From: an uncultured Acidobacteriota bacterium
GTDB taxonomy: Bacteria > Acidobacteriota > Thermoanaerobaculia > Multivoradales > UBA5704
DNA: 64,000 nucleotides
Direction of reading: 5' to 3'
Assembly (NCBI GenBank): GCA_963770895.1
Contig: CAVYRF010000002.1
Coordinates: forward strand, 1,056,001-1,120,000
The translations under genes and the position numbers were made by a program. Positions 1-64,000 of the stretch are shown piece after piece (positions within the stretch are counted from its first letter, which is position 1; the number at the start of each line of letters is the position of its first letter). A model generated the notes under the pieces. That model was not told where the DNA came from and did not search any database. It saw only the letters and a program-made list of their open reading frames with translations.

Positions 1-939
1 CAGCGACATCACGGCGGAGGTCGGATTGTGCAGCGATGGCTGGCAGAAGACCGAACCGCCGCGCCCACCCGCGCAACGCGCCGCGAGGGCCGCGGGAACC
101 AGGCCCTCGCCATCGATCGGCACGGCCTCCAGGCGCAAGCCGAGCAAGCGCGCGGCCGCCTTGACGCCCGGATACGTGAGCTCCTCCACGAACAGCGGGT
201 CCCCCGCACGCGCCAGGGCCGCCAGCGTCACCAGGATGGCGTGCTGTGCACCGCTCGTCACCACCACCTGGTCCGCCACCGGCCGCCACTCGCCCCGTCG
301 CGCCCACGCGGCGCCGGCAGCGCGATGCTCGCCCCCGCCGCCCGGCGGGTAGCGATACGCCAGGCCCCCCAACATCAACGCCGCGCTGCCGCCCGCCGCC
401 GCCGCGCCCAGGTCGCCGGCGCCCGCCGCCACAAAGTTTGCCGACAGGTCCACAAAGCCCAGCCGGCCGCCGGGGGCACGGCGGCCACCGGCGCCGAGGC
501 CTGGGGGGCGTTCAGGGCCTGCCGGGCTGCCGTAGCCTCCGGGGCCTGCCGGGCTGCCGAGGCCTCCGGGGCCTGCCGGGCTGCCGAGGCCGCCGTAGCC
601 GCCTACGTCCCCTGTGCCGATGGCATCTCTACCTTCACCGGGTGTATGCGTCCGGCTGCGTCCGCCAGGCGAGCCCGAGCTCTGGACGCCGCCGGCGATG
701 ACGAAAGTGCCGCGCCCCACCGCACCCTGCACCAAGCCCTGCTCGGCGGCTTCCCGGTAGGCGCGGCTGGCAGTCACGATGGAAGTGCCCAGGCTCCGGG
801 CCAGCTCGCGATGGGTCGGCAACCGCACGCCGGGCCGCACCTTGCCGCCCTCGATATCCAGCCGCAACGCCGCCGCCAGCCGCTGGTGAATCGGTCCATC
901 ATCCGTCGTCAGCCAAGGCACCCAGCCAGCCATTGTCAT
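1..939 (-). CDS. MocR/GabR-family regulator (GntR HTH + PLP-dependent aminotransferase domain), 3' end runs off the window
   Basis: Absent from the ORF track (no stop in window). Manual translation from ATG 939: MTMAGWVPWLTTDDGPIHQRLAAALRLDIEGGKVRPGVRLPTHRELARSLGTSIVTASRAYREAAEQGLVQGAVGRGTFV (GntR wHTH), then VVVTSGAQHAIL...VEELTYPG...CQPSLHNPT (class I aminotransferase fold). Confidence 0.92.
   Translation of the reverse strand, partial: MTMAGWVPWLTTDDGPIHQRLAAALRLDIEGGKVRPGVRLPTHRELARSLGTSIVTASRAYREAAEQGLVQGAVGRGTFVIAGGVQSSGSPGGRSRTHTPGEGRDAIGTGDVGGYGGLGSPAGPGGLGSPAGPGGYGSPAGPERPPGLGAGGRRAPGGRLGFVDLSANFVAAGAGDLGAAAAGGSAALMLGGLAYRYPPGGGGEHRAAGAAWARRGEWRPVADQVVVTSGAQHAILVTLAALARAGDPLFVEELTYPGVKAAARLLGLRLEAVPIDGEGLVPAALAARCAGGRGGSVFCQPSLHNPTSAVMSL
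515..595. repeat. 3 x 27-bp tandem repeat in the MocR interdomain linker (encodes GG[L/Y]GSPAGP x3)
   Basis: Units gggcctgccgggctgccg(tag/agg)... at 515-541, 542-568 and 569-595. Confidence 0.9.
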
Positions 940-1259
940 ACCCTAATTGTACTACGACACCAGATCAGCAGGATCGCCTGCGCCAGCCCCGCAACCCAGA
1001 CCCACGCCGGGCCGGCCCGCCAGAGCCCCTTCAGCCCCCTCCATCCTCGCCGGCTCCGCCAGTCCCCCCAACCATCCACCGGCCGTTCAAACAACACCGA
1101 GGCCATCGCCTTGTCCGCGCTTGGCCTGTGAGCCGCGCCCGGCTGCCAGATCGTGGCGACAGCACATTGTCATACTCAGATTGTACTACTTGATTGGTTT
1201 TACAGTCCGGATCTATAAAAGGGGTGAACGGGAATTCAAGCCGATTGTACTAGGACAAT
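931..1259. promoter_or_regulatory. Putative MocR operator sites in the divergent promoter region
   Basis: CATTGTCATACcctaATTGTACTAC (931-955) and CATTGTCATACtcagATTGTACTAC (1165-1189) are near-identical; the inverted form ATTGT-N6-ACAAT is at 1244-1259. Confidence 0.7.
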
Positions 1260-1289
1260 TGAGCCTTTGAAGCCCCCGAGGAGAGCACC

Positions 1290-2099
1290 GTGCGGGTCTA
1301 CCACGTCGATGCCTTTACGTCCCGTCCCTTCGCCGGCAACCCTGCCGGCGTGTGCCTGCTGCAGCAAGCCGCGGACCCCGCGTGGATGCATACGCTGGCG
1401 GTCGAGCTGAATCTGCCCAAGACCGCCTTCGTCCTGCGTCAGGGCGCCGGCGGCAATCGCTTCGATCTGCGCTGGTTCGGCTTCGACGGCGAAGCACAGC
1501 TGTGCGGCCACGCCACCCTCGCCGCCGCGCACGTGCTCTGGGAGAACGGCATGGTGGCGGCCGCCAACCCGATCGAATTTTCCACTCTGAGTGGAACGCT
1601 CGTGGCGCGCCGGGCCGGGCAGTGGATCGAGCTCGACTTCCCCGCCGAGCTGGCCGCTGCCGAGCACAGCCAGGCGCTGGTCGAAGCACTCGGCATCGAG
1701 CCGCTGTGGATGGGCCGCAACCGATTGCACCACCTGATCGAGTTGGTCGACGAGGATGCGGTGCGGTCGCTGCGGCCCGATTTCGTGCGGCTCGCCGCCG
1801 CCTCTCCGCCGGCGCACGGCGTCATCGTCACCGCGCGCGCCGCAACCCCGGACATCGACTTCGTGTCGCGGGTTTTCGTGCCGCTGGCCGGCGTCAACGA
1901 AGATCCGGCGACCGGCTCGGCGCACTGCGCCCTGGGTCCCTATTGGGCAGCCAAGCTGGGCAAGAAAGAGCTGCTGGCCGTGCAAGCCTCCGCCCGCGGC
2001 GGCAGCCTTCGCGTCCGCGTCGCCGGCGACCGGGTGCACATCGCCGGTCAGGCTGTAAGCTTGCTTTGCTGCCAGCTGGTTGGCGGGAGGGCTGCGTGA
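1290..2099 (+). CDS. PhzF-family isomerase/epimerase
   Basis: VDAFTSRPFAGNPAGV, LCGHATLA and EDPATGSAHCALGPYW motifs; GAGGAG RBS. Confidence 0.93.
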   Translation: MRVYHVDAFTSRPFAGNPAGVCLLQQAADPAWMHTLAVELNLPKTAFVLRQGAGGNRFDLRWFGFDGEAQLCGHATLAAAHVLWENGMVAAANPIEFSTLSGTLVARRAGQWIELDFPAELAAAEHSQALVEALGIEPLWMGRNRLHHLIELVDEDAVRSLRPDFVRLAAASPPAHGVIVTARAATPDIDFVSRVFVPLAGVNEDPATGSAHCALGPYWAAKLGKKELLAVQASARGGSLRVRVAGDRVHIAGQAVSLLCCQLVGGRAA

Positions 2100-2458
2100 T
2101 CGACAAGGAAACGATCCTCAAGCGCTTCGAGAGTCCCGACGAAACCCGCCTTTTCGAAAAAGGGCGCTTCGACGTGGTGAGGGTCGGCGGCATGACCATC
2201 GGCCGCGCCTGCTACCAGCCCGGCTGGAAGTGGTCGCTGCACGTGCGGCCCATCGCCGGCACCGACCTCTGCACCGTCGAGCACGTCGGCATGGTGCTCT
2301 CGGGTCGCGCCGCCGTGGCCTACGCCGACGGGCGCCAGGATGAGCTCGCACCCGGCACCCTGTTCTACATCCCGCCCCTGCCTCACGACAGCTGGGTCAT
2401 CGGCGACCAGCCCTACATCTCCCTCCACTTCCAAGGCGCCGCCGACTACAGCCGCTGA
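2096..2458 (+). CDS. Cupin-domain protein
   Basis: GTGA overlap with the phzF stop; QPGWKWSLHV...C..EHVGMVLSG...PHDSWVIGD cupin motifs. Confidence 0.85.
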   Translation: MIDKETILKRFESPDETRLFEKGRFDVVRVGGMTIGRACYQPGWKWSLHVRPIAGTDLCTVEHVGMVLSGRAAVAYADGRQDELAPGTLFYIPPLPHDSWVIGDQPYISLHFQGAADYSR

Positions 2459-2480
2459 ACCCACACCGGCGCCGCGCAGT

Positions 2481-2687
2481 CCCACGGCGCCACCCCACGC
2501 TCCCCCCGGCAGCGACCGCACTGCCGGTCCTGCCGCCCGCGGCGAACCAGCCTGGCGGAGGACGGGACGGTGGATCGCATGCGCTCAGCGGGCCAAATGC
2601 GGCAGGCGAGCCGCCCAAACGCCATCGGGCGCCGCGAGCTCCCACGGCACCACCCCACGCTCCCCCCGGCAGCGATCGCGCTGCCGG
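2481..2687. repeat. Two 47-bp direct repeats 160 bp apart, each ending in a palindrome (REP-like)
   Basis: cccacggc(g/a)ccaccccacgctccccccggcagcga(c/t)cgc(a/g)ctgccgg at 2481-2527 and 2641-2687; each contains a ccggcag...ctgccgg hairpin. Confidence 0.8.
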
Positions 2688-3157
2688 CCTTACCCCTCGC
2701 GGCACGGCAAGCAGGCGGCCAAACAGGGCGGCAGATCCACTGCACCGCACTGAACCGACCACCCAGGCCGCAGCCAACCGCTCAAACCTTTCCAGGCGCC
2801 GCACCGGTTCGGCGGTGCTCCCCTCATCTGGTCCCCGAGGCGAGCGTGCTGCTTGGTCTTGATCACTGGAACGCGGCGGAGGGACGACGAACGGGACGGC
2901 AAAGCCATTGCGAGGAGGCCGCAGGAGCGGCGGACCAACAGCTCGATTGCAGTCCAGCAGACCGATCGGCCAATGGGTCAGCGGCAGGCCAATGCTCACC
3001 ATCAGCGATCGTGTCCCGCTATTTGCTGCTGGCGGCTACTTAGTCAAGTGAAGCGCCTGGAAGGCCCGTGTGTTGAATGTGCTGTAACGCTAGTCCTACA
3101 CATGGGACGAAAAATGTCTAACCGCGGGCCAGAAATGCAGTACACTGAGGAACGGTC

Positions 3158-3979
3158 ATGGAAACCTACCCGGCCGACGAGCAGGAAGTCCGTTACTACG
3201 CGGGAGTGCTGCGCCATGCGATCCGCGCCGCGGGCTTCTCGGTCAGCGAGATCGAGCGCCAGCTGGGCGCCGGCCCCAAGGCGCTGCGCCGGGTCTTCGG
3301 AGGCCAGGTCGATCTCAAATTCAAGCACGTGGTTGCGGTGCTGCGCGTCATCGGCATGCCGCAGGAGGAGTTCTTCGCCATCGCCGCTTCGCGGCGGCGC
3401 AAGCGCCGCTCGCCGGGAGGCGAGCTGCTGGCCATGATGCACCTCGGCCAGCGCACCGACACACCGCCGCTCGCGGAAATCGAGCCGCCGCCGCCGGGAC
3501 ATGCCGGCGCGCCTCTCTCCGACAACGCATTCGACGATTTGGTCGAAGAGGCCGTGAATCGGGTGATGGAGCGCCGCGCCCGCCAGGGAGGCTCGGCAAC
3601 CCAGAAGGCACCGCAGGACGCACCAGAGTCGGAGGCCGACGCGGAGACGGACGACGAAGAGCTGGACGACGACCTTACCGGCTCCGATGGTCCAGGCGGC
3701 TACCGGACCGGCGCCGAGTCAGCTGCGCCACACGGCCAGACGATCGGGGGCACCGGGTCGACCGGAGGGGCTGAAGGGGCAGCCGCGCCAGACCAGCCGG
3801 GAGATCGACGACGACGCCTGAAAAAGGGACCGGCAACGCCAGAGGAAACCGTCGCTGGCAAGCGGGGCAGCCAGGTTGACGCAGCAGATCCAGACGCTCT
3901 CGGCGCTACCAGCCAGGACCAAGCCGACGGCCCCAGCCAAGGCACCGACGACGACGCCGAGCGAGCCCGCCGCCGCTGA
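3158..3979 (+). CDS. XRE-like HTH regulator with a long acidic, disordered C-terminus
   Basis: N-terminal LRHAIRAAGFSVSEIERQLGAGPKALRRVFGGQVDLKFKHVVAVLRVIG fits an HTH; GAGGA RBS; C-terminal half is D/E/G/A/P-rich. Confidence 0.75.
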   Translation: METYPADEQEVRYYAGVLRHAIRAAGFSVSEIERQLGAGPKALRRVFGGQVDLKFKHVVAVLRVIGMPQEEFFAIAASRRRKRRSPGGELLAMMHLGQRTDTPPLAEIEPPPPGHAGAPLSDNAFDDLVEEAVNRVMERRARQGGSATQKAPQDAPESEADAETDDEELDDDLTGSDGPGGYRTGAESAAPHGQTIGGTGSTGGAEGAAAPDQPGDRRRRLKKGPATPEETVAGKRGSQVDAADPDALGATSQDQADGPSQGTDDDAERARRR

Positions 3980-4065
3980 ACCCCCAATTGCCGCTGCCTA
4001 GCGGCCGCGAGCAGAGGAATCGATAGCGCCTGGCTTGCCCTCGACAGCACGGGCTGCGGTTGCTC

Positions 4066-4143
4066 CCTGCCGGGAGTGCCGGGCCAAGCGACAGCCCCGG
4101 CCGACCTACCGGGAGTGCCGGGACAGGCGACAGCCCCGGCCGA
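4066..4143. repeat. 2 x 39-bp tandem repeat with internal hairpins between convergent genes
   Basis: cct(g/a)ccgggagtgccggg(c/a)ca(a/g)gcgacagccccggccga at 4066-4104 and 4105-4143. Confidence 0.85.
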
Positions 4144-4219
4144 CTCCTCGACATAGGTTCAACCATGCCTGCGTCGGCGCGCCTGGCCCGCGCCGCCGAA
4201 TGGCGATCGCAACGGGCGG

Positions 4220-5536
4220 TCAGCCAGGCACGGCCGGCGAGCTGGATGGGCGCGCCTGGCGCTCAAAGTCTCGCACGAAGCCGATGGCCATCTCGATCCC
4301 GTCGACGAGCTGACCGCCCACCAGGCAGGCCCGCCGCAGCACCAGCAGTGCCGCGATGGCCTCGCGGCCGATGCGCAGGGCTCGAAACGTTTCAACGACG
4401 TCCTCGCACAGCGAGTACACTTCGGCGACCCGCCCCTGGCGCGACCAGAGGAGCGCCAGCTGCAGGCCGATGCGCGCCGCCGGATAGATCTGCTGGCGAT
4501 CGGTGAACTCCTGTCGCGCCTGCTGGAACGCAGCTTCAGCGCTATCGAGCTTGCCGAGCCCAGCCAGGATGGTGCCTTCGAGCCAGCGCACGCGGCACGG
4601 CTCGATCCCGTCGAAGAGCGCCCGACAGCGCCATAGCAGACGTCGAGCGGCGCGGAAGCGGCCGAGATCGACCAAGTCGCCTATCAGGTTCCAGATGGTC
4701 ACGTTCACCAGCTCCCGATCGGCATCCAGATCGAGCAGGTCGAGCCCCCGGAGCTGCAAGACCAGCGCTTGCGCCGTCTGGTGGTCGTAGAGGGCGAGCA
4801 CCCCCTCGTTGATGAGCATCCTGCCGGCGAGCCGCCAGCGCCAGGCACTGGCATGGCTTTCGTAGGCCAGGGCGAGGAGCTCGCGCCCTTGCGGCGCCTG
4901 GCGTTGATATCCCAGGAGCGAAGCCAGCAGCTCGGCCACGCGAGCCAGCAAGAGATCGGAACCCGACCCCCGCCGGCACCAGTAGACGGCGCGATGCATG
5001 GCGCCGGCAGCACTGTGCAGATCGTCGCAAACTCGATAGGCGTTGGCCAGCTCGGCCCAGGCGAGCCCGCGCAGATCCGCGACCACCCGGCTGCCGTGTT
5101 CCCGCGCCCGCAAGCGGTCGGCGGCACAGACCGCCAACCTGGCGCAGGAGATCATGTCAGCAGGCGATTCTTCGCTCAGGCTGCGGCTGGCTTCCATCAG
5201 CGCCTGCAGGCGCTTGAGGCCGCTGGATCGACTGGCGCCGGCGGCGGTCAGGCTCCAGATGCGGCGCCCCTTCAACAGGCGGGCCAGAGTGTCGGCGGCC
5301 GCCTTTTTGGGGTCCCTGGCAGGTCTTTTCCTGCCGGGGGCCGCTACGGCTCCCACTGCGCCTGGGGCGCTCGGGGTGCTTGCTGCGGTCCGCAAGCGGG
5401 CCGCGGCCTGCGCCGGCCGCAGATCGTGCGGCCCTTGCGCCGGCCGTGACGGGCGCGCGTTGCGAGGGGCCGCGGCTGCCGCGCGGCGGCGAGTCTTTGG
5501 GTGGGCGGTCAGAGGCGCTTTGCGATCCTTGGGCAC
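4220..5536 (-). CDS. TPR-like all-helical cytoplasmic protein
   Basis: Repeated helical motifs (AWAELANAYRVCDDL, WLEGTILAGLGKLDSAEAAFQQARQEF, LALLWSRQGR, REAIAALLVL). GTG 5536 follows an AGGAGA RBS; ATG 5569 is an alternative start. Confidence 0.8.
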   Translation of the reverse strand: MPKDRKAPLTAHPKTRRRAAAAAPRNARPSRPAQGPHDLRPAQAAARLRTAASTPSAPGAVGAVAAPGRKRPARDPKKAAADTLARLLKGRRIWSLTAAGASRSSGLKRLQALMEASRSLSEESPADMISCARLAVCAADRLRAREHGSRVVADLRGLAWAELANAYRVCDDLHSAAGAMHRAVYWCRRGSGSDLLLARVAELLASLLGYQRQAPQGRELLALAYESHASAWRWRLAGRMLINEGVLALYDHQTAQALVLQLRGLDLLDLDADRELVNVTIWNLIGDLVDLGRFRAARRLLWRCRALFDGIEPCRVRWLEGTILAGLGKLDSAEAAFQQARQEFTDRQQIYPAARIGLQLALLWSRQGRVAEVYSLCEDVVETFRALRIGREAIAALLVLRRACLVGGQLVDGIEMAIGFVRDFERQARPSSSPAVPG

Positions 5537-5809
5537 TTTGAATCTCTCCTGAGCTGTACATTGTGCCATCGATTACGCACAAGCGGTAGTATCGGTTGAC
5601 CTCGAGACTCAAGAAAAATGCGCGAACAGGACCGCCAGCCGCACCCCAAGGGCACGAGAGGGAGACGCCGAATGCGACGTAAAGGCGCATCAACAAAGGC
5701 GAATCAGCGCCGGACGGAACTGCGACAGGACGGCTGCGAGCTCTTGAGCCATCGTTCTGCCGATCCGGGCCAGGCGGAGTCGGGGACTAGCTTTCGGGGT
5801 GTCGTGTCG

Positions 5810-5858
5810 AAAAACGGCCCCGCGCGACCTCGGGTTGGGTTCGCGGCGCGCGGGGCCG
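5810..5858 (-). terminator. Intrinsic terminator of the small secreted peptide gene
   Basis: Perfect 12-bp stem CGGCCCCGCGCG/CGCGCGGGGCCG followed by TTTTT on the minus strand, 7 bp after the stop. Confidence 0.8.
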
Positions 5859-5865
5859 AGGACTT

Positions 5866-6147
5866 CTATGGCTGGATCGCCGTTCCTACGACGCAGAGCC
5901 CATTGGGGTCTTTGTTGAAGGCGCAGGTCACGACCGGGCCAGTGCCGTCGGCCAACCGCACCGGCTTCCTGGCTGCCGGGGAGCCCTGCAATCGGTCGAG
6001 GCCTACGAAGTGGGCCACGGCTTGCGTCGCGGTATCGATCCAGCTCCCGGTGGCCCCAGGCCTGCTGGCAGCGGCGGGGGTCGCGAGCGTGAGTACGAGG
6101 CCCAGGGTTGCGGCGCTCAGGATGGGGTGATTGGATGTTGCGGGCAT
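5866..6147 (-). CDS. Small secreted pre-peptide (93 aa) with a C-terminal CAFNKDPNGLC motif
   Basis: GAAGGAGG RBS; Sec signal LSAATLGLVLTLATPAAA; own promoter and terminator. Confidence 0.8.
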   Translation of the reverse strand: MPATSNHPILSAATLGLVLTLATPAAASRPGATGSWIDTATQAVAHFVGLDRLQGSPAARKPVRLADGTGPVVTCAFNKDPNGLCVVGTAIQP

Positions 6148-6288
6148 GAGAACCTCCTTCGGCCGCGGGCAGTCTGGAGGCCGGCATGGTTTCCAGCTTC
6201 CGCGGTTGCTCCTTCGGAGCCGTCCGACCGGGTGAGCGGCGGACTACCGGTTGCAGCAGCCCGTTGCTCCCACCATCGGCTGACAGCT

Positions 6289-6297
6289 ATTATAGCA
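6289..6297 (-). promoter_or_regulatory. Extended -10 sigma-70 promoter (TGcTATAAT) for the peptide gene
   Basis: Exact consensus within an AT-rich island (about 6285-6337) in otherwise very GC-rich DNA. Confidence 0.75.
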
Positions 6298-6487
6298 ATA
6301 AATTGGAATATAGGCATTATTGAAGTTTCAGAATAAAGGCGCCGCCAGAGCCGCCGTACCGCGGCGTGCCGGACCTGTGCCCGGCGGAGTCGAAGTGCGC
6401 ACAAAAGAAAGACACTTACCGGCGGCAATCGGGTTACGAGACGGCGGAACGCCACGCGGCCCGCGCCAGCGCGCAGCCGCGTCAGCC

Positions 6488-6517
6488 TTGACCTGCTTGG
6501 CCAGGCAAGCCTATTCT
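6488..6517 (+). promoter_or_regulatory. Putative sigma-70 promoter
   Basis: TTGACC-N18-TATTCT upstream of the gene at 6569. Confidence 0.5.
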
Positions 6518-6568
6518 CGACATCTCTTGGAGTAGCCAGCGTCGCATCGCTCTCTTCCGTGAAAGGAG

Positions 6569-6835
6569 ATGGTCATGGGCATCTTCCACATCATCTGGGC
6601 CTGTATCGTGGGTTTCTTCGCCGGCTTGTGCGCCCGCGTCCTGATCGCCCATAACCACATGGGCCTGATCATGACGACGGTGCTCGGCATCGTCGGCTCG
6701 CTGGTCGGCGGCTTCATCGCCAGCCTGATTTGGAGACCCCGCAACGAACGCTTCCATCCCGCCGGCTTCCTGTTTTCGATCCTGGGCGCCGTGATCGTGC
6801 TTTGGCTCGCTCACAAGCTGGGCTGGAATTTCTAA
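6569..6835 (+). CDS. GlsB/YeaQ/YmgE (transglycosylase-associated) membrane protein
   Basis: IVGFFAGLCARVL...TTVLGIVGSLVGG...FSILGAVIVLWL; three TM segments; AAGGAG RBS. Confidence 0.9.
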   Translation: MVMGIFHIIWACIVGFFAGLCARVLIAHNHMGLIMTTVLGIVGSLVGGFIASLIWRPRNERFHPAGFLFSILGAVIVLWLAHKLGWNF

Positions 6836-7015
6836 GCACCGCTTCCTTCACACCCCTGGCGGCCGGCACCAGCCGCCGCCGGTCGCCAGGGCCTCCGCAG
6901 GGCAAACCTGCCACCAGTGTCCCGGCACTCGCACTGCCCAACCGCCTCGCGGCCCCTGCGCAAATGCGCTCAGATCGCAATGCGCCTGTGGATTTGGCGA
7001 CCTCGATGGCAAGGA

Positions 7016-7044
7016 TTGACATGACTGGCTACCGCCGCTAGAGT
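7016..7044 (+). promoter_or_regulatory. Sigma-70 promoter
   Basis: TTGACA-N17-TAGAGT. Confidence 0.7.
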
Positions 7045-7066
7045 CTTATGAGGTAGAGGATCAGCG

Positions 7067-9370
7067 ATGGTAAGTGCACGTCCAGCAGCGTTGATTCTTG
7101 CCCTTGCCGGCGGTTTGATGCCCTGTGTCCAGCAGGCAACCGGACACGGCGCGGCTTGGGCGCAGCCGGTCAGCAATGCCCGGCTTGTGCCAAGCCCCAT
7201 GGCCTCGCCCGCGACGACTCAACCCGCGCAGACTGCCCAGATCGTCCGACCCGGCAGCCTCGGCGTCGCCGGGCGGGTGCTGAGCAACACCACGCCGCTT
7301 GCCGCGGTCGAGGTGTACGCCTACCAGCTGGCCAGCTTCTCGCTGCGCCGCGTCGAAACGGACGGCCAGGGCAACTTCCTGTTCCGCGACCTGCCGGCGG
7401 GCCTCTACAAGATCATCGCGCACAAGCAGGGCTTCGCGCCGGTGGTCATCCTGCTCACCCGCACCGCCGCCCAGGCCTACCAGTATCTCGATCTGCAGCT
7501 GCCGCAACGGCAGGGCGGCGCGGCATCGACCGCGGCGGCCCCGGCCAAGCCTGCCAGCCCCGCCGACAACTTCTGGGCCCTGCGCTCCAGCCTGCCGCCG
7601 GACGTGCTGCGCGACGTCGAAGTGGCGGCGCTGGCCGGCCCCACCGGCCCGATCGCCGTTCCGGACACCGGCGCGGGCCCTGCGGCTGCGGCCGGCGACG
7701 GCCCCGTCCCCGATGCGCCGCAGAGCGGCGACGGCGAAATCAAGGCAGCCAGGGCGCCGCTGCCGGGCGAAGGCGGCTACGCACCGGGCGACGGGCGCTC
7801 GATTCCAGCCGGCGAAAGCCTGGCCGGCCGCTTCCGCACCGAGATCCAGGCCATGACCGGCGTGGCAGACATCGCCCAGGTGGGCGCCGGCCAGGTTTCC
7901 ACCGGCAAGGTGGGCATCCAGGGGCAGCTCGGCGACGTGAAGGTCGGCCTTTCGGGCCGCTTCTGGCTGCTCAATTCGGACGGCTCCGCCGCCGGCGGGC
8001 TGCGCGGGATGCCCGAAGCGAGCGACGGCCAGACCAGCAACGTCTCGCTCAACCTGCAGGCGGGCGCCGGCAGCAGGATCACCCTGGATTCCGTCAGCGA
8101 CCGGTTGGTGCCGCGCAGCGGCCTTGGCAGCGGCGATCCAGTCGGCCTGGATCACTACCAGGTGAGCTGGAGCCAGGCGCTGGGTGAGAGCAGCCATTCC
8201 GACTTCGCCGCCCAGTACACCGCGGCCAACAACTACAACCGCCTGGCGGTCTTCGAGCCGGCGAGCATCCCCGACGCCTCCCGCACCTGGCGGGTCGAAG
8301 GGGCGTACAGCACCAACCTCGGCGACGACAGCTCGCTGCAGACGGGTTTCCGCTACAGCGACCTGCAGGCTGAATTCTCCACGCCGGTGGCCAGCCCCGG
8401 CGGCGGCATCTCCACCTTCAGCAACCTGTCGGCGCAAAGCACCTCGACGCTGTCAGGGCTGACCGGCGCCAACGGTGTCGCGGCGATGCCGCTGGTCCCC
8501 GACTACCAGACGGTGGACCTGTTCAGCCGCGGCACGATGCGCCTGCAAAGTGCGTTCACCGTCGAATACGGCCTGTACACCATGCTCCAGGACGGCAGCC
8601 TGTCGCTCACTCCGCAAGGCGGCTTGGTCCTGCAGCTGGGCGACGGCTGGCAGGTGAAGGGTTCCGCCAGCCAGCGGGTCTACCAGGAAACGGCGGTCGC
8701 TCCCGAATACCTGCCGGTGCTCTACAAGGCAACCGATCTTTGCGAAGACGGCGGCAAGGCCTGCTACGAGATCGACCTCACCAGCCATGCCGGCGAAGAC
8801 AACTCGATCTCCTTCAGCGCGCTGGAGCGCATCGTCGGCCAGACGCTGCAGCTCTATTTCAGCGACGTGGTGTTCGATCGCTTCGAGAACCTCTACCTGG
8901 TTCCCGGCGACCGCCTGCCCGAGCTGCGCCTGATGATGACCTATCGCCTGTCGCCCCACGTCAGGACCCAGCTCGAAACCAGCGTGGCAAGCGGCGGCGG
9001 CGGCACCTTCTTCGGCGCCGACGGGCGGGCCTACCGCAACCAGGTGAGCTACGTGGTCACCTCGCTCGACACCCACGTGCTGAGCACCGCGACCGGTGTG
9101 TTCCTGGCCTTCCGCCACGTGACCCAGGATCTGAGCACGCCCGGCGGCGCCTCGACTTCCGGCGTCCTGGGCCCGGGCGCCACCACGGTCGGCTTCGACC
9201 GCGTGCAGCTGATGATCTCGCAGGACATGAACTTCCTGTGGAAGCTGGCCGCCGAATGGGCGCTCCAGGTCAACATGGAGCTGGAGCGTGACAACGCACC
9301 GTACCTGGCCAGCACCGACTCAGGGCAGATTCACCGTCGCATCCTCGGCGGCATCGCCGTCAAATTCTGA
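7067..9370 (+). CDS. Exported protein with a carboxypeptidase-regulatory-like (beta-sandwich) domain and a probable outer-membrane beta-barrel
   Basis: Signal peptide; TDGQGNFLFRDLPAGLYKIIAHKQGF motif; amphipathic beta strands; C-terminal GGIAVKF beta-signal. Confidence 0.7.
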   Translation: MVSARPAALILALAGGLMPCVQQATGHGAAWAQPVSNARLVPSPMASPATTQPAQTAQIVRPGSLGVAGRVLSNTTPLAAVEVYAYQLASFSLRRVETDGQGNFLFRDLPAGLYKIIAHKQGFAPVVILLTRTAAQAYQYLDLQLPQRQGGAASTAAAPAKPASPADNFWALRSSLPPDVLRDVEVAALAGPTGPIAVPDTGAGPAAAAGDGPVPDAPQSGDGEIKAARAPLPGEGGYAPGDGRSIPAGESLAGRFRTEIQAMTGVADIAQVGAGQVSTGKVGIQGQLGDVKVGLSGRFWLLNSDGSAAGGLRGMPEASDGQTSNVSLNLQAGAGSRITLDSVSDRLVPRSGLGSGDPVGLDHYQVSWSQALGESSHSDFAAQYTAANNYNRLAVFEPASIPDASRTWRVEGAYSTNLGDDSSLQTGFRYSDLQAEFSTPVASPGGGISTFSNLSAQSTSTLSGLTGANGVAAMPLVPDYQTVDLFSRGTMRLQSAFTVEYGLYTMLQDGSLSLTPQGGLVLQLGDGWQVKGSASQRVYQETAVAPEYLPVLYKATDLCEDGGKACYEIDLTSHAGEDNSISFSALERIVGQTLQLYFSDVVFDRFENLYLVPGDRLPELRLMMTYRLSPHVRTQLETSVASGGGGTFFGADGRAYRNQVSYVVTSLDTHVLSTATGVFLAFRHVTQDLSTPGGASTSGVLGPGATTVGFDRVQLMISQDMNFLWKLAAEWALQVNMELERDNAPYLASTDSGQIHRRILGGIAVKF

Positions 9371-9628
9371 TTCCTCGCCTGGCACCCCGGCCCGCCGGAC
9401 ACCGCCAGTCCCGTGGCGGTGCGTGGCGCCGGCGGCCGGCCCGCGCGGCCACTCCGGTTTCCAACCAAGCTTTTGGATTCGGTCCCGACGCAGGCTTATC
9501 GATGCCGCCTGATCGAAAGGGAATGCGCTACCCCCAACTGCTTGAATCCACAAAAACGGATTCACTCCGATTTTCTGGATGGAAGACGCCAAATCGGCCT
9601 CAATCCATGGATTTGAAGCCTCTTCCAC

Positions 9629-9644
9629 TGGCACGGAAAGTGCT
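9629..9644 (+). promoter_or_regulatory. Sigma-54 (-24/-12) promoter of the two-component operon
   Basis: TGGCACGGAAAGTGCT: GG-N10-GC with TGGCAC consensus, 35 bp upstream of the start codon. Confidence 0.8.
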
Positions 9645-9679
9645 CTAACCAAAGCAAGATCTGCTCGCGCCAAGAAACG

Positions 9680-12600
9680 ATGCGGTTTCGCACCCTCCAA
9701 CTCTCGCTCTGCCTCCTGGTGGGCGTCAGCGCGGCGGTGCTGGGCGCCGTCAGCGTCCGCAGCAACATCGCCGCCTTTCAAACCGTCGGCTTCCGCGGTG
9801 ACCGTGCGGGCGGCATCGTCCGCGTCGCCCAGGTCCAGGATCCCAGCTCGGGGCTTGCCGCGGGCGATCAGATCCTGCTGATCAACGGCGTCGAAGTCGG
9901 CGCCCAGGCCCAGGCCTGGGAGCAGGCGCTGCGCCACCAGCCGGTCAGCGACCTGGCCGTGCTGCGCGGCGCCCAGGTGCTGCGCGTCACCTACCGGCGC
10001 CCGCCGTTTGCCCCCAACCTGCCGTACCTGATCCGGGTGTTGATCGGCAGCGTCTACATGCTGATCGGCCTCTACACCCTGATCCGGCAGCAGGGACATG
10101 ACAGCTTCCTGTTCTGCCTCTGGTGCCTCACCTCGGCCCTGCTCTACCTGCTGTCGCCGGTGCCGCCGGCGGACACCGAGTATCGCCTGCTGTATGCCGG
10201 CAACCAGCTGGCGCGCTGCCTGCTGCCGGCGCTCACCCTGCACCTGTTCCGGATCTTCCCGTCGCCGGCGCCGGCAAGCGCCGCCGAAGGACGCGCGGAC
10301 AGACCCGCCGCCGGCGACGCCGCGGCGCCGGCGAACGCGGCGGCCGGAGCCCCCTGGGCGGCCGGGGCGACCGCAGCCACCAGAGCCGGAGCGCCCTGGG
10401 TCGCCTTCCTGTACCTGCCGGGCGCGGCGCTGCTGGCGCTGCACCTCGACCTGATGTTCGCCAACGGCCGCCTGCTGACCGGCCGCCCCACCGCCGCGCT
10501 GCTGGCGTCCCTGGACCGCCTCGACCTGCTGCACCTGATCTCCTTCAGCCTGGCGGCGGTCTTCGTGCTGGCGATCCGCCTGCTGCGCGAGACAGGGTGG
10601 GAGCGGCGCCGCCAGCTGCACTGGATGATCCTCGGCCTGGCGGGCGGCTACCTGCCGTTCCTGGGTCTGTACGCCGTGCCGTTCGGCCTGGGGTTGCGAG
10701 TGCCCCAGCTGCTGGCCGCCGCCGCCGTGCTGCCGCTGGCGGTGGTGCCGCTCACCTTCGCCTATGCCATCCTGCGCTACAAGCTCTGGGACATCGAAGT
10801 CATCGCGCGCGACGTGGCGGCCTGGACGCTCACCCTGCTGCTGGGCGTGCTCGGCTTCTCGCTGGTCAACCTGGCGATCAGCCGCGGCGTGGCGGCCGAC
10901 AACGCCCTGGGCCGCAACCTGCTCTCGTTCGCCGCCGGCATCGGCCTGGCGGGGCTGCTGGTGCCGACCCGCCAGAGCCTGTCCGCCGCCCTGGAGCGGC
11001 TGCAGTACCGCGGCACGTTCGGCAGGCGCCGCGCCCTGCTCGGCCTGGGCCGCGACCTGCTGCACGAGCGCGACCTGGGCCGCCTGTGCGGCGCGCTGCT
11101 GGATCGCCTCTCCGCCGGTCTCGACCTTGACCGGCTGGCCATCTACCTGGCGCAGGGCGACGCGCTGGTGGTGATCGACGCCATCTCGCCCCCCGATGCC
11201 GCGGAGCTGGCGCAGGCCATGCCCTTCGAGCACGAGCCGTCGCGGGGCGACGCCCACGACCCGGCCGCCGGCAGCTCGCAGGACCATGCAGTGGCGGCGC
11301 TCCAGCACCTGGGCGGTCGCGACCGCGGCCACCGCCCCCGCGCCAGGCGCTCGGCAGGGCGCCGCTCGTGGGCCGCCGCGGCGCCGCCCGTGGTGGCGGC
11401 GCAGGCGCTGGATCCCGCGGTATGGCGCGACAGCGAGGTGTACCGCCTGGCGGGCACGGAGCTGCCCGCCGGCGCCCCATCGCCGGCACAGCAGCTGTTC
11501 ATCGCCGGATACCGCTACGTCTTCCCGCTGCTGGTGCGCGGCCGCGGCATCGGGCTGGTGCTGACCGGCAGCAAGCGCCAGCAGGAGCCGCTCAACAGCG
11601 ACGACCTCGACATCGTGCGCCACCTGCTCGACCAGGCGGCGCTGGCGATCGAAAACGCCCAGCTGGTCGGCCAGCTGCACCACCAGTTGCAAGAGGTGCA
11701 GCGGCTGCAGAGCTACAGCGACGGCATCTTCGAGTCGTCCCCTGCCGGCATCGCCGTGCTCGACACCGGCGGCCGCCTGGTGACGGTGAACCCGGCCTTC
11801 TCCACCCTGGTCGCGATCGGGCGTGACCAGCTGATCGGCCGCACCCTGCAGTCGGTGCTGCCGGTCACGGCGCTCCCGGCGGCAGGCGAGGGGCCCATCG
11901 AAGTCAGCTGCCCGAGCCTGGGCGGCGAGGTCTGCGGCGCGCCGCGGCGCGATCTTGCCGATCTTGCCGATCGCCTGGCGGATGAGCCCGATCCCGCCGC
12001 CGCGCCGGGCGAGCGCCGCCTGCAGATGTCGCTCGCCGGCCTGGCTCCCGGCCACAGCCCGGACCGCGAGCCGCTGCGCATCCTGGTGGTCTACGACGTC
12101 TCCGAGCGCGTGGCGATGGAGGCGGCGCTCAAAGAGAAGGACCGCCTGGCCGCCTTGGGCATGCTGGCCGCCGGCGTGGCGCACGAGGTGAACACTCCCA
12201 TCACCGGCATCTCCAGCTACGCCCAGCTGCTGCTGGCCGATACCGCCGAAAGCGACCCGCGCTATCCGATCCTCAAGAAGGTCGAGCGCCAGACCTTCCG
12301 CGCCGCGCGCATCCTCAACAATCTGCTCGAGTTCGCTCGCGAGCGCCCGCGCGAGCGGCGGGCGGTCGCTCTGCTGCCGCTGCTGCGCGAATCGATCGAG
12401 CTTCTGGGCGAGCGCCTGGATCGCAGCGGCATCGACCTTGCCTGGGAGGTGCCGCCCGCAGGCGACGCCATCCAGGTGCTGGGCAGCGAAGACGAGCTGC
12501 AGCAGGTCTTCACCAACCTGCTCGCCAACGCGCTGGATGCCATGTCCAACCAGCCGCGCGGCCGCCTCGGCATCGGCATGGTCGCTGAGGACGCGCGCGT

Positions 12601-12828
12601 CGTCGTGCGCATCCAGGACACCGGCAGCGGCATCGCGCCGGAGCAGCTGAAGACGGTGTTCCAACCGTTCTATTCCACCAAGCTCCACCGCGGCGGCACC
12701 GGCCTGGGGCTCACCATCAGCCACGACATCGTGCAGCGCCACGGCGGTACACTTGCGGTCGAAAGCCAGCCAGGAGCCGGCACCTGTTTTGCCGTCGGGC
12801 TGCCACGCTACCGGGCGGCTGCATCTCA

Positions 12829-12832
<4 letters not shown>
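9680..12832 (+). CDS. Membrane sensor histidine kinase (PDZ-like, multi-TM, GAF, PAS, HisKA, HATPase)
   Basis: H-box AAGVAHEVNTP; N-box QVFTNLLANALDA; DTGSGI; FQPFYSTK; GTGLGL; GAF end QAALAIENA. Confidence 0.93.
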
Positions 12833-14211
<1,379 letters not shown>

Positions 14212-14296
14212 GCGCGCCCGCGCCCGCCCGGGCGGCGCTCCTGCCCCGGATCGCTCACCGACCTTTGTCTACCTTGCCATGTGGGAGAGGGTTGTC

Positions 14297-16957
14297 ATGC
14301 GTCGCAAGCTCAAGCTCACGCAGCTTTTGATCTGGACGACGGTCGCCGCGGCGCTCGCCGCCGCGGGCGCCACGGCAAGTCAGGTGCCGGCAGGTCTGCT
14401 GGCGCCGCTGTCCAACGGCGAGGTCCTGGACCTGCCGGCGATCGACGACCGCGTGCCGCGGCCCGACCAGTTCCTGGGCTATCCGATCGGCAGCCGCTTC
14501 ACCCATTGGGAGCGCATCAGCGCCTATTTCGACGCGCTGGCCGCCGCCTCGCCGCGGGTCAAGGTATGGGAGTACGGCCGCACCTACGAAGGGCGGCCGC
14601 TCAAGCTGGCGGCCATCGGCAGCCCCGAAAACCTGGCGCGGCTTGACGACATCCGCCGCCAGCGGCAGCGCCTCGCCGAACCGCAGGGGCTTGCCGGCGG
14701 CGAGCGCAGCCATCTCGCGGAGCATCTGCCGGCGGTGGTATGGCTGGCCTACGGGGTGCACGGCGACGAAGCCTCGTCGTCCGAAGCGGCGATGGTCGCC
14801 GCCTGGGCCCTTGCCGCCGGCCAGGGGGAAGCGGCGGACATGCTCGCCGGCACCATCGTCCTGATCGATCCGCTGTGCAACCCCGACGGCCGCGAGCGCT
14901 ACGTCCACGGCTTCGAGCAGCGCGAAGGAGCCGTCCCCAATCCGCGCCGCGACGCCGCCGAGCACTTCCAGCCCTGGCCCGGCGGCCGCCCCAACCACTA
15001 CCTGATCGACCTCAATCGCGACTGGGCCTGGGCGACGCAGCAGGAGACCCGCAGCCGCATCGCCGCCTACCGCGCCTGGGAACCGCAGGTCTACGTCGAT
15101 TTTCACGAGATGGCGACCGACGCCAGCTACTTCTTCCCGCCCCCCGCCGAGCCGGTGCACCCGCTCATCGATCGCCGGGTGCTGGCGTGGCTGGACGTCT
15201 TCGGGCGCGCCAACGCCGCGGCCTTCGACCGCCAGGGGTGGGTCTACTACAAGCAGGAGGAATACGACCTCTTCTATCCCGGCTACGGCGATTCCTATCC
15301 CAGCCTGCACGGCGCCGTCGGCATGACCTACGAGATGGCCGGCGGCGGCCGCGGCGGCCTGGCGGTCGACCGCCAGGACGGCACCGAGCTGACGCTCGCC
15401 GATCGCGTCGCGCGCCACCTGACCACCTCGCTCGCCACGGTCAGGACCGCCAGCCGCAACGCCCGCAAGCTGATGCAGGACTTCGTGGCCACGCGGGTGC
15501 AGGCGGAGGAGGGGCCGGGCCAGGTCTACCTGTGGCTCGCCAATCAGCCCGAGGCGCGAGCGCTGGCCGACCTGCTGGCGCTGCACGGGGTGCGCGTCGG
15601 CGAGCTGGCGCAGTCCACCGAGCTGGCCGTCCAGCCGGTCTTCGGACCCCACGCCGCCGGGCAGCGGCGCTTCCCGGCCGGCACCTTCGCGGTGTCCACC
15701 GCGCAGCCGCTGGGCGCCCTGGTACAGGCCCTGCTGGCGCGCGAGGCGCCGATGTCGGACACCTTCCTGGCGCGCCAGCGCCAGCGCTTCGAGCAGAACC
15801 GCGACACCGAGTTCTACGACATCACCGCCTGGGCGCTGCCGCTCGCCTACAACGTGCAGGTGTGGAGCGCCGGCGGCGACGCGCTGCCGCCGACCCGGCC
15901 GCCGGGTGACGCGACCGCAGCCAGCATCGCCGGCAGCGGCGAGCTGGGCTGGCTGGTGCCGCCGCAAGGCCTGGCCTCCTACCGCCTGGCCGCCGAGCTG
16001 CAGCAGCGCCACATCCACCACCGGCTGGCGCTCTACCCGCTGGCGGACGGCGGCGAGGAGTATCCGGCAGGCACGCTCTTCATCCCGCGCGGCGGCAACC
16101 CGGCCGACACCGCCGACAGGCTGGGCGGACTGCTGGCCGCAAGCGGCGCCGGCGCCCGCGCCATCGCGTCGTCGTTCCAGGTGAGCGGCCTGTCGCTCGG
16201 GTCGAACGGCATGCCGTCGGTGCGGCCCGCTCGCGTCGGCGTGCTCTCCGGGCCGGGAGTGGATTCCACCTCCTTCGGCTTTGTCTGGTTCCTGCTGGAC
16301 CGCGAAGTGGGCCTGCCCTGCGACCGCCTGGACGTCGACCACCTGCGGCCGGCGGCGCTGGCCGACCTGGACGTCCTGGTGCTGCCCGACGGGGCGTACG
16401 AAGAGCACCTGGGCGAGCGGGCGCGCGGCGCGCTCGACGCCTGGATCAAGGCCGGCGGCGAGCTGGTCGCCATCGGCGGCCAGACCGAGCGCTGGCTGCA
16501 CGATCACGACATGGTGTCGTTCAAGCCGTGGAAGGCGCCGGCCGCGGACGAAGAGAGCGAAGGCAGCCACGACAAGGCGCTGGGCGAGCGCGACATCAAC
16601 ACCCCCGGCGCCGTGCTCGCCACCCGCCTGGCCGCCCTGCACCCGCTGGCCGCCGGCGTCCCCTCGGCGCCGCCGATGCTGGTCAAGGGCGCCGCCGTCG
16701 TCCTCGCCTCGGGCGACCCGCGCCGCGACGTGCTGGTCGTCTCGCCACAGGAACCGGTCCTGGCCGGCTTTGCCTGGCCCGAAGCCAGGCAGCGCCTGGC
16801 CGGGTCGCTGCTGGTCGGCGTCGAGCAACGCGGCAGCGGCAGCGTCGTGCTGTTCCTGCAGGAGCCGGCGTTTCGCATGTTCTGGCGCGGCACCATGCCG
16901 CTGCTGCTCAACGCCGTGATGTACGGACCGTCGATCAGCTGGAGCGGCAGAAACTGA
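14297..16957 (+). CDS. Secreted M14-family zinc carboxypeptidase with a C-terminal class I GATase-like domain
   Basis: HGDE, NPDGRER, DLNRDW and DFHEM zinc/substrate motifs; signal peptide; ATG 14279 is an alternative start. Confidence 0.9.
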   Translation: MRRKLKLTQLLIWTTVAAALAAAGATASQVPAGLLAPLSNGEVLDLPAIDDRVPRPDQFLGYPIGSRFTHWERISAYFDALAAASPRVKVWEYGRTYEGRPLKLAAIGSPENLARLDDIRRQRQRLAEPQGLAGGERSHLAEHLPAVVWLAYGVHGDEASSSEAAMVAAWALAAGQGEAADMLAGTIVLIDPLCNPDGRERYVHGFEQREGAVPNPRRDAAEHFQPWPGGRPNHYLIDLNRDWAWATQQETRSRIAAYRAWEPQVYVDFHEMATDASYFFPPPAEPVHPLIDRRVLAWLDVFGRANAAAFDRQGWVYYKQEEYDLFYPGYGDSYPSLHGAVGMTYEMAGGGRGGLAVDRQDGTELTLADRVARHLTTSLATVRTASRNARKLMQDFVATRVQAEEGPGQVYLWLANQPEARALADLLALHGVRVGELAQSTELAVQPVFGPHAAGQRRFPAGTFAVSTAQPLGALVQALLAREAPMSDTFLARQRQRFEQNRDTEFYDITAWALPLAYNVQVWSAGGDALPPTRPPGDATAASIAGSGELGWLVPPQGLASYRLAAELQQRHIHHRLALYPLADGGEEYPAGTLFIPRGGNPADTADRLGGLLAASGAGARAIASSFQVSGLSLGSNGMPSVRPARVGVLSGPGVDSTSFGFVWFLLDREVGLPCDRLDVDHLRPAALADLDVLVLPDGAYEEHLGERARGALDAWIKAGGELVAIGGQTERWLHDHDMVSFKPWKAPAADEESEGSHDKALGERDINTPGAVLATRLAALHPLAAGVPSAPPMLVKGAAVVLASGDPRRDVLVVSPQEPVLAGFAWPEARQRLAGSLLVGVEQRGSGSVVLFLQEPAFRMFWRGTMPLLLNAVMYGPSISWSGRN

Positions 16958-16985
16958 GGAGACGCACCGCCCCGAGCGCCGGCGA

Positions 16986-18077
16986 TCAGCCGGCGCGGCG
17001 CTCGGCCAGCGCCAGCAGACGCAGGAAGTTTTCGCCCAGGATGAGGCGCACGCCGCCGCGGTCGACGCCGCGGGCCAGAAGCTCCGCGGTCAGGTCGGGA
17101 AAGCGCGCCACGTCGGCAAACCCGTCCAGGGTTTCGGGAATGCCGTCGAAGTCGGTGCCGATGCCGACGTGCTCCTCGCCGGCGCGGTCCACCAGGTGGA
17201 TCACGTGGTCGACAAACGCGGCGAGCGGCACGCGCGGCAGCGGATGGTCGGCGAACAGCCGGTTGCGCTCGCGCTGGCAGGACTGCGGATCGCTCTGGTA
17301 CGCCTCCTCGATCTCCGCCAGCGGCGGTCCCAGCTCGCGCATGCGCTCCGCATCGGCCAGCGCCGCCGCCGGCGCGACGAAGCCGGGGTAGGTGTTGGCC
17401 ATCACCAGACCGTCGCGGCGGGCGATCTCGCGGATGAGCTCGTCCGGCAGGTTGCGCGGGTGGTCGCACAGCGCGCGGGCCGAGCTGTGGCTGGCCAGCG
17501 GCGGCGTCGGCGCCACCTCCAGCACGTGGCGCACCGCGTCGTCCGACACGTGCGACACGTCCGCCAGAATGCCGCGGCGGTTCATCTCGCGCACCAGCCG
17601 CACGCCCTCCGCCGACAGTCCGCCGTGGGCAGCCTGGTCGGTCGAAGCGTCGCACCATTCGTGCGTCTTGAAGTGGGTCAGGGTGACGTAGCGGGCACCC
17701 ATCGCGGCGATGCCGTCCAAGGCCCCCGCGACCGACAGCGGGCGGCCGTTTTCGAGCCCGAGGAGAACCGCCACGGCGCCGCGCCCGGCCGTCCGCCGCA
17801 GCTCCTCGACGCTGCGTACCAGGGTCATCTGGCCGTCGGGCAGCGCGGCGCGGGTCAGCCGTTCCAGCGTCTGGACGTGCTCCCAGCCGGCCGCCGGATC
17901 GAGCCCCGCCGGCACGTAGAGCGCCGCCACCAACGCGTCCACGCCGCCCTCGCGCAGGCGCGGCAGGTCGATGTGCCGATCGGTCAGGCGCTGGCTCAGG
18001 TCGGCAGGCGCCTCCCACAACCGGGTGGGCAGATCGGTGTGCCCGTCGAGCACCAGGCAATCTTCGTGGAATCCCAT
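16986..18077 (-). CDS. Membrane dipeptidase family (M19)
   Basis: DGHTD, LGLENG, TLTH, DVSH, ASHS and GIGTDFDG motifs. Confidence 0.93.
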
Positions 18078-18225
18078 GGGTCCGGATCATAGCCGCAGGC
18101 AGGCAGGCGGCGCCCGGCGGGCAGGGGGCAGGGGCAGGGGGGATGGAACAGGGGGAGGGAATTTCGCTGCCGCCCACAGGCTTATGGTGCGGTGGCAGCG
18201 CCCGGAGAGGGCCCGCAACCGGGGG

Positions 18226-18254
18226 TTGCCTCGGAAGCCGGCGTCCAGTAGACT
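18226..18254 (+). promoter_or_regulatory. Sigma-70 promoter of the rpmE operon
   Basis: TTGCCT-N17-TAGACT. Confidence 0.65.
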
Positions 18255-18321
18255 GCCGCGTTCCCGGGTTCGGCGTGCCACGCCCCTCTGCCGGGCTCGC
18301 GAGCAAGAAAGAGAGCCAATC

Positions 18322-18531
18322 GTGAAGAAAGACATCCATCCTCATCTCAACCTGGTGACCGTGGTCTGCGCGTGCGGCAACACCTTCGAGACGCATTCGA
18401 CCAAGGACGAACTGCGGCTTGAGATCTGCAGCGCCTGCCACCCCTTCTTCACCGGCAAGCAGAAGCTGGTGGACTCGGCCGGCCGCGTCGAGCGCTTCCA
18501 GCGCCGCTACGGCAAGTCCGCCTCCGCCTGA
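18322..18531 (+). CDS. rpmE: 50S ribosomal protein L31 (zinc-binding, C+ type)
   Basis: MKKDIHP...CACGN...[26 protein letters not shown]. Confidence 0.97.
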
Positions 18532-18632
18532 CCGATCGGCACCCGGCGCCGGCGCCCGTCGCGGCGCGCGCGCCGGGGCCGTCGCACACAACGCGGCCGG
18601 CGCTGCGGCGCGGCCCGCCCCGAGGTTCTCCA

Positions 18633-19793
18633 ATGTCCAGTCCCGCAACCTCCACTCCGGACAGCGAGCTACTGGTCGGCGGCCAGGCCCTGATCGAAGG
18701 CGTCATGATGCGCTCGCCGGGTGCCTACGGCATCGCCGTGCGCCGGCCCGACGGTTCGATCGTGCTGCGACGCGCCAAGGTCGACTCGCTCGCCCGGCGC
18801 TATCCGTTCCTCAAGCTGCCGTTGCTGCGCGGCATCGCCGTCCTCTTCCAGTCGCTCGCCATCGGCATCCGCGCCCTCAACTTCTCGGCGGAGCAGGCGA
18901 TCGCCGCGGCCGAAGCGGACGCCTCTCCAGATAGCTCGGCGACGCCGTCGCAGCCGGCCGTAGCATCCACGGCGCCGGCGCCCGACGCCACCGCGGCCGT
19001 GGCCGTGGCCGCGGCCGGGGCGGCTGGATCCGCCGCCGACAAGCCGGCGGGCAAAGCGGCCCCAAAGGACGCCTCGGGCTGGGCCATCGCCGGGTCCATG
19101 GCGGTCGGCGTGGGGCTGGGGGCGGTGGTATTTCTGCTGCTGCCGCTGTGGCTCACCCAGCTGTCGGAGCGGCACCTGTTCGGACCGCTTTCCAGCCTGA
19201 GCTTCAACCTGGTGGACGGCGGCTTGCGGGCGGTGTTCTTCCTGGGCTACCTGTTCGCCATCTCACGGTTCCGCGACATCCACCGGGTGTTCATGTACCA
19301 CGGCGCCGAACACAAGGTGGTCTTCAACTACGAAAAGCGCCTGCCGCTCACGGTCGCCAACTCGCGGGCGCAGAGCCGGCTGCACCCGCGGTGCGGCACC
19401 AGCTTCCTGCTGTTCGTGCTGCTGGTGTCGATCCTGGTCTTCGCCCTGATTCCCAAGACGGCGCCGTTCCTGGTCAAGTTCGGTGGCCGCTTGCTGCTGG
19501 TGCCGGCGATCGCCGGGCTGTCCTACGAAGTGCTGCGGCTGACCGCCCGCCGCCGCGCCGCGCCACTGTTCGCGGCGATGGTGTTCCCCGGCCTCATGCT
19601 GCAGAAGATCACCACCCAGGAGCCCACCGACGACATGCTGGAAGTCGCGATCGCGGCGCTGGAGGAAGCCCTGCGCGAAGACGGCCTGCTGCCTGAAGCG
19701 GCGCCGGCCACCGCGGCGGCGCTGCGCGAACCGGTGGTCGCGGCGGCGGCGCTGTCGGCCGCGGTCGGCAGCATGGGGGGCGCCGGGCGATGA
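18633..19793 (+). CDS. DUF1385 (YqhQ-like) membrane protein
   Basis: [26 protein letters not shown]; the usual rpmE-DUF1385-prfA-prmC neighbourhood. Confidence 0.93.
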
Positions 19794-20869
19794 TCGAAAA
19801 GCTGGCACAGCTGGAAAAGACCCACTCCGAGCTGACCCAGCGCCTGGCCGATCCGGCGTTGCTCGCCGACCACAAGGCTTACGCCGACACCAACCGCGCG
19901 CTCTCCGAGATCCGCCACGTGGTGGACCTGTACCGGGAGTATTCGGCCGCCGGGCGCCAGCTGGCCGACAACGAAGAGCTGGTCTCCGGCCTGGACAAGG
20001 ACGACGACCTGTTCGCCCTGGCGCAGGAAGAGCGCACCCAGCTGCAGCAGCGCATCGCCCGGCTGGAGCAGGACCTGCGCCGTGAGCTGACGCCCAAGGA
20101 CCCCAACGACGGCCGCAACGTCGTGCTGGAGATCCGCGCCGGCACCGGCGGCGACGAAGCGACGCTGTTTGCCGGCGAGCTGTTCCGCATGTACAGCCGC
20201 TACGCCGAGCGCGAGGGTTGGCGGGTAGAGATCATCGACCTGTCGGAATCCGGCGTGCGCGGCATCAAGGAGGTGTCGGCCATCGTCGAAGGGCGCGGCG
20301 CCTACAGCCGGCTCAAGTACGAGGCGGGCGTCCACCGCGTGCAACGGGTGCCCGAAACCGAAGCGGCGGGGCGCATCCACACCTCGGCGGTCACCGTCGC
20401 CGTGCTGCCCGAGGCCGACGACATTGAAATCGAAATCGAAGAAAAAGATCTGCGCATCGACCGCTTCTGCTCCTCCGGCCCCGGCGGCCAGGGCGTCAAC
20501 ACCACCTACTCGGCGGTGCGCCTGACCCACCTGCCGTCGGGCGTCGTGGTCAGCTGCCAGGACGAGCGCAGCCAGATCAAGAACAAGGCCAAGGCGCTGC
20601 GCGTGCTCAAGGCGCGCCTGCTCGAGATCGAGCGCGAAAAAGCCGAATCGGCGCTCACCGAGGAGCGCCGCCGCATGGTGGGTTCCGGCGACAGGTCGGA
20701 AAAGATCCGCACCTACAACTTCCCCCAGAACCGCGTCACCGATCACCGCATCGGCCTGACCCTCCACCAGCTGCCGGCGACCATGAGCGGCGACCTGGAC
20801 CCCCTGATCGAACCCCTGGTCGCGCACTTCCAGGCACAAAAGATGGAAGAGGCGGCTCGCGCCCACTGA
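19790..20869 (+). CDS. prfA: Peptide chain release factor 1
   Basis: GGQ motif; PxT (PET) anticodon-mimic; [11 protein letters not shown]. Confidence 0.98.
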
Positions 20870-20870
20870 C

Positions 20871-21725
20871 GTGCCACCCGGCGACCTCCGTCTGGGCGAC
20901 GTACTCGGCGAGGCGCGACGGCGGCTGGCCGTGGAGCCCTTCGGCTCGCCGCGCGAAGCGGCCTTGCTGCTCGGCCGGGTGCTCGGCCTGTCCGAAGCGC
21001 AGGTGATGGCGCGCGACGAGATGCCGGTCCCCGCGGCGGCGGCGGCGCGCTTCGCCGCGCTCGTCGAGCGCCGCCGTCACGGCGAACCGGTCGCCTATCT
21101 GACCGGCGAAAGGGAGTTCTACGGGCGGCCGTTCACCGTCGACCGGCGCGTCCTCATCCCGCGCCCCGAAACCGAGCACGTGATCGAAACCGTGCTGGCG
21201 CTGGCGCTGCCGGCGGCGCCGCGCATCCTGGACGTCGGCACCGGCTCGGGTTGCCTGGCCGTCACCCTGGCGCTGGAGCTGCCCGCGGCGCGGGTCGTCG
21301 CCAGCGACCTGTCGCCGGCGGCGCTGGCGCTCGCCGCCGGCAACGCCCGCCGCCACCAGGTGGCGGCGCGGGTGCACATGGCCGCCAGCGACCTCACCGC
21401 GGCGCTGGCCCTGGAACGCTTCGACCTGGTGGTCAGCAATCCGCCCTACGTCGACCCTGAAGACGCTCCCCGCCTGTCGCCGGAGGTCGTCGCCTTTGAG
21501 CCGGGGCTGGCGCTGTTCGCGCCGGACCACGGCCAGGCCGTGATGGCGCGCCTGTTCGCCGCGGCGGCCGCCCTGCGGCCGGGCATCTACCTGGCGGTCG
21601 AGATCGGCGGCGGCCAGCTGGATTCCTGTCAGCGGATGGCCGCGGCGGCCGGTCTGACCATCCACCAGGTGCGGCGCGACTACGCGGGGCTGCCGCGAGT
21701 CCTGGTGCTGTCGCACCCAGGGTGA
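20871..21725 (+). CDS. prmC: Release factor glutamine methyltransferase
   Basis: VLIPRPETE, DVGTGSG, SNPPY. Confidence 0.96.
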   Translation: MPPGDLRLGDVLGEARRRLAVEPFGSPREAALLLGRVLGLSEAQVMARDEMPVPAAAAARFAALVERRRHGEPVAYLTGEREFYGRPFTVDRRVLIPRPETEHVIETVLALALPAAPRILDVGTGSGCLAVTLALELPAARVVASDLSPAALALAAGNARRHQVAARVHMAASDLTAALALERFDLVVSNPPYVDPEDAPRLSPEVVAFEPGLALFAPDHGQAVMARLFAAAAALRPGIYLAVEIGGGQLDSCQRMAAAAGLTIHQVRRDYAGLPRVLVLSHPG

Positions 21726-21781
21726 CAGAATCGCCGGGCGCAGGTTGATCGCCGCTCCCACCCACACGAGACCGACACGCC

Positions 21782-23122
21782 ATGGATAAGTTCCTGATCA
21801 CGGGGCCGACCCCGCTCCGCGGCCGGGTGCGGGCCAGCGGCGCCAAAAACGCCGCGCTGCCGGCCCTCGCCGCGGCGCTCCTCGCCGGCGAACCGATCAC
21901 CCTGCACCGGGTGCCGCGGGTGCGCGACCTGCGCACCATGCGGCGGCTGCTCGACCACCTGGGCGTCGGCGCCGACGAAGCCCCCGCGCCCGCCGGCGGC
22001 CACCCCGGAAACGACGGAGACGGCGGCGGCGGGGACGACGCCGGCGGCGCCACCCTCACCCTGCACCGCGACCGTCCGAACCAACCCGCCGACGCCCCCT
22101 ACGACCTGGTCAAGACCATGCGCGCCAGCGTGCTGGTGCTGGGGCCGCTCGTGGCGCGCTACGGCTTTGCGCGCGTCTCGCTGCCCGGCGGCTGCGCCAT
22201 CGGCGTGCGGCCGATCGATCAACATCTCAAGGGCCTGGCGGCGCTCGGCGCCGACGTGCGCCTGGAGCACGGCTACGTCGAGGCGCGGGCCGACAGGCTC
22301 GCCGGCGCCACCTTCCGCTTCGACATGGCGACGGTCACCGGCACCGAGAACCTGCTGCTCGCCGCCTGCCTGGCGCGCGGCACCACGGTGCTGCACAACT
22401 GCGCCTGCGAACCCGAAGTGGTCGACCTGGCCCGCCTGCTCAACGCCATGGGCGCCCGCATCAGCGGGGCGGGGCAGGAAACCATCGTCATCGAAGGCGT
22501 CGACGAGCTGGGCGGCGCCGTCCACACCGTCATCCCCGATCGCATCGAAGGCGGCACCTATCTCATTGGGGCCGCGCTGACCGGCGGCGACGTGCTGCTC
22601 GAAGGCGCCCAGGCCGCCGATCTGGCGCCGCTGCTGGACAAATTGGCGGCGATCGGAGTCGGCATCCAGGTCACGGACCAGGGGATCCGCGCCAGCGCGG
22701 CGCGCGCCGACGGCCGGCTGCGGGCGGCCGACGTCGCCACCGCCCCGCATCCCGGCTTCCCCACCGACCTGCAGGCCCAGTACATGGCGCTGATGACCTG
22801 CGCCGAAGGGGTGGCGACGATCCGCGAAACCGTGTTCGAGAACCGTTTCCAGCACGTCCCCGAGCTGGCGCGGATGGGCGCCGACATCGCCGTCGAAGGC
22901 GCTGCGGCGCGCGTCACCGGGGGCACCCAGCTGGCCGGTGCGGCGGTCATGGCGACCGATCTGCGCGCTTCCGCATGCCTGGTGCTCGCCGCCGTCGCCG
23001 CCACCGGCAGGAGCGTCGTCGACCGCATCTACCACCTGGACCGCGGCTATGAAGGCATGGAACTGAAACTGCAGAAGCTGGGCGCGCAAGTCGACCGGAT
23101 CGCGGGGGCTGAGACCGCCTGA
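21782..23122 (+). CDS. murA: UDP-N-acetylglucosamine 1-carboxyvinyltransferase
   Basis: [16 protein letters not shown] (catalytic Cys retained), [14 protein letters not shown]. Confidence 0.98.
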
Positions 23123-23195
23123 CGCCCGCAGCGCCGCGCACCCGGCCCCCGGCATCCAGCATTACCGCCGTCCGGCAAGACGCCTTGCCGCAACC

Positions 23196-25457
23196 ATGCT
23201 CGCCGCCGCCCTCCCTCTCGTCCTCGCCCTCACCGGCGCCGATCCGCGCCCCACGCTGGCGGCGCTGCAGCTCGCGGGGCGGCCGGCCGACGCCCTGGAG
23301 CGGGTGCAGCAGGAGCTCGCGACGCAGCCCGCCGCCGTGCGGCCGCTGGGCTTTGACTACCTGCGCGGGCACCTGCTGGAGACGCTGGGGCGCGGCACCG
23401 ACTCGGGGCCGGCGTTCGTCGACGCCATCTCGACGGCCCCCAGGCTCGCGTCGTATTGCCGCTATCGCCTGGCCACCCAGCAGGTGCAGCTCGGCCATCC
23501 CGAGGTGGCGGCCGGCCTGCTCGCCACCGGGCTCGCCGCCGACCCGTCTTCCCAGCTCGCTCCCGATGAAGTCCGCCTGCTCATCCAGACGCTCGGCCGC
23601 GGCGGCGACTGCCGCCTGCTGCGCGGCTTCCGCACCCGGCAGCTGGCCGCCCCCGAGCGGCGCGAAGTCCTGCTGGCGCAGGCGGAATGCGACCTGCGCG
23701 CCGGCGCCGCCCAGCCGGCGCGCGCCCTGCTCGTCGCGCTCCTCGACGAGAACCACGAAGACGACGTGGCGCGCCGCGCCGCGGACCGCCTGGCGCCGCT
23801 GGTCGCCGACGAGCGAGCGCGCCTGCCGCTGCTGCTCAGCGCCACCTTCTTCGAGCACCGCGAATTCGACCGCTCGGTGCGGCAGCTGGCGCGGGTCTTC
23901 GCCCTGATCGGCGTCAAGGGGCGGTCGCCCTCGGCCCACGAGCTGGCCGAGGCGCGCTACAGCCTCGGCCGCGCCGCCTTCTGGGAAGGCCACTTCGACC
24001 AGGCGGCGCGCACCTTCGGTGACGTCGCCGAAGGCGCCCCCAGCGCCGCCGAGCGAGCCCGCGCCATGCTGCAACAGGGGCGCAGCTACGAGATGCTCAC
24101 CGACTGGAAGCGCGCCGCCGCCAGCTTCCGCCTCGCCTTCCTCGCCGAACCCGCCGGCGAATGGGCGGCCTCGTCACTGCTCGAGACCCTGCGCGTGGAA
24201 TGGCGCGGCGGCAACGAAGCCACCGGCGCTTCGCTCCTGGCCATGCTCGGCACCAGCCCGCGCTGGCGCGACTCGGCACGCCGCGCCGCCCTCTTCCTGG
24301 CCGCCTCGGACCTGGTGCGCGGGCGCGGCGACCGCGCGGGCGCCTGGCTCGACCGCGCCGCGGCCGGCGGCCCCGACGAAGAGCGCCCCGAAATCGCCTA
24401 CTGGCGCGGCCGCCTGGCCGAGATCCGCGACCAGCCGCGCGACGCCGTGGCCGCCTACGTCGACGGCCTGCAAGCCGACCTCTACCATCCCCTGTCGCGC
24501 GCCGCCCTGGGCCGCCTGGGCAGCGGCGCCCTGGCCAACGCCGCCCGCGCCGAAGGGCGCCGCCTGGCCTCCTCCCGGCACCCCCGCGACCTCTACGCCG
24601 CCTGGCTGCTGCTCGGCGCCGACGACCCCAGCGGCCGCATCGCCGAGCACCGCCTGCGCAGCCAGCTCCTCGCCGACCCCAACACCGCCCCCTTCCTGCG
24701 CATGAGCGAAGTGCCCATCGACAGCTGGCCCCTCTGGACCGCCACCCTGCGCCGGCCCGAAGACACCCTGCTTGCCCTGGGCCTCTGGCACGAAGGAGCA
24801 CCCGCCGCCCGCGAGCACTTCCCCCCCACCGACCCCGCCCTCGCCCTCACCGGCTGCACCCTGCTCGCCCGCGCCGGCGAAACCCCGCGCGCCATCCTCC
24901 TGGCCGAAGCCCTGCGCGACCGCGTGCCCGCCGACCTGCCGCCGGTGCTCCTCCCCTTCGGCTTCCAGCAGTGCCTCTACCCGCTCGCCTATCGCGAACC
25001 CCTCTTCGCCGAGGGCCGCCTGCGCGGCGTCGACCCCTACCTCATGGCCGCCCTCATCCGCGTCGAAAGCCGCTTCGACCACCTGGCCCTCTCGCCAGGA
25101 GCCGCGCGCGGCCTCACCCAGTTCGTCCTCGCCACCGCCGCCCACGTCGCCGCCGGCCTGGGCATGGACCACCTGGACCCCGACGACCTCTACCGCCCCG
25201 AAGTCGCCATCGACCTGGGAGGCGCCTACCTCGCCCAGCTCCTCCGCACCTTCCGCGGCACCCCCCAAATCGCCATCGCCGCCTACGACGCCGGCGAAAC
25301 CCAAGCCGCCCTCTGGCGAGCCTACTGCGTCAGCCGAGAGCCCGAGGAGTACTTCACCAAAATCGGCTTCCGAGAAACCCGCCTCCACGTAGCCCAAATC
25401 CTATCCACCTGGTCCCGCTACCAACACCTCTACTCCGCCCCACCCACAGCCCCCTGA
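23196..25457 (+). CDS. Soluble lytic transglycosylase (TPR/helical region + SLT domain)
   Basis: IRVESRF (catalytic Glu), GARGLTQF, AAYDAG, IGFRETR; N-terminal signal-like segment. Confidence 0.88.
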   Translation: MLAAALPLVLALTGADPRPTLAALQLAGRPADALERVQQELATQPAAVRPLGFDYLRGHLLETLGRGTDSGPAFVDAISTAPRLASYCRYRLATQQVQLGHPEVAAGLLATGLAADPSSQLAPDEVRLLIQTLGRGGDCRLLRGFRTRQLAAPERREVLLAQAECDLRAGAAQPARALLVALLDENHEDDVARRAADRLAPLVADERARLPLLLSATFFEHREFDRSVRQLARVFALIGVKGRSPSAHELAEARYSLGRAAFWEGHFDQAARTFGDVAEGAPSAAERARAMLQQGRSYEMLTDWKRAAASFRLAFLAEPAGEWAASSLLETLRVEWRGGNEATGASLLAMLGTSPRWRDSARRAALFLAASDLVRGRGDRAGAWLDRAAAGGPDEERPEIAYWRGRLAEIRDQPRDAVAAYVDGLQADLYHPLSRAALGRLGSGALANAARAEGRRLASSRHPRDLYAAWLLLGADDPSGRIAEHRLRSQLLADPNTAPFLRMSEVPIDSWPLWTATLRRPEDTLLALGLWHEGAPAAREHFPPTDPALALTGCTLLARAGETPRAILLAEALRDRVPADLPPVLLPFGFQQCLYPLAYREPLFAEGRLRGVDPYLMAALIRVESRFDHLALSPGAARGLTQFVLATAAHVAAGLGMDHLDPDDLYRPEVAIDLGGAYLAQLLRTFRGTPQIAIAAYDAGETQAALWRAYCVSREPEEYFTKIGFRETRLHVAQILSTWSRYQHLYSAPPTAP

Positions 25458-25588
25458 TCGGCCGCGGGATAGGGGAGCGGGCGGCGCGGAACAGCGAGCA
25501 GCATGCACTACAGTATTGAGAGAACCTTGTGTCCAACCCTGGCATGTTGCTCGGGATGTGGGAGTGGCTCAAGGCGAGGAGATCGAAC

Positions 25589-25996
25589 ATGAACAGAAGG
25601 TTGTCCTTGTGCTTCGGTCTGGTGCTCTTCTGTCTGGCCGCCGCCATGGCCCAGCAACCCGCCGTGGCGACCGCCACCGCACCGACGCCGGCCGTCGCAG
25701 CCGATCGGGCCGCTCCGGCAGCCCCCGCCGCTGCCGCGGCGCCCGCTCTGGCGGCTATCCTGGGATTCGAGCCGGCGGTCGCATGCCCGGCTTCGGCGGC
25801 GACGACGGCGGCACCCTGGGACTCCAAGGCTGGCATCCCGCAGCCGATCAACCTCGCCTGCACCTGCTCGCCGACTCGGGCACAGTGCGAGGCGATGTGC
25901 AATGCGGACGGTCCGAACTGCACCGCGACCTACTCCTGCTCGGTGAGCTGCCACGTCTCTTGCGTCTGTCACGAAGGCGCCGGCTTCTGCGACTGA
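25589..25996 (+). CDS. Secreted Cys-rich pre-pro-peptide (defensin-like)
   Basis: GAGGAG RBS; signal MNRRLSLCFGLVLFCLAAAMA; Ala/Pro-rich spacer; 10 Cys in the last ~45 aa. Confidence 0.8.
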   Translation: MNRRLSLCFGLVLFCLAAAMAQQPAVATATAPTPAVAADRAAPAAPAAAAAPALAAILGFEPAVACPASAATTAAPWDSKAGIPQPINLACTCSPTRAQCEAMCNADGPNCTATYSCSVSCHVSCVCHEGAGFCD

Positions 25997-26113
25997 GCGC
26001 GCCGCCGGAGCGCTGCCTCTCATAGGGGGCCAGGCCGCGCCGGACCTGGGAATCGAGGTGACGGTCGTGGCCGACGCGGGCTGACCTGCGAAGCCGGCCA
26101 AGCGGAAAGGCGG

Positions 26114-26944
26114 TCAGCCGGGCGGCGGGGTGGCAGGTTTGGCGGGGGGCGGGGTGACGTCTTTGCCGGGGCGGGTGCCGGGGGGGAGGGGTGGGGCGTC
26201 GGGTTTCTTGCTCAGGTCGATGCGCTTGACGACGGGGGGGAGGGGGCCGGCGGGGCGGTCCAGGAACGTGGAGATGGTGGCTTTGCTGCGCAGGTCTTCG
26301 GTCCAGCGGTCGAGCTCTTCGGTCAGGCGTTGCTGGCGCAGGACGGCGCGGATGGGGTCGCGTTCGTCGTCCAGGGGCGGCACGGGCAGGTGCTGCTTTT
26401 GCAGCTGCGGGGTGAGGACTTTCTTGTAGTAGGCGGCGATGTCGTCCAGGGTGACGAAGACCTGCGGGCCCAGGCGCTCGTCGACGAAGGTCAGGACGCC
26501 CAGCTGGCGGGCCATCATCTGGCGCAGGCCGGCTTCGTCCAGGCCGACTTCTTTGAGTTTTTGGCGGAAGGTGGCGTCGTCCTTGAAGCGGACGCGGATG
26601 TCGGCGACCTGCTTTTCGATCTGGTCGACCGGCACCTGTTCGAGGCCGAAACGGTCGATCTCGTGGAAGCGCAGGCGCTGGGCGATGAGGGAGTCCAGCA
26701 GGCGCCGGCGGAAGGCCGCGGGGGCTTCACCGGGGTTGGGCTGCAGCAGGCCGACGACGGCCGCGCGGTCGAGATCGGACGCCAGGATGGGATCGCCGTC
26801 GACCACCGCCATGACGCGGTCTTTGAGCTGGTTGGGAGAGGCCGCGGGGGGGGCGGCGGGAGCGGCGGCGGCAGCGGCGGATGCGCCCGTCGCGAGCGCC
26901 AGCGCGAGCAGCAGGTGCGGGGCCGGGAACGCCATGGCCGCCAT
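26114..26944 (-). CDS. SurA N-terminal-like periplasmic chaperone without an obvious parvulin domain
   Basis: Signal peptide; DRVMAVVDGDPILASD, LDSLIAQRL, WTEDLRSKATI; ATG 26935 is an alternative start. Confidence 0.78.
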   Translation of the reverse strand: MAAMAFPAPHLLLALALATGASAAAAAAPAAPPAASPNQLKDRVMAVVDGDPILASDLDRAAVVGLLQPNPGEAPAAFRRRLLDSLIAQRLRFHEIDRFGLEQVPVDQIEKQVADIRVRFKDDATFRQKLKEVGLDEAGLRQMMARQLGVLTFVDERLGPQVFVTLDDIAAYYKKVLTPQLQKQHLPVPPLDDERDPIRAVLRQQRLTEELDRWTEDLRSKATISTFLDRPAGPLPPVVKRIDLSKKPDAPPLPPGTRPGKDVTPPPAKPATPPPG

Positions 26945-26963
26945 GCTAGCATCCGTCGTCAGG

Positions 26964-27815
26964 ATGGCTGACATCCCTTCCCGGCTGACCGTCGGACTCG
27001 CCCAGATCGATTGCCGCCTGGGCGATATCGCGGGCAACGTCGAGCGGCACCTGGACTGGATCGAGCGGGCGCGGGCGGACGGCGTGGACCTGCTGGTGTT
27101 CCCCGAGCTGTCGCTGACCGGCTATCGGCTGCTGCATCTGACGCCGCGCGTGGCGCTCGCCGCCGACTCCGGCGAGCTGGCGCGCCTGGCCGCGGCGGCG
27201 GGGGACATGGCGGTGCTCGCGGGCTTCGTCGAAGAGGGCCCGCGCGGGGCGCTCTACAACAGCGCGGTGCTGCTGTCACAGGGGCGCGTCAGGGTCGTCC
27301 ACCGCAAGCTCTACCTGCCGACCTACGGCATTTTTCAGGAGCATCGGTTTCTCACCGCGGGGCGCCGCCTCGACCTGCTGGGCCTGCCCTGGGGCACCGC
27401 GGGGGTGCTGATCTGCGAAGACCTGTGGCACCCCGAGCTGGCGCGCCGCCTGGCGCTGGGCGGCGCCCGGCTGATCGTGGTGCCGTCGGCCGGGCCCGGC
27501 CGCATCGGCGCCGGCGAGGTGCCCGAAAGCGCCGAAAGCTGGGAGCTGCTGACCCGCTCCGCCGCGCTGCTCAATACCTGCTGGATCGTCTACGTCAACC
27601 GCGTGGGCTGGGAAGAAGGATCGTTCTACACCGGCGGCAGCCACGTGGTGCGGCCCGGCGGCGACCTGGTGGAGCGCGCGCCGTTCCTCGCCGAGCACCT
27701 GCTGACGATGCAGATCGACCTGCGCGACGCCGATCGTCTGCGCTGGAAGCTGCCGCTGCTGTCCGACGACCGCAGCGACATCACCGGCCCGGCGGCGCCT
27801 CAGGAGACACCGTGA
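26964..27815 (+). CDS. Nitrilase-fold glutaminase subunit of NAD synthetase (carbon-nitrogen hydrolase)
   Basis: E-K-C triad: FPELSLTGY, HRKLYLPTYGIF, LICEDLW; GTGA overlap with nadE. Confidence 0.88.
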   Translation: MADIPSRLTVGLAQIDCRLGDIAGNVERHLDWIERARADGVDLLVFPELSLTGYRLLHLTPRVALAADSGELARLAAAAGDMAVLAGFVEEGPRGALYNSAVLLSQGRVRVVHRKLYLPTYGIFQEHRFLTAGRRLDLLGLPWGTAGVLICEDLWHPELARRLALGGARLIVVPSAGPGRIGAGEVPESAESWELLTRSAALLNTCWIVYVNRVGWEEGSFYTGGSHVVRPGGDLVERAPFLAEHLLTMQIDLRDADRLRWKLPLLSDDRSDITGPAAPQETP

Positions 27816-28690
27816 CCGACCGCGCTGATCGCGTCGATGGCGTCGATGGCGCCGACCGCGCTGATCGCGAGCAGGCCGCCCGCCGCCTGACGCTCAACGC
27901 GCCGCTCGCGGTTGCGGTGCTGACGGACTTCATTCGCGATGCGGTGGCCAACAGCGGCACCCGCGGCGTCGTGCTCGGGCTGTCCGGCGGCGTCGATTCG
28001 GCGCTCGCCGCGGCGCTGGCCGCCGCCGCCCTGGGGCCGGCCGCGGTGCACGCCCTGCTGCTGCCCTACCGCACCTCGCATCCGTCGTCGGAAGCCGATG
28101 CCCGCGCCGTCGCCCTGCAGCTGGGGGTCGACCACCGGGTGATCGACATCTCGCCGATGATCGACGCCTATTTCGCCGTCGAAACCGGCGCGTCCCCGGC
28201 GCGGCAGGGCAACAAGATGGCGCGCGAGCGGATGACGATCCTGTTCGACCAGGCCAAGAAGCTCGACTGCCTGGTGCTCGGCACCTCCAACAAGACCGAG
28301 ATCCTGCTGGGCTACTCGACGGTCTTCGGCGACAACGCCAGCTCGCTCAATCCGCTGGGCGACCTCTACAAGCGCCAGGTGTGGCAGCTGGCCCGGCATC
28401 TCGGCCTGCCGCCTCAGGTGCTGTCCAAGGCGCCGTCCGCCGACCTGTGGCCGGACCAGACCGACGAATCCGAGCTGGGCGTGACCTACCAGGTGGCGGA
28501 CGAAGTGCTCTGCCTGCTGTTCGACCTGGGGCTGCGGCCGCCCGAAGTGGTCGAGCGCGGCTACGCCGCCGCGGCGGTCGACCGCATCGTCAAGCTGGAG
28601 GCGGCCAATCGCTTCAAGCGCCGCCTGATGCTGATCGGCCGGCTGTCGGGCAGCGCCATCAATCTCGACCAGGAGATCCCGCGCGACTGA
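27812..28690 (+). CDS. nadE: NAD+ synthetase (synthetase domain only)
   Basis: LGLSGGVDS PP-loop, GNKMARERM, GTSNKTE, KAPSADLW...DESELG. Confidence 0.95.
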   Translation: MTDRADRVDGVDGADRADREQAARRLTLNAPLAVAVLTDFIRDAVANSGTRGVVLGLSGGVDSALAAALAAAALGPAAVHALLLPYRTSHPSSEADARAVALQLGVDHRVIDISPMIDAYFAVETGASPARQGNKMARERMTILFDQAKKLDCLVLGTSNKTEILLGYSTVFGDNASSLNPLGDLYKRQVWQLARHLGLPPQVLSKAPSADLWPDQTDESELGVTYQVADEVLCLLFDLGLRPPEVVERGYAAAAVDRIVKLEAANRFKRRLMLIGRLSGSAINLDQEIPRD

Positions 28691-29466
28691 TGGTCCGGCA
28701 CGCGCGGCCACCTCGCCAACCGATCCCGCCGCAGCCGCCTGCCGGCGACGCGGCGGACGTGGCACGCCCGGCAGCCGGCCGCGGCCGCCTGCTGGTGGTC
28801 GCCACCCCCATCGGCAACCTGGGGGACCTGTCGCCGCGCGCCCGCGACGCCTTCGCCGCGGCCGACGTGGTGGCCTGCGAGGACACCCGCCGCACCGGCC
28901 AGCTGCTCAACCACCTGGGCCTGCGCCGGCCGCTGCTGTCGCTGCACGAACACAACGAACGCCGCCGGCTGCCGCAGCTGGCCGACGCGCTGGCCGCCGG
29001 ACGGGTGGTGGCCCTGGCGAGCGACGCCGGCACGCCGCTGCTCTCCGATCCGGGGTACCTGCTGGTGCGCGAGGCGGCCGCCCTGGGGGCGAGCGTCGAG
29101 CCGATTCCCGGCCCGTCGGGCGTGCTGGCGGCGCTGGTCGCGTCGGCGCTGCCGCCCTACCCCTTCACCTTCGCCGGCTTCGCGCCGCCGCGGCAGGGCA
29201 AGCGCCGCACGTTTTACCGCGCCTGGGCGGGCCTGGGCCACACCCTGGTGGTGTTCGAAACGCCGCACCGCCTGCTGGCCAGCCTCGCCGATGCCCTGAG
29301 CGAGCTGGGCAACCGCCCGGCGGCGGTGGCCCGCGAGCTGACCAAGCTGCACGAAGAGGTGGTGCGGGCGCCGCTCGCCGACCAGCTCGCGCTGTGGGGA
29401 GAGCGGCCGGCGCTCAAAGGCGAGTTCGTGCTGGTGCTAGGCGGCGTACGGGAGGATGGCGAGTGA
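28690..29466 (+). CDS. rsmI: 16S rRNA C1402 2'-O-methyltransferase
   Basis: VATPIGNLGDLS, CEDTR, SDAGTPLLSDPG, RELTKLHEE. Confidence 0.96.
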   Translation: MVRHARPPRQPIPPQPPAGDAADVARPAAGRGRLLVVATPIGNLGDLSPRARDAFAAADVVACEDTRRTGQLLNHLGLRRPLLSLHEHNERRRLPQLADALAAGRVVALASDAGTPLLSDPGYLLVREAAALGASVEPIPGPSGVLAALVASALPPYPFTFAGFAPPRQGKRRTFYRAWAGLGHTLVVFETPHRLLASLADALSELGNRPAAVARELTKLHEEVVRAPLADQLALWGERPALKGEFVLVLGGVREDGE

Positions 29467-30524
29467 ACAGACCGCGTCGAGATGGCCTTGGTTTGCGCCT
29501 GCTGGCGGCGGGCGCCCTGGTCGCCCTGACGGCGGGGTGCGGGTTGGCGCCGCCGGCGCCGCGGGCGCCCTGGGAAGGGCCGATGACGCCGCAGACCCAG
29601 GCGGTCGAAAAGGCGATCGACAAGGTGCTGCGCCACAGCGGGCGGGAAGAGGTGGCGGTGGCGTACCTGGACATCAAGTCCGGTAGCCAGGTGCTGAACC
29701 GTGAAACGCAGCCGTTCCACGCCGCGAGCGAGGTGAAGCTGCCGGTGTTGATGGCGATGTGGGCGGCGATCGACGGCGGCGAAATCGCGCTGGATGCGCC
29801 GCTGCGGGTGCACGACGACTTCCGCAGCATCGTCGACGGCTCGCGCTTCCACCTGGTCGCGGCGGACGACGCCGACGCCGAGCTGTACGCGGCGGTGGGC
29901 AGCACGCGCCCGGTCTCGGACCTCATGCGGCGGATGATCCTGCGCAACTCGGACCTGGCAACCAATCTGCTGGTCGAGCGGCTGACGGCCTCGGGCGTGA
30001 CCGCCGTCATGCGCCGCATGGGGGCCTACGAAACGCACATCCTGCGCGGCGTCGAGGATGAGAAGGCGTTCCAGAACAACTTCAACAACGAGGTGACGGC
30101 CGCCGACCTGATGCTGCTGATGCGGACCCTGGCCCAGGCGGCCGCCGGCACCGACACCGCGGCCGACGCGGCGGCGGACGTCGGCAGCAGCAGCAGCGCA
30201 CCGACCGCCGGGCCGGTGATCTCGCACCGCGCCGCCACCGCCATCCTGGAGCTGCTGGAGGCGCCGGGCGCCCCCGGCGGCAGGATCGCCGCCGGCGTGC
30301 CGGCGGGCACTCCGCTGGCCCACAAGGCGGCCGACATCACCGCCGCCGCGTACCACCACGACGTGGCGCTGGTCTTTCCGCCTGGCGAGTCGCCCTACGT
30401 GCTGGTGCTGCTGACCTACGGTTTCACCACCGAAGAGCGCGCCAGCCAGGTGATGACAGCGGTCTCGCAAGCCGTCTGGCAGGCCCGCCACGCGCCGCCG
30501 CCGGTGCCGAAAAAGCGGCGGTGA
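29463..30524 (+). CDS. Class A beta-lactamase-like serine hydrolase lipoprotein with degenerate motifs
   Basis: Lipobox LTAGC; FHAASEVK (SxxK); beta-lactamase2-type fold pattern, but the SxN and KTG positions are altered. Confidence 0.82.
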   Translation: MNRPRRDGLGLRLLAAGALVALTAGCGLAPPAPRAPWEGPMTPQTQAVEKAIDKVLRHSGREEVAVAYLDIKSGSQVLNRETQPFHAASEVKLPVLMAMWAAIDGGEIALDAPLRVHDDFRSIVDGSRFHLVAADDADAELYAAVGSTRPVSDLMRRMILRNSDLATNLLVERLTASGVTAVMRRMGAYETHILRGVEDEKAFQNNFNNEVTAADLMLLMRTLAQAAAGTDTAADAAADVGSSSSAPTAGPVISHRAATAILELLEAPGAPGGRIAAGVPAGTPLAHKAADITAAAYHHDVALVFPPGESPYVLVLLTYGFTTEERASQVMTAVSQAVWQARHAPPPVPKKRR

Positions 30525-30651
30525 GCCCGGCGCAGCCGGCCGGTCGCCTCAACCAATCGTCGCCCGCTGCGTATACAGCGTATAGAATCGGTCCTGCCGG
30601 CGTGCGGGCCGATGCCTGCGAGCCGATGCCGGGTTTGCGTATGTTCAAACC

Positions 30652-30676
30652 GAACCTCCAGCCAACCAACGTCGTT
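30652..30676 (+). promoter_or_regulatory. ECF-sigma-type promoter, probably autoregulatory
   Basis: GAAC-N17-CGTT upstream of the ECF sigma gene. Confidence 0.6.
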
Positions 30677-30704
30677 ATGATCAGCGAGGAGCACTAGCAC
30701 TACG

Positions 30705-31313
30705 ATGGCCGAGCCCATGGAAAGCGTCCTGCAACAGGAAGCCAGCGACGCAGAGCTGATGGCCCGAGTGCGGGCAGGGGACCGCGAGGCGTTTGCCGAC
30801 CTCGTGGACCGCCACAAGGATGCGGTGGTCAACTATCTCACCCGGATCTCAGGCAGCCGCGACCGCGCCGAAGACCTGGGTCAGGAGACGTTCCTGCGCC
30901 TGTTTCGCTCCGCCGGCGGGTACGTCGAGCAGGGATTCCTGCGCGCCTACCTGTTCCGCATCGCCACCAACCTGGTGCGCTCCGAGGAGCGCCGCGAACG
31001 ACGGCAGCGGCTGCTCATGCCGCTGCTCGGCGGCGGCGAATCCGACCGCAGCGAGCCGGTCGCTCACTCCGGCCTGCTGCGCAAGGAGCTGCAACGCGAG
31101 CTCAACGAGGCGGTGGCGCGCCTGCCGTTGCGCTGCCGCGTGCCGCTGGTGCTGCACGAGATCGAAGGTTGGTCCTACGCTGACATCGCCGCCGAGCTCA
31201 GCTGCCGCGAGGGCACCATCAAGTCGCGCATCCATCGCGGCCGCCAGTCCCTCAAGGTACAGCTCGAGTCGTATTGGAATGGAGGTCTTGCATCATGGAA
31301 GAGGATCGGCTGA
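30705..31313 (+). CDS. ECF RNA polymerase sigma factor
   Basis: Region 2 AEDLGQETFLR...YLFRIATN; region 4 SYADIAAEL...GTIKSRIHRGR. Confidence 0.95.
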   Translation: MAEPMESVLQQEASDAELMARVRAGDREAFADLVDRHKDAVVNYLTRISGSRDRAEDLGQETFLRLFRSAGGYVEQGFLRAYLFRIATNLVRSEERRERRQRLLMPLLGGGESDRSEPVAHSGLLRKELQRELNEAVARLPLRCRVPLVLHEIEGWSYADIAAELSCREGTIKSRIHRGRQSLKVQLESYWNGGLASWKRIG

Positions 31314-31948
31314 CCCATCTAATGCACGAGCTGCCACGCGAGCGGGCGCTGGCCGGTTTCACCGCGCGGGTGCTGCGGCGCCTGGACGAAGGCGGTGCCG
31401 GACCGCGGCTGGTCGCGGCGCGCGAGCAGCTGCGCCATCTGCCGCACCACGGCTATCGCTGGACGGCGGCGACGGTCACGCTGACGGCGTTCTGCCTGTC
31501 GGCGGTGCTGCTGCAACGCGAGCACACGCCGCCGGCGTTTTCGCCGGTGCAGACGCCCGCCATGGCACCCCTGGCGCACCTCGGCCCGCTGGCTCCAGGC
31601 ACCGCGCTGTCCTCGCTGCAGGCGGCGCGCTCGAGCAACGACGGCAGCCTGGCGGGCCGGCGCGCCCCGCGGCTCGATCTGCAGGCGATGGCGCTCGGTG
31701 CCGGCGCGACCGCCGGCGGCAGGTTCGATTCGGCGCGCACACACCGGGAGGTGCGCTCCATCCGTGAGCAGGGCCAGCTGGTGCGTGAGCTGCGCAGCAT
31801 GCGCCGCTCCGGCGCCGCGCCGCCGCCGATGGTCTACCTGGGCGGCGACGAAAACGGCGACCTGGTGCTCAACTCCGGCCACACCCGCGGCCTGATCCCG
31901 CCGGCGTCGATCGAGCACAACCCAGACGACAACAACTTCCTGGATTGA
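31295..31948 (+). CDS. Putative single-TM anti-sigma factor
   Basis: Overlaps the sigma gene; GGAGG RBS; N-terminal LPRERALAGFTARVLRRL followed by one hydrophobic segment. Confidence 0.7.
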   Translation: MEEDRLTHLMHELPRERALAGFTARVLRRLDEGGAGPRLVAAREQLRHLPHHGYRWTAATVTLTAFCLSAVLLQREHTPPAFSPVQTPAMAPLAHLGPLAPGTALSSLQAARSSNDGSLAGRRAPRLDLQAMALGAGATAGGRFDSARTHREVRSIREQGQLVRELRSMRRSGAAPPPMVYLGGDENGDLVLNSGHTRGLIPPASIEHNPDDNNFLD

Positions 31949-31979
31949 TCTAGCGACCGGCGCCTCGGCAACCTGGAAA

Positions 31980-32006
31980 GCCGCCTGCCCGCAGCGGACA
32001 GGCGGC
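31980..32006. terminator. Hairpin between convergent genes (possible bidirectional terminator)
   Basis: GCCGCCTG(c)CCGC / GCGG(a)CAGGCGGC stem. Confidence 0.55.
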
Positions 32007-32011
32007 GCGTT

Positions 32012-34156
32012 TCAGTAGGCCAGCAGCTCGCGAGCGGCTTCCAGCACCTTGTCGCGGCCGGGCAGCAGGACGTTTTCCAGCACACGCGCGTAGGGGACCG
32101 GGCGGTCGGGGTAGGTGACGCGGCGGATCGGCGCGTCCAGCCAGGGGAAGGCGGCGTCGGCCAGGCGGGCGGCGACTTCGGCGCCGAAGCCCAGGGTGAG
32201 CGGCGCTTCGTGCACGATGAGGGCGCGGTGGGTCTTGCGCACCGACTCGGTCACCGTGGCCTCGTCGTAGGGGACCAGGGTGCGCAGGTCGACGACTTCG
32301 GCTTCGATGCCGTCCTTGGCCAGCTCGGCCGCCGCCTCCAGGCAGGTCCAGGTGGTGGCGCCGTAGCCCACCAGCGTCAGGTGGCGGCCGCTGCGCACCA
32401 CCCGCGCTTCGCCGATGCGGCACTGGCCGTCGCCCTCGGGCAGCACCTCCTTGATCCGCCGGTAGAGGAACTTGTGCTCGAAGATCATCACCGGGTTGGG
32501 ATCGCGGATGGCCGCCTTCAGCAGGCCGCGGGCGTCGGCGGCGGTGGCGGGGCAGAGCACCTTGATGCCGGCGGTCGAAGCGAACCAGCCTTCGTCGTTC
32601 TGGGAGTGGAACGGGCCGGCGCCGACGCCGCCGCCGGAGGGCAGGCGCACGACGATGGGACAGGGGACCTGCCAGCGGTAGTACAGCTTGGCGGCGACGT
32701 TGACCAGCTGGTTGAAGCCGCAGGAGATGAAGTCGGCAAACTGCATTTCGACCACCGGCTTGAAGCCGAGCACCGCGGCGCCGATGGCGATCCCGATGGT
32801 GCCGCTTTCGGCGATCGGGGTGTCCAGCACGCGCGACGGCCACCGCGCGTGCAGGCCGCGGGTGGTGCGGAAGGCGCCCTCGAAGGCACCGATGTCCTGG
32901 CCCATCACCAGAACCGACGGATCGCGCTCCATCTCCTCGCGCAACGCCAGGTTGATCGCGTCGACATAGGTCGTCTCCTTGCCGGCAGCGCCAGCCGCTG
33001 AGCCGGCCGCCGGCGCCGCCGCCGGTTGCGAGCCTGCCTGCACCGGCACGGCGGCGGTCCCGGCCGGCGTGACGTCCGCGCCTGCCACGTCGCCCGCGAG
33101 CGGCGCGAACACCGGACGCAGGGCGGTCGCCGGCTGCGGCGGCGCGGCATCGATGGCGGCGGTGATGGAGCGTTCGACCAGCTCGGCGATGCGGGCGTCC
33201 AGGCGGGCGGCCAGGTCGCCGTCCAGCACGCCGTCCACTTGCAGGCGCCGGGCGTAGGCCGGCACCGGGTCGGCGGCGCGGTAGGTGGCCAGCTCTTCGG
33301 CGGGCACCACCTTCAGCGAATCGTCGCCCTCGGCGTGGCCGCGCATGCGGCCCAACATCGCTTCGAGCAGGGTGGGCCCCTTGCCGGCGCGGGCGCGATC
33401 GACGGCGCGCGCCAGGGCTTTGGCCATGACGTCGGGATCGTTGCCGTCCACCGTTTCAGCGGCGATGCCGTAGCCGGCGCCGCGGTCGGACAGGCGCTTT
33501 GCCGCGTACTGCTGATCGGCCGGGGTCGAAAAGGCGTAGCGGTTGTTTTCGACCACCAGGACCAGCGGCAGCTTCCACACCGCCGCCATGTTCAGGCCTT
33601 CGTGAAAATCGCCGGTCGAGGTGCCGCCTTCGCCGATGAAATTGATCGCCACCCGATCGCTGCCGCGCTGGCGGAAGGCGAACGCGCAGCCGGCCGCCAC
33701 CGGGATCATGCTGCCCAGGTGGCTGATCATGCCCAGGTGCAGGATGTCGCTGCCGGGCGCCAGGTAGCCGTAGTGAAACGAGCGCTCGACCCCTTGCGAA
33801 AAACCCTCGCCCTTGCCCAGCAGCTGGCAGGCGAGGCGCACCAGCAGCGCCTCGGGATCGGGCCGGCGGTCGCCGGCGCCGGCCGGACTGGTGAAGCCCA
33901 GGCCCGGAAAGGTGCGCGCCGGGTCGAGATAGACGGCCAGGATGGCGCCCAGGTCGCGGTGCAGGGTGCACAGCGCGTCGCCGGGACCGAGCGCGAGGCC
34001 GGCCGGGATGGTGGTCGCCTCGTTGCCGACCTCGCTGTACCACTTGGACACGCGGCCGGTCAGCAGCAGGGCTTCGAAGCGGGCGTCGAAATCCCGCGTG
34101 AGCTTCATGTAGGCGTAGCGGAGCAGGCGCTGGCGCCGGCTGGTCAGATTGGGCAT
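32012..34156 (-). CDS. Fused E1 alpha/beta 2-oxoacid dehydrogenase (branched-chain/pyruvate type)
   Basis: TPP motif GEGG...ENN, RMRGHAEGD; beta part DTPIAE, EMQFADF, GPFHSQ. Confidence 0.93.
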   Translation of the reverse strand: MPNLTSRRQRLLRYAYMKLTRDFDARFEALLLTGRVSKWYSEVGNEATTIPAGLALGPGDALCTLHRDLGAILAVYLDPARTFPGLGFTSPAGAGDRRPDPEALLVRLACQLLGKGEGFSQGVERSFHYGYLAPGSDILHLGMISHLGSMIPVAAGCAFAFRQRGSDRVAINFIGEGGTSTGDFHEGLNMAAVWKLPLVLVVENNRYAFSTPADQQYAAKRLSDRGAGYGIAAETVDGNDPDVMAKALARAVDRARAGKGPTLLEAMLGRMRGHAEGDDSLKVVPAEELATYRAADPVPAYARRLQVDGVLDGDLAARLDARIAELVERSITAAIDAAPPQPATALRPVFAPLAGDVAGADVTPAGTAAVPVQAGSQPAAAPAAGSAAGAAGKETTYVDAINLALREEMERDPSVLVMGQDIGAFEGAFRTTRGLHARWPSRVLDTPIAESGTIGIAIGAAVLGFKPVVEMQFADFISCGFNQLVNVAAKLYYRWQVPCPIVVRLPSGGGVGAGPFHSQNDEGWFASTAGIKVLCPATAADARGLLKAAIRDPNPVMIFEHKFLYRRIKEVLPEGDGQCRIGEARVVRSGRHLTLVGYGATTWTCLEAAAELAKDGIEAEVVDLRTLVPYDEATVTESVRKTHRALIVHEAPLTLGFGAEVAARLADAAFPWLDAPIRRVTYPDRPVPYARVLENVLLPGRDKVLEAARELLAY

Positions 34157-34190
34157 AGGGGTGGAAGTGTACGCAGCCGCGGCGGCCGGC

Positions 34191-36596
34191 TCAAGGGCGG
34201 CCGGCGCGCAGCTGGCGCTCGATGCGCTTGCGGTGGCGATTCTCCGGGTCGATGTTGAGCAGGACGCGGAAGGCCAGCTCGGCGTTCTTGATGTCGCCCT
34301 TGGCCAGGAAGGCGTCCACCTGCTGCACTCCCTGCTCCACCGCCTGCTGGTGGCGGTGGATCGCCTCCAGCCGCTCGATCTCGGCGTACATGGCCGCGGC
34401 GCGGGGGCTCGCCGGCAGCGCCTGCTCCATCTCGGCGGTGGCTTCGCGAGCGCCGAACCAGTCGCGCGCCTCGCGGCGCTCGCGGTAGCGCTTCTCGATC
34501 GGCGCGGTCAGGCGCTCCTGGCCGGCGGCGCGGCGCGCTTCGGCCAGGCGCTCGCGGAAGGAGTCCAGCGTGATGTTGCTCAAACCGAGCGCCGCCAGGT
34601 GGCCGATCTCCGCTTCCGCTTCGACCAGCTTGTGGGCCGCCAGCAGCTCGGTGAGGCGCTTTTTGTGCGCTTCGAATTCGGCGCCCTGCCGCACCATCTG
34701 TTCGGCAGCCTCCAGCTCGTTGGCCAGCTCTTCCGCCCGCTTGCCCGTCAGGTCGTTGCGCGCCACCGTCGCCAGCTCTCGCCGCGCCGCCGCGAAGTCG
34801 CGCCGGGTGATGGCCGCGCGGCCGGCTTGCAGCGCCACGTCGGCCCGCCGGTCCTGGTCCACCTCTTCGGCCAGGAGGTTGACCCAGCTTTCGTAGTCGG
34901 CGCGGTTGGGGTGGTGCGGCGCCAGCTCCAGCAGGGTTTCGAGCGCCAGGCGGGCAAGCGGCAGCTGCTTGCGCTCCAGGTAGCGCCGCAGCACCCGCTC
35001 CGCCTCTTCGACCCGCTGCCGGACGCCGGGATCGCCGCCCGGCTTGACGTCGGCGCCGGCGCCGGTGCCGCCGGGGGCAGCGGTGGCGGCGGCAGGCACG
35101 CTGCTGCCAGGCACGGCGACACCGGCGACCGGCGGCGCCCCTTCGATCGGCGCGCGCGGCGTCGGCAACGGGTCGCCGACCGGCGGCGACGACGGCGGCG
35201 GCGGTTCGCGCACCGGACCCGAAGGCGCTGGGGCCGGCGGCTCGCGCACGGGGGGCGGCGGAGCCGGCGGCGGCGCGGGTGCCGGCCGCTCCGGCGCCAG
35301 CGCTGCCGCCCGCTGCTGCTGCTGCTGGGGCACCGGCGCGCCGGCCGCCTGCGACGCCTGGGCAAGCCGCTCCTTGAGCGCCTCCAGACCCGGCGAGCGC
35401 GGATGGGTGCTTTCGATCTGCGCCACCCGCCGCTGGGCGTCGTCGAGTCGCCCGGCGGCGATCGCGCCTTCGACGCGCGCCAGGTCGATCGAGCTCTCGC
35501 TGACCCGCTTGGCGGCGCGCTCGATCTGCGCCAGCAGGTCCAGCTTTTCGGCGCGCGACAGCTCGCTGGCGGTGCGCGGGCGCGCGGCCGCGGCAGACAC
35601 GCCGGTGGCAGTCGCCGGAGTCGTCGCCGCCGTGGGTCGCGGCGAGCCGGCGGCCGGGGTCGCCGCGAGCACGGCGGCGCGCGCTTCAGGCGACATCACC
35701 ACCTCGCGCGTCTCGACCTTCTGCAGGCCTTGTTCGACCTTTTCGAGGGCAACGATGAACGACACGCTATCCGGCAGCCGCCTGTCGCGGTCGCGCTCCA
35801 GCGCCTGGCGCACCAACCGGTCCAGCTCCACCGGCACCTCGATCCTGGGGTTGCGGCCGACCATCGGCAGCGGCTGCTCGGACAGCCGCTTGAAGATGAA
35901 GCCGTGCGGCGAATCCGATTCGAACGGCGGCAGCCCGGTCACCATCTCGTAGAGCACCAGGGCAAAGGAATAGAGGTCGCTGCGCCCGTCCAGGACCTCG
36001 CCGGTCGCGGCGCCCGCCTGCTCGGGCGAGCAATACTGGAGCTTCCCCATGAAGGTGCCGGCCTGCGTGATCTCCAGGTTGCCATCGCTCTGCTCCAGGT
36101 TTTTTGCCAACCCCAGGTCGATGATCTTGAGCCACGCCTGCTGGCGGTTGTTCTCCATGATCATCAGGTTGTCGGGCGACAGGTCGCGGTGCACGATGCC
36201 CGCGGCGTGGATCGCCCCCAGGCCGCGCAGGGCCTGGATGGCCAGGCGGATCGCGGTCGACACCGGGAACGGTCCGCGCTGCCGCAGCCAGTCGCCCACG
36301 TCCTGACCCTGGATGTGCTCCCACACCATGTAGAAGCTGCCGTCCGGCAGCCGGGAGAAGTCGTACAGGATCGCGACGTTGGGATGCTTGATCTGCGTCG
36401 CCAGGCGGGCTTCGCGCACGAAGCGCTTTTGCGCCACCGGGTCGGCGGCAAGGTCCTGGCGCAGGATCTTGACCACCCGCAGCTCCTGCAGATGGACGTG
36501 GCGCACCAGGTACACCTCGCCCATCCCGCCGCTGCCCAGGCGCCGGACGACCTCGTACTTGTCGTCGAGGATGGTGCCTGGCTCGCGCGCGGTCAC
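34191..36596 (-). CDS. Cytoplasmic Hanks-type Ser/Thr kinase with a Pro-rich linker and C-terminal TPR-like region
   Basis: GSGGMG, VVK, HRDLSPDN, DLG, SPE, DLYS; no TM segment seen; GTG start. Confidence 0.92.
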   Translation of the reverse strand: MTAREPGTILDDKYEVVRRLGSGGMGEVYLVRHVHLQELRVVKILRQDLAADPVAQKRFVREARLATQIKHPNVAILYDFSRLPDGSFYMVWEHIQGQDVGDWLRQRGPFPVSTAIRLAIQALRGLGAIHAAGIVHRDLSPDNLMIMENNRQQAWLKIIDLGLAKNLEQSDGNLEITQAGTFMGKLQYCSPEQAGAATGEVLDGRSDLYSFALVLYEMVTGLPPFESDSPHGFIFKRLSEQPLPMVGRNPRIEVPVELDRLVRQALERDRDRRLPDSVSFIVALEKVEQGLQKVETREVVMSPEARAAVLAATPAAGSPRPTAATTPATATGVSAAAARPRTASELSRAEKLDLLAQIERAAKRVSESSIDLARVEGAIAAGRLDDAQRRVAQIESTHPRSPGLEALKERLAQASQAAGAPVPQQQQQRAAALAPERPAPAPPPAPPPPVREPPAPAPSGPVREPPPPSSPPVGDPLPTPRAPIEGAPPVAGVAVPGSSVPAAATAAPGGTGAGADVKPGGDPGVRQRVEEAERVLRRYLERKQLPLARLALETLLELAPHHPNRADYESWVNLLAEEVDQDRRADVALQAGRAAITRRDFAAARRELATVARNDLTGKRAEELANELEAAEQMVRQGAEFEAHKKRLTELLAAHKLVEAEAEIGHLAALGLSNITLDSFRERLAEARRAAGQERLTAPIEKRYRERREARDWFGAREATAEMEQALPASPRAAAMYAEIERLEAIHRHQQAVEQGVQQVDAFLAKGDIKNAELAFRVLLNIDPENRHRKRIERQLRAGRP

Positions 36597-36627
36597 GGCG
36601 GCTGCTTCCCGGTGGCGGCGCCGGATC

Positions 36628-37674
36628 TCACGCCGCGGCGATCCGCGTGCCGCACCCCGGACAGAACACCGCTCCCGGCGGCAGCTTCTGGCCGCAGTTG
36701 AAACAGAAGGCTGGACCGGCACCGGCGGCGGCGCCTCCCGCGGCGGCAGCTCCCGGCGCCGCGGCGGCCGGCGGCGGCGCGCTGGCGGCCGGTGCCGCGG
36801 GCGCCGGTGCGGCCGGCGGCGGGCTGCCGCCCTGCATGGCGTCCCGCATCATGCCCGGCAACATCGCACCGACGCCGGCACCCAGGCCGAGGCCGACGCC
36901 GGCACCCATCAGGCCGCCGCCACCGCCCTGCTGCTGCGCCGAATCGCCGATCGCGCGCGCCGTCTTGAACTTGAGGTAGGCGTTGAGGTCGCCGAGCGCG
37001 CCCATGCCGCTGCGCTCGTCGATCATCTTCTGCACCTCTTCGGGGGGCGTGATGGCACCCATGAAAAGGTCCACCAGCTCGATGCCGTACTTGCTGAAGT
37101 CGTCCGCGACCCGCGCCTTGAGACCCGTCGACAGCTCGTCGTACAGACGGGGCAGATCGAAGATGGAGGTCATGTTTTCGCCCAGCACGTCGGTCAGCCG
37201 CGCCACGATCACGTCGCGGAAGTAGCTTTCCACCCCGTCGGTCGAGTAGGTGCCGCGGGTGCCGACGATGGTGTTGACGAACACCTGGGAGTTGGAGACC
37301 CGCACGGCGAACTTGCCGAAGGCGCGCAACCGCACCATGGCCAGCTCCTTGTCGCGGAAGATGACCGGCTCCTTGGTGCCCCACTTGAGGTCCAGGAAGG
37401 TCTTGGTCGACACGAAGATCACCGCCGCCTGGAACGGCGAGGTGCCGCCGAAGGGGATGCTCAGCAGGCGCGTCAGCACCGGCACGTTCTGCGTCGCCAG
37501 CGTGTGCCGGCCAGGGCCGAAGGTGTCCAGGGCCTTGCCGTCGCGCAGGAACACCGCCTGCTGGCTCTCTTCCACGATGAGCTGACTGCCCAGCCGGATA
37601 TCCGCCGTGCCGTTCTCCGGCCAGCGGGCCACCATCGTCTGCCCCTGCGGATCCTGGTATTGGATCACGTCCAT
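36628..37674 (-). CDS. SPFH/Band-7 domain protein with a C-terminal zinc ribbon (YdjI-like)
   Basis: GSQLIVEESQQAVFLRDGKALDTFGPGRHTL, KWGT, RAFG; CFNCG...CPGCG. Confidence 0.92.
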   Translation of the reverse strand: MDVIQYQDPQGQTMVARWPENGTADIRLGSQLIVEESQQAVFLRDGKALDTFGPGRHTLATQNVPVLTRLLSIPFGGTSPFQAAVIFVSTKTFLDLKWGTKEPVIFRDKELAMVRLRAFGKFAVRVSNSQVFVNTIVGTRGTYSTDGVESYFRDVIVARLTDVLGENMTSIFDLPRLYDELSTGLKARVADDFSKYGIELVDLFMGAITPPEEVQKMIDERSGMGALGDLNAYLKFKTARAIGDSAQQQGGGGGLMGAGVGLGLGAGVGAMLPGMMRDAMQGGSPPPAAPAPAAPAASAPPPAAAAPGAAAAGGAAAGAGPAFCFNCGQKLPPGAVFCPGCGTRIAAA

Positions 37675-37755
37675 CGTTCTGATCTCCTGTGGCGCCCCGG
37701 CCTGGGCCGGAAGGCGCGCGAAGTTGGCTCTGCGGGCTGGCGGCCGGCGGCCCGG

Positions 37756-38334
37756 CTAGCTGCCCGTGGCGTTGGCCGGCGGCGGCGGTGGCACCGGCGC
37801 CGGCGCTGCCGGCGCCGGCTGCAGCACCTGGCTGATGACCTGGCGGCGCTGCCGCCACTTGTCGTCCAGCGCGTGCACCAGGTCGCGCACCTTGTCGAGC
37901 GCCGGACCCGCGTCGCCCGCACCCGGCGCCGGCACGGCGGCGATCGCCTGCTCGATGGCGCCGACGTCGCTGACGATCGACAGGTCGAAGGCGTACAGGC
38001 GCTCCAGCTCGGCGTCGCCGATCTTGACCGGGTCAAAGAGGCCCGAAGCGCCGTAATCGCTGAAGCGGATCGCCGACTGCAGCCCGTCCAGCTGGCGGTC
38101 GAGGCGGCCGAACGGACCCAGCGCCGCGATCTGTCCGGCATCGGTGTAGTCGCGCGCGCGGCCGGCGAGCGCCGTTTTCAGCCGCCCCATGTCACCTGCC
38201 AGGTGCTCGCGCTGGGCCTTGTCGACGTCGCGCCGCAGCTCCCGGTCCTGAAAGCCCCGATAGCCGGGGATCATCGCCCCCAGGCGTTCGAGGAGATTGC
38301 GCTGTCCTTTGGCTTGTTCGTAGCCGTCGGTCAT
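37756..38334 (-). CDS. Conserved hypothetical helical protein, first gene of the SPFH operon
   Basis: GGAGG RBS; IPGYRGFQDRELRRDVDK and YGASGLFD...LYAFD motifs; coding-like codon usage. Confidence 0.75.
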   Translation of the reverse strand: MTDGYEQAKGQRNLLERLGAMIPGYRGFQDRELRRDVDKAQREHLAGDMGRLKTALAGRARDYTDAGQIAALGPFGRLDRQLDGLQSAIRFSDYGASGLFDPVKIGDAELERLYAFDLSIVSDVGAIEQAIAAVPAPGAGDAGPALDKVRDLVHALDDKWRQRRQVISQVLQPAPAAPAPVPPPPPANATGS

Positions 38335-38367
38335 TCGAGCCTCCGATCGTGCTCTACCTCGATACCC

Positions 38368-38376
38368 ATGGTACCA
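38368..38376 (-). promoter_or_regulatory. Extended -10 element (TGgTACCAT) for the SPFH-kinase operon
   Basis: Located 33 bp upstream of the 38334 start codon. Confidence 0.45.
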
Positions 38377-38595
38377 GAGCCGCCGCCGCGCCCCCGCACC
38401 CGGCACCGCCGGACACCCCCGGCGCGCCGGCCGCCGCGACGGCGTCCGAAGCCAGGTACGTACCGGCGCTCGGGGCGGTTTTTCCGTTACCGGCGATGCC
38501 GCTTCCCGCTGCCAGGCGTATTCGCTATCATCCGTGCAGTCTTAGCGCCGTTGAAACATACTGTCCAAAGCTTCAGGGAAGTCACAGGAGGTGTA

Positions 38596-41097
38596 TTGCG
38601 CGACATCGTAAAGAGTCTGCGCAAATGCGCGCGACCGCTCCAGCTGGTTGGAGTGGCCGCTGCCTTGGCGTGGGGTCTCGGCTGCGCACGCGGTGACGGC
38701 GACGGCGGCGTCAGCTCCGCCCGCGGCGCGACGGGTGCGGCGGCGGCGGCCCCAGGCCCGGCGGGCACCGGCGAGCGCGCGGGCACCGTTGCTGCCGGAG
38801 CGGCCGCGGCCGGCGGCGGTGGCGGTGGTGCGGGCGGCGGCGGACCGCGGCTCAACCTGCTGCTGGTGACCCTGGACACCGTGCGCGCCGATCACCTGGG
38901 CTGCTACGGCGGCGCCAGCGCCGAGACGCCGACCCTGGACGGGCTGGCGCGCGAAGGGGTGCGGTTTGCGCATGCGGCGTCGCCGGTGCCGCTGACGCTG
39001 CCGGCGCACACCAGCATCCTCACCGGCCTGCTGCCGGCGCGCCACGGCGTGCGCAACAACGGCGGCGCTGGCCTGGCCGCCGGTTTTCCCACCCTGGCGA
39101 CGCGCCTGGCCGCCGCCGGCTACCGCACCGGCGCCTTTGTCAGCGCCTTCGTGCTGGACCATCGCTTCGGCCTCCAGGCGGGCTTCGCCACCTACGACGA
39201 CGAGGTGCGGCGCGATCCCAACGCCGGCTGGGTGCTGGAAGCGCAGCGGCCGGGCGACCAGACGGTGGACCGCGCGCTGGCCTGGCTGGACAGCCAGCCG
39301 GCCGGCGACCAGCACCCATTCTTCCTCTGGGTGCACCTTTATGATGTGCATGCACCCTACAATGCTCCACCGCCGTACCGGCAACGCCATGCGGAGCGCC
39401 CCTATGACGGCGCCCTGGCCTTTGACGACGCGCAGCTGGGGCGGCTGCTGGCCGGAATCGACCGGCGCGGCGGGCGCGCCAGCACCCTGGTCGCGGTCGC
39501 CGCCGACCACGGCGAATCGCTGGGCGAGCACGGCGAGGCCACCCACGGCCTGCTGCTGTACGAAGGCGACCTGGCGGTGCCGCTGCTGCTGCGCGGCCCC
39601 GGCCTGGCGCCCGGCGTGGTAGCGACCCCGGTGGGCTTGATCGACCTGGCGCCGACGCTCGCCGGCTTGCTCGGCCTGGGCTCGGGATGGTCGGCGGCGG
39701 CCATCGACGGCCGCGACCTGTCCGCCGGCCTGCGCGGCCGGCGCGAGCCGCCGCCCACCGACCTCTATGCCGAGACGCGCTACCCCGAGATCTTCGGCTG
39801 GCAGCCGCTCGCCGCGCTGCGCCGCCGCGACCTCAAGTACATCGCGGCGCAGCGCCCCGAGCTCTACGACCTGACGCGCGACCCGCGCGAACAGGCCAAC
39901 CTGGCCGCCACCGCCGCCGCCGCGCCCCACACCGCCGGCGGCGCACCGGCGGCGGCGGCCGGCGGCCGTGGCGCCGACGAGCAGCGCCGCCTGCTGCAGG
40001 GGTTCGCGGCGCGCGTCGCCGGCATCGCCGCCGACGCCCTGCGCCTGCCGCCGCCCTACGCACTCGCCGCCGTTGCCGCCAACAACGCCAACACCGCGGC
40101 GCCTTCCCGCGGCGCCGGCCAGCCCGCCGCCGGCGGCGACGCGGAAGCGCGCGCCCGCCTGGAGAGCCTGGGCTACGTCACCGGCGGGCCCGCGGTGACG
40201 ACCGGAGCGGCGGAGGCGAACGCGGCGCGGCGCGGCGCGGCGGCTCCCTACGGGCCCGAGCCCAGCCGCCAGGTGGAGCTGTTCCAGCGCTTCGAGCGCG
40301 CCCACGACGAGCAGCTGGCCGGCAACAAGGCCGCCGCCCAGGCCGACCTGGAGGCGCTGGTGGCGAGCGACCCGCCCAACCCGGTGTTCCGCGCCAAGCT
40401 GGCCCAGGTGCTGCGCGAGCGCGGCGACCTGGCGCGCGCCATCCCGCTCTACCGCAGCGCCGCCGCAGCCACCCCCGCCGACCCCGAGGCCTGGTACAAC
40501 CTGGCGGCGGCGCTGTCCGAGGCGGGGCAGCTCGGCGAGGCGCGCACCGCGATCGAAAAGGCGCTGCGCCTGGACCCCGGCCGCCCCGAGGCGCACAACA
40601 CCCTGGGCCTGGTGCTGCTCGGCGAGCGCAAGCCTGAGGACGCCCGCCGCGAGTTCGCGGCGGCGGTCGCGGCCGACCCGCGCAACGCCCACGCCTGGAA
40701 CAACCTGGGCAACGTCCTGCGCGCGCTGGGCCGGCCGGCGGACGCGGACCACGCCTATCGCCAGGCGCTGGCGGCGGCCCCCGACTACCCCGAAGCGCTC
40801 AACGGCCTGGGCACGCTCGCCGTGCAGCAGGATCAGCCGGCGGCGGCGCTGCCGCTGTTCGACCGGGCGCTGGCCCTGGCCCCCGGTTACCACGAGGTGC
40901 GGCTCAACCGCGCCATCGCCCTGCAGATGGCGGGCAACGCCGCTGCCGCGGCGGGCGCCTATCGCGACTTTCTTGCGGCTACCGACGCGCAACCGCGCCT
41001 GTTTGCGGAGCAGCGCCAGGCGGCGCGCCATTTCCTCGATCAGCTCACCCACGCCGGCGCCGCGCCACCGTCGCGGCAGCCGCCAGGAGGGAGGTGA
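38596..41097 (+). CDS. Sulfatase-like (alkaline phosphatase superfamily) lipoprotein with C-terminal TPR repeats
   Basis: AGGAGG RBS with TTG start; lipobox-like GLGC; NLLLVTLDTVRAD, TLPAH, HLYDVH, ADHGE; several canonical TPRs. Confidence 0.9.
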   Translation: MRDIVKSLRKCARPLQLVGVAAALAWGLGCARGDGDGGVSSARGATGAAAAAPGPAGTGERAGTVAAGAAAAGGGGGGAGGGGPRLNLLLVTLDTVRADHLGCYGGASAETPTLDGLAREGVRFAHAASPVPLTLPAHTSILTGLLPARHGVRNNGGAGLAAGFPTLATRLAAAGYRTGAFVSAFVLDHRFGLQAGFATYDDEVRRDPNAGWVLEAQRPGDQTVDRALAWLDSQPAGDQHPFFLWVHLYDVHAPYNAPPPYRQRHAERPYDGALAFDDAQLGRLLAGIDRRGGRASTLVAVAADHGESLGEHGEATHGLLLYEGDLAVPLLLRGPGLAPGVVATPVGLIDLAPTLAGLLGLGSGWSAAAIDGRDLSAGLRGRREPPPTDLYAETRYPEIFGWQPLAALRRRDLKYIAAQRPELYDLTRDPREQANLAATAAAAPHTAGGAPAAAAGGRGADEQRRLLQGFAARVAGIAADALRLPPPYALAAVAANNANTAAPSRGAGQPAAGGDAEARARLESLGYVTGGPAVTTGAAEANAARRGAAAPYGPEPSRQVELFQRFERAHDEQLAGNKAAAQADLEALVASDPPNPVFRAKLAQVLRERGDLARAIPLYRSAAAATPADPEAWYNLAAALSEAGQLGEARTAIEKALRLDPGRPEAHNTLGLVLLGERKPEDARREFAAAVAADPRNAHAWNNLGNVLRALGRPADADHAYRQALAAAPDYPEALNGLGTLAVQQDQPAAALPLFDRALALAPGYHEVRLNRAIALQMAGNAAAAAGAYRDFLAATDAQPRLFAEQRQAARHFLDQLTHAGAAPPSRQPPGGR

Positions 41098-41200
41098 CAC
41101 CCCGGCCGGCCGGCCGGGAGGATGGACGGGTTTTGATTTCGCGCAGCTCGCTGCGCTTCTTATTTCCGTTGCAAGCGGAATCTAAAAGGAGATCCGAGTT

Positions 41201-44161
41201 ATGTCTCGCAAACGCATGAAGGCGTTGCACCGGCTGAGCGCCAGCGCCGGCATCGCCGCGGTCCTATTGGTGGCTCTCGCGGCGGCGCTCATCCTGGCGC
41301 CGCAGGCGGGGGCGCAATCCACCGGCGGCACCGTCGGCGGCAAGGTGCAGGACAAGGGCGGCGCCGCGCTGCCCGGCGTCACCGTGACCGCCACCAACAA
41401 CGACACGGGGTTGGAGCGCTCCACCACCACCGGCCCCGAGGGCGCGTTCACCCTGCCGTCGCTGCCGGCCGGCATGTACACCCTCAAGGCCGACCTGTCG
41501 GGTTACGGCAACGTCACCGTCGAAAACGTGCGGGTCGACGTCGCGACCAAGCGCAACCTCGAAGTGACCCTGCCCCAATCGGCCATGCAGGAGGCGATCA
41601 CCGTCGTCGACGAGGCGCCGCTGATCCAGAACACGCCCGCCATCGGCACCGTGGTCAGCCAGCAGGAGCTGGCCAACCTGCCGCTCAACGGCCGCCAGTT
41701 CGCCAACCTGGGCGTGCTCGCGCCGGGCACCACCCTGGGCTACAACTCCGACCCGACCAAGCCCGGACAGCTGGTCATCGAGCTCAACGGCGGCATCGGC
41801 CGCAACGTCAACTACACCGTGGACGGCGGCGACAACACCGACGACACCATCGGCGGCGCGCTGATGAACTTCAGCGTCGAAGACGTGCAGGAGTTCAAGA
41901 TCCAGACCCAGGACTACCAGGCGGAATACGGGCGCTCGACCGGCGGCGTCGTGACGGTCGTCACCAAGTCGGGTGGCAACAAATTCAGCGGCACCGGCTT
42001 CGGCTACTTTCGGCGCACCGGCCTGGACGCCAAGACCGAAACCGAGATCCTGGACAACGCGCCCAAAGAGCAGCTCAGCCGGGATCAATACGGCGGCGCC
42101 GTCGGCGGTCCGATCGTTCCCGACAAGCTGCACTTCTTCGTCAGCTACGAGAAGATCCAGCAGAACACCGAGTACACCGTCAACACCGGCGGCATCGTGC
42201 CGACGGTCGACGGCCAGTCCTTCCCGATTCCGTTCGGCGACCAGCTGGTCAGCGGCAAGCTGACCTGGGACGCGACGCCCAAGGACTACCTGCAGGTGCG
42301 CTACGGCTACCAGAAGAACACCGACATCTACGGCGCCAACCCGCTGGCGGTGCCGTCGTCGCTGGGCACCATCACCAACACCTACAGTTCGCTGCTGGGC
42401 GGCTGGACGCGGCAGATCGGCTCCGATTCGCTCAACGAGCTGATCTTCCAGTACAGCAAGTTCAACAACCTGATCTCCGCCAATTCGACCGCGCCGTCGA
42501 TCTACTACCCCAACGGCGTGACCATCGGCGAGAACATCAACACGCCGCAGACCACCAACCAGACCAAGTATCAATATAAAGACGACTTCAGCTTCTCACG
42601 CACGATCGCCGACCAGCGCCACGACTTCAAGGCGGGTCTGGCCTTCATCAACGAGCCGACGCTGGGCGGCACCTTCACCACCGGCACCAGCGGTCTGTAC
42701 ACGGCGCTCGACAACGAACAGAATTCGCCGATCACCAACATCACCATCTACGGCGGCACCTCCAACAACGCGACGCCGATGAAGGAGTACAGCGGCTACC
42801 TCCAGGACAACTGGTCGTTCAGCAACCGCCTGACGTTCAACGTCGGCGTCCGCTACGACCTGTACCGCGGCTTCGCGCTCAACCAGGAAAGCAACCCCAT
42901 CTGGCAGACGCTGTCCACCCAGACGGCTTACGACTACCCGCTCTTACAGAGCTTCATGGGCGGCAACGGCGGCGTCCTGCCGAACGACAACAAGGACATC
43001 GCGCCGCGCCTGGGCTTCACCTGGGACGTCACGGGCAACGGCCGCCAGCTGCTGCACGGCGGCTGGGGCATCTACTACGACTTCCCGTACACCAACTCCA
43101 CCATCCTGTTCCCGTCGCTCGCCGTGCAGTCGCTCGGCTACGGCGTGGTCTACAGCTACACCGATCCCAACGGCATCAAGAATCCCAACGGCAGCTTCTT
43201 CCAACCCGGCCAGCCGCTGCCGCCCAACCAGCTGCCCGGCGCGTCGATCCCGCCGCCCAACGAAGTGGCCTCGCCGACGTTCAAGACGCCGCGCTCCACC
43301 CAGGCCGACCTGGGCTACTCGTGGCAGGTCAACAACTGGCTCGGGTTCAACTTCGACCTGACGACCATCCACTACACCGACCTGCCGTTCCGCTACCACG
43401 CCAACTTCCTGGATCCCACGACCGGCCAGCCGCTGTTCCCGCAGTACGGCGACTTCCGCCTGTGGGACGGCCAGGGCTTTGCCCAATATAACGGCGGCAA
43501 CATCGGCTTCCACATCAAGGTTCCCGACACCGGCATCACGGTGCAGGGCTTCTACACCAACTCCCATGCCACCGGCATCCCGCTCGCCGGCGCCGACGAG
43601 TTCCGCCTGACCGACATCAACTACCAGCCGGGCCTGCACGACGCCCGCGACGTTTCGGTCGATCCGGCAAACCCGCTCTGCTCCTATTGCAGCGGCCCCC
43701 TCAACACCGACGCCCGCAACCGCGTCACCCTGGGAGTCACCTACCTGGCCCCCTGGGGCATCAACGCCGCCGCCATGTTCCGCTATCACTCGGGGACGCC
43801 TTACATGATCTATACCGATGGCAAGAACGGCACCGCCGTCGGCACCAACTACGGCTTCAACCTGGCCCTGCCGCCAGGCGTCTCGGTCAACGCCGGCCGC
43901 GAAGCCGCCTTCGAACAGCTCGACCTGAGCCTCAGCAAGGACATCCCGGTGTTCAGCCGCGTCAAGGCCCAGGTCGTGGCCCAGGTGTTCAACGTCTTCA
44001 ACGCCCAGAACCCCGCCGCCTACGACGGCCTCATCTACACCCACAACGCCGCCGGCCAGGTGGTCCCCAACCCCGACTTCGGCAAGCCCAGCGAATACGC
44101 CGGAGACCCCCTGCAAGGCGAACAGCGCCTCATCCAGCTGGGCATCCGCCTGCTGTTCTGA
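41201..44161 (+). CDS. Oar-like TonB-dependent outer-membrane receptor
   Basis: Signal peptide; carboxypeptidase-regulatory domain; LPLNGRQF, AEYGRSTGG, APRLGFTWD; C-terminal QLGIRLLF. Confidence 0.94.
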   Translation: MSRKRMKALHRLSASAGIAAVLLVALAAALILAPQAGAQSTGGTVGGKVQDKGGAALPGVTVTATNNDTGLERSTTTGPEGAFTLPSLPAGMYTLKADLSGYGNVTVENVRVDVATKRNLEVTLPQSAMQEAITVVDEAPLIQNTPAIGTVVSQQELANLPLNGRQFANLGVLAPGTTLGYNSDPTKPGQLVIELNGGIGRNVNYTVDGGDNTDDTIGGALMNFSVEDVQEFKIQTQDYQAEYGRSTGGVVTVVTKSGGNKFSGTGFGYFRRTGLDAKTETEILDNAPKEQLSRDQYGGAVGGPIVPDKLHFFVSYEKIQQNTEYTVNTGGIVPTVDGQSFPIPFGDQLVSGKLTWDATPKDYLQVRYGYQKNTDIYGANPLAVPSSLGTITNTYSSLLGGWTRQIGSDSLNELIFQYSKFNNLISANSTAPSIYYPNGVTIGENINTPQTTNQTKYQYKDDFSFSRTIADQRHDFKAGLAFINEPTLGGTFTTGTSGLYTALDNEQNSPITNITIYGGTSNNATPMKEYSGYLQDNWSFSNRLTFNVGVRYDLYRGFALNQESNPIWQTLSTQTAYDYPLLQSFMGGNGGVLPNDNKDIAPRLGFTWDVTGNGRQLLHGGWGIYYDFPYTNSTILFPSLAVQSLGYGVVYSYTDPNGIKNPNGSFFQPGQPLPPNQLPGASIPPPNEVASPTFKTPRSTQADLGYSWQVNNWLGFNFDLTTIHYTDLPFRYHANFLDPTTGQPLFPQYGDFRLWDGQGFAQYNGGNIGFHIKVPDTGITVQGFYTNSHATGIPLAGADEFRLTDINYQPGLHDARDVSVDPANPLCSYCSGPLNTDARNRVTLGVTYLAPWGINAAAMFRYHSGTPYMIYTDGKNGTAVGTNYGFNLALPPGVSVNAGREAAFEQLDLSLSKDIPVFSRVKAQVVAQVFNVFNAQNPAAYDGLIYTHNAAGQVVPNPDFGKPSEYAGDPLQGEQRLIQLGIRLLF

Positions 44162-44334
44162 TCGACCGCCGCCCTTTCGAGGCTGCGTGGGCCGTCCGCT
44201 CACGCAGCCCCTCTCCCTTCCCAAAGCACAGCCCCGGTGTCGCAGGTCCGCCCCATGGCGATTGCGGCCGTTTTCTTGCATGATGGACGCGGCGGTCGCC
44301 GCGGCGAGGCCGTCTTGCGGACGAAGGAGCACGC

Positions 44335-44757
44335 TTGAACCTGCGCACCATTCTCGTCGTCGTGGCCCTGACCACGATCCTGTCGCTGGCGCTGGCCGCG
44401 GCGGTGCTATACCTGGCATACCGCAAGCTGCGGCACATCCGGATCGCGGCCGACTCGGACTTCTTCACCACGGTGCGGGCGGTGCCGCTGTCGCTGGTGA
44501 TCGGATTGGACCTGCTGGACCTGGGGCTGGACGTGTTCTCGACGCCGCTGACCTGGTTGATCCTGGATCGCCTGGGCCTCAAGGCGCTGCGCAACGTGGC
44601 CACGGTCAAGGCGCTGATCCCGATCGGCGACATGATCCCAGCGCTGACGCTGGCATGGCTGGCCGCCCGCCTGTTCAAGCTCGGCCGGCCCTACGACCCG
44701 CACCTCATCGAAACCCAGCGCACCGGCCCGGACAGCTACGTGCCGCGCCTTCCCTGA
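44335..44757 (+). CDS. Small hypothetical membrane protein
   Basis: AAGGAG RBS with TTG start; several hydrophobic segments; LIPIGDMIPALTLAW motif. Confidence 0.7.
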   Translation: MNLRTILVVVALTTILSLALAAAVLYLAYRKLRHIRIAADSDFFTTVRAVPLSLVIGLDLLDLGLDVFSTPLTWLILDRLGLKALRNVATVKALIPIGDMIPALTLAWLAARLFKLGRPYDPHLIETQRTGPDSYVPRLP

Positions 44758-44775
44758 GCGGAGTAAACGGCGCGG

Positions 44776-46071
44776 CTAGTCCATCTGCTTCCTCAGCACG
44801 GTCGGAATGTCGTAGTCGTCCACGTTGGACCAGTTGGGGCCGAAGCCGTTGGGGTCTTCGGGGCGGGCGTGGGCGATGGCCTTGCGGTAGAAGGGGACGT
44901 CGGCGGCCGAAACCTCCGGCTCTTCGCGCGGGCCGGCGGCCGGGGCCGCGGCGACGGGCGGCAGCGGGGCGCGCAGGGGGATGGACCCGGCGGCACCGTT
45001 GACCGAGGGACTGGCGCCGGCGGCGCCGGCGGACAGGCTGGAGAAGGTCTGGCGCGGACGCTCGCCGGCCAGGCGGTCGAAGCCGGTGGCGATGACGGTG
45101 ACCTTCATGGCTTCTTCCAGGCCGGGATCGATGACCATGCCCGAGATGATGTTGGCGTCGGGATCGACGGCGTCGGAGATGATGCGCGCCGCTTCGGCCA
45201 CTTCGTGCAGGGTGAGGTCGTGGCCGCCCGAGATGTTGATCAGGACGCCGCGGGCTCCCTGGATGGAGGTTTCTTCCAGCAGCGGCGAGGAGATGGCGCG
45301 CTGCGCCGCCTCCAGGGCGCGATGCTCGCCCTTGGCGACGCCGGTGCCCATCAGGGCCATGCCCATGCCGGTCATGATGGTGCGCACGTCGGCAAAGTCG
45401 ACGTTGATTTCACCGGGGATGGTGATCAGGTCGCTGATGCCCTGCACCGCCTGGCGCAGCACGTCGTCGGCGATGCGGAAGGCTTCGGCCAGCGGGGTGC
45501 CGCGCTCGACAAAGTTGAGCAGCCGCTCGTTGGGGATGGTGATCAGCGTGTCGACCGCGCCGCGCAGCTCTTCGACGCCGCGTTCGGCCAGCTGCAGCCG
45601 CCGGCGGCCTTCGAAGCCGAAGGGCTTGGTGACCACGGCGACGGTCAAGGCGCCGATTTCCGCCGCCAGCGAGGCGATGATCGGCGCCGCGCCGGTGCCG
45701 GTGCCGCCGCCCAGGCCGGCGGTCAGGAACACCATGTCGGCGCCCTCCAGCATCTCCAGGATGCGCTCGGTGTCTTCGAGCGCCGCCTTGCGGCCGACTT
45801 CCGGGTCGGCGCCGGCCCCCAGCCCCTTGGTGAGCAGGCCGCCGATCTGCAGCTTGTTGGGCGCGCGGCACTTGTGCAGCGCCTGCAGGTCGGTGTTGGC
45901 ACAGATGAACTCGACGCCGCGCAGCTGGGCGTCAATCATGCGGTTGACCGCATTGCCGCCGCCGCCGCCGACGCCGATCACTTTGATGCGTGCGGGCAGG
46001 GACTCGGCTTCCGCCACCATCATCGGCGCCTCCTTTTCCTCGCGAGGTTGCTGGTCGTCGAATAGAATCAT
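44776..46071 (-). CDS. ftsZ: Cell division protein FtsZ
   Basis: [16 protein letters not shown] tubulin signature, C-terminal DIPTVLRK. Confidence 0.99.
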
Positions 46072-46105
46072 GAAACACCCCCTTTTGGGTTGAAGCGGGC
46101 CGATG

Positions 46106-47347
46106 CTACAGCAGGTCCGAGAACATCCCGCGCAAGCTGCCGACCACGCCGCGCACGCTGAAGCCCGACCGTTTCTTTTGCACCTTGCCCTGGCTTTCCT
46201 CGGCGCTCAAGGCGTACAGCAAGAGTCCGGAGGCCGTGGACCAGGTGGGGCTGCTGATGACGTCCACCAGGCCCCCCAAACCGCGCGGTAGACCGTACCG
46301 CACTCCGGCGTCAAACACCTGCTCGGCCATCTCCAGCAGGCCGTCGAGCTGCGCGCCGCCGCCGGTCAGCACGACGCCGCCGCGCAGCCCTTCGTCGGAG
46401 GCGTGCTTGCGCAGGTCGTCGCGCAGCAGGTTGAACAGCTCCTCGGCGCGCGGCTGCAGGATCTCGCACAGCTCCCGTTTGGGTACTACGCGCGAGCCGC
46501 CGCCGGCGACGGTCGGCACCGAGATGCCGTCTTCCTCCGTGACCATGCTCGGCAGGCAGCAGCCCTGCTTGACCTTGATGCGCTCGGCTTCGGCGAACGG
46601 CGTGCGCAGCACCATCGCCAGGTCGTTGGTGAAGTGGCCGGCGCCGATCGGCGCCACGGCGCTGTACTGGATCTCGCCTTCGCAGAAGAGCGCGTACTCG
46701 GTGGTGCCGGCGCCGATGTCGACCAGCAGCACGCCCAGCTCGCGCTCGTCGGCCGACAGCGCCGCTTCGGCGGTGGCGAGCGGCTCGAACACCATCTCCA
46801 CGACTTCGATGCCGGCGCGGTTGACGCAGGTCAGCAGCGTGCGCGAGCGGGTGATGTTGCCGGTCACCAGGTGCACCATGACTTCCAGCCGGGTGCCCAG
46901 CATGCCGAGCGGATCGTCGATGCCCCCCTGCTCGTCGACGATGAATTCCTGCGGCACGGCGTGCAGGATCTCGCGGTCGGAGGGGAGAGCCGCCGACTGC
47001 GCCGCGTCGAGCACCCGCTGGATGTCCTGGCGGGTGATCTCGCGATCCTTGCGCGACACCGAGACCATGCCGCGGGAGTTGACGCTGCGGATGTCGGCGC
47101 CGGCCACCCCCACGTAGGCGCGGGAGATCTCGACCCCCGCCATCACCTCGGCCTCCTCGCTCGCCTGCTTGAGCGCTTCGACGGTGGCTTCGACGTTGAC
47201 GATGTTGCCTTTGCGCGTGCCGCGGTTGGGGGCGAGCCCGCGCCCCACCACCTCCATGCTGCCCTTGGCGTCACGCTGCCCGATGAGCACCCCGACTTTC
47301 GAGGAGCCGATGTCGATACCGACGAAGTAAGGTTCTGGTTTGGCCAT
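46106..47347 (-). CDS. ftsA: Cell division protein FtsA
   Basis: [22 protein letters not shown]; position in the dcw cluster. Confidence 0.97.
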
Positions 47348-47369
47348 GTCTCGAACTCCTCCCCAAGTT

Positions 47370-48488
47370 CTAGGCCCCGGCGCCCGGAGCTGGCGGCGGC
47401 TGCTGCGGCACAATCGCCGCAGGCGCCGGTTGCACTACGATACGGCGTGAAAAGCGCAGATCCACCCCCGCAAGCGCGGCATAGCGGCGCGTCAGCTCGG
47501 GCAGCAGCTGCTCAAAACGCGACAGGTTCTCCGCCAGGCGGCTGCCCCGCACCAGCAGCGGGCAGGGCAGGCCATCGATGCGCAGGCGGTAGTCTTCCTC
47601 GTCGATGACGTCGATCTGCGACAGGGCCGGCGTCCAGTCGGGACGCAGGCGGCGCAGCTGGTCGGCCAGGCGCAGCGCCCCGGCGATGCCGCGCTCGTCG
47701 GCCAGCGCCGCGCCGCCGGCAGCCGTCAGACCCAACGCCGGCAGGCCAGCGGCCGCGCTACTGCCGCCACTGCCGGCATCCGCGCCCCCGCCGCCGGAAG
47801 TCTGCTGCCGCGCCCCGAAGGCGTAGGCGGCAAAGCTCACCAGCAGCAGCCCGCGGCGGCGCGCATCGGCTTCTTCGGCCGCCGACGCCACCGGCGCGAT
47901 CGGATGGCCGGCGGCATCGGCGAACAGCAGCCGGCCGTCGCTGCGCAGCAGCACCGCCGGCTGGCGCTCGGCAATCGTCACCACCAGGTGGTCGGGCAGC
48001 TGCTTGGCAAGGTCGGCGGTGGCGATCCAGGGATTGCCGGCCAGGCGCTGCCGCACCTCGGCGAGCGGCAGGCGCAGCAGGTTCCGCCCGGACAGCGGCG
48101 CCAGCGCCGCCGTCACCCAGGCGTCGCCCACCCGCGGCGCGCCGCTGCCCGGCATCAGCGCCGGCGCCGGCGCCGGCCGGTGGCGCACCGTGATGCCGCG
48201 CAGCTGAAAGCGGCGCGAAGCCAGCAGCCAGCTGCCGAACGAAAGCGGCAGCGCCACCGTCAGCACCGCCAGGCCCAGCGGCTTGATCAGCACCAGGGCC
48301 AGGCTGCGGCGGCGGCGCCGCGGCGGCACCGCGCGGCGGCGGAAATCGAGCACGCGGGCGCCGCCCGCCGGCGCCGCCAGGGCGGCCGCGGACACCCCGC
48401 CGCCGGCCATCGCCCCGGCCGCCAGGGCGTCGGCGTCGCCGAAGTCGGCGGCGGCATCGTCGCCGGGCGGCAGCCAGGCGGTGCTCAT
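47370..48488 (-). CDS. ftsQ: Cell division protein FtsQ/DivIB
   Basis: Single TM, POTRA-like segment (NPWIATADLAKQLPDHLVVTIAERQP), VDLRF; upstream of ftsA. Confidence 0.85.
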   Translation of the reverse strand: MSTAWLPPGDDAAADFGDADALAAGAMAGGGVSAAALAAPAGGARVLDFRRRAVPPRRRRRSLALVLIKPLGLAVLTVALPLSFGSWLLASRRFQLRGITVRHRPAPAPALMPGSGAPRVGDAWVTAALAPLSGRNLLRLPLAEVRQRLAGNPWIATADLAKQLPDHLVVTIAERQPAVLLRSDGRLLFADAAGHPIAPVASAAEEADARRRGLLLVSFAAYAFGARQQTSGGGGADAGSGGSSAAAGLPALGLTAAGGAALADERGIAGALRLADQLRRLRPDWTPALSQIDVIDEEDYRLRIDGLPCPLLVRGSRLAENLSRFEQLLPELTRRYAALAGVDLRFSRRIVVQPAPAAIVPQQPPPAPGAGA

Positions 48489-49879
48489 GACGGCGGGCCC
48501 TCCGCGGTCAGCTGGCTGGCCAGACGGTTGACGTCGCCGGCGCCCAGGGTCAGCACCACGTCGCCCGGCGCCAGCTCGGCGGCGAGCAGCGGCGCCGCGT
48601 CGCGCCAGTCGGCGCAATAGACGACGTTGCGGTGGCCACTGCGGCGCGCCGCGTCGACCACCAGCTCGCCGGTGACGCCGTCGATCGGCGCCTCCCGCGA
48701 CGGATAGACGTCGGTCACCACCGCGCGGTCCGCTCCCAGCAGGGCGTTGCCGAACTCCTCGGCAAGGTCGCGGGTGCGCGAAAACAGGTGCGGCTGAAAG
48801 ACCGCGTGCAGGCGCGCCTTGGGGAAGCTCTGGCGCGCCGCGTCGAGCGTCGCCGCCACCTCGGTGGGGTGGTGTGCGTAGTCGTCCACCACCACGGCGC
48901 CGCGCCAGCTCCCCATCGGCTCGAAGCGGCGGTGCACGCCGCGGAAGCCGGCCAGGGCGGCGGCGATGTCGTCCCAGCCGATGCGCAGGGTGAGGGCGAC
49001 CCCCACCGCCGCCAGGGCGTTGAGCACGTTGTGGCGGCCCGGCATCGGCAGCTCGATGTCGCCCAACATGCCACCGCGCAGGCTGCGCACCGAAAAGCGG
49101 CTGCCCCAGGCCAGCGGCACGATGTCCACCGCCGACAGCTCGGCCTGCGGCGACAGCCCGTAGGTGACGATGCGGCGGTCGGCCAGGCGCGGCAGGATGC
49201 GGCGCACATGGGGGTCGTCCAGGCAGACGATGACGCGGCCGAAGAACGGCACCCGGCTGGCGAAGCTGACGAACGCGTCTTCGATTTCGTCCAGGTCGCG
49301 ATAGGTGTCCAGGTGGTCGCGGTCGATGGTCGTCACCACCGCGATGACCGGCGTCAGGCGCAGGAAGCTGCGGTCGAACTCGTCGGCCTCCGCCACCAGG
49401 TACTGGCTGCGGCCCAGCCGCGCGCCGGTGCCGGACAGCCGCAGGCGGCCGCCGACGATGACCGTCGGGTCCAGCTTCGCCTCGGTGAGCACGGTGCCGA
49501 CCAGCGAGGTGGTGGTGGTCTTGCCGTGGGTGCCGGCCACCGCGATGCCGTATTTGAGGCGCATCAGCTCGCCCAGCATCTCCGCCCGCCGCACCACCGG
49601 GATGCCGCGCCGCCGCGCCTCCTGCACCTCGGGGTTGGCGTCCGCCACCGCCGACGAGATCACCACCAGCTCGACGTTCTCCAGGTGATCGGCGGAATGC
49701 CCCTGGCTGATCGAGGCGCCCAGCTGGCGCAGCCGGTCGGTCACCTCGGAAGACGCCTGGTCGCAGCCGCTCACCGCCAGCTCGTACTCCAGCAGGATCT
49801 CGGCGATGCCGCTCATGCCGGCGCCGCCGATGCCCACGAAGTGGATGCGCGACAGGTCGGTGAACTCGGTGAAGATCAC
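48485..49879 (-). CDS. murC: UDP-N-acetylmuramate--L-alanine ligase
   Basis: GIGGAGMSG, GTHGKTTT, EADEFD, DDYAHHPTE. Confidence 0.98.
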   Translation of the reverse strand: MIFTEFTDLSRIHFVGIGGAGMSGIAEILLEYELAVSGCDQASSEVTDRLRQLGASISQGHSADHLENVELVVISSAVADANPEVQEARRRGIPVVRRAEMLGELMRLKYGIAVAGTHGKTTTTSLVGTVLTEAKLDPTVIVGGRLRLSGTGARLGRSQYLVAEADEFDRSFLRLTPVIAVVTTIDRDHLDTYRDLDEIEDAFVSFASRVPFFGRVIVCLDDPHVRRILPRLADRRIVTYGLSPQAELSAVDIVPLAWGSRFSVRSLRGGMLGDIELPMPGRHNVLNALAAVGVALTLRIGWDDIAAALAGFRGVHRRFEPMGSWRGAVVVDDYAHHPTEVAATLDAARQSFPKARLHAVFQPHLFSRTRDLAEEFGNALLGADRAVVTDVYPSREAPIDGVTGELVVDAARRSGHRNVVYCADWRDAAPLLAAELAPGDVVLTLGAGDVNRLASQLTAEGPPS

Positions 49880-51030
49880 GCCCGCCGTCCCTCCAGCGCT
49901 TCGAGGCGCGCCGCGATCGCCGCCGCGGCGCCCGGCCGCGCCAGGGCGCGCGCCGCCTTGCCCATCGCCACCAGCCGGTCGGCGTCGCCCAACAGCGCGC
50001 CCAGCCGCGCCGCCAGCGGCTCGGCGGCCAGGTCGGCCGCCGCCAGCACCTCGGCGCCGCCGGCCGCCGCCAGCACCTGCGCGTTGTCCTGCTGGTGCCC
50101 GGCGGCGATCGCCAGCGGCGCCAGCAGCGCGCCGCGCCCGGCGGCGCAGATCTCGGCCATGGTGATGGCGCCGGCGCGCGACACCACCAGGTGGGCGGCG
50201 GCCATCGATCCCGCCACGTCGTCCAGGAACGGCACCACCTCCGCCCGTGCCGCCGGCACGCCGGCGCCGGCGTAGGCCTGGCGGGTTTCGTCCAGGTGGC
50301 GCGCCCCTGCCTGATGGACGACGCGCAGACCCGGCAGCGGCCCCTCCAGCAGGCGCGCCACCGCCGGCGGCAGCGCCAGGTTGAGCTGGCGGGCGCCCTG
50401 GCTGCCGCCCAACACCAGCAGCAGCCGGTCGCCGGCGTTCCCCGGCTGCGGCGCCGGCGGCGCCACGTCGAAGAAGGCGCGCCGCACCGGCACGCCGGTC
50501 ACCGTGGCCGGGCAGCGCAGGTCGCGCTCCGTCGCCTGGTAGGCGACCGCCGCTTCGGCGGCGCAGCGCGACAGCCAGCGGTTGGCGACGCCGGCGCGGG
50601 CGTTGGGTTCCAGCAGCATCACCGGCCGGCCGGCCAGGCGCCCGCCCACCACCGCCGGCGCCGAGACGTAGCCGCCGGTGCCCAGCACCACGGTCGCCCC
50701 CAGCCGCCGCACCAGCGCCGCCGCCGACAGCGCCGACAGCGCCAGGGTGGCGAGCGCCAGGGCGCGCGCCAGCGGTCCGCGGCCGAGCAGCGGGCGCGCC
50801 GCCAGGGGGTGGAACGGAATGCCGTGCTGTCCCGCCAGGCGCGCCTCGATGCCCGCGGCCGCACCGGCGAAGCTCACCTGCCAGCCGCGCGCCGCCAGCT
50901 CGTCGGCCACCGCCAGCGCCGGAAACACGTGGCCGCCGGTGCCGCCGCCGGCCAGCAGCGCGTGACGCCGCGACCGGAGCGGCGGCTTGCTCGTCGTGCT
51001 GGCGGTGCTCGTCGTGCTCGTCGTGTTCAT
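49876..51030 (-). CDS. murG: Lipid II GlcNAc transferase
   Basis: GGGTGGHVFP, GGSQGA, SRAGA, HQQDNA. Confidence 0.97.
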   Translation of the reverse strand: MNTTSTTSTASTTSKPPLRSRRHALLAGGGTGGHVFPALAVADELAARGWQVSFAGAAAGIEARLAGQHGIPFHPLAARPLLGRGPLARALALATLALSALSAAALVRRLGATVVLGTGGYVSAPAVVGGRLAGRPVMLLEPNARAGVANRWLSRCAAEAAVAYQATERDLRCPATVTGVPVRRAFFDVAPPAPQPGNAGDRLLLVLGGSQGARQLNLALPPAVARLLEGPLPGLRVVHQAGARHLDETRQAYAGAGVPAARAEVVPFLDDVAGSMAAAHLVVSRAGAITMAEICAAGRGALLAPLAIAAGHQQDNAQVLAAAGGAEVLAAADLAAEPLAARLGALLGDADRLVAMGKAARALARPGAAAAIAARLEALEGRRA

Positions 51031-51046
51031 CGGGGGCTCGTTCCCA

Positions 51047-52132
51047 TCACCCGTGCTGCGACACGTTGAGCAGCACGCCGCAGGCGCACAGCGTGACCAC
51101 CAGCGACGATCCGCCGTAGGAGATGAACGGCAGCGGGATGCCCTTGGTGGGCAGCAGCGCCACGGTGACGCTGACGTTGAGCAGCGCCTGGATCGCCACC
51201 ACGCCGGTGAAGCCCCACCCCAGGTAGCGGCCGAACAGGTCCGGCGCCTTGGCGCCGGCGCGCAGGCCGCGCCAGGCGAACACCGCGAAGGTGAGCACCA
51301 GGGCCACGGCGCCGATCATCCCCAGCTCCTCGGCGACGATCGAGAAGATGAAGTCCGATTCCGGATGGGGCAGGAAGTAGAGCTTCTGCAGGCTCTTGCC
51401 GGGACCCAGGCCGAGCACCCCTCCCGAGCCCACCGCGATCAGCGACTGCAGCGCCTGAAAGCCGCTGCCGAGCGGCGCCTTCTCGGGGTCCAGGAAGGTG
51501 AAGAAGCGCTCGCGCCGGTACGGCTCGGCCATCACCAGCCCCCACAGCAGCGGCGGCACCAGGGCGATGGCGCCCACCACCCAGTGCCACGACAGGCCGG
51601 CCAGGAAGACCAGCAGCAGCGCCGTCGCCCCGAGCAGCACCGCCGTGCCCATGTCGGGCTCCAGCAGGATGAGGCCCGCCACCAGCGCCGTGCCCAGCAG
51701 CACCGGCGCCAGCAGCGACAGGTGATTGACCTCGCCCGCCCGCTTGTCGATCTGGTAGGCCAGAAAGGGGATCAGCGCCAGCTTGGCCAGCTCGGACGGC
51801 TGCAGCGACAGGCCGGCCAGGAAGAACCACCGGCGCGTGCCGTTGAGCTGCGGCGAAAACAGCACCCCCACCAGCAGCAGCACCGCGACGCCCAGCAAGG
51901 TGTAGACCACCTGCGGCGAGCGCAGGCGCCGGTAGTCGAAGTGCATGAACCAGATCATCAACGCCAGCCCCAGCACGGCGGAGATCGCCTGCTTGATCAG
52001 GAACGAATTGACCAGCGGCGACCGTTCGCGCACGATCGCGGCGCTCGCCGAATACACCATCACCAGGCCGAAGAAGATCAGCAGCACGACGGTGGTGAAG
52101 AGCACCCGGTCAAACGCCAGTTTTTTCGCCAT
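51047..52132 (-). CDS. ftsW: SEDS peptidoglycan polymerase FtsW
   Basis: QPSELAK, EPDMG, ESDFIF, PFISYGGSS. Confidence 0.97.
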   Translation of the reverse strand: MAKKLAFDRVLFTTVVLLIFFGLVMVYSASAAIVRERSPLVNSFLIKQAISAVLGLALMIWFMHFDYRRLRSPQVVYTLLGVAVLLLVGVLFSPQLNGTRRWFFLAGLSLQPSELAKLALIPFLAYQIDKRAGEVNHLSLLAPVLLGTALVAGLILLEPDMGTAVLLGATALLLVFLAGLSWHWVVGAIALVPPLLWGLVMAEPYRRERFFTFLDPEKAPLGSGFQALQSLIAVGSGGVLGLGPGKSLQKLYFLPHPESDFIFSIVAEELGMIGAVALVLTFAVFAWRGLRAGAKAPDLFGRYLGWGFTGVVAIQALLNVSVTVALLPTKGIPLPFISYGGSSLVVTLCACGVLLNVSQHG

Positions 52133-53555
52133 CCGGCTCTCCGTGCGTGGTCAGGCGGGTGCCGGCGGCGAGCAGCGCGTGGACCGCGCTCGCGAACACC
52201 TCGCCGCGGTGGGCGAAATTGCGGAACTGGTCGAAGCTGGCACAGGCCGGCGACAGCACCACAGCGTCGCCCGCCGTGGCATACCCCGCCGCCGCCGCCG
52301 CCGCCTCCTCCAGCGTGCCGCTGCGCTCGATCGGCGCGGCGCCGGCCAGCGCCTGCTCGATCTCGCCCGCCGCTTCGCCGATCAGGTACACGCGGCGCGC
52401 CTTGCGGTGCACGATCGGCGCCAGTGGCGCGAAGTCGGCGCCCTTGTTGCGGCCGCCCAGGATGAGGTGCACCGTGCCGTCGGCAAAGCCTTCCAGGGAC
52501 TTTTGCGTGGCGGCCGGGTTGGTGCCCTTGGAATCGTCGTACCAGGCGACGCCGCCCGCCGCCGCCACCTGGCGCATGCGGTGCGGCAGCCCGCTGAAGC
52601 CGGCAAGCCCGCGGCGCAGCGCCGCGGTGTCCGCTCCCAGGGCGCGGGCCAGGAGCGCCGCGGCCATGGCGTTTTCCAGGTTCTGCACCCCGGCCAGCGG
52701 CACGTCGGAAGCGGCGAACAGCACGGTCGGCGGGGCGCCCGGAGCGACCTCGATCACCTCGCCGCCGGCCAGGTAGCAGCCGTCGGCGACGGCGCCGCTG
52801 CGGGAGAAGAGGCGGCGCCGCACTCCCGGCGCCAGCTCGACGCCCGGCGTCGCGGCCGGCGGCGGCGCCGCGAGCGCCGCGGTGACCGGGTCGTCGGCGT
52901 TGAGGATCGCGACGTCGCCGCGGGCCTGGCGGCGGAACAGCCGGCTCTTGGAGGCGGCGTAGGCGGCCAGGCTGCCGTAGCGGTCCAGGTGGTCCTCGGT
53001 CAAGTTGAGGAACGCCGCGGCACGCGGGCGGAAGGTGTCCAGGCCGTCGATCTGGAAGCTCGACAGCTCCACCACGAACGTCCGCCCCGCCGGGCCGTCC
53101 ACTTTGCCGGCCAGCGGTTCGCCGATGTTGCCGCAGACCTCGACCTGACGGCCGGCGGCGGCCAGCAGGGCGCCGGTCAGGGCGGTGGTGGTGCTCTTGC
53201 CGTTGGTGCCGGTGATCGCCACCACCGGCCCGTCCAGCAGCGGAAACGCCAGCTCGACCTCGGCCAGCACCGGCAGCCCCAGCCGCAGGGCCGCGGCCAG
53301 CAGCGGCCGGTCGGGCGGCACGCCGGGCGACACCACCACGCCGTCGACCTCCGCCAGCGGCGCGGAACCTGGAGCGGGCAGTACCTGGAAGCGCGGGTCG
53401 GCGGCCAGGTCGCCGGGGTCGGCGCCGGCGCGGTCGTCCACCGCCACCACCGCCACGCCGCGCGACAGCAGCAGGCGCGCCGCGGCGCGGCCGGAAAGGC
53501 CCAGGCCGTACACCAGGACCCGCTCGAAGCGGCCGCTGCCCCAGGGGACGTTCAT
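52110..53555 (-). CDS. murD: UDP-MurNAc-L-Ala--D-glutamate ligase
   Basis: [36 protein letters not shown]. Confidence 0.97.
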
Positions 53556-54637
53556 CGCAGTTTGAGGGTGGAGAGCGACAGCAGGGCGAACAGGATGGAG
53601 AGGATCCAGAAGCGCACGATGACCTTCGGCTCGGCCCAGCCGGACAGCTCGAAGTGGTGGTGCAGCGGCGCCATGCGCAGGACCCGCCGGCCGCGCAGCT
53701 TGAAGGATCCCACCTGCACGATGACCGACAGCGCCTCCAGCACGAAGAGGCCGCCGACCAGGATCAGCAGCAGCTCCTGCTTGGCGATGACCGCGACGCT
53801 GCCGATGGCGGCGCCGAGCGACAGCGATCCGACGTCGCCCATGAAGACTTCCGCCGGATGGGAGTTGAACCACAGGAAGCCCAGCCCGGCGCCGACCAGC
53901 GCGCCGCAGAAGACCGACACTTCGCCCACCCCCTGCACGTAGGAGATCTGCAGGTAGTTGGCGATCACCCGGTTGCCGGCCACGTAGGTGAACAGGGCAT
54001 AGGTGGCGGCGGCCACCGTGGTGGCGCCGATCGCCAGCCCGTCCAGGCCGTCGGTCAGGTTGACGGCGTTGGACGCCCCGACCAAAACCAGCACCACGAA
54101 GGGGATGTAGAAGTACCAGAGGTCCGGGCGCAGCTGCTTGAAGAACGGAAACGACAGCGTGGTGCTGAAGGCGTGCTCCTGCGGCAGCAGCAGCAGCGCG
54201 CAGCCCATGCAGGTAGCCGCCGCCACCTGCAGCCAGAACTTGGCGCGCGCGGTCAGCCCCAGGTTGCGATGGCGGCGCACCTTGAGAAAATCGTCGGCAA
54301 AGCCGATGGCGCCAAAACCGGTGGTCACCAGCACCACCACCCACACGTAGAAGTTGGTCAGGTTGGCCCACAGCAGCGTCGCCACCAGCACCGCGAACAA
54401 GATCAGCAGGCCGCCCATGGTCGGCGTGCCGGCCTTCACCTGGTGCGCCTGCGGCCCCACGTCGCGAATGTTCTGGCCGACCGCCAGGCGGCGCAGGCTG
54501 CGGATGAACCAGGGCCCCAGGAACCAGCACAGCAGAAGCGCCGTGACGATCGCCCCCGCGCCGCGGAAGGTGATGTAGCGGAACACGTTGAACACCGGCA
54601 CGCGGGTGCGCAGCGGATAGAGGAGATGGTAGAGCAC
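53552..54637 (-). CDS. mraY: Phospho-MurNAc-pentapeptide transferase
   Basis: [32 protein letters not shown]. Confidence 0.98.
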
Positions 54638-54638
54638 C

Positions 54639-56285
54639 CTAAGCCTCCCCACCGCGGCGCGGCGCGCCAGAGGGGCCGGCCGGGCCAGCCGGAGCGTGGA
54701 GGTCCGCGCCCGCAAGGACGTGGGTGTCCGGCACCGGCCGGTCCGGCGCCGGCGGCTCGATCAGCCGCCGCACCACCCGGTCCAGGCCGATGCCGCGCGA
54801 GGCCTTGACCAGCACCACGTCGCCGGGCCGTGCGGCGGTTGCCGCCCAATCGGCCGCCGCCGCGGCATCGGGGTACCACGCCGCGGCGACACCCGCTTCG
54901 CGGGCGCCGTCCGTGAGGTGCCGCGCCAGCTCGCCCACCCCCACCACCAGGCCGTAGCCCAGGCGCACCGCCTCACGCCCCCCCTCGCGGTGGAAGCGCG
55001 GCCCTTCCGGGCCCAGCTCCAGCATGTCGCCCAGCACCGCCACGCGCCGCGCGCCCGCCAGCTGCGCCGCGGCGGCCAGGGCCTTGCCCAGGGCGTCGGG
55101 ATTGGAGTTGTAGCTGTCGTCGATCACCGTCAGCTGGCCGTCCTGCCGCCGCACCTGGTGCACCACGCCGCGGCCGGCGGCCGGCGCCGCGGTTTCGACC
55201 GCCGCCGCGATCTCCGCCAGCGGCACCCCCAAGGCGTGGGCGCAGGCGGCCGCGGCCAGGCAATTTTCGACGTTGTACAGCCCGTGCAGCGGCAGCCGCA
55301 CCTGGCACTCCGCGCCGCCGGCGGCCAGCACGAAACGGCTGCCCAGGCCGCCGGCGCCGGCGACCAGGTCGCGCGCCGCGACGTCCACCGGCAGCCCCTT
55401 GGCGGCCGCTTCGATGCCGTACCAGACGATCCGCCGTGCGGGCGCGGGCGCGCCGGCCGCGGGCGCCGCCGCCGGGCGGGGCTCGACCGCCCGGCGGGCG
55501 ATGCGCGCCACCTCGGGGTCGTCGGCGTTGGCGATCACCAGGCCGTCCGGGGCCAGACCGGCCAGCAGCTCGGCCTTGGCTTCGGCGATGCCGCGCAGAC
55601 CGTCGAACGCCGCCAGGTGCGCCGGCCGCACGACGGTGAACAGGGCGACGTCCGGCCGCCCCAGCAGCGACAGCTGGCGCAGCTCGCCGGCGGTGGACAT
55701 CCCCATTTCGGCCACCATCCATTCGGCGTCGTCGGGCACGTTCAGCAGCGCCAGCGGAAAACCGTACAGGTTGTTGAAGTTGCCCGGACTGCGCGCGACC
55801 CGGAAGCGGCGCGCCAGCATCGCCGCCAGCAGCTCCTTGGTGGTGGTCTTGCCCGCCGAGCCGGTGATGCCGATCAGCCGCCGCGGCACCCGCCGGCGCA
55901 CGTCGCGCGCCAGGGCGTGCAACGCCGCAAAGGTGTCGGCCACCTGGATCACCACCGGTTCGTCCGGCGCGACGGCCCGCGGCACCGCCGGCGTCGCCGC
56001 AGCCGGCGCGGCTAGTTCCGGCATCGCCGCCATCGCCGCCAGCGGCGGCCAGCTGGCCGCCGTCGCGGCCAGGTCCTGCACCACGGCGCCGGCGGCGCCG
56101 CGGCGGAAGGCGTCGCCGACAAAGCGGTGACCGTCGTCGTGGGCGCCGGTGAAGGCGAAGAACAGCTCGCCGCCGCGCACCGCCCGCGAATCGATGGCGG
56201 CGCCGGCCAGGCGGGCACCGGGATCGCCCGCCACCAGCCTGCCGCCGGCAACCGCCGCGGCCGTGGCCGCCTCCAGGCTAGCCAA
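54639..56285 (-). CDS. murF: UDP-MurNAc-tripeptide--D-Ala-D-Ala ligase
   Basis: [32 protein letters not shown]; TTG start inferred. Confidence 0.96.
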
Positions 56286-57780
56286 AGCGCTCCTCCAGGG
56301 CGCGGCCCAGCTCGTCCGCGTCGGAAAAGGGGAGCTTGCGGTCGCCCAGGATCTGCTCGCGCTCGTGGCCCTTGCCGGCCACCAGCACGATCCAGCCGGG
56401 ACCGGCGGCGTCCACCGCGGCACGGATCGCGGCGCGGCGGTCGGGCAGCAGGCGGTAGCTGGTGTTGCCGCTCTCCTTCACACCGGCTTCGACCGCGGTG
56501 ATGATCGCCAGGGGGTCTTCGCCGCGCGGGTTGTCGGAGGTGACGATCGCCAGGTCGGCCAGCTCGCCGGCGATGCGGCCCATGGTCGCCCGCTTGCCCG
56601 GATCGCGCTCGCCGCCGCAGCCGAACACCACCGCCACCTTGCCGCCGCCGGCGACCTCGCGCACCGCCGCCAGGGCCGCGGCCAGCGCCGCGTCGGTGTG
56701 CGCGTAATCGACGAACACCGCGAACGGCTGGCCGTGCTCGATCGGCTGCATGCGGCCGGGGATGGGGCCGCGCGCGGCGATGCCGCGGGCGATCGCCGCG
56801 TGCGGCAGCGACAGGGCTTCGGCCGCCGCCGCCGCCGCCAGCAGGTTTTCCAGGTTGTAGCGGCCGACCAGCGGCGAGGCGAAGGGGAGCGGCCCGCGCG
56901 GCGTGGCGAAGACGCCGGTGATGCCGCGGGCGCCCAGCGTCACGTCCCGCGCCTGCACGTCGCCGCCGGCGCCGAAGGTGAGCGCCGCCGGCAGCTGGGC
57001 GGCCAGGCGGCGGCCGTAGGGGTCGTCCACGTTGACCACCGCGCGCCCCTGCGGCTTGAGCTGCATGAACAGGCGCCGCTTGGCCGCGAAGTAGTCCTCC
57101 ATGTCGCGGTGGTAGTCCAGGTGGTCGCGGGTGAGGTTGGTGAACACCGCGACGTCGAACAGGGCGCCCGCCACCCGCCCCATGCCCAGCGCGTGCGAGG
57201 AGACCTCCATGGCCGCCGCGCGCGCACCGGCGTCGCGCATGGCGCGCAGGATGCGGTAGAAGTCGGACGCCTCGGGCGTGGTGTGGCCGCCGCCGAAGCG
57301 CTGCTCGCCGAAGTGCGGGCCCAGCGTGCCCAGAAAGCCGGCCGGCAGCCCCGCGGCGTCCAGCAGGGCGGCCAGCAGCAACGCCACGGTGGTCTTGCCG
57401 TTGGTGCCGGTGACGCCGGCCATCACCAGGTCGCGATCGGGATGCCCGTAGACCTCCGCCGCCAGCGCCGCCATGCCGGCCCGCGGCGCGGCCAGCTCCA
57501 GCCACTGCACGCTCGGCGCCGCGGCCCGCTGCGCCTGGCTCGGCGGCGCCCCCGCCACCGCCACGGCGCCGGCCGCGATCGCCGCCGCGGCAAAATCCCA
57601 GCCGTCGAACCGCTGCCCGGCCAGCGCCACGTACAGGTCGCCCGGCGCGACGCGGCGCGAGTCGTGGCCGATGCCGGTGACGATCGGATCGCCCGCATCG
57701 CCGGCCGCGCCCGGCAGAGCGGGAGGATGCAACGGCCCGACGGCCCCGGCCAGCCGGGCCGCCAGCTCAGAGAGCCGCAT
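56278..57780 (-). CDS. murE: UDP-MurNAc-dipeptide--meso-DAP ligase
   Basis: GTNGKTT, MEVSSH, DYAHT, DNPR (meso-DAP-type specificity motif), AGKGHE. Confidence 0.97.
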   Translation of the reverse strand: MRLSELAARLAGAVGPLHPPALPGAAGDAGDPIVTGIGHDSRRVAPGDLYVALAGQRFDGWDFAAAAIAAGAVAVAGAPPSQAQRAAAPSVQWLELAAPRAGMAALAAEVYGHPDRDLVMAGVTGTNGKTTVALLLAALLDAAGLPAGFLGTLGPHFGEQRFGGGHTTPEASDFYRILRAMRDAGARAAAMEVSSHALGMGRVAGALFDVAVFTNLTRDHLDYHRDMEDYFAAKRRLFMQLKPQGRAVVNVDDPYGRRLAAQLPAALTFGAGGDVQARDVTLGARGITGVFATPRGPLPFASPLVGRYNLENLLAAAAAAEALSLPHAAIARGIAARGPIPGRMQPIEHGQPFAVFVDYAHTDAALAAALAAVREVAGGGKVAVVFGCGGERDPGKRATMGRIAGELADLAIVTSDNPRGEDPLAIITAVEAGVKESGNTSYRLLPDRRAAIRAAVDAAGPGWIVLVAGKGHEREQILGDRKLPFSDADELGRALEERFG

Positions 57781-59812
57781 CGCGACCGCCTCCCCGGACG
57801 CCGACGCCACGGTGCGGCGCGCCGGCAGGCACCGCGGCCGGCGCCGGTTGCGGCGGCGGCGCCACCGCGGCCGCCGGGCGCATGCCGTGCCGCGCCTCGA
57901 CCAGCGGCGGCGGCGCCGGCGTGGACGCGGCTGCGGACGTGGCCAAAGGCGCGGGCGCGGATGCGGCCGGCGACTGCTGGTTGTGCCACAGATCGGGGAC
58001 GTCTTCGCCGGCCGAGTCGTCATCGCCTTCGGCGGCCGCCGCCCCGCCACGAGGACGACCGGCGGCGCTCGCCACGGCGGCCACCGCGCCGCCGCCGTGC
58101 ATCCCGGCCAGCGTCACCTGACCCGGCCACATGGCCGGCACCGGACGCGCCGGACGCACGCCCATGTAGAGCAGCACCTGGCGCACCAGGGTGCCGAACA
58201 CCGGGCCGGCGACCTGGGCGCCGTAGTACTCCATGCCCTGCGGCGTATCGACCGCGACGATGCCGACCAGCATCGGCCGCTCGGCGGGGGCAAAGCCGAC
58301 GAAGCTCGGCAGGTAGGCGTGGCGGGCGTAGCCGCCGGCGACCGGGATCTGCGCCGTGCCGGTCTTGCCGGCCACCTGGTAGCCCGCCACCGCGGCGCTC
58401 TTGCCGGTGCCGCTGGTCACCACCCGCTCCAGCAGCTGGCGCACCGCGTCGGCGGTTTCGGGCGAAACCGGATGGCCCATCACCTGCGGCCGCGGCCGGC
58501 GGCGCTCGACGGCCCCGCCGCGGCGCACGGTGTCCACCACGAAGGGTTGCAGCAGGCTGCCGCCGTTGGCCACCGCCGTCACCGCCGTCGCCAGCTGCAG
58601 CGGCGTCACCGAGATCCCCTGCCCGAAGGCGACGTAGGCCTTGGTCAGCGGCCCCCAATGCTCGATCGGATGCAGGATGCCGGCGCTTTCGCCCGGCAGG
58701 TCGATGCCGGTCTGACGGCCGAAGCCGAAGCCGACGATGGTGCGATACAGGCGCTCGCCGCCGATGATCAGCGCGGCGCGGATCACCCCCACGTTGCTCG
58801 ACTTGGCGATCACGTCGGAGAACGGCAGGATGCCGTAGCGCTTGTGATCGTGGATGGTGATGCCGTACAGGACGATGCTCCCCATGCCGCAGTCGAACGG
58901 GTCGTCGGCATGCACCAGGCCCGACTCCAGTGCCGCCGCCGCGGTGACGATCTTGAAGGTGGAGCCGGGTTCGTAGGCATCCATGATGGTGCGGTTGCGC
59001 CAGCTGCTCGCCGGATACCGTTCGAACTCGTTGGGATCGAAGGTGGGGAACGACGCCATCGCCAGCACCGCGCCGGTCGCGGGGTCCAGGAACACGGCGC
59101 TGCCGCGGCGCGCCTGCCGCTGCTCCACGACGCGCTGCAACTCCCGCTCCACGATGTGCTGCACCGCCGCGTCCAGGGTCAGGTACAGGTCGCCGCCCGG
59201 CTGCGGCTCGGTGAAGAACAGGTCGGGCGACTCCACGGTGCGGCGCCGCGCGTCGCGCAGCACCGTGCGCAGGCCCGGCTTGCCGGTGATCACCGCGTCG
59301 TACTGCTGTTCGAGACCGGAAAGGCCGTGGTTGTCGGTGCCGACGTAGCCCAGCACCTGCGAGGCCAGGTCGCGCATCGGGTAGTAGCGCTTGCTTTCGG
59401 CGACAAAATGGACGCCCGGCAGGTGCAGCCGCCGCAGCGCCGCCGCCACCGGCGGGTCCAGCTTGCGCGCCATCCAGATGAACTCGCGATCGCTCTCCAG
59501 CTGGCTTTCCAGGCGGGCGGCGTCGACGCCCGGACAGGTGTGGGCGACGGCGCGGGCGACGGCGGCGCGGTCGGCGATCTCCGCCGGCACGGCGAAGGCT
59601 GAATCCACTTCGACCGACACCGCCAGCTCACGGCCCACGGCGTCGTAGATCGTGCCGCGCGGCGGGTCCAGGCGCACCACGCGCTGCTGCTGCTGGTGCG
59701 CCTTGTGGACGTAGCGCTGGTGCTCCAGCACCTGCAGCTGGTAGAGCCGCAGGCTGATCGCGGCCACCCAGACGAGGCCCACCAGGAACACCACGTTCAG
59801 GCGTGACCTCAA
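57767..59812 (-). CDS. ftsI: Class B penicillin-binding protein (PBP3)
   Basis: EPGSTFK (SxxK), SSN, KTGT; RGTIYD; position in the dcw cluster. Confidence 0.95.
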   Translation of the reverse strand: MRSRLNVVFLVGLVWVAAISLRLYQLQVLEHQRYVHKAHQQQQRVVRLDPPRGTIYDAVGRELAVSVEVDSAFAVPAEIADRAAVARAVAHTCPGVDAARLESQLESDREFIWMARKLDPPVAAALRRLHLPGVHFVAESKRYYPMRDLASQVLGYVGTDNHGLSGLEQQYDAVITGKPGLRTVLRDARRRTVESPDLFFTEPQPGGDLYLTLDAAVQHIVERELQRVVEQRQARRGSAVFLDPATGAVLAMASFPTFDPNEFERYPASSWRNRTIMDAYEPGSTFKIVTAAAALESGLVHADDPFDCGMGSIVLYGITIHDHKRYGILPFSDVIAKSSNVGVIRAALIIGGERLYRTIVGFGFGRQTGIDLPGESAGILHPIEHWGPLTKAYVAFGQGISVTPLQLATAVTAVANGGSLLQPFVVDTVRRGGAVERRRPRPQVMGHPVSPETADAVRQLLERVVTSGTGKSAAVAGYQVAGKTGTAQIPVAGGYARHAYLPSFVGFAPAERPMLVGIVAVDTPQGMEYYGAQVAGPVFGTLVRQVLLYMGVRPARPVPAMWPGQVTLAGMHGGGAVAAVASAAGRPRGGAAAAEGDDDSAGEDVPDLWHNQQSPAASAPAPLATSAAASTPAPPPLVEARHGMRPAAAVAPPPQPAPAAVPAGAPHRGVGVRGGGRDAAL

Positions 59813-60156
59813 TGCTGCATCTCCTCCCAGAACACCACCTGGTCGAGCACCGGCGGCTGCATGCCGAGCTCGTGCACGGCCCGCTCTTCGATGCGCTGGG
59901 GGCTGGCCAGGTAGGAGGCCTCCAGCTGCAGCTGGCGCTCGATCTGCGACAAGTCGCGCAGCTGCCGCTCCAGCAGGTCGATGCGGTAGCCGGTGCGCAG
60001 CGACTCCAGGTGGATCCAGGTGTAGGCCAGCAGCCCGCCGCCCAAGGCCACGACGACCACCAGCACCACCGCCAGCTCGCGCACCAGGCGGCGGTCGCGC
60101 TCGCGCACCAGGTAGGCGTTCCGCACCGGCCGGCGGAAGGCATAGGCACTTCGCAC
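59809..60156 (-). CDS. ftsL: Cell division protein FtsL
   Basis: Single TM, leucine coiled coil, LASPQRIEERAVHELGM; lies between rsmH and ftsI. Confidence 0.85.
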   Translation of the reverse strand: MRSAYAFRRPVRNAYLVRERDRRLVRELAVVLVVVVALGGGLLAYTWIHLESLRTGYRIDLLERQLRDLSQIERQLQLEASYLASPQRIEERAVHELGMQPPVLDQVVFWEEMQH

Positions 60157-60160
60157 GGCG

Positions 60161-61159
60161 CTACAGCCTCCTGGCGGCACGCAACCGGGCCGAGCGCGAG
60201 CGGGGGTTCCACTCCACCTCGCCGGCGCTGGGCCGCACCGGCTTGCCGGTCAGGACTTCGATCAGCTGGCTTTCGGACAGCGGCCGGCCGGTCACCGGGT
60301 CGATGTCGCCACGCGCCAGGTCGCGCAGGGTGTTCTTGGCGATGCGGTCCTCCAGGCTGTGATACGAGATGACCACCAACCTGCCGTCGCTGGCCATCAT
60401 CTTGACCGCCTGGTCGAGCGCATGCTCCAGGCCGTCCAGCTCCTCGTTGACGGCGATGCGCAGCGCCTGGAACACCCGCGTCGCCGGGTCGATGCGGCCT
60501 TCGCGCGCCGCCGGGCCGCCGTGGCGCCGCTCGTGCACCTTGGCGCGGTCGACGATCCTCTTGAGCTCGCCGGTCGTGGCGATCGGCTTTTCCTCGCGTG
60601 CCGCGACGATCGCCCGCGCGATACGCCGTGCCTGCCGCTCTTCGCCGAAGTCTCTGAAGATCTTTTCCAAGTCGCCCTCCCGCATGTCGTTGACAAGGTC
60701 CGCCGCGGTCACCGCAGAGAGGCCCATGCGCATGTCCAGGGGGCCGTCGAGCCGGAAGCTGAAGCCGCGCTCGGGCGTGCCCAGCTGCATCGACGAGACG
60801 CCCAGGTCGAAGAGCGCGCCGGCAAGGGTGCCGCGCTGTACGCCGAGGTCCGCGAGCAGCGGACCGAGACCGTGGAAGTTGCCGTGGGCCAGCCGCACGC
60901 GGTCGCCGAAGGGAGCCAGCCGTGCCGCCGCCAGGCGCAGAGCGTCGGGATCGCGGTCGAGGCCGAGCAGGCGAGCGGCCGGGGCGCGGGCCAGCAGCGC
61001 TTCGGCGTGACCGCCCAGCCCGGCCGTGGCGTCCAGGAAGACGCCGCCGCGCTCGGGCGCCAGGAAGTCGAGCGTTTCGCGCAGCAGGACGGGCCGGTGC
61101 TCCGGCGGCGTCCTCGCCGGCTGCGCCGGCGCATCGAGGGGGAGGCCGTCATCGCTCAA
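60161..61159 (-). CDS. rsmH: 16S rRNA C1402 N4-methyltransferase
   Basis: HRPVLL, DATAGLGGH, DLGVSSMQL, FQALRIAVN, SYHSLEDR; start uncertain (61159 or 61177). Confidence 0.97.
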   Translation of the reverse strand: MSDDGLPLDAPAQPARTPPEHRPVLLRETLDFLAPERGGVFLDATAGLGGHAEALLARAPAARLLGLDRDPDALRLAAARLAPFGDRVRLAHGNFHGLGPLLADLGVQRGTLAGALFDLGVSSMQLGTPERGFSFRLDGPLDMRMGLSAVTAADLVNDMREGDLEKIFRDFGEERQARRIARAIVAAREEKPIATTGELKRIVDRAKVHERRHGGPAAREGRIDPATRVFQALRIAVNEELDGLEHALDQAVKMMASDGRLVVISYHSLEDRIAKNTLRDLARGDIDPVTGRPLSESQLIEVLTGKPVRPSAGEVEWNPRSRSARLRAARRL

Positions 61160-61189
61160 CGGTCCCCAGCCGGCCACCAGCAGCGCGCA

Positions 61190-61630
61190 TCAGATGCCTC
61201 GCTCGCTGAGGGCTCGGAAGTCTTCTTCGGTGAAGGGTTGCTGCTCCAGACGGCGGGCGAAGCGCTCGCGGTTCCACACCACCAGGTGGTCGAGGTGGGC
61301 GCTGACCACCACGTCGCCGTTCATGTCGGCGCTCTCGCGCAGGATCTGCGGGATGAGCAGGCGGCCCTGGTTGTCCAGGCGGGATTGCTGGCCGAAATAG
61401 CTGGTGCGCTCCAGGAAGCGGGCCCGCACGCGGTCGATCGCCGGCATCGCCGCCAGGCGCCCTTCGATCTCCTCCCACACCGGCAGCGGGTAGAGCCAGG
61501 CCGAGTCGCCCTCGATCGAGGTGACGAACAGATCGGGGCCATAGCGCTCCTCGACCACGCGACGGAAATCCGTCGGGATCTTGAGCCTTCCCTTGTCGTC
61601 AATCTTGGCTGGAGCGCTTCCGCGAAACAT
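61190..61630 (-). CDS. mraZ: Division/cell-wall transcriptional regulator MraZ
   Basis: IDDKGRLKIP and LDNQGRLLIP repeats; first gene of the dcw cluster. Confidence 0.96.
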   Translation of the reverse strand: MFRGSAPAKIDDKGRLKIPTDFRRVVEERYGPDLFVTSIEGDSAWLYPLPVWEEIEGRLAAMPAIDRVRARFLERTSYFGQQSRLDNQGRLLIPQILRESADMNGDVVVSAHLDHLVVWNRERFARRLEQQPFTEEDFRALSERGI

Positions 61631-61672
61631 GGCCCCTTGCAATCTCCGAATGGTGCTACGTCCTGAAGCGCG

Positions 61673-61742
61673 ATCGTAGCAGTTGACTCCACTTTTGTCC
61701 ATTTTATCCCACTAAAACCCACTAGAACCCATCTGCACCCAT
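61673..61742 (-). promoter_or_regulatory. dcw promoter with an MraZ-binding repeat array
   Basis: Six (G/A)TGG(G/A) boxes at exact 10-bp spacing (61688-61742); TGGACA-N17-TACGAT with an extended TG. Confidence 0.85.
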
Positions 61743-61855
61743 CGCAAACACGTCCGCACACCACCGCCGGCCACTGCCAGGGCGCTGTCGGACCGGTGGC
61801 GAACAAGGGGCTGGCCGGGAGCTGGGAACCGGGAGCGCGAGCTGCGGAAACGCAA

Positions 61856-61915
61856 GCAAGCCCGCGCCGCCCGAGCCCCGCGCTCAGCGGCGGGGGACGG
61901 ACGGCGGCGGGCTTG
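61856..61915 (-). terminator. Long GC hairpin downstream of the surA-like gene
   Basis: CAAGCCCGC...GCGGGCTTG arms; the U tract is weak. Confidence 0.45.
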
Positions 61916-61950
61916 GGGTCAGGCGGACCGCGGCAAAGGCCGCGTCGTCG

Positions 61951-63426
61951 TTAGATGCCTGGCGGCGGCGGTGGCGGCGGCGTGGTGGACGGCGGCGTCA
62001 TCGGCGGCGCGGCGGGGGCGGTGGGCGAGGCCGGCCCACCCATCGCCGGCGCGGCAGGCGGCGCCGGCGGCGGGATCTTGAGCGGATCCGAGGGGGGCGC
62101 GCCCACCGGCTTTGGCGCCGGCACGCCGCCGGACTTCTGGTCGGAAGTGTCGATCGTGGTGGGATGGGTGCCGGTCATCGCCGGCTCGTCCGCCTTGGTG
62201 GCGGCGGCGGGGTTGGCCGGGGTGGGAGCCGACGACGACGCGCTGGGCGAGCTGCCGCCCGAGGTGATCCCCTGGATGGGCTGCGCGTCCTGGACGCCGA
62301 TCTTGCGGCGGAAATTGGCGGCTTCCTGCGGCGGGTCGGCCACCACCAGCGACCTGGTTTCAAGGTCGGCGATGTACTTGGTGCTCTCCTCCTGGTAGAG
62401 GCGGTTTTCTTCCATGTGCTGGATCTGCGTCTGCACCTCGGAGAAGGGTTTGACGTGCGCCGGATGGCGGTCGAGCAGCTGCACGATATGCAGGCCGCCG
62501 CGCGCCGTGATCGGATCGGACAGCGCATCCTTGCTCAACTTCCAGGCGGCGGCTTCCAGCGTCGGATCGAGATCCTTGGACGTCACCCAGCCCAGCTCGA
62601 TCACGCGGCTGGTCTGGCCCTTTTCGGCAAAGGGGGCGACGGCATCGGCCAGGCTCTTGCCACCGGCCACGGCCTGGCGGATCTGGCCGGCCACCTGATT
62701 GCGCTGGGGGTCCCCCAGGCCGCCTTCCTCCAGCACGACGACTTCGCGCAGCTGGACCTGCTCGGGCACTCCGAATTCCGCCTGGTTCTTGCGGTAGTAG
62801 CGCCGCAGATCCTCATCCTTGACCTTGATCTTGGCCTGCACCTCTTTGGTGACGACGTCGTGGATGCGGATGTTGCGGCGCGTCTGGGCGCGCAGCGCTT
62901 CCATGGTCAGGCCGTTTTGCCGCAGCGCCTGGCTGAGCTCTTCGTCGGTCTTGAAGCCGAAGTGCTGCTTCATTTCAGAGATCGATGCGTCGATCTCTTT
63001 TTCGGTGGCCTCGATCGCCAGCTGATCGGCGCGCGAGCTGAGCAGCAGCTCCTGGAACATGTCGCGGAAAACCGTGTCGGGGACGGACGCCAGTTCCTTC
63101 TGGCGCTCCGCCGCGTCCTGCACGCGATGGCGCACTTCGCGCTCCACGTCGTCGCGGCGCTGCTGGTAGTCGTACAGGGTGGCGATCTGGTCGTTGACCC
63201 GCAGCACGACGCGGTTGAGCGGGTCGGCCGCAAGCCGCGGCGGCGAGGTGAGCAGAGCCAGCGGCAGCGCCGACACGACGCAGAGCAGGCTGACGGCCGG
63301 CACCAGCCCGGCCGCGCGCCGCGCGGCCGGCCGGACGCTATCCAGGGGGTCGAGGCGGTGAGGCGGGAGGTGCGGAGAGGTGCTCCGAGGTCTCCTTGGA
63401 AGTCGGTTGGGATCGGCGGTTTTCAC
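61951..63426 (-). CDS. SurA/PrsA-like parvulin peptidyl-prolyl isomerase chaperone with a Pro-rich tail
   Basis: Signal-like segment, NRVVLRVNDQI, PEQVQLREVV, ELGWV, GLHIVQL; start uncertain. Confidence 0.85.
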   Translation of the reverse strand: MKTADPNRLPRRPRSTSPHLPPHRLDPLDSVRPAARRAAGLVPAVSLLCVVSALPLALLTSPPRLAADPLNRVVLRVNDQIATLYDYQQRRDDVEREVRHRVQDAAERQKELASVPDTVFRDMFQELLLSSRADQLAIEATEKEIDASISEMKQHFGFKTDEELSQALRQNGLTMEALRAQTRRNIRIHDVVTKEVQAKIKVKDEDLRRYYRKNQAEFGVPEQVQLREVVVLEEGGLGDPQRNQVAGQIRQAVAGGKSLADAVAPFAEKGQTSRVIELGWVTSKDLDPTLEAAAWKLSKDALSDPITARGGLHIVQLLDRHPAHVKPFSEVQTQIQHMEENRLYQEESTKYIADLETRSLVVADPPQEAANFRRKIGVQDAQPIQGITSGGSSPSASSSAPTPANPAAATKADEPAMTGTHPTTIDTSDQKSGGVPAPKPVGAPPSDPLKIPPPAPPAAPAMGGPASPTAPAAPPMTPPSTTPPPPPPPGI

Positions 63427-64000
63427 GATAAGAGCCCTCGTATTCGAATGGCAGGTTGCGCTCGTACACCTTGGCATTGTACCGACCGCGGGCATCCTGC
63501 ACCAGCGACGCCACCGTGCGGTCGGCGCGAACGCGCCGCAACCGGTCGGCGATCTGGTCGTGGGCGGCGGCCAGCGGCACCACCTCGGCAGGCAGCTTTT
63601 CGAGGACCTGGAAGAGATGAAAGCCGTATTCGGCGGGGAGGATCTGGCTGACCTGGCCGGGGCGCAGGCTGAAGATCGCGTCCACGAAGGCCGGCGGCAG
63701 GTCGGAGCGCGCCAGCTCTCCCTGGTAGCCGCCGGCGGCGGCGCCGGCATCGTGCGACAGGCGGCGGGCCACCGCCGCGAAGTCCTCGCCGCGCTGGAGC
63801 GCCGCCAGCGCCTGCTGCGCCGAGCGGCGGTCCTCGGTGAGGATCTGGCGCAGCCGCACGCGCTCGGGCCGGGCGTAGTCTTGGGCGTGGGCCTGGTACC
63901 AGGCGGCGATCTCGCCTTCGGGCGGCGGCGCGCCGCCGGCGGCATGCAGCAGCGCGTCGATGGCCTGTCGCGACGTGGCGCCGGCCGGCACCAGGCCGCG
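63338..64000 (-). CDS. Parvulin (PpiC-type) peptidyl-prolyl isomerase, 5' end outside the window
   Basis: PERVRLRQIL, FAAVARRLS, GGYQG, YGFHLFQV. Confidence 0.88.
   Translation of the reverse strand, partial: RGLVPAGATSRQAIDALLHAAGGAPPPEGEIAAWYQAHAQDYARPERVRLRQILTEDRRSAQQALAALQRGEDFAAVARRLSHDAGAAAGGYQGELARSDLPPAFVDAIFSLRPGQVSQILPAEYGFHLFQVLEKLPAEVVPLAAAHDQIADRLRRVRADRTVASLVQDARGRYNAKVYERNLPFEYEGSYRENRRSQPTSKETSEHLSAPPASPPRPPG

Follow-up and report, generated by a model that had tools for sequence, protein, structure and literature searches.

The peptide gene and its expression signals

The window analysed here, a stretch of 64,000 nucleotides, holds three genes in close succession: a peptide gene (P0001, 93 aa; 5866..6147 including the stop codon, minus strand), recognised from its translation, its homologues and RNA contigs; a TPR-like partner gene (P0008, 438 aa; 4220..5536, minus strand); and, convergent with the latter, a gene for an XRE-type HTH protein (P0086, 273 aa; 3158..3979, plus strand). 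The preliminary description had quoted the 93-aa protein without naming its strand, and it is the minus strand whose translation reproduces that protein as quoted, including the segment SWIDTATQAVAHFVGL, the basic stretch ARKPVRL and two cysteines only, at residues 75 and 85, that enclose nine residues (CAFNKDPNGLC). This core, with its two Cys around a DPNG turn, lies at 5893..5925 (minus strand; alignments A2 and A3). A signal peptide with an AxA site had also been described, and the sequence predicts one at residues 1-27 (6067..6147, minus strand), with the hydrophobic core ILSAATLGLVLTLA, a 19-residue hydrophobic maximum at residues 9-27 (Kyte-Doolittle 1.77) and a likely cut after AAA, before S. 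Its n-region is weak, since the first 10 residues contain neither K nor R; in the relatives aligned with it (e.g. MPRPSRRLALT...AQA/G), the n-region is clearly basic and an AxA site is present. Residues 35-50 (5998..6045, minus strand) form the amphipathic Trp-containing helix SWIDTATQAVAHFVGL, which alignment A3 identifies as the counterpart of the relatives' GWLDTLAHQLAQWTASWW. The AF2 model of the peptide, with a mean pLDDT of 53.7 that is too low to use, has one helix at 8-21 and another at 35-47, with single bridge residues at positions 79 and 85.

Open frames are abundant in this DNA. The window has a GC content of 71% and contains 351 stop-to-stop frames of at least 93 aa, so the length of the ORF is in itself no evidence of a gene; nor can GC3 tell the ORF from its antisense shadow, because it is 0.83 for both, and among the frame statistics only GC1>GC2 favours the peptide ORF. 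The number of such frames, the n-region devoid of K and R and a partner TPR copy that lacks the H/C/C motif of its orthologues could all be cited in favour of a non-functional ORF, either a frame that is open by chance because GC is high or a family member in decay, but this explanation is scarcely credible in the face of the expression signals, the homologues that retain the layout down to 36% identity, an allele with an in-frame indel seen in RNA contigs of three studies and the purifying selection acting on related genes.

The expression signals begin with a Shine-Dalgarno sequence, AAGGAGG, at 6153..6159 (minus strand), 5 nt before the peptide ATG; a GGAGG-type site occupies the equivalent position in 10 of the 11 family peptide genes inspected. 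Further upstream, within an AT-rich patch (6283-6336), a candidate extended -10 promoter element, TGCTATAAT, can be read from the sequence at 6289..6297 (minus strand). At the other end of the gene, RNA folding reveals a terminator-like element (5809..5858, minus strand), composed of a GC-rich hairpin (5858-5815) and a UUUUU run (5813-5809), that begins 8 nt past the peptide stop (-36.5 kcal/mol; z -3.97; 0 of 200 shuffles as good), and hairpins 3' of the stop codon are likewise present in the other cassettes folded. A consensus promoter and terminator scan listed no element on the minus strand, the candidate -10 element included; the loop of the hairpin exceeds the 8-nt limit of that scan.

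Transcription of the ORF, on which the preliminary description had made its proposal depend, is borne out in three metatranscriptome studies of soil or roots by the contigs of X6 (5860-6270, depth 10.1), X10 (5821-6223) and X12 (5894-6267), all of which carry an in-frame 6-nt deletion that matches a 91-aa allele (P0002). The contigs of two of these studies end at 6270 and 6267 without a loose end, while a DNA contig continues, which is a weak hint of a 5' end near the candidate -10 element. No RNA contig lies on 3100-3918, 5206-5790 or 6376-6492, and contig cover of this kind says nothing on the absence of transcription. In related genus-level peptide genes, dN/dS ranges from 0.28 to 0.54 in all seven pairs compared, as is typical of purifying selection. 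The Shine-Dalgarno sequence, the terminator-like hairpin, the motif-conserving homologues and the RNA contigs thus lift the ORF above chance, and we conclude that it is a real, transcribed gene. The earlier concern that automatic annotation might miss it did not materialise, for the identical 93-aa protein is already present as a called gene in the protein collection.

A lineage-restricted family with x-D-P-x-G cores

Among 1.84 billion representative proteins, the only close relatives of the 93-aa peptide are P0002, P0003, P0004 and P0006, with identities down to 36%. All four keep both cysteines as C-x9-C together with DP[NS]G, thereby supplying the homologues conserving DPNG on which the proposal had also been made to hinge. 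The same search matched two long proteins (P0005 and P0007), in seven stretches each. Searches of Pfam and NCBIfam matched no family to the 93-aa peptide and returned, for six other peptides of the family, only a chance-level match (E 0.0013; 18 bits against a cut-off of 696 bits), and the best score of the peptide in the ESM Atlas (0.79) is in the range of noise.

A profile search extends the family to 56 of 300 genomes of the order and to 43 of 91 genomes of the same taxonomic family, with none in 400 other genomes sampled across the phylum; the wider peptide family is, therefore, restricted to this lineage, and it has no name. At least 13 peptide genes are present in the source genome. Scans of genome contigs with the peptide alignment and with the TPR protein confirmed no locus. 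The one locus returned by the metagenome contig scan (L004) proved to run antisense to an SMC gene and was discarded as a false positive, and L002/L010 were dropped because their match was confined to the signal-peptide region, within a long unrelated ORF. Six loci of families f3, f5 and f8 (L060 and L064-L068) have no TPR neighbour within approximately 3 kb and were treated as unconfirmed members; one of them, L065, carries four GPGxDPxG repeats.

Family members are 88-164 aa long, some of them thus exceeding 100 aa, and share a common layout, with a signal peptide, a Trp-rich helix, a linker and an x-D-P-x-G core that occurs one to four times. The pre-pro-peptide arrangement suggested by the preliminary description, in which a signal peptide is followed by an amphipathic helix, a linker and a C-terminal turn motif, is conserved in all relatives found. 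The proposed Cys-bracketed DPNG loop fared less evenly. Both cysteines are kept in the four close relatives, and the 5-sequence alignment (A2) shows no variation at C75, D80, P81, G83 and C85, whereas in the 15-sequence alignment (A3) only P81 and G83, the P and G of x-D-P-x-G, are invariant. Of 24 further members extracted, 22 contain one to four D-P-x-G cores but only 8 the Cys bracket, which is missing from the other 16, and several of the linear forms terminate exactly at ...DP(N/D)G. Multi-loop forms also occur, with three C-x-IDP[SD]G-x-C units in L075 and four loops in the source assembly (G000 C2:3839044-3839592). Taken by lineage, the core is mostly linear, with a Cys bracket in some lineages. 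To judge from these alignments, it is the x-D-P-x-G core, and not the disulfide bracket, that is the conserved essence of the family. The Trp-rich helix is about as conserved as the core in A3, which would be unusual for a mere pro-region and hints at a function of the helix itself.

These features bear on two explanations in which the peptide would act without entering the cytoplasm or would act only after modification. In the first, its site of action would be the periplasm or the cell surface, where it would serve either as a redox- or protease-sensitive reporter of the envelope or as a metal- or Ca-binding turn, and co-regulation would be its only link to the cytoplasmic regulators. The predicted Sec signal would indeed place the peptide in the periplasm of a diderm cell, where a Cys pair could report the redox state, and Asp-rich turns can bind cations. 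Nevertheless, most members have no cysteines, the cores offer only one or two acidic residues and no membrane-spanning sensor that could pass information inwards is conserved in the cassette across the wide loci, all of which makes this explanation improbable. The second would regard the ORF as a Sec-exported, RiPP-like precursor, the cores of which are modified before acting, be it by succinimide or isoAsp formation at (N/D)-G, by hydroxylation or by cleavage at D-P or N-G. N-G and D-G are the sequences most prone to succinimide formation, and both the multi-core architecture of the precursors and the prevalence of N or D as the third core residue, directly ahead of the invariant G, are congruent with such chemistry. 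However, S, T, G and L are also seen at that position, so that succinimide chemistry is not obligatory, and no modifying enzyme is conserved within about 8 kb in 12 wide loci; none (MNIO/DUF692 or other) is present among the 112 ORFs called there within about 5 kb of the cassette, nor was any found among the window genes scanned. We consider this second explanation decidedly unlikely.

The neighbouring TPR and XRE-HTH genes

The TPR-like gene, whose product is a putative cytoplasmic peptide receptor, is taken here to start at the GTG at 5536, as in P0008, behind a GGAGAG Shine-Dalgarno sequence (5544-5549); an alternative in-frame ATG at 5569 would yield a 449-aa protein. Just 5' of the gene lies a conserved DNA block, TGCGTAATCGATGGCACAAT (5560..5579, minus strand), found before the TPR start in 8 related loci as well, which resembles an extended -10 element and may include an operator. 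Pfam detects only a sub-threshold TPR_2 match in the window copy (E 0.023), while its orthologues match PF13424, and the homologues carry Thermoanaerobaculia or Acidobacteria as source names. The AF2 model of the protein, with pLDDT of at least 76 over residues 111-440 save for one 10-residue block, is a confident TPR superhelix of approximately 8 repeats. In a fold search against 48,161 chains, the top matches were eukaryotic LGN/Pins (Z 23.9 and 23.4), and the best 30 comprised RapI (Z 20.3), NprR with NprX (19.1), phi105 Rap with its peptide (18.8), RapH (18.5), pLS20 Rap (17.7) and PlcR with PapR (15.3); no bacterial or phage chain outranked RapI, but the likeness to Rap, NprR and PlcR is non-specific, because TPR superhelices match one another broadly. 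At the sequence level, Pfam and NCBIfam recognised no Rap, Rgg, NprR, PlcR, PrgX or AimR-type family in the protein, and a search of PDB sequences gave no RRNPP receptor at E <= 1. Prediction of a complex between the whole TPR protein and peptide residues 28-93 reached a best score of 0.24, against a mark of 0.32 and without controls, which speaks neither in favour of binding nor against it.

The orthologues of the TPR protein begin with the N-terminal motif ...G-x-L-x(9)-H-L-L-x-x-C-P-x-C, in which H, C and C are each at least 90% conserved. The window copy has none of these three ligands of the H-x4-C-x2-C motif, and this particular cassette may hence work differently. The source genome encodes 51 TPR paralogues, several of them fused to XRE-HTH domains, and in all 8 tested paralogues that flank peptide genes the TPR domain is joined to an HTH_3 domain that scores above cut-off.

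The third member of the module, P0086, was assigned by homology and position. It is 54-56% identical to the HTH genes found in the same position at L047, L048 and L055, and its own match to HTH_31 falls below the Pfam cut-off (E 0.0066), with HTH_3 or HTH_31 detected at E <= 1e-4 in 6 of its 8 orthologues in A5 (L048, L049, L051, L055, L056 and L057). Of the 13 wide loci, 10 have a convergent XRE-HTH gene beside the TPR gene. A TPR homologue lies directly downstream of the peptide gene, on the same strand, in all 13 wide loci and in 22 of the 24 short ones, and directly downstream in 12 of 20 further loci (E <= 1e-30); with a crude regular expression, a peptide gene was recognised beside only 16 of the 51 paralogues of the source genome. 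The order peptide-TPR-HTH is conserved.

Such a module can be understood in two directions. The peptide could be the regulated output, that is, a small exported effector, for instance a membrane-active Trp-rich helix and loop directed against competitors, or a surface or periplasmic factor, with the TPR and XRE-HTH proteins acting as its regulators in answer to another cue. The family-wide conservation of the amphipathic Trp-rich helix is in agreement with this possibility, and so are the separate signals of the two genes, the peptide gene having its own strong Shine-Dalgarno sequence and terminator and the TPR gene its own promoter-like block, an arrangement consistent with a strongly expressed product gene that adjoins its regulators. 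In the same vein, no dedicated transporter or protease is conserved beside the cassette in 12 wide loci. An effector role leaves unexplained, on the other hand, why x-D-P-x-G should occur in one to four copies set apart by variable Pro-rich spacers, often at the exact C-terminus, and why the neighbour should always be a TPR protein of peptide-binding type, HTH-TPR fusions included; furthermore, the cassette has neither an immunity gene nor an exporter beside it in the 12 wide loci. On balance, we view the effector role as rather unlikely.

The opposite direction, which we tentatively prefer, is that the cassette is an RRNPP-like pair of peptide signal and receptor in a Gram-negative phylum, the ORF encoding the signal precursor and the adjacent TPR gene its receptor. 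The signal or ligand role put forward by the preliminary description would fit a neighbour that is a peptide-binding-type TPR protein with an XRE-HTH partner, and the HTH-TPR fusions that flank such peptide genes support a link between the TPR and XRE-HTH proteins through the Rosetta-stone argument. According to this proposal, the 93-aa precursor would be exported by Sec and cleaved after AAA27, the Trp-containing helix and the linker would act as pro-region, and the C-terminal CAFNKDPNGLC would be released as a small, probably disulfide-closed turn peptide. By analogy with known receptors, this peptide would be re-imported at sufficient concentration and bind the inner groove of the TPR protein (4220-5536), which, together with the convergent XRE-HTH protein (3158-3979), would alter transcription, probably including that of its own cassette. 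The genome encodes two binding proteins of the OppA/DppA type, with which peptide import would be possible in principle. Several observations run counter to the signal proposal: the host is diderm, and a released peptide of approximately 1.1 kDa must cross the outer membrane both out and back; no dedicated transporter or protease is conserved beside the cassette in the 12 wide loci; the Trp-rich helix is about as conserved as the core; the crude expression recognised a peptide gene beside only 16 of the 51 TPR paralogues; the window's own TPR copy lacks the H/C/C motif; and no kinship to RRNPP receptors was found at the sequence level, the likeness in fold being non-specific.

Implications and comparison with known peptide systems

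Signalling by peptides that cytoplasmic TPR receptors sense is regarded as a speciality of the Firmicutes, and to our knowledge such signalling has so far been known only from Gram-positive bacteria. A full-text literature search for RRNPP with Acidobacteria or Acidobacteriota found no paper. Confirmation of the signal proposal would imply that this mode of communication arose in, or spread to, diderm bacteria, would open an entry to social behaviour in a phylum for which hardly any signalling system is known and would yield a set of naturally diversified pairs of mini-peptide and TPR protein. A broader picture, conceivable but more doubtful, is that this order of soil Acidobacteriota, which the names of homologues place in the class Thermoanaerobaculia, has a large repertoire of ribosomal peptide signals all its own, this genome contributing at least 13 cassettes. 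In each of them, a precursor exported by Sec would contain between one and four x-D-P-x-G turn cores, either linear or closed by a disulfide, and would be read by an adjacent TPR receptor wired to an XRE-HTH or zinc-finger output, and the succinimide-prone (N/D)-G step may be a built-in timer of the signal. Such a repertoire would be the first RRNPP-type quorum- or kin-sensing by peptide in a Gram-negative phylum. Three traits of the cassette family would matter once confirmed: its conservation and expression, its massive duplication in abundant yet poorly studied soil Acidobacteriota, and its use of RRNPP logic with different parts. Even if signalling turns out to be wrong, there remains a module of three genes, as yet unannotated, with a striking turn motif that is repeated.

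Several known systems resemble individual parts of the module. In shape only, the precursors recall bufferins, which are RiPP precursors bearing a Sec signal, and the disulfide-loop peptides known as Bowman-Birk loops and the frog 'Rana box', with which they share a signal peptide on a small precursor, Cys loops that can be in tandem and a helix followed by a C-terminal loop. Unlike bufferins, they have no MNIO or other modifying enzyme near the cassette. A Bowman-Birk-type inhibitor loop was rejected, as the loop sequence is out of the Bowman-Birk register and the Cys-less majority of the family does not fit it, and the same majority fits none of the other resemblances considered (class IIa bacteriocins, the Rana box and Ca-binding loops).

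The N-terminal H/C/C motif of the TPR orthologues is reminiscent of the zinc-binding anti-sigma factors (ZAS; zf-HC2, PF13490). The paralogue at L054:5122-6489 matches PF13490 (E 2.1e-5) and is the sole one to score, and 3 of the 51 TPR paralogues adjoin an ECF sigma gene. Nonetheless, the orthologues have mostly H-x4-C-x2-C and not the H-x3-C-x2-C of ZAS, their conserved neighbour is an XRE-HTH gene instead of a sigma factor, and the window copy has no ligands. Pfam detected neither zf-HC2 in two close paralogues scanned nor PF13490 in the window copy, and no Sigma70_r2 match lies beside the window cassette, the nearest one in the window (C2:1086801) being about 25 kb away.

The PatS/PatX-HetR system of cyanobacteria combines a small ribosomal peptide that has a short active C-terminal motif with a cytoplasmic transcription regulator, HetR, in a Gram-negative host, and in PatX a hydrophobic N-terminus is followed by a Pro-rich middle part. 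The present peptides are likewise small ribosomal products of a Gram-negative bacterium with a short C-terminal motif, but that motif is DPxG and not of the RGSGR type, HetR is not a TPR protein and there is no sequence similarity; PatX did appear as an ESM Atlas match to the peptide, at a score (0.75) in the range of noise.

The closest parallel is with the RRNPP systems (Rap-Phr, NprR-NprX, PlcR-PapR, PrgX and AimR-AimP) of Firmicutes, phages and plasmids. In the passages of PMC10075063 that concern the RRNPP_detector screen, which covers Firmicutes and viruses only, the operational signature consists of a propeptide of 10-100 aa, Sec export, a receptor of 250-500 aa, TPRs and adjacency of the two genes. 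Set against the signature as those passages give it, the cassette agrees in the lengths of propeptide (93 aa) and putative receptor (438 aa), in the TPRs and in adjacency; for Sec export, the hydrophobic core at 9-27 and the AAA/S site are present and K/R are absent from the n-region. The differences from RRNPP systems are that sequence homology is undetectable and the likeness confined to the level of fold, that the host is a diderm acidobacterial lineage, that the HTH is here encoded by a separate convergent gene while the TPR orthologues carry an N-terminal H-x4-C-x2-C, and that the precursors combine a conserved Trp-rich helix with repeated cores, one to four in number, some of them Cys-bracketed. 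In both, nonetheless, a gene for a small propeptide, here with a putative Sec signal, stands beside a gene for a cytoplasmic TPR protein, the conserved and putatively active part is at or near the C-terminus of the propeptide, the receptor is tied to an XRE-type HTH, to which it is fused in paralogues here, and many paralogous cassettes occur per genome; in structure, this parallel extends to the six Rap, NprR and PlcR entries among the top 30 fold matches of the TPR model.

The peptide gene and its transcripts

Translation of the minus strand of 5866-6147 reproduces the 93-aa protein of the preliminary description, in which, as stated there, the only two cysteines (Cys75 and Cys85) enclose nine residues, AFNKDPNGL. 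The hydrophobic maximum of the protein spans residues 9-27 and is followed by AAA/S; the predicted signal peptide is weak by the textbook standard because its n-region contains neither Lys nor Arg. Since the window has a GC content of 71% and holds 351 open frames of at least 93 aa, ORF length alone is uninformative. GC3 is 0.83 for the candidate and for its antisense shadow ORF alike, GC1>GC2 being the sole frame statistic that favours the former. On the same strand, a Shine-Dalgarno sequence (AAGGAGG) ends 5 nt before the ATG, and a GC-rich hairpin with UUUUU begins 8 nt past the stop codon (hairpin 5858-5815; -36.5 kcal/mol, z -3.97, equalled by none of 200 shuffles). The concern of the preliminary description that automatic annotation could miss the gene does not hold, for the protein collection already lists this exact sequence as a called gene. 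Related peptide genes of the same genus give dN/dS values of 0.28-0.54 in all seven pairs.

Three metatranscriptomes, each from a different study, were picked from the sequencing runs found with window positions 3100-6600, and RNA contigs cover the peptide gene in all three: a single 405-nt contig in run X6 (5860-6270, depth 10.1), two in X10 (5821-6029 and 6007-6223) and two in X12 (5894-6097 and 6117-6267). Contigs of this kind prove neither strand nor level of transcription and might reflect DNA carry-over, although no RNA contig covers large parts of this 3.5-kb stretch. An in-frame deletion of 6 nt at 5938 is common to all three metatranscriptomes, in agreement with the 91-aa allele P0002, which is two residues shorter there. 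Two RNA contigs end at 6270 and 6267 with no loose ends, where a DNA contig continues beyond; both fall 19-22 nt downstream from TATAAT (6294-6289), the hexamer in a TGCTATAAT element read by eye in an AT-rich patch (6297-6289, minus strand), and give no more than a weak hint of a transcript start. With its Shine-Dalgarno sequence, terminator-like hairpin, gene call, RNA contigs and in-frame allele, the 93-aa ORF is a real gene, and the notion that it is not one is hardly credible.

The peptide family and its core

Pfam and NCBIfam searches with the peptide returned no match. A word-indexed search of 5.8 billion proteins yielded P0002 (94% identical) and P0003 (64%), and among 1.84 billion representatives an exhaustive HMMER search gave P0004 and P0006 as the only further relatives, besides two long proteins. 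In each of the latter, P0005 (4095 aa) and P0007 (1115 aa), seven stretches match the peptide profile (E 7e-8 and 8e-5), and these matches may represent low-complexity or repeated DPxG-like units. The preliminary description had made its reading depend on homologues that conserve DPNG; both cysteines, their nine-residue spacing and DP[NS]G are kept in all four relatives. A profile from A2, the five-sequence peptide alignment, detects the family in 7 of 92 genomes of the same taxonomic family, and one from the 15-sequence alignment A3 does so in 56 of 300 genomes of the order (43 of 91 in the same family) and, at E <= 1e-4, in none of 400 other genomes sampled evenly across the phylum.

Every member begins with a signal peptide, which is followed by a Trp-rich helix (consensus GWLDTLAHQLxQWTASWW), then by a linker of Pro/Ala/basic composition and lastly by the core at the C-terminus, and a GGAGG-type ribosome site precedes 10 of the 11 family genes inspected. 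Only P81 and G83 are invariant in A3, C-x9-C being present in 13 of its 15 sequences. Among 24 further members extracted, D-P-x-G cores number one to four in 22, the core is Cys-bracketed in no more than eight, and several members terminate exactly in ...IDPNG or ...MDPDG. Repeated cores occur both with cysteines (three C-x-IDP[SD]G-x-C units at locus L075) and without them (four MDP[DN]G units at L029). Given the constancy of Pro and Gly and the presence of the Cys bracket in a minority of the 24 members, the short turn x-D-P-x-G, and not the bracket, is the conserved unit of the family, the disulfide bracket being a lineage-specific addition. At L059 (G137:C62), three copies of DED(S/T)(L/V)VIIP(I/A)G replace DPxG, and L065 (G026:C1) has four copies of GPGxDPxG and no TPR gene within ~3 kb.

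The TPR and XRE-HTH neighbours

Directly downstream of the peptide gene, on the same minus strand, lies a TPR-like gene (4220-5536) with a GTG start as in the database protein P0008. A TPR homologue follows the peptide gene in all seven genus-level loci and in L011, in 22 of 24 further loci, in 12 of 20 additional loci (E <= 1e-30) and in all 13 loci with wide flanks. The orthologues start with ...H-L-L-x-x-C-P-x-C, in which the His and both Cys are conserved at 90% or more apiece and which resembles the zf-HC2 anti-sigma motif; Pfam sees PF13490 in one TPR paralogue only, and none of the three residues survives in the window's copy. This copy has no N-terminal signal peptide and its sole hydrophobic 19-mer contains two Arg and falls within the folded repeats, so that the protein is taken to be cytoplasmic. 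A conserved block, CTGCG(T/C)AA(T/A)CGATGG(C/T)ACAAT (5560-5579, minus strand), also found in L006-L009 and L012-L014, stands 20-30 nt before the TPR start codon and resembles an extended -10 element, possibly with operator overlap.

An AF2 model of the window's TPR protein, built from a 41-sequence alignment, is a helical-repeat superhelix with pLDDT of at least 76 over 111-440, save one 10-residue block, and with the N-terminal 110 residues disordered. Foldseek against the PDB retrieves generic peptide-binding TPR domains (LGN/Pins, designed consensus TPR proteins, kinesin light chain), RapF and RapI ranking 24 and 48. An exhaustive VIA search of 48,161 chains is headed by Pins (Z 23.9) and LGN (23.4), and its top 30 includes six receptors of RRNPP, the peptide/TPR-receptor signalling of Firmicutes: RapI (20.3), the highest-placed bacterial or phage chain, NprR with NprX (19.1), phage phi105 Rap with its peptide (18.8), RapH (18.5), pLS20 Rap (17.7) and PlcR with PapR (15.3). 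As repeat proteins match one another widely, the predicted structure shows a peptide-binding type of fold, and not homology.

The third gene of the cassette, of XRE-HTH type (3158-3979), is convergent with the TPR gene. An HMM detects a convergent XRE-HTH gene in 10 of 13 wide loci, eight of those sequences having built it, and the proteins measure 130-270 aa across loci. Pfam HTH_3/HTH_31 is matched at E <= 1e-4 by six of the eight non-window proteins of the HMM and by that of L058, and more weakly by those of L047, L050 and the window, the last being 54-56% identical to its counterparts in L047, L048 and L055. Between the convergent genes, a repeat-like element (4045-4205) is covered to a depth of 65.9 by DNA run X1, as against ~6 in its surroundings; loose ends mark both of its flanks in each of the four runs, and one contig skips 4045-4116. 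Elsewhere, L006, L007, L008 and L014 have, upstream of the peptide gene, an extra divergent ORF whose N-terminus is XRE-HTH-like, and a GCAAC-N-GTTGC inverted repeat, read by eye, in the shared intergenic region; L050 (G082:C1:6764000-6780500) holds two peptide-TPR cassettes in tandem, and the TPR gene of L052 and of L053 is broken over a pair of overlapping frames, suggestive of a frameshift or a pseudogene. The 12 wide loci show no conserved enzyme, transporter or protease near the cassette. On the other side of the window's cassette lie ordinary genes, which encode a GlsB/YeaQ/YmgE-type small membrane protein (6569-6835), a 767-aa CarboxypepD_reg-domain protein (7067-9370), a GAF-PAS histidine kinase with a sigma-54 response regulator (9680-14211) and an M14 carboxypeptidase-domain protein (14279-16957), none of the four being conserved beside other cassettes.

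In the window's genome, the TPR-family profile finds 51 ORFs (E <= 1e-5), with N-termini that carry either the H/C/C motif or an XRE-HTH; HTH_3 scores above the Pfam cut-off in all eight tested paralogues that flank peptide genes. By a crude regex, family-type peptide genes adjoin 16 of the 51 paralogues and amount to 11 distinct genes, a few of which encode three or four Cys loops; the regex overlooked the window's own gene and C2:2873717-2874142, both confirmed by eye, which brings the genome to at least 13. An ECF sigma gene adjoins three of the 51. Paired XRE-HTH-TPR fusion genes surround peptide genes at L079 (C2:493001-498000), L080 (C1:2037001-2041500), L081 (C2:5554001-5559500) and L082 (C2:1899501-1904500), where each peptide contains between two and four Cys-bracketed DPxG loops; this arrangement represents a fused, second form of the cassette. 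At C2:2999690-3002048, an ECF sigma gene (Sigma70_r2) is divergent from a peptide gene and its TPR gene, and the peptide is Cys-less and ends in ...MDPDGAL. The sources named for TPR homologues are 'Thermoanaerobaculia bacterium' and 'Acidobacteria bacterium', which belong to a Gram-negative phylum.

A possible signalling circuit and its relation to RRNPP

The most economical reading of the cassette is that peptide, TPR protein and XRE-HTH protein form a signalling circuit analogous to RRNPP, a possibility that we advance tentatively. What is observed comprises the peptide gene and its transcription, a conserved order of three genes, a core that is repeated and often C-terminal, and paralogues in which HTH and TPR are fused; the biochemical steps are all inferred. 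The precursor would be exported by Sec and its signal peptide cut off; the C-terminal turn peptide would then be freed, here probably closed in the periplasm by a Cys75-Cys85 disulfide; it would accumulate and be taken up (the genome encodes two OppA-type binding proteins), bind in the TPR groove and alter the activity of the XRE-HTH partner. Against this, the peptide must pass the outer membrane twice, a conserved dedicated transporter or protease is absent, the fold match is unspecific, the N-terminus of the window's TPR copy is degenerate and the Trp-rich helix is conserved as well as the core. The conserved helix is accounted for by the main rival, in which the peptide would be exported to act as an effector, the TPR and HTH neighbours merely regulating it; this explanation, however, leaves both the repeated C-terminal cores and the constant TPR partner unexplained, and we consider it rather doubtful. 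Other exported roles and RiPP-like modification are, even jointly, unlikely.

Turning to the RRNPP-like circuit, the operational criteria set out in PMC10075063 are a small propeptide, Sec export, a receptor of 250-500 aa, TPRs and adjacency, and the cassette shows four of these five and, by inference only, Sec export. Membership by homology fails, the similarity of the TPR protein stopping at fold level. The screen described in PMC10075063 covered Firmicutes and viruses only; full-text searches of non-subscription literature found no paper that joins RRNPP with Acidobacteriota or Acidobacteria, and broader queries of the same scope returned nothing relevant. The peptide may bear some resemblance to PatS/PatX, bufferins, Bowman-Birk loops and the Rana box. 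The cassette differs from RRNPP in its host phylum, its split HTH, the H/C/C module of the TPR orthologues and its multi-core and disulfide-loop precursors; if our reading holds, it works like RRNPP and yet is not a member of that family.

What the first reader, a model, noticed from the sequence alone, without database searches (positions are those of the whole stretch)
25589..25996. Orphan defensin-like pre-pro-peptide with 10 cysteines
Seen: signal peptide, a ~70-aa Ala/Pro pro-region ending PQPINLA, then the core CTCSPTRAQCEAMCNADGPNCTATYSCSVSCHVSCVCHEGAGFCD. Established: CxxxC plus a downstream CxC is the cysteine-stabilised alpha/beta signature of defensins and scorpion toxins, with few bacterial examples. 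No RiPP-modifying enzyme gene is adjacent, so disulfide folding (five bonds) is the simplest model. The core is net acidic, unlike typical cationic defensins, so it may be a signal, inhibitor or metal binder. It sits between housekeeping genes, directly after a lytic transglycosylase.
Basis: partly seen in the sequence, partly recalled or inferred. Interest (0 to 1): 0.7.

Follow-up and report, generated by a model that had tools for sequence, protein, structure and literature searches.

The report
Secreted ten-cysteine mini-protein, acidic branch
This is a real, transcribed gene for a small exported protein ending in a ten-cysteine knot; it belongs to an unnamed family of one group of soil Acidobacteria, may be defensin-like in fold, and its function is untested.

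Summary
The ORF at 25589-25996 is real. Its frame has the highest GC3, a GAGGAG ribosome site precedes the ATG, and soil metatranscriptome contigs from four studies lie on the gene only.

It encodes a signal peptide, a 68-aa Ala/Pro-rich tail and a 45-aa domain with ten cysteines.

It is not an orphan. Once distant members were added to the profile, 70 proteins were found (71-136 aa, none with a Pfam, NCBIfam or PDB sequence match). The family was found in 20 of 300 genomes of the same order. In a phylum-wide sample of 401 genomes, G000 alone matched. The window's gene belongs to a rare, acidic branch with a shifted C-terminal cysteine pattern.

The gene stands alone: eight loci have eight different neighbourhoods and no peptide-modifying enzymes. 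Adjacency to the lytic transglycosylase is peculiar to this genome. The gene and its 109-bp upstream region sit in different places in three relatives. It is far less diverged than a flanking housekeeping gene, which suggests recent transfer.

The scan probably noted this family before on other DNA (e1-1461889).

The parts
25480..25588 (+). Conserved upstream region (probable promoter and 5' leader) that travels with the gene
   Evidence: About 90% identical to G005 and to metagenome contig L028, while all sequence further upstream differs in the three. It is unique in the genome. RNA-library contigs start no further upstream than 25531. No sigma-70-like or sigma-54-like consensus was found.
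25576..25581 (+). Shine-Dalgarno-like GAGGAG, 7 nt before the ATG
   Evidence: Read from the sequence. Conserved in G005 and L028.
25589..25996 (+). Coding sequence, 135 aa plus stop
   Evidence: GC3 is 0.82. 88-95% identical proteins occur in one congener and in metagenomes.
25589..25651 (+). Sec-type signal peptide, residues 1-21, with likely cleavage A-M-A|Q
   Evidence: Read from the sequence by eye; no predictor was run. An N-terminal Lys/Arg plus hydrophobic stretch is present in all 24 rows shown of the 70-sequence alignment.
25652..25858 (+). Ala/Pro-rich N-terminal tail, residues 22-90
   Evidence: 57% Ala+Pro over residues 23-90. pLDDT is below 50 over residues 20-94.
25748..25795 (+). 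Family-conserved motif inside the tail (L-x-x-I-L-G-F-E-P-A-V-A-C-P-A-S). It corresponds to the second half of a two-Cys loop in most relatives.
   Evidence: Alignments A7 and A8. Of 76 family proteins, 32 have two Cys in the tail, 32 have one and 11 have none.
25859..25993 (+). Ten-cysteine C-terminal domain, residues 91-135, spacing C-1-C-6-C-3-C-6-C-5-C-3-C-3-C-1-C-6-C
   Evidence: Eight Cys columns are invariant in 70 sequences. The model gives a helix at 97-107 and strands at 111-117 and 121-127.

Best explanation
The gene encodes a stand-alone, Sec-exported pre-protein. After export the signal peptide is removed (inferred: after A-M-A, residue 21). The ten cysteines of the 45-residue C-terminal domain are then oxidised outside the cytoplasm into five disulfides (inferred). 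This gives a very compact, stable mini-domain that hangs on a flexible Ala/Pro-rich tail of about 70 residues.

The most likely shape of the domain is one alpha-helix carrying CxxxC packed against a beta-hairpin whose last strand carries CxC. That is a cystine-stabilised alpha/beta (cis-defensin-like) core with two extra disulfides. I put this sub-claim at about 0.4.

The protein is a divergent, acidic branch of an unannotated family of about 105-135-residue secreted proteins. The family is confined, as far as sampled, to one order of Thermoanaerobaculia-type Acidobacteriota.

It is an accessory gene that needs no partner gene. It carries its own upstream region, is scattered among species, and seems to have moved recently between congeners.

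I infer that it works outside the cell as a stable binding module, as defensin-like peptides do: it would bind a molecule on another organism's envelope or an extracellular protein. Because this branch has lost the basic residues of the main family, charge-driven membrane attack is unlikely for it.
For: Real and expressed:
- Frame statistics and the ribosome site.
- Short contigs from four soil metatranscriptome runs of four studies lie only between 25531 and 26016, apart from one 34-base piece at 26161-26194 (4 mismatches, run X14) in the SurA-like gene. One contig is 100% identical over 187 nt.

Family:
- A profile of 9 diverse members finds 70 proteins at E <= 0.01. All are 71-136 aa and none carries a Pfam domain. 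Sources name them only as hypothetical proteins of Thermoanaerobaculia or Acidobacteria bacteria.
- Of 76 stored proteins, 62 have the Cys spacing 0-7-3-6-5-4-1-1-1 and 7 have the window's 1-6-3-6-5-3-3-1-6.
- Eight Cys columns are invariant, including CxxxC and the last CxC.
- The family is found in 20 of 300 genomes of the order (9 of 89 genera). In the phylum-wide sample of 401 genomes only G000 matched.

Stands alone:
- Neighbours differ at all 8 loci examined: G000, G005, G021, G238, G258, G023, G233 and G152.
- No longer fused forms were found.
- There is no paralogue in G000.

Fold:
- Both AlphaFold runs give helix 97-107 and strands 111-117 and 121-127.
- All 76 family proteins fit the published bacterial-defensin cysteine expression (expression from PMC11561630, passages read).
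- Class IV of that paper has the same build of signal peptide, long unstructured N-terminal tail and Cys core. It includes one Acidobacteria peptide.

Oxidative folding: a DsbA-like Thioredoxin_4 gene is present in G000.

Mobility:
- Only 25480-26004 is shared with G005 (88% identity) and with contig L028. The flanks are unrelated in all three.
- Synonymous divergence from G005 is 0.11 (10 changes in 98.8 sites), against 0.63 for the SurA-like neighbour's orthologue.
- The Slt/SurA gap is empty in G009 and holds an ECF sigma/anti-sigma pair in G002.
Against: Fold:
- The models are poor: mean pLDDT 46 and 57, with the core at 59-71. They were made with only 5 and 4 sequences, before the larger family was found.
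- Foldseek gives no match at E <= 0.001. A plant defensin appears only at rank 6 with E = 9.
- The cysteine expression is matched by 17% of shuffles of this domain.

Sequence:
- No sequence or profile match to any Pfam, NCBIfam or PDB entry, defensins included.

Departure from known defensins:
- Known bacterial defensins in the paper read have 6-8 Cys, with one exception that has extra bonds. This domain has 10.
- The tail of 68 residues is longer than the 21-53 of class IV.

Other weak points:
- dN/dS against G005 is about 0.58, from only 27 differences, so constraint is weak or recent.
- The mature protein has an odd number of Cys (11).
- No DsbB or VKOR family was found in the genome.
- RNA-library contigs cannot exclude DNA carry-over and give no strand.
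- The transfer inference rests on one comparator gene.
- No functional datum exists.
Confidence: 0.6

Rival explanations
1. It is an exported five-disulfide mini-protein of a fold unrelated to defensins (a new knot, or a thionin-like arrangement). It would act as a signal ligand or as an inhibitor of an extracellular or periplasmic enzyme.
For: There is no sequence or significant structural match to any defensin. The regular expression is weak evidence. It has ten Cys and a near-neutral to acidic charge. In G021 the two tandem paralogues each lie next to a membrane-type winged-helix plus TPR regulator. The opening CC-x7-C-x3-C resembles plant thionins; that pattern is recalled from memory and was not tested.
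Confidence: 0.25
2. It is a periplasmic or extracellular metal-binding (metallothionein-like) protein whose cysteines and two histidines hold Cu, Zn or Cd instead of forming disulfides.
For: The domain is 22% Cys, with CxC runs (CxCxCxC in the main family) and His next to Cys in the window's branch. The mature protein has an odd total of Cys.
Against: The proteins are exported through Sec into an oxidising compartment. The domain keeps exactly ten Cys (an even number) in all 76 family proteins, while the His residues are not conserved: they are replaced by Gln in close relatives. No metal-resistance genes lie nearby. There is no match to metallothionein families in Pfam.
Confidence: 0.08
3. 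It is a precursor of a ribosomally made, enzymatically modified peptide (for example thioether or radical-SAM cross-links on the Cys/Ser/Thr-rich core).
For: The core is rich in Cys, Ser and Thr. The genome holds other Cys/Thr-rich peptides with typical leader motifs.
Against: It has an N-terminal Sec signal peptide instead of a cytoplasmic leader. No modifying enzyme, transporter or immunity gene lies at any of 8 loci. The only radical-SAM gene seen, near G021, is of the CofH/MqnC type and lies about 2 kb away, beyond a regulator.
Confidence: 0.04
4. It is an inhibitor or partner of the adjacent lytic transglycosylase.
For: It lies directly downstream of the SLT-domain gene on the same strand.
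Against: The adjacency exists only in G000. G009 has Slt and the SurA-like gene side by side without it, G002 has other genes there, and all other family members lie elsewhere. Homology with G005 begins 22 bp after the Slt stop, so the gene brings its own upstream region.
Confidence: 0.02

Closest known systems
Bacterial cis-defensins (CS-alpha/beta), especially 'class IV' of PMC11561630 (fuscusin-2, acidobacterisin-1, deltaprotesin-1)
   Same: The build is the same: signal peptide, long unstructured N-terminal tail rich in hydrophobic and acidic residues, then a small Cys core. The core fits CX(2,18)CX3CX(2,12)CX(4,17)CXC. One class IV member comes from Acidobacteria, and by eye it also has a lone Cys and a Trp in its tail. 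One member has extra disulfides. Non-cationic members exist, and xanthusin-1 (class II) showed no antimicrobial activity (passages and Table S5 read).
   Different: Ten Cys against 6 (10 only in deltaprotesin-1, by my count of Table S5). The tail is 68 aa against 21-53. There is no detectable sequence similarity to any defensin profile. At 135 aa the protein exceeds that study's 130-aa size filter. The fold is predicted here only at low confidence. I did not run a sequence comparison with acidobacterisin-1, because its sequence is not held by the tools.
Eukaryotic CS-alpha/beta peptides (plant defensins such as AtD90, ASABF, termicin, eurocin, mytilin, scorpion toxins)
   Different: They have three or four disulfides, are mostly cationic and have short or no N-terminal tails. 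The similarity is not significant by Foldseek.
Plant thionins (cysteine pattern recalled from memory, not tested against a sequence)
   Same: The opening CC-x7-C-x3-C, and in the window's branch a later CxxxCxC-x6-C, resemble the thionin cysteine framework.
   Different: No Pfam thionin match. The model has a hairpin where thionins have a second helix. No thionin appears among the structural matches listed.

Membership tests
cis-defensin / CS-alpha/beta superfamily | Cysteine framework C...CxxxC...C...CxC (published expression CX(2,18)CX3CX(2,12)CX(4,17)CXC) | tested here: met
   The window's domain and all 76 of 76 family proteins match. The test is weak, because 3416 of 20000 shuffles of the domain also match.
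cis-defensin / CS-alpha/beta superfamily | CxxxC lies on an alpha-helix and CxC on the final beta-strand | tested here: inconclusive
   Both AlphaFold models place C100 and C104 in helix 97-107 and C125 and C127 in strand 121-127. However, pLDDT in these parts is only 52-71 and the alignments held 4-5 sequences.
cis-defensin / CS-alpha/beta superfamily | Two parallel disulfides tie the helix CxxxC to the strand CxC | not testable with these tools
   Model coordinates are not returned. This needs disulfide mapping or a solved structure.
cis-defensin / CS-alpha/beta superfamily | Significant structural similarity to solved members | tested here: inconclusive
cis-defensin / CS-alpha/beta superfamily | Sequence or profile similarity to a curated defensin family | tested here: not met
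   No Pfam or NCBIfam family at E <= 1 (Pfam) or E <= 10 (NCBIfam) for P0001, and no defensin family among the chance-level hits of the 70 members. No PDB sequence at E <= 10.
Class IV bacterial defensins (PMC11561630) | Signal peptide plus an unstructured N-terminal tail of 21-53 residues before a 3-disulfide core | tested here: not met
   The tail is 68-69 residues and the core has ten Cys. The architecture is alike, but the numbers fall outside the published class.
RiPP precursor | Cytoplasmic leader and co-located maturation enzymes or transporter | tested here: not met
   It has a Sec-type signal peptide. No such genes lie at any of 8 loci.
Metallothionein | Cys (and His) ligands binding metal clusters; match to metallothionein families | tested here: inconclusive
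   No Pfam match. Export and an invariant even Cys count argue against it. Metal content cannot be tested here.

The most novel reading that the evidence does not exclude
The family is a so far unrecognised lineage of bacterial cis-defensins with five disulfides. It is confined to Thermoanaerobaculia-type Acidobacteriota and spreads among species as a self-sufficient cassette of about 0.5 kb (own promoter region plus gene). The window's branch has switched from a near-neutral or basic surface to an acidic one and re-routed one disulfide to a new C-terminal extension, which would make it a natural case of defensin neofunctionalisation in bacteria.
Probability: 0.3. Interest if true: 0.6.

Novelty: new variant of a known kind. 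Interest (0 to 1): 0.45.

Why it matters
Few bacterial defensin-like peptides are known, almost all from Myxobacteria and Proteobacteria, and they bear on whether eukaryotic defensins have a bacterial origin. A well-populated Acidobacterial family with a ten-cysteine core and natural charge and disulfide variants, transcribed in soil, would widen that picture. It would also offer an extremely stable small scaffold. If the fold proves different, the family is still an undescribed class of secreted disulfide-rich proteins in an abundant but poorly studied group of soil bacteria. The window's gene is also a clean example of a single-gene cassette inserted between housekeeping genes.

Tried and rejected
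- First homology searches with the single protein or a 4-sequence profile found only near-identical proteins. This includes a full HMMER pass over 1.84 billion representatives, which gave 2 hits. That made the gene look like an orphan. Whole-genome searches of the order then gave weak but real relatives, which opened up the family.
- One weak hit (G192) was junk: it has an in-frame stop and no Cys pattern.
- Scans of metagenome contigs and genome contigs with P0001 found nothing, and P0005 gave one 1.3-kb contig.
- The ESM Atlas gave no usable hit for the Cys domain, and only scores of 0.80 or lower to unnamed clusters for P0021.
- Rfam on 25300-26200 gave only two chance-level matches.
- No sigma-70-like site. 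The TGGCA(T/C)..TTGC upstream has the wrong spacing for sigma-54, and the best match at any of 10 family genes is 7 of 10 positions.
- Inverted repeats at the cassette ends are GC-rich noise that is not shared between the three copies.
- No second copy of the upstream region or of the gene exists in G000.
- Longer fused forms: none found, which is weak evidence.
- I did not run a complex prediction with Slt or with the G021 regulators. Adjacency is not conserved and I do not claim binding.

Full report
**Observation.**
- The N-terminus is MNRR, then a hydrophobic stretch, then A-M-A before Q22. I read this by eye as a Sec signal peptide; no predictor was available.
- Residues 23-90 are 57% Ala+Pro.
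- Residues 91-135 hold ten Cys with spacing 1-6-3-6-5-3-3-1-6.
- The core has one basic and four acidic residues.

In this high-GC genome many long frames are spurious. The region has overlapping frames on both strands, and 634 frames genome-wide end in a Cys-rich tail. Several features mark this frame as the real one:
- It has the coding signature, with GC by codon position 0.62/0.68/0.82.
- GAGGAG lies 7 nt before the ATG.
- The start agrees with the aligned family.

**Expression.** Seven RNA libraries were listed as holding part of the stretch. I laid four soil metatranscriptome runs from four studies.
- Their short contigs (159-325 nt) lie between 25531 and 26016, and none lies on the Slt gene. 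The one exception is a 34-base piece with 4 mismatches at 26161-26194, inside the SurA-like gene.
- One contig is identical to the window over 187 nt.
- The others carry the substitutions seen in the protein variants.
- Contigs give no strand and cannot exclude DNA carry-over, so this is good but not final evidence of transcription.

**Not an orphan.** The single protein found only two clusters. A profile of four sequences run by HMMER over 1.84 billion representatives found only two. A search of 40 related genomes gave one orthologue in a congener (G005; 1 of the 9 other genomes of the genus) and a weak hit in another genus, G021. G021 turned out to hold two tandem paralogues with the same build.

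A profile search of 300 genomes of the order then gave five more real but distant members. With nine diverse members as the query, 70 proteins were found at E <= 0.01.
- All are 71-136 aa and none carries a Pfam domain.
- Where named, they are 'hypothetical protein' of Thermoanaerobaculia or Acidobacteria bacteria. Two of the named proteins are identical to those of G023 and G258, which share the window genome's taxonomic family.
- Of 76 stored proteins, 62 have the spacing CC-7-C-3-C-6-C-5-C-4-C-1-C-1-C-1-C, and 7 have the window's pattern.

In the alignment the window type lacks the second Cys of the terminal CxCxCxC run. It has instead a new Cys on a C-terminal extension of seven residues. 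This looks like one disulfide being re-routed (inference).

With the 70-sequence profile, the family is found in 20 of 300 genomes of the order and in 9 of 89 genera. In a phylum-wide sample of 401 genomes only G000 matched. No member matches any Pfam or NCBIfam family above chance, or any PDB sequence. I could not compare sequences with it.

**The tail is not pure low complexity.** Most relatives have two Cys 15-17 residues apart in the tail, around a conserved D-L-x-x-(I/L)-(L/F)-A ... V-C motif. The window keeps the second half of this, I-L-G-F-E-P-A-V-A-C. Nothing tests whether the tail is cleaved.

**Context.** In the window the gene lies between an SLT-domain gene and a convergent SurA-like gene, within a run of housekeeping genes: RF-1, PrmC, MurA, and then the NAD synthase and RsmI-like genes. 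That position is not conserved.
- In G009 the Slt and SurA-like genes are neighbours with under 200 bp between the matched parts.
- In G002 an ECF sigma factor and a ChrR-type anti-sigma factor lie there.
- In the other seven congeners no Slt was found within the 1.5 kb held beside the SurA-like gene.

Neighbours at the other seven family loci are all different:
- G005: CAP-domain and PIN genes.
- G021: winged-helix/TPR regulators.
- G238: GMC oxidoreductase.
- G258: a multihaem-TPR protein.
- G023: methyltransferase and patatin.
- G233: Band 7 and CHAT.
- G152: AbiEi.

No modifying enzyme, transporter or immunity gene recurs. This rules against a RiPP or a classical bacteriocin operon, and against a functional tie to Slt.

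**Mobility.** Against G005 and against metagenome contig L028, DNA similarity covers only 25480-26004 (88% with G005). That is the gene, 109 bp upstream and a few bases downstream, with unrelated flanks in all three.
- Synonymous divergence from G005 is 0.11 (10 changes in 98.8 sites).
- For the orthologue of the SurA-like neighbour it is 0.63 (69 changes in 162 sites).
- Together with the patchy distribution, this suggests recent transfer of a self-contained cassette. It rests on one comparator gene.
- I found no terminal repeats shared by the copies, and no recognisable sigma-70 or sigma-54 promoter.

**Fold.** Two AlphaFold2 runs were made before the large family was known, one full-length with 5 sequences and one of the last 62 residues with 4. 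Mean pLDDT was 46 and 57, with 59-71 in the core. Both gave the same elements: helix 97-107 carrying C100 and C104, strand 111-117, and strand 121-127 carrying C125 and C127.
- Foldseek against the PDB gave nothing at E <= 0.001. A plant defensin ranked sixth at E = 9.

The published cysteine expression for bacterial defensins (PMC11561630; passages and supplementary Table S5 read) is met by all 76 family proteins. It is also met by 17% of shuffles of the window's domain.

That paper's class IV has a signal peptide, a 21-53-residue unstructured tail and a Cys core, and includes one Acidobacteria peptide. It is the closest described architecture. The window protein, at 135 aa, exceeds the paper's 130-aa size limit. 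I therefore regard the CS-alpha/beta reading as the single most likely fold (about 0.4), but unproven.

**Mechanism.**
- Shown: the gene is real, is present in RNA libraries from soil, belongs to a conserved family with invariant Cys, stands alone, and is accessory.
- Inferred: Sec export; oxidation to five disulfides (a DsbA-like gene is present, but no DsbB or VKOR family was found); a compact helix-hairpin domain on a flexible tail; and action outside the cytoplasm as a stable binding module.
- The main family's domain is neutral to +2, while the window's branch is -3. Charge-driven membrane attack is therefore unlikely for this member.

**Rivals.** The alternatives are a non-defensin disulfide fold with a signalling or inhibitory role, metal binding, a RiPP precursor, and an Slt partner. 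They are weighed in their own sections of this report.

**Verdict.** It is wrong in two respects: the gene is not an orphan, and it is not tied to Slt. This is a new variant within the known kind of small secreted disulfide-rich, defensin-like bacterial peptides, of moderate interest.

Noticed in passing
G000 genome: C1:844216-844725(+), C1:1273541-1273924(+), C1:67671-68213(-), C1:1218080-1218835(-), C1:482603-482974(-), C2:79452-79868(+): These are at least six other small ORFs with a signal-peptide-like start, an Ala/Pro-rich linker and an eight-Cys C-terminal tail of a shared pattern (...C-G-x-C-S...C-x-G...C-x-C). They are unrelated in sequence to the finding's family.
   Followed up: no
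G000 genome: C1:1844236-1844484(+), C1:482166-482438(+), C1:1797945-1798649(+), C2:3057787-3058041(-), C2:2366134-2366454(-), C2:2947095-2947343(-): A second paralogous set of exported peptides of about 65-80 aa with repeated CxxxC spacing. It resembles the 'helical-hairpin' Acidobacterial family noted earlier in the scan (e1-3368297); I did not compare them.
   Followed up: no
G000 genome: C1:1930945-1931259(-), C2:4303987-4304220(+), C2:3323047-3323364(-); also L028:15-155(-): Cys/Thr-rich peptides without a signal peptide but with a K-L-x-L-x-R/K-E-T-L type leader, which look like RiPP precursors.
   Followed up: no
L016 (G021:C2:2244000-2258000): 4882-6549(-) and 7095-8756(+): The two tandem paralogues of the family in G021 each lie beside a winged-helix (Trans_reg_C) plus TPR regulator. 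The second regulator reads in two frames (Trans_reg_C in one, TPR in another), so it is frameshifted or mis-assembled. This could be a peptide/sensor pair, but it is seen at only 1 of 8 loci.
   Followed up: partly
window 25458-26113, compared with L026 (G009) and L027 (G002): The gap between the Slt and SurA-like genes is a variable spot in this genus. It is empty in G009, holds an ECF sigma factor plus ChrR-type anti-sigma factor in G002, and holds the Cys-rich gene in G000.
   Followed up: yes
G000:C2:1046287-1046754(-), about 9 kb before the window: This is the only Thioredoxin_4 (DsbA-like) match in the genome, and it sits in a 395-aa open frame. No DsbB or VKOR family was found, so the re-oxidising partner is unknown; the long frame might hold a fused membrane part.
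   Followed up: no
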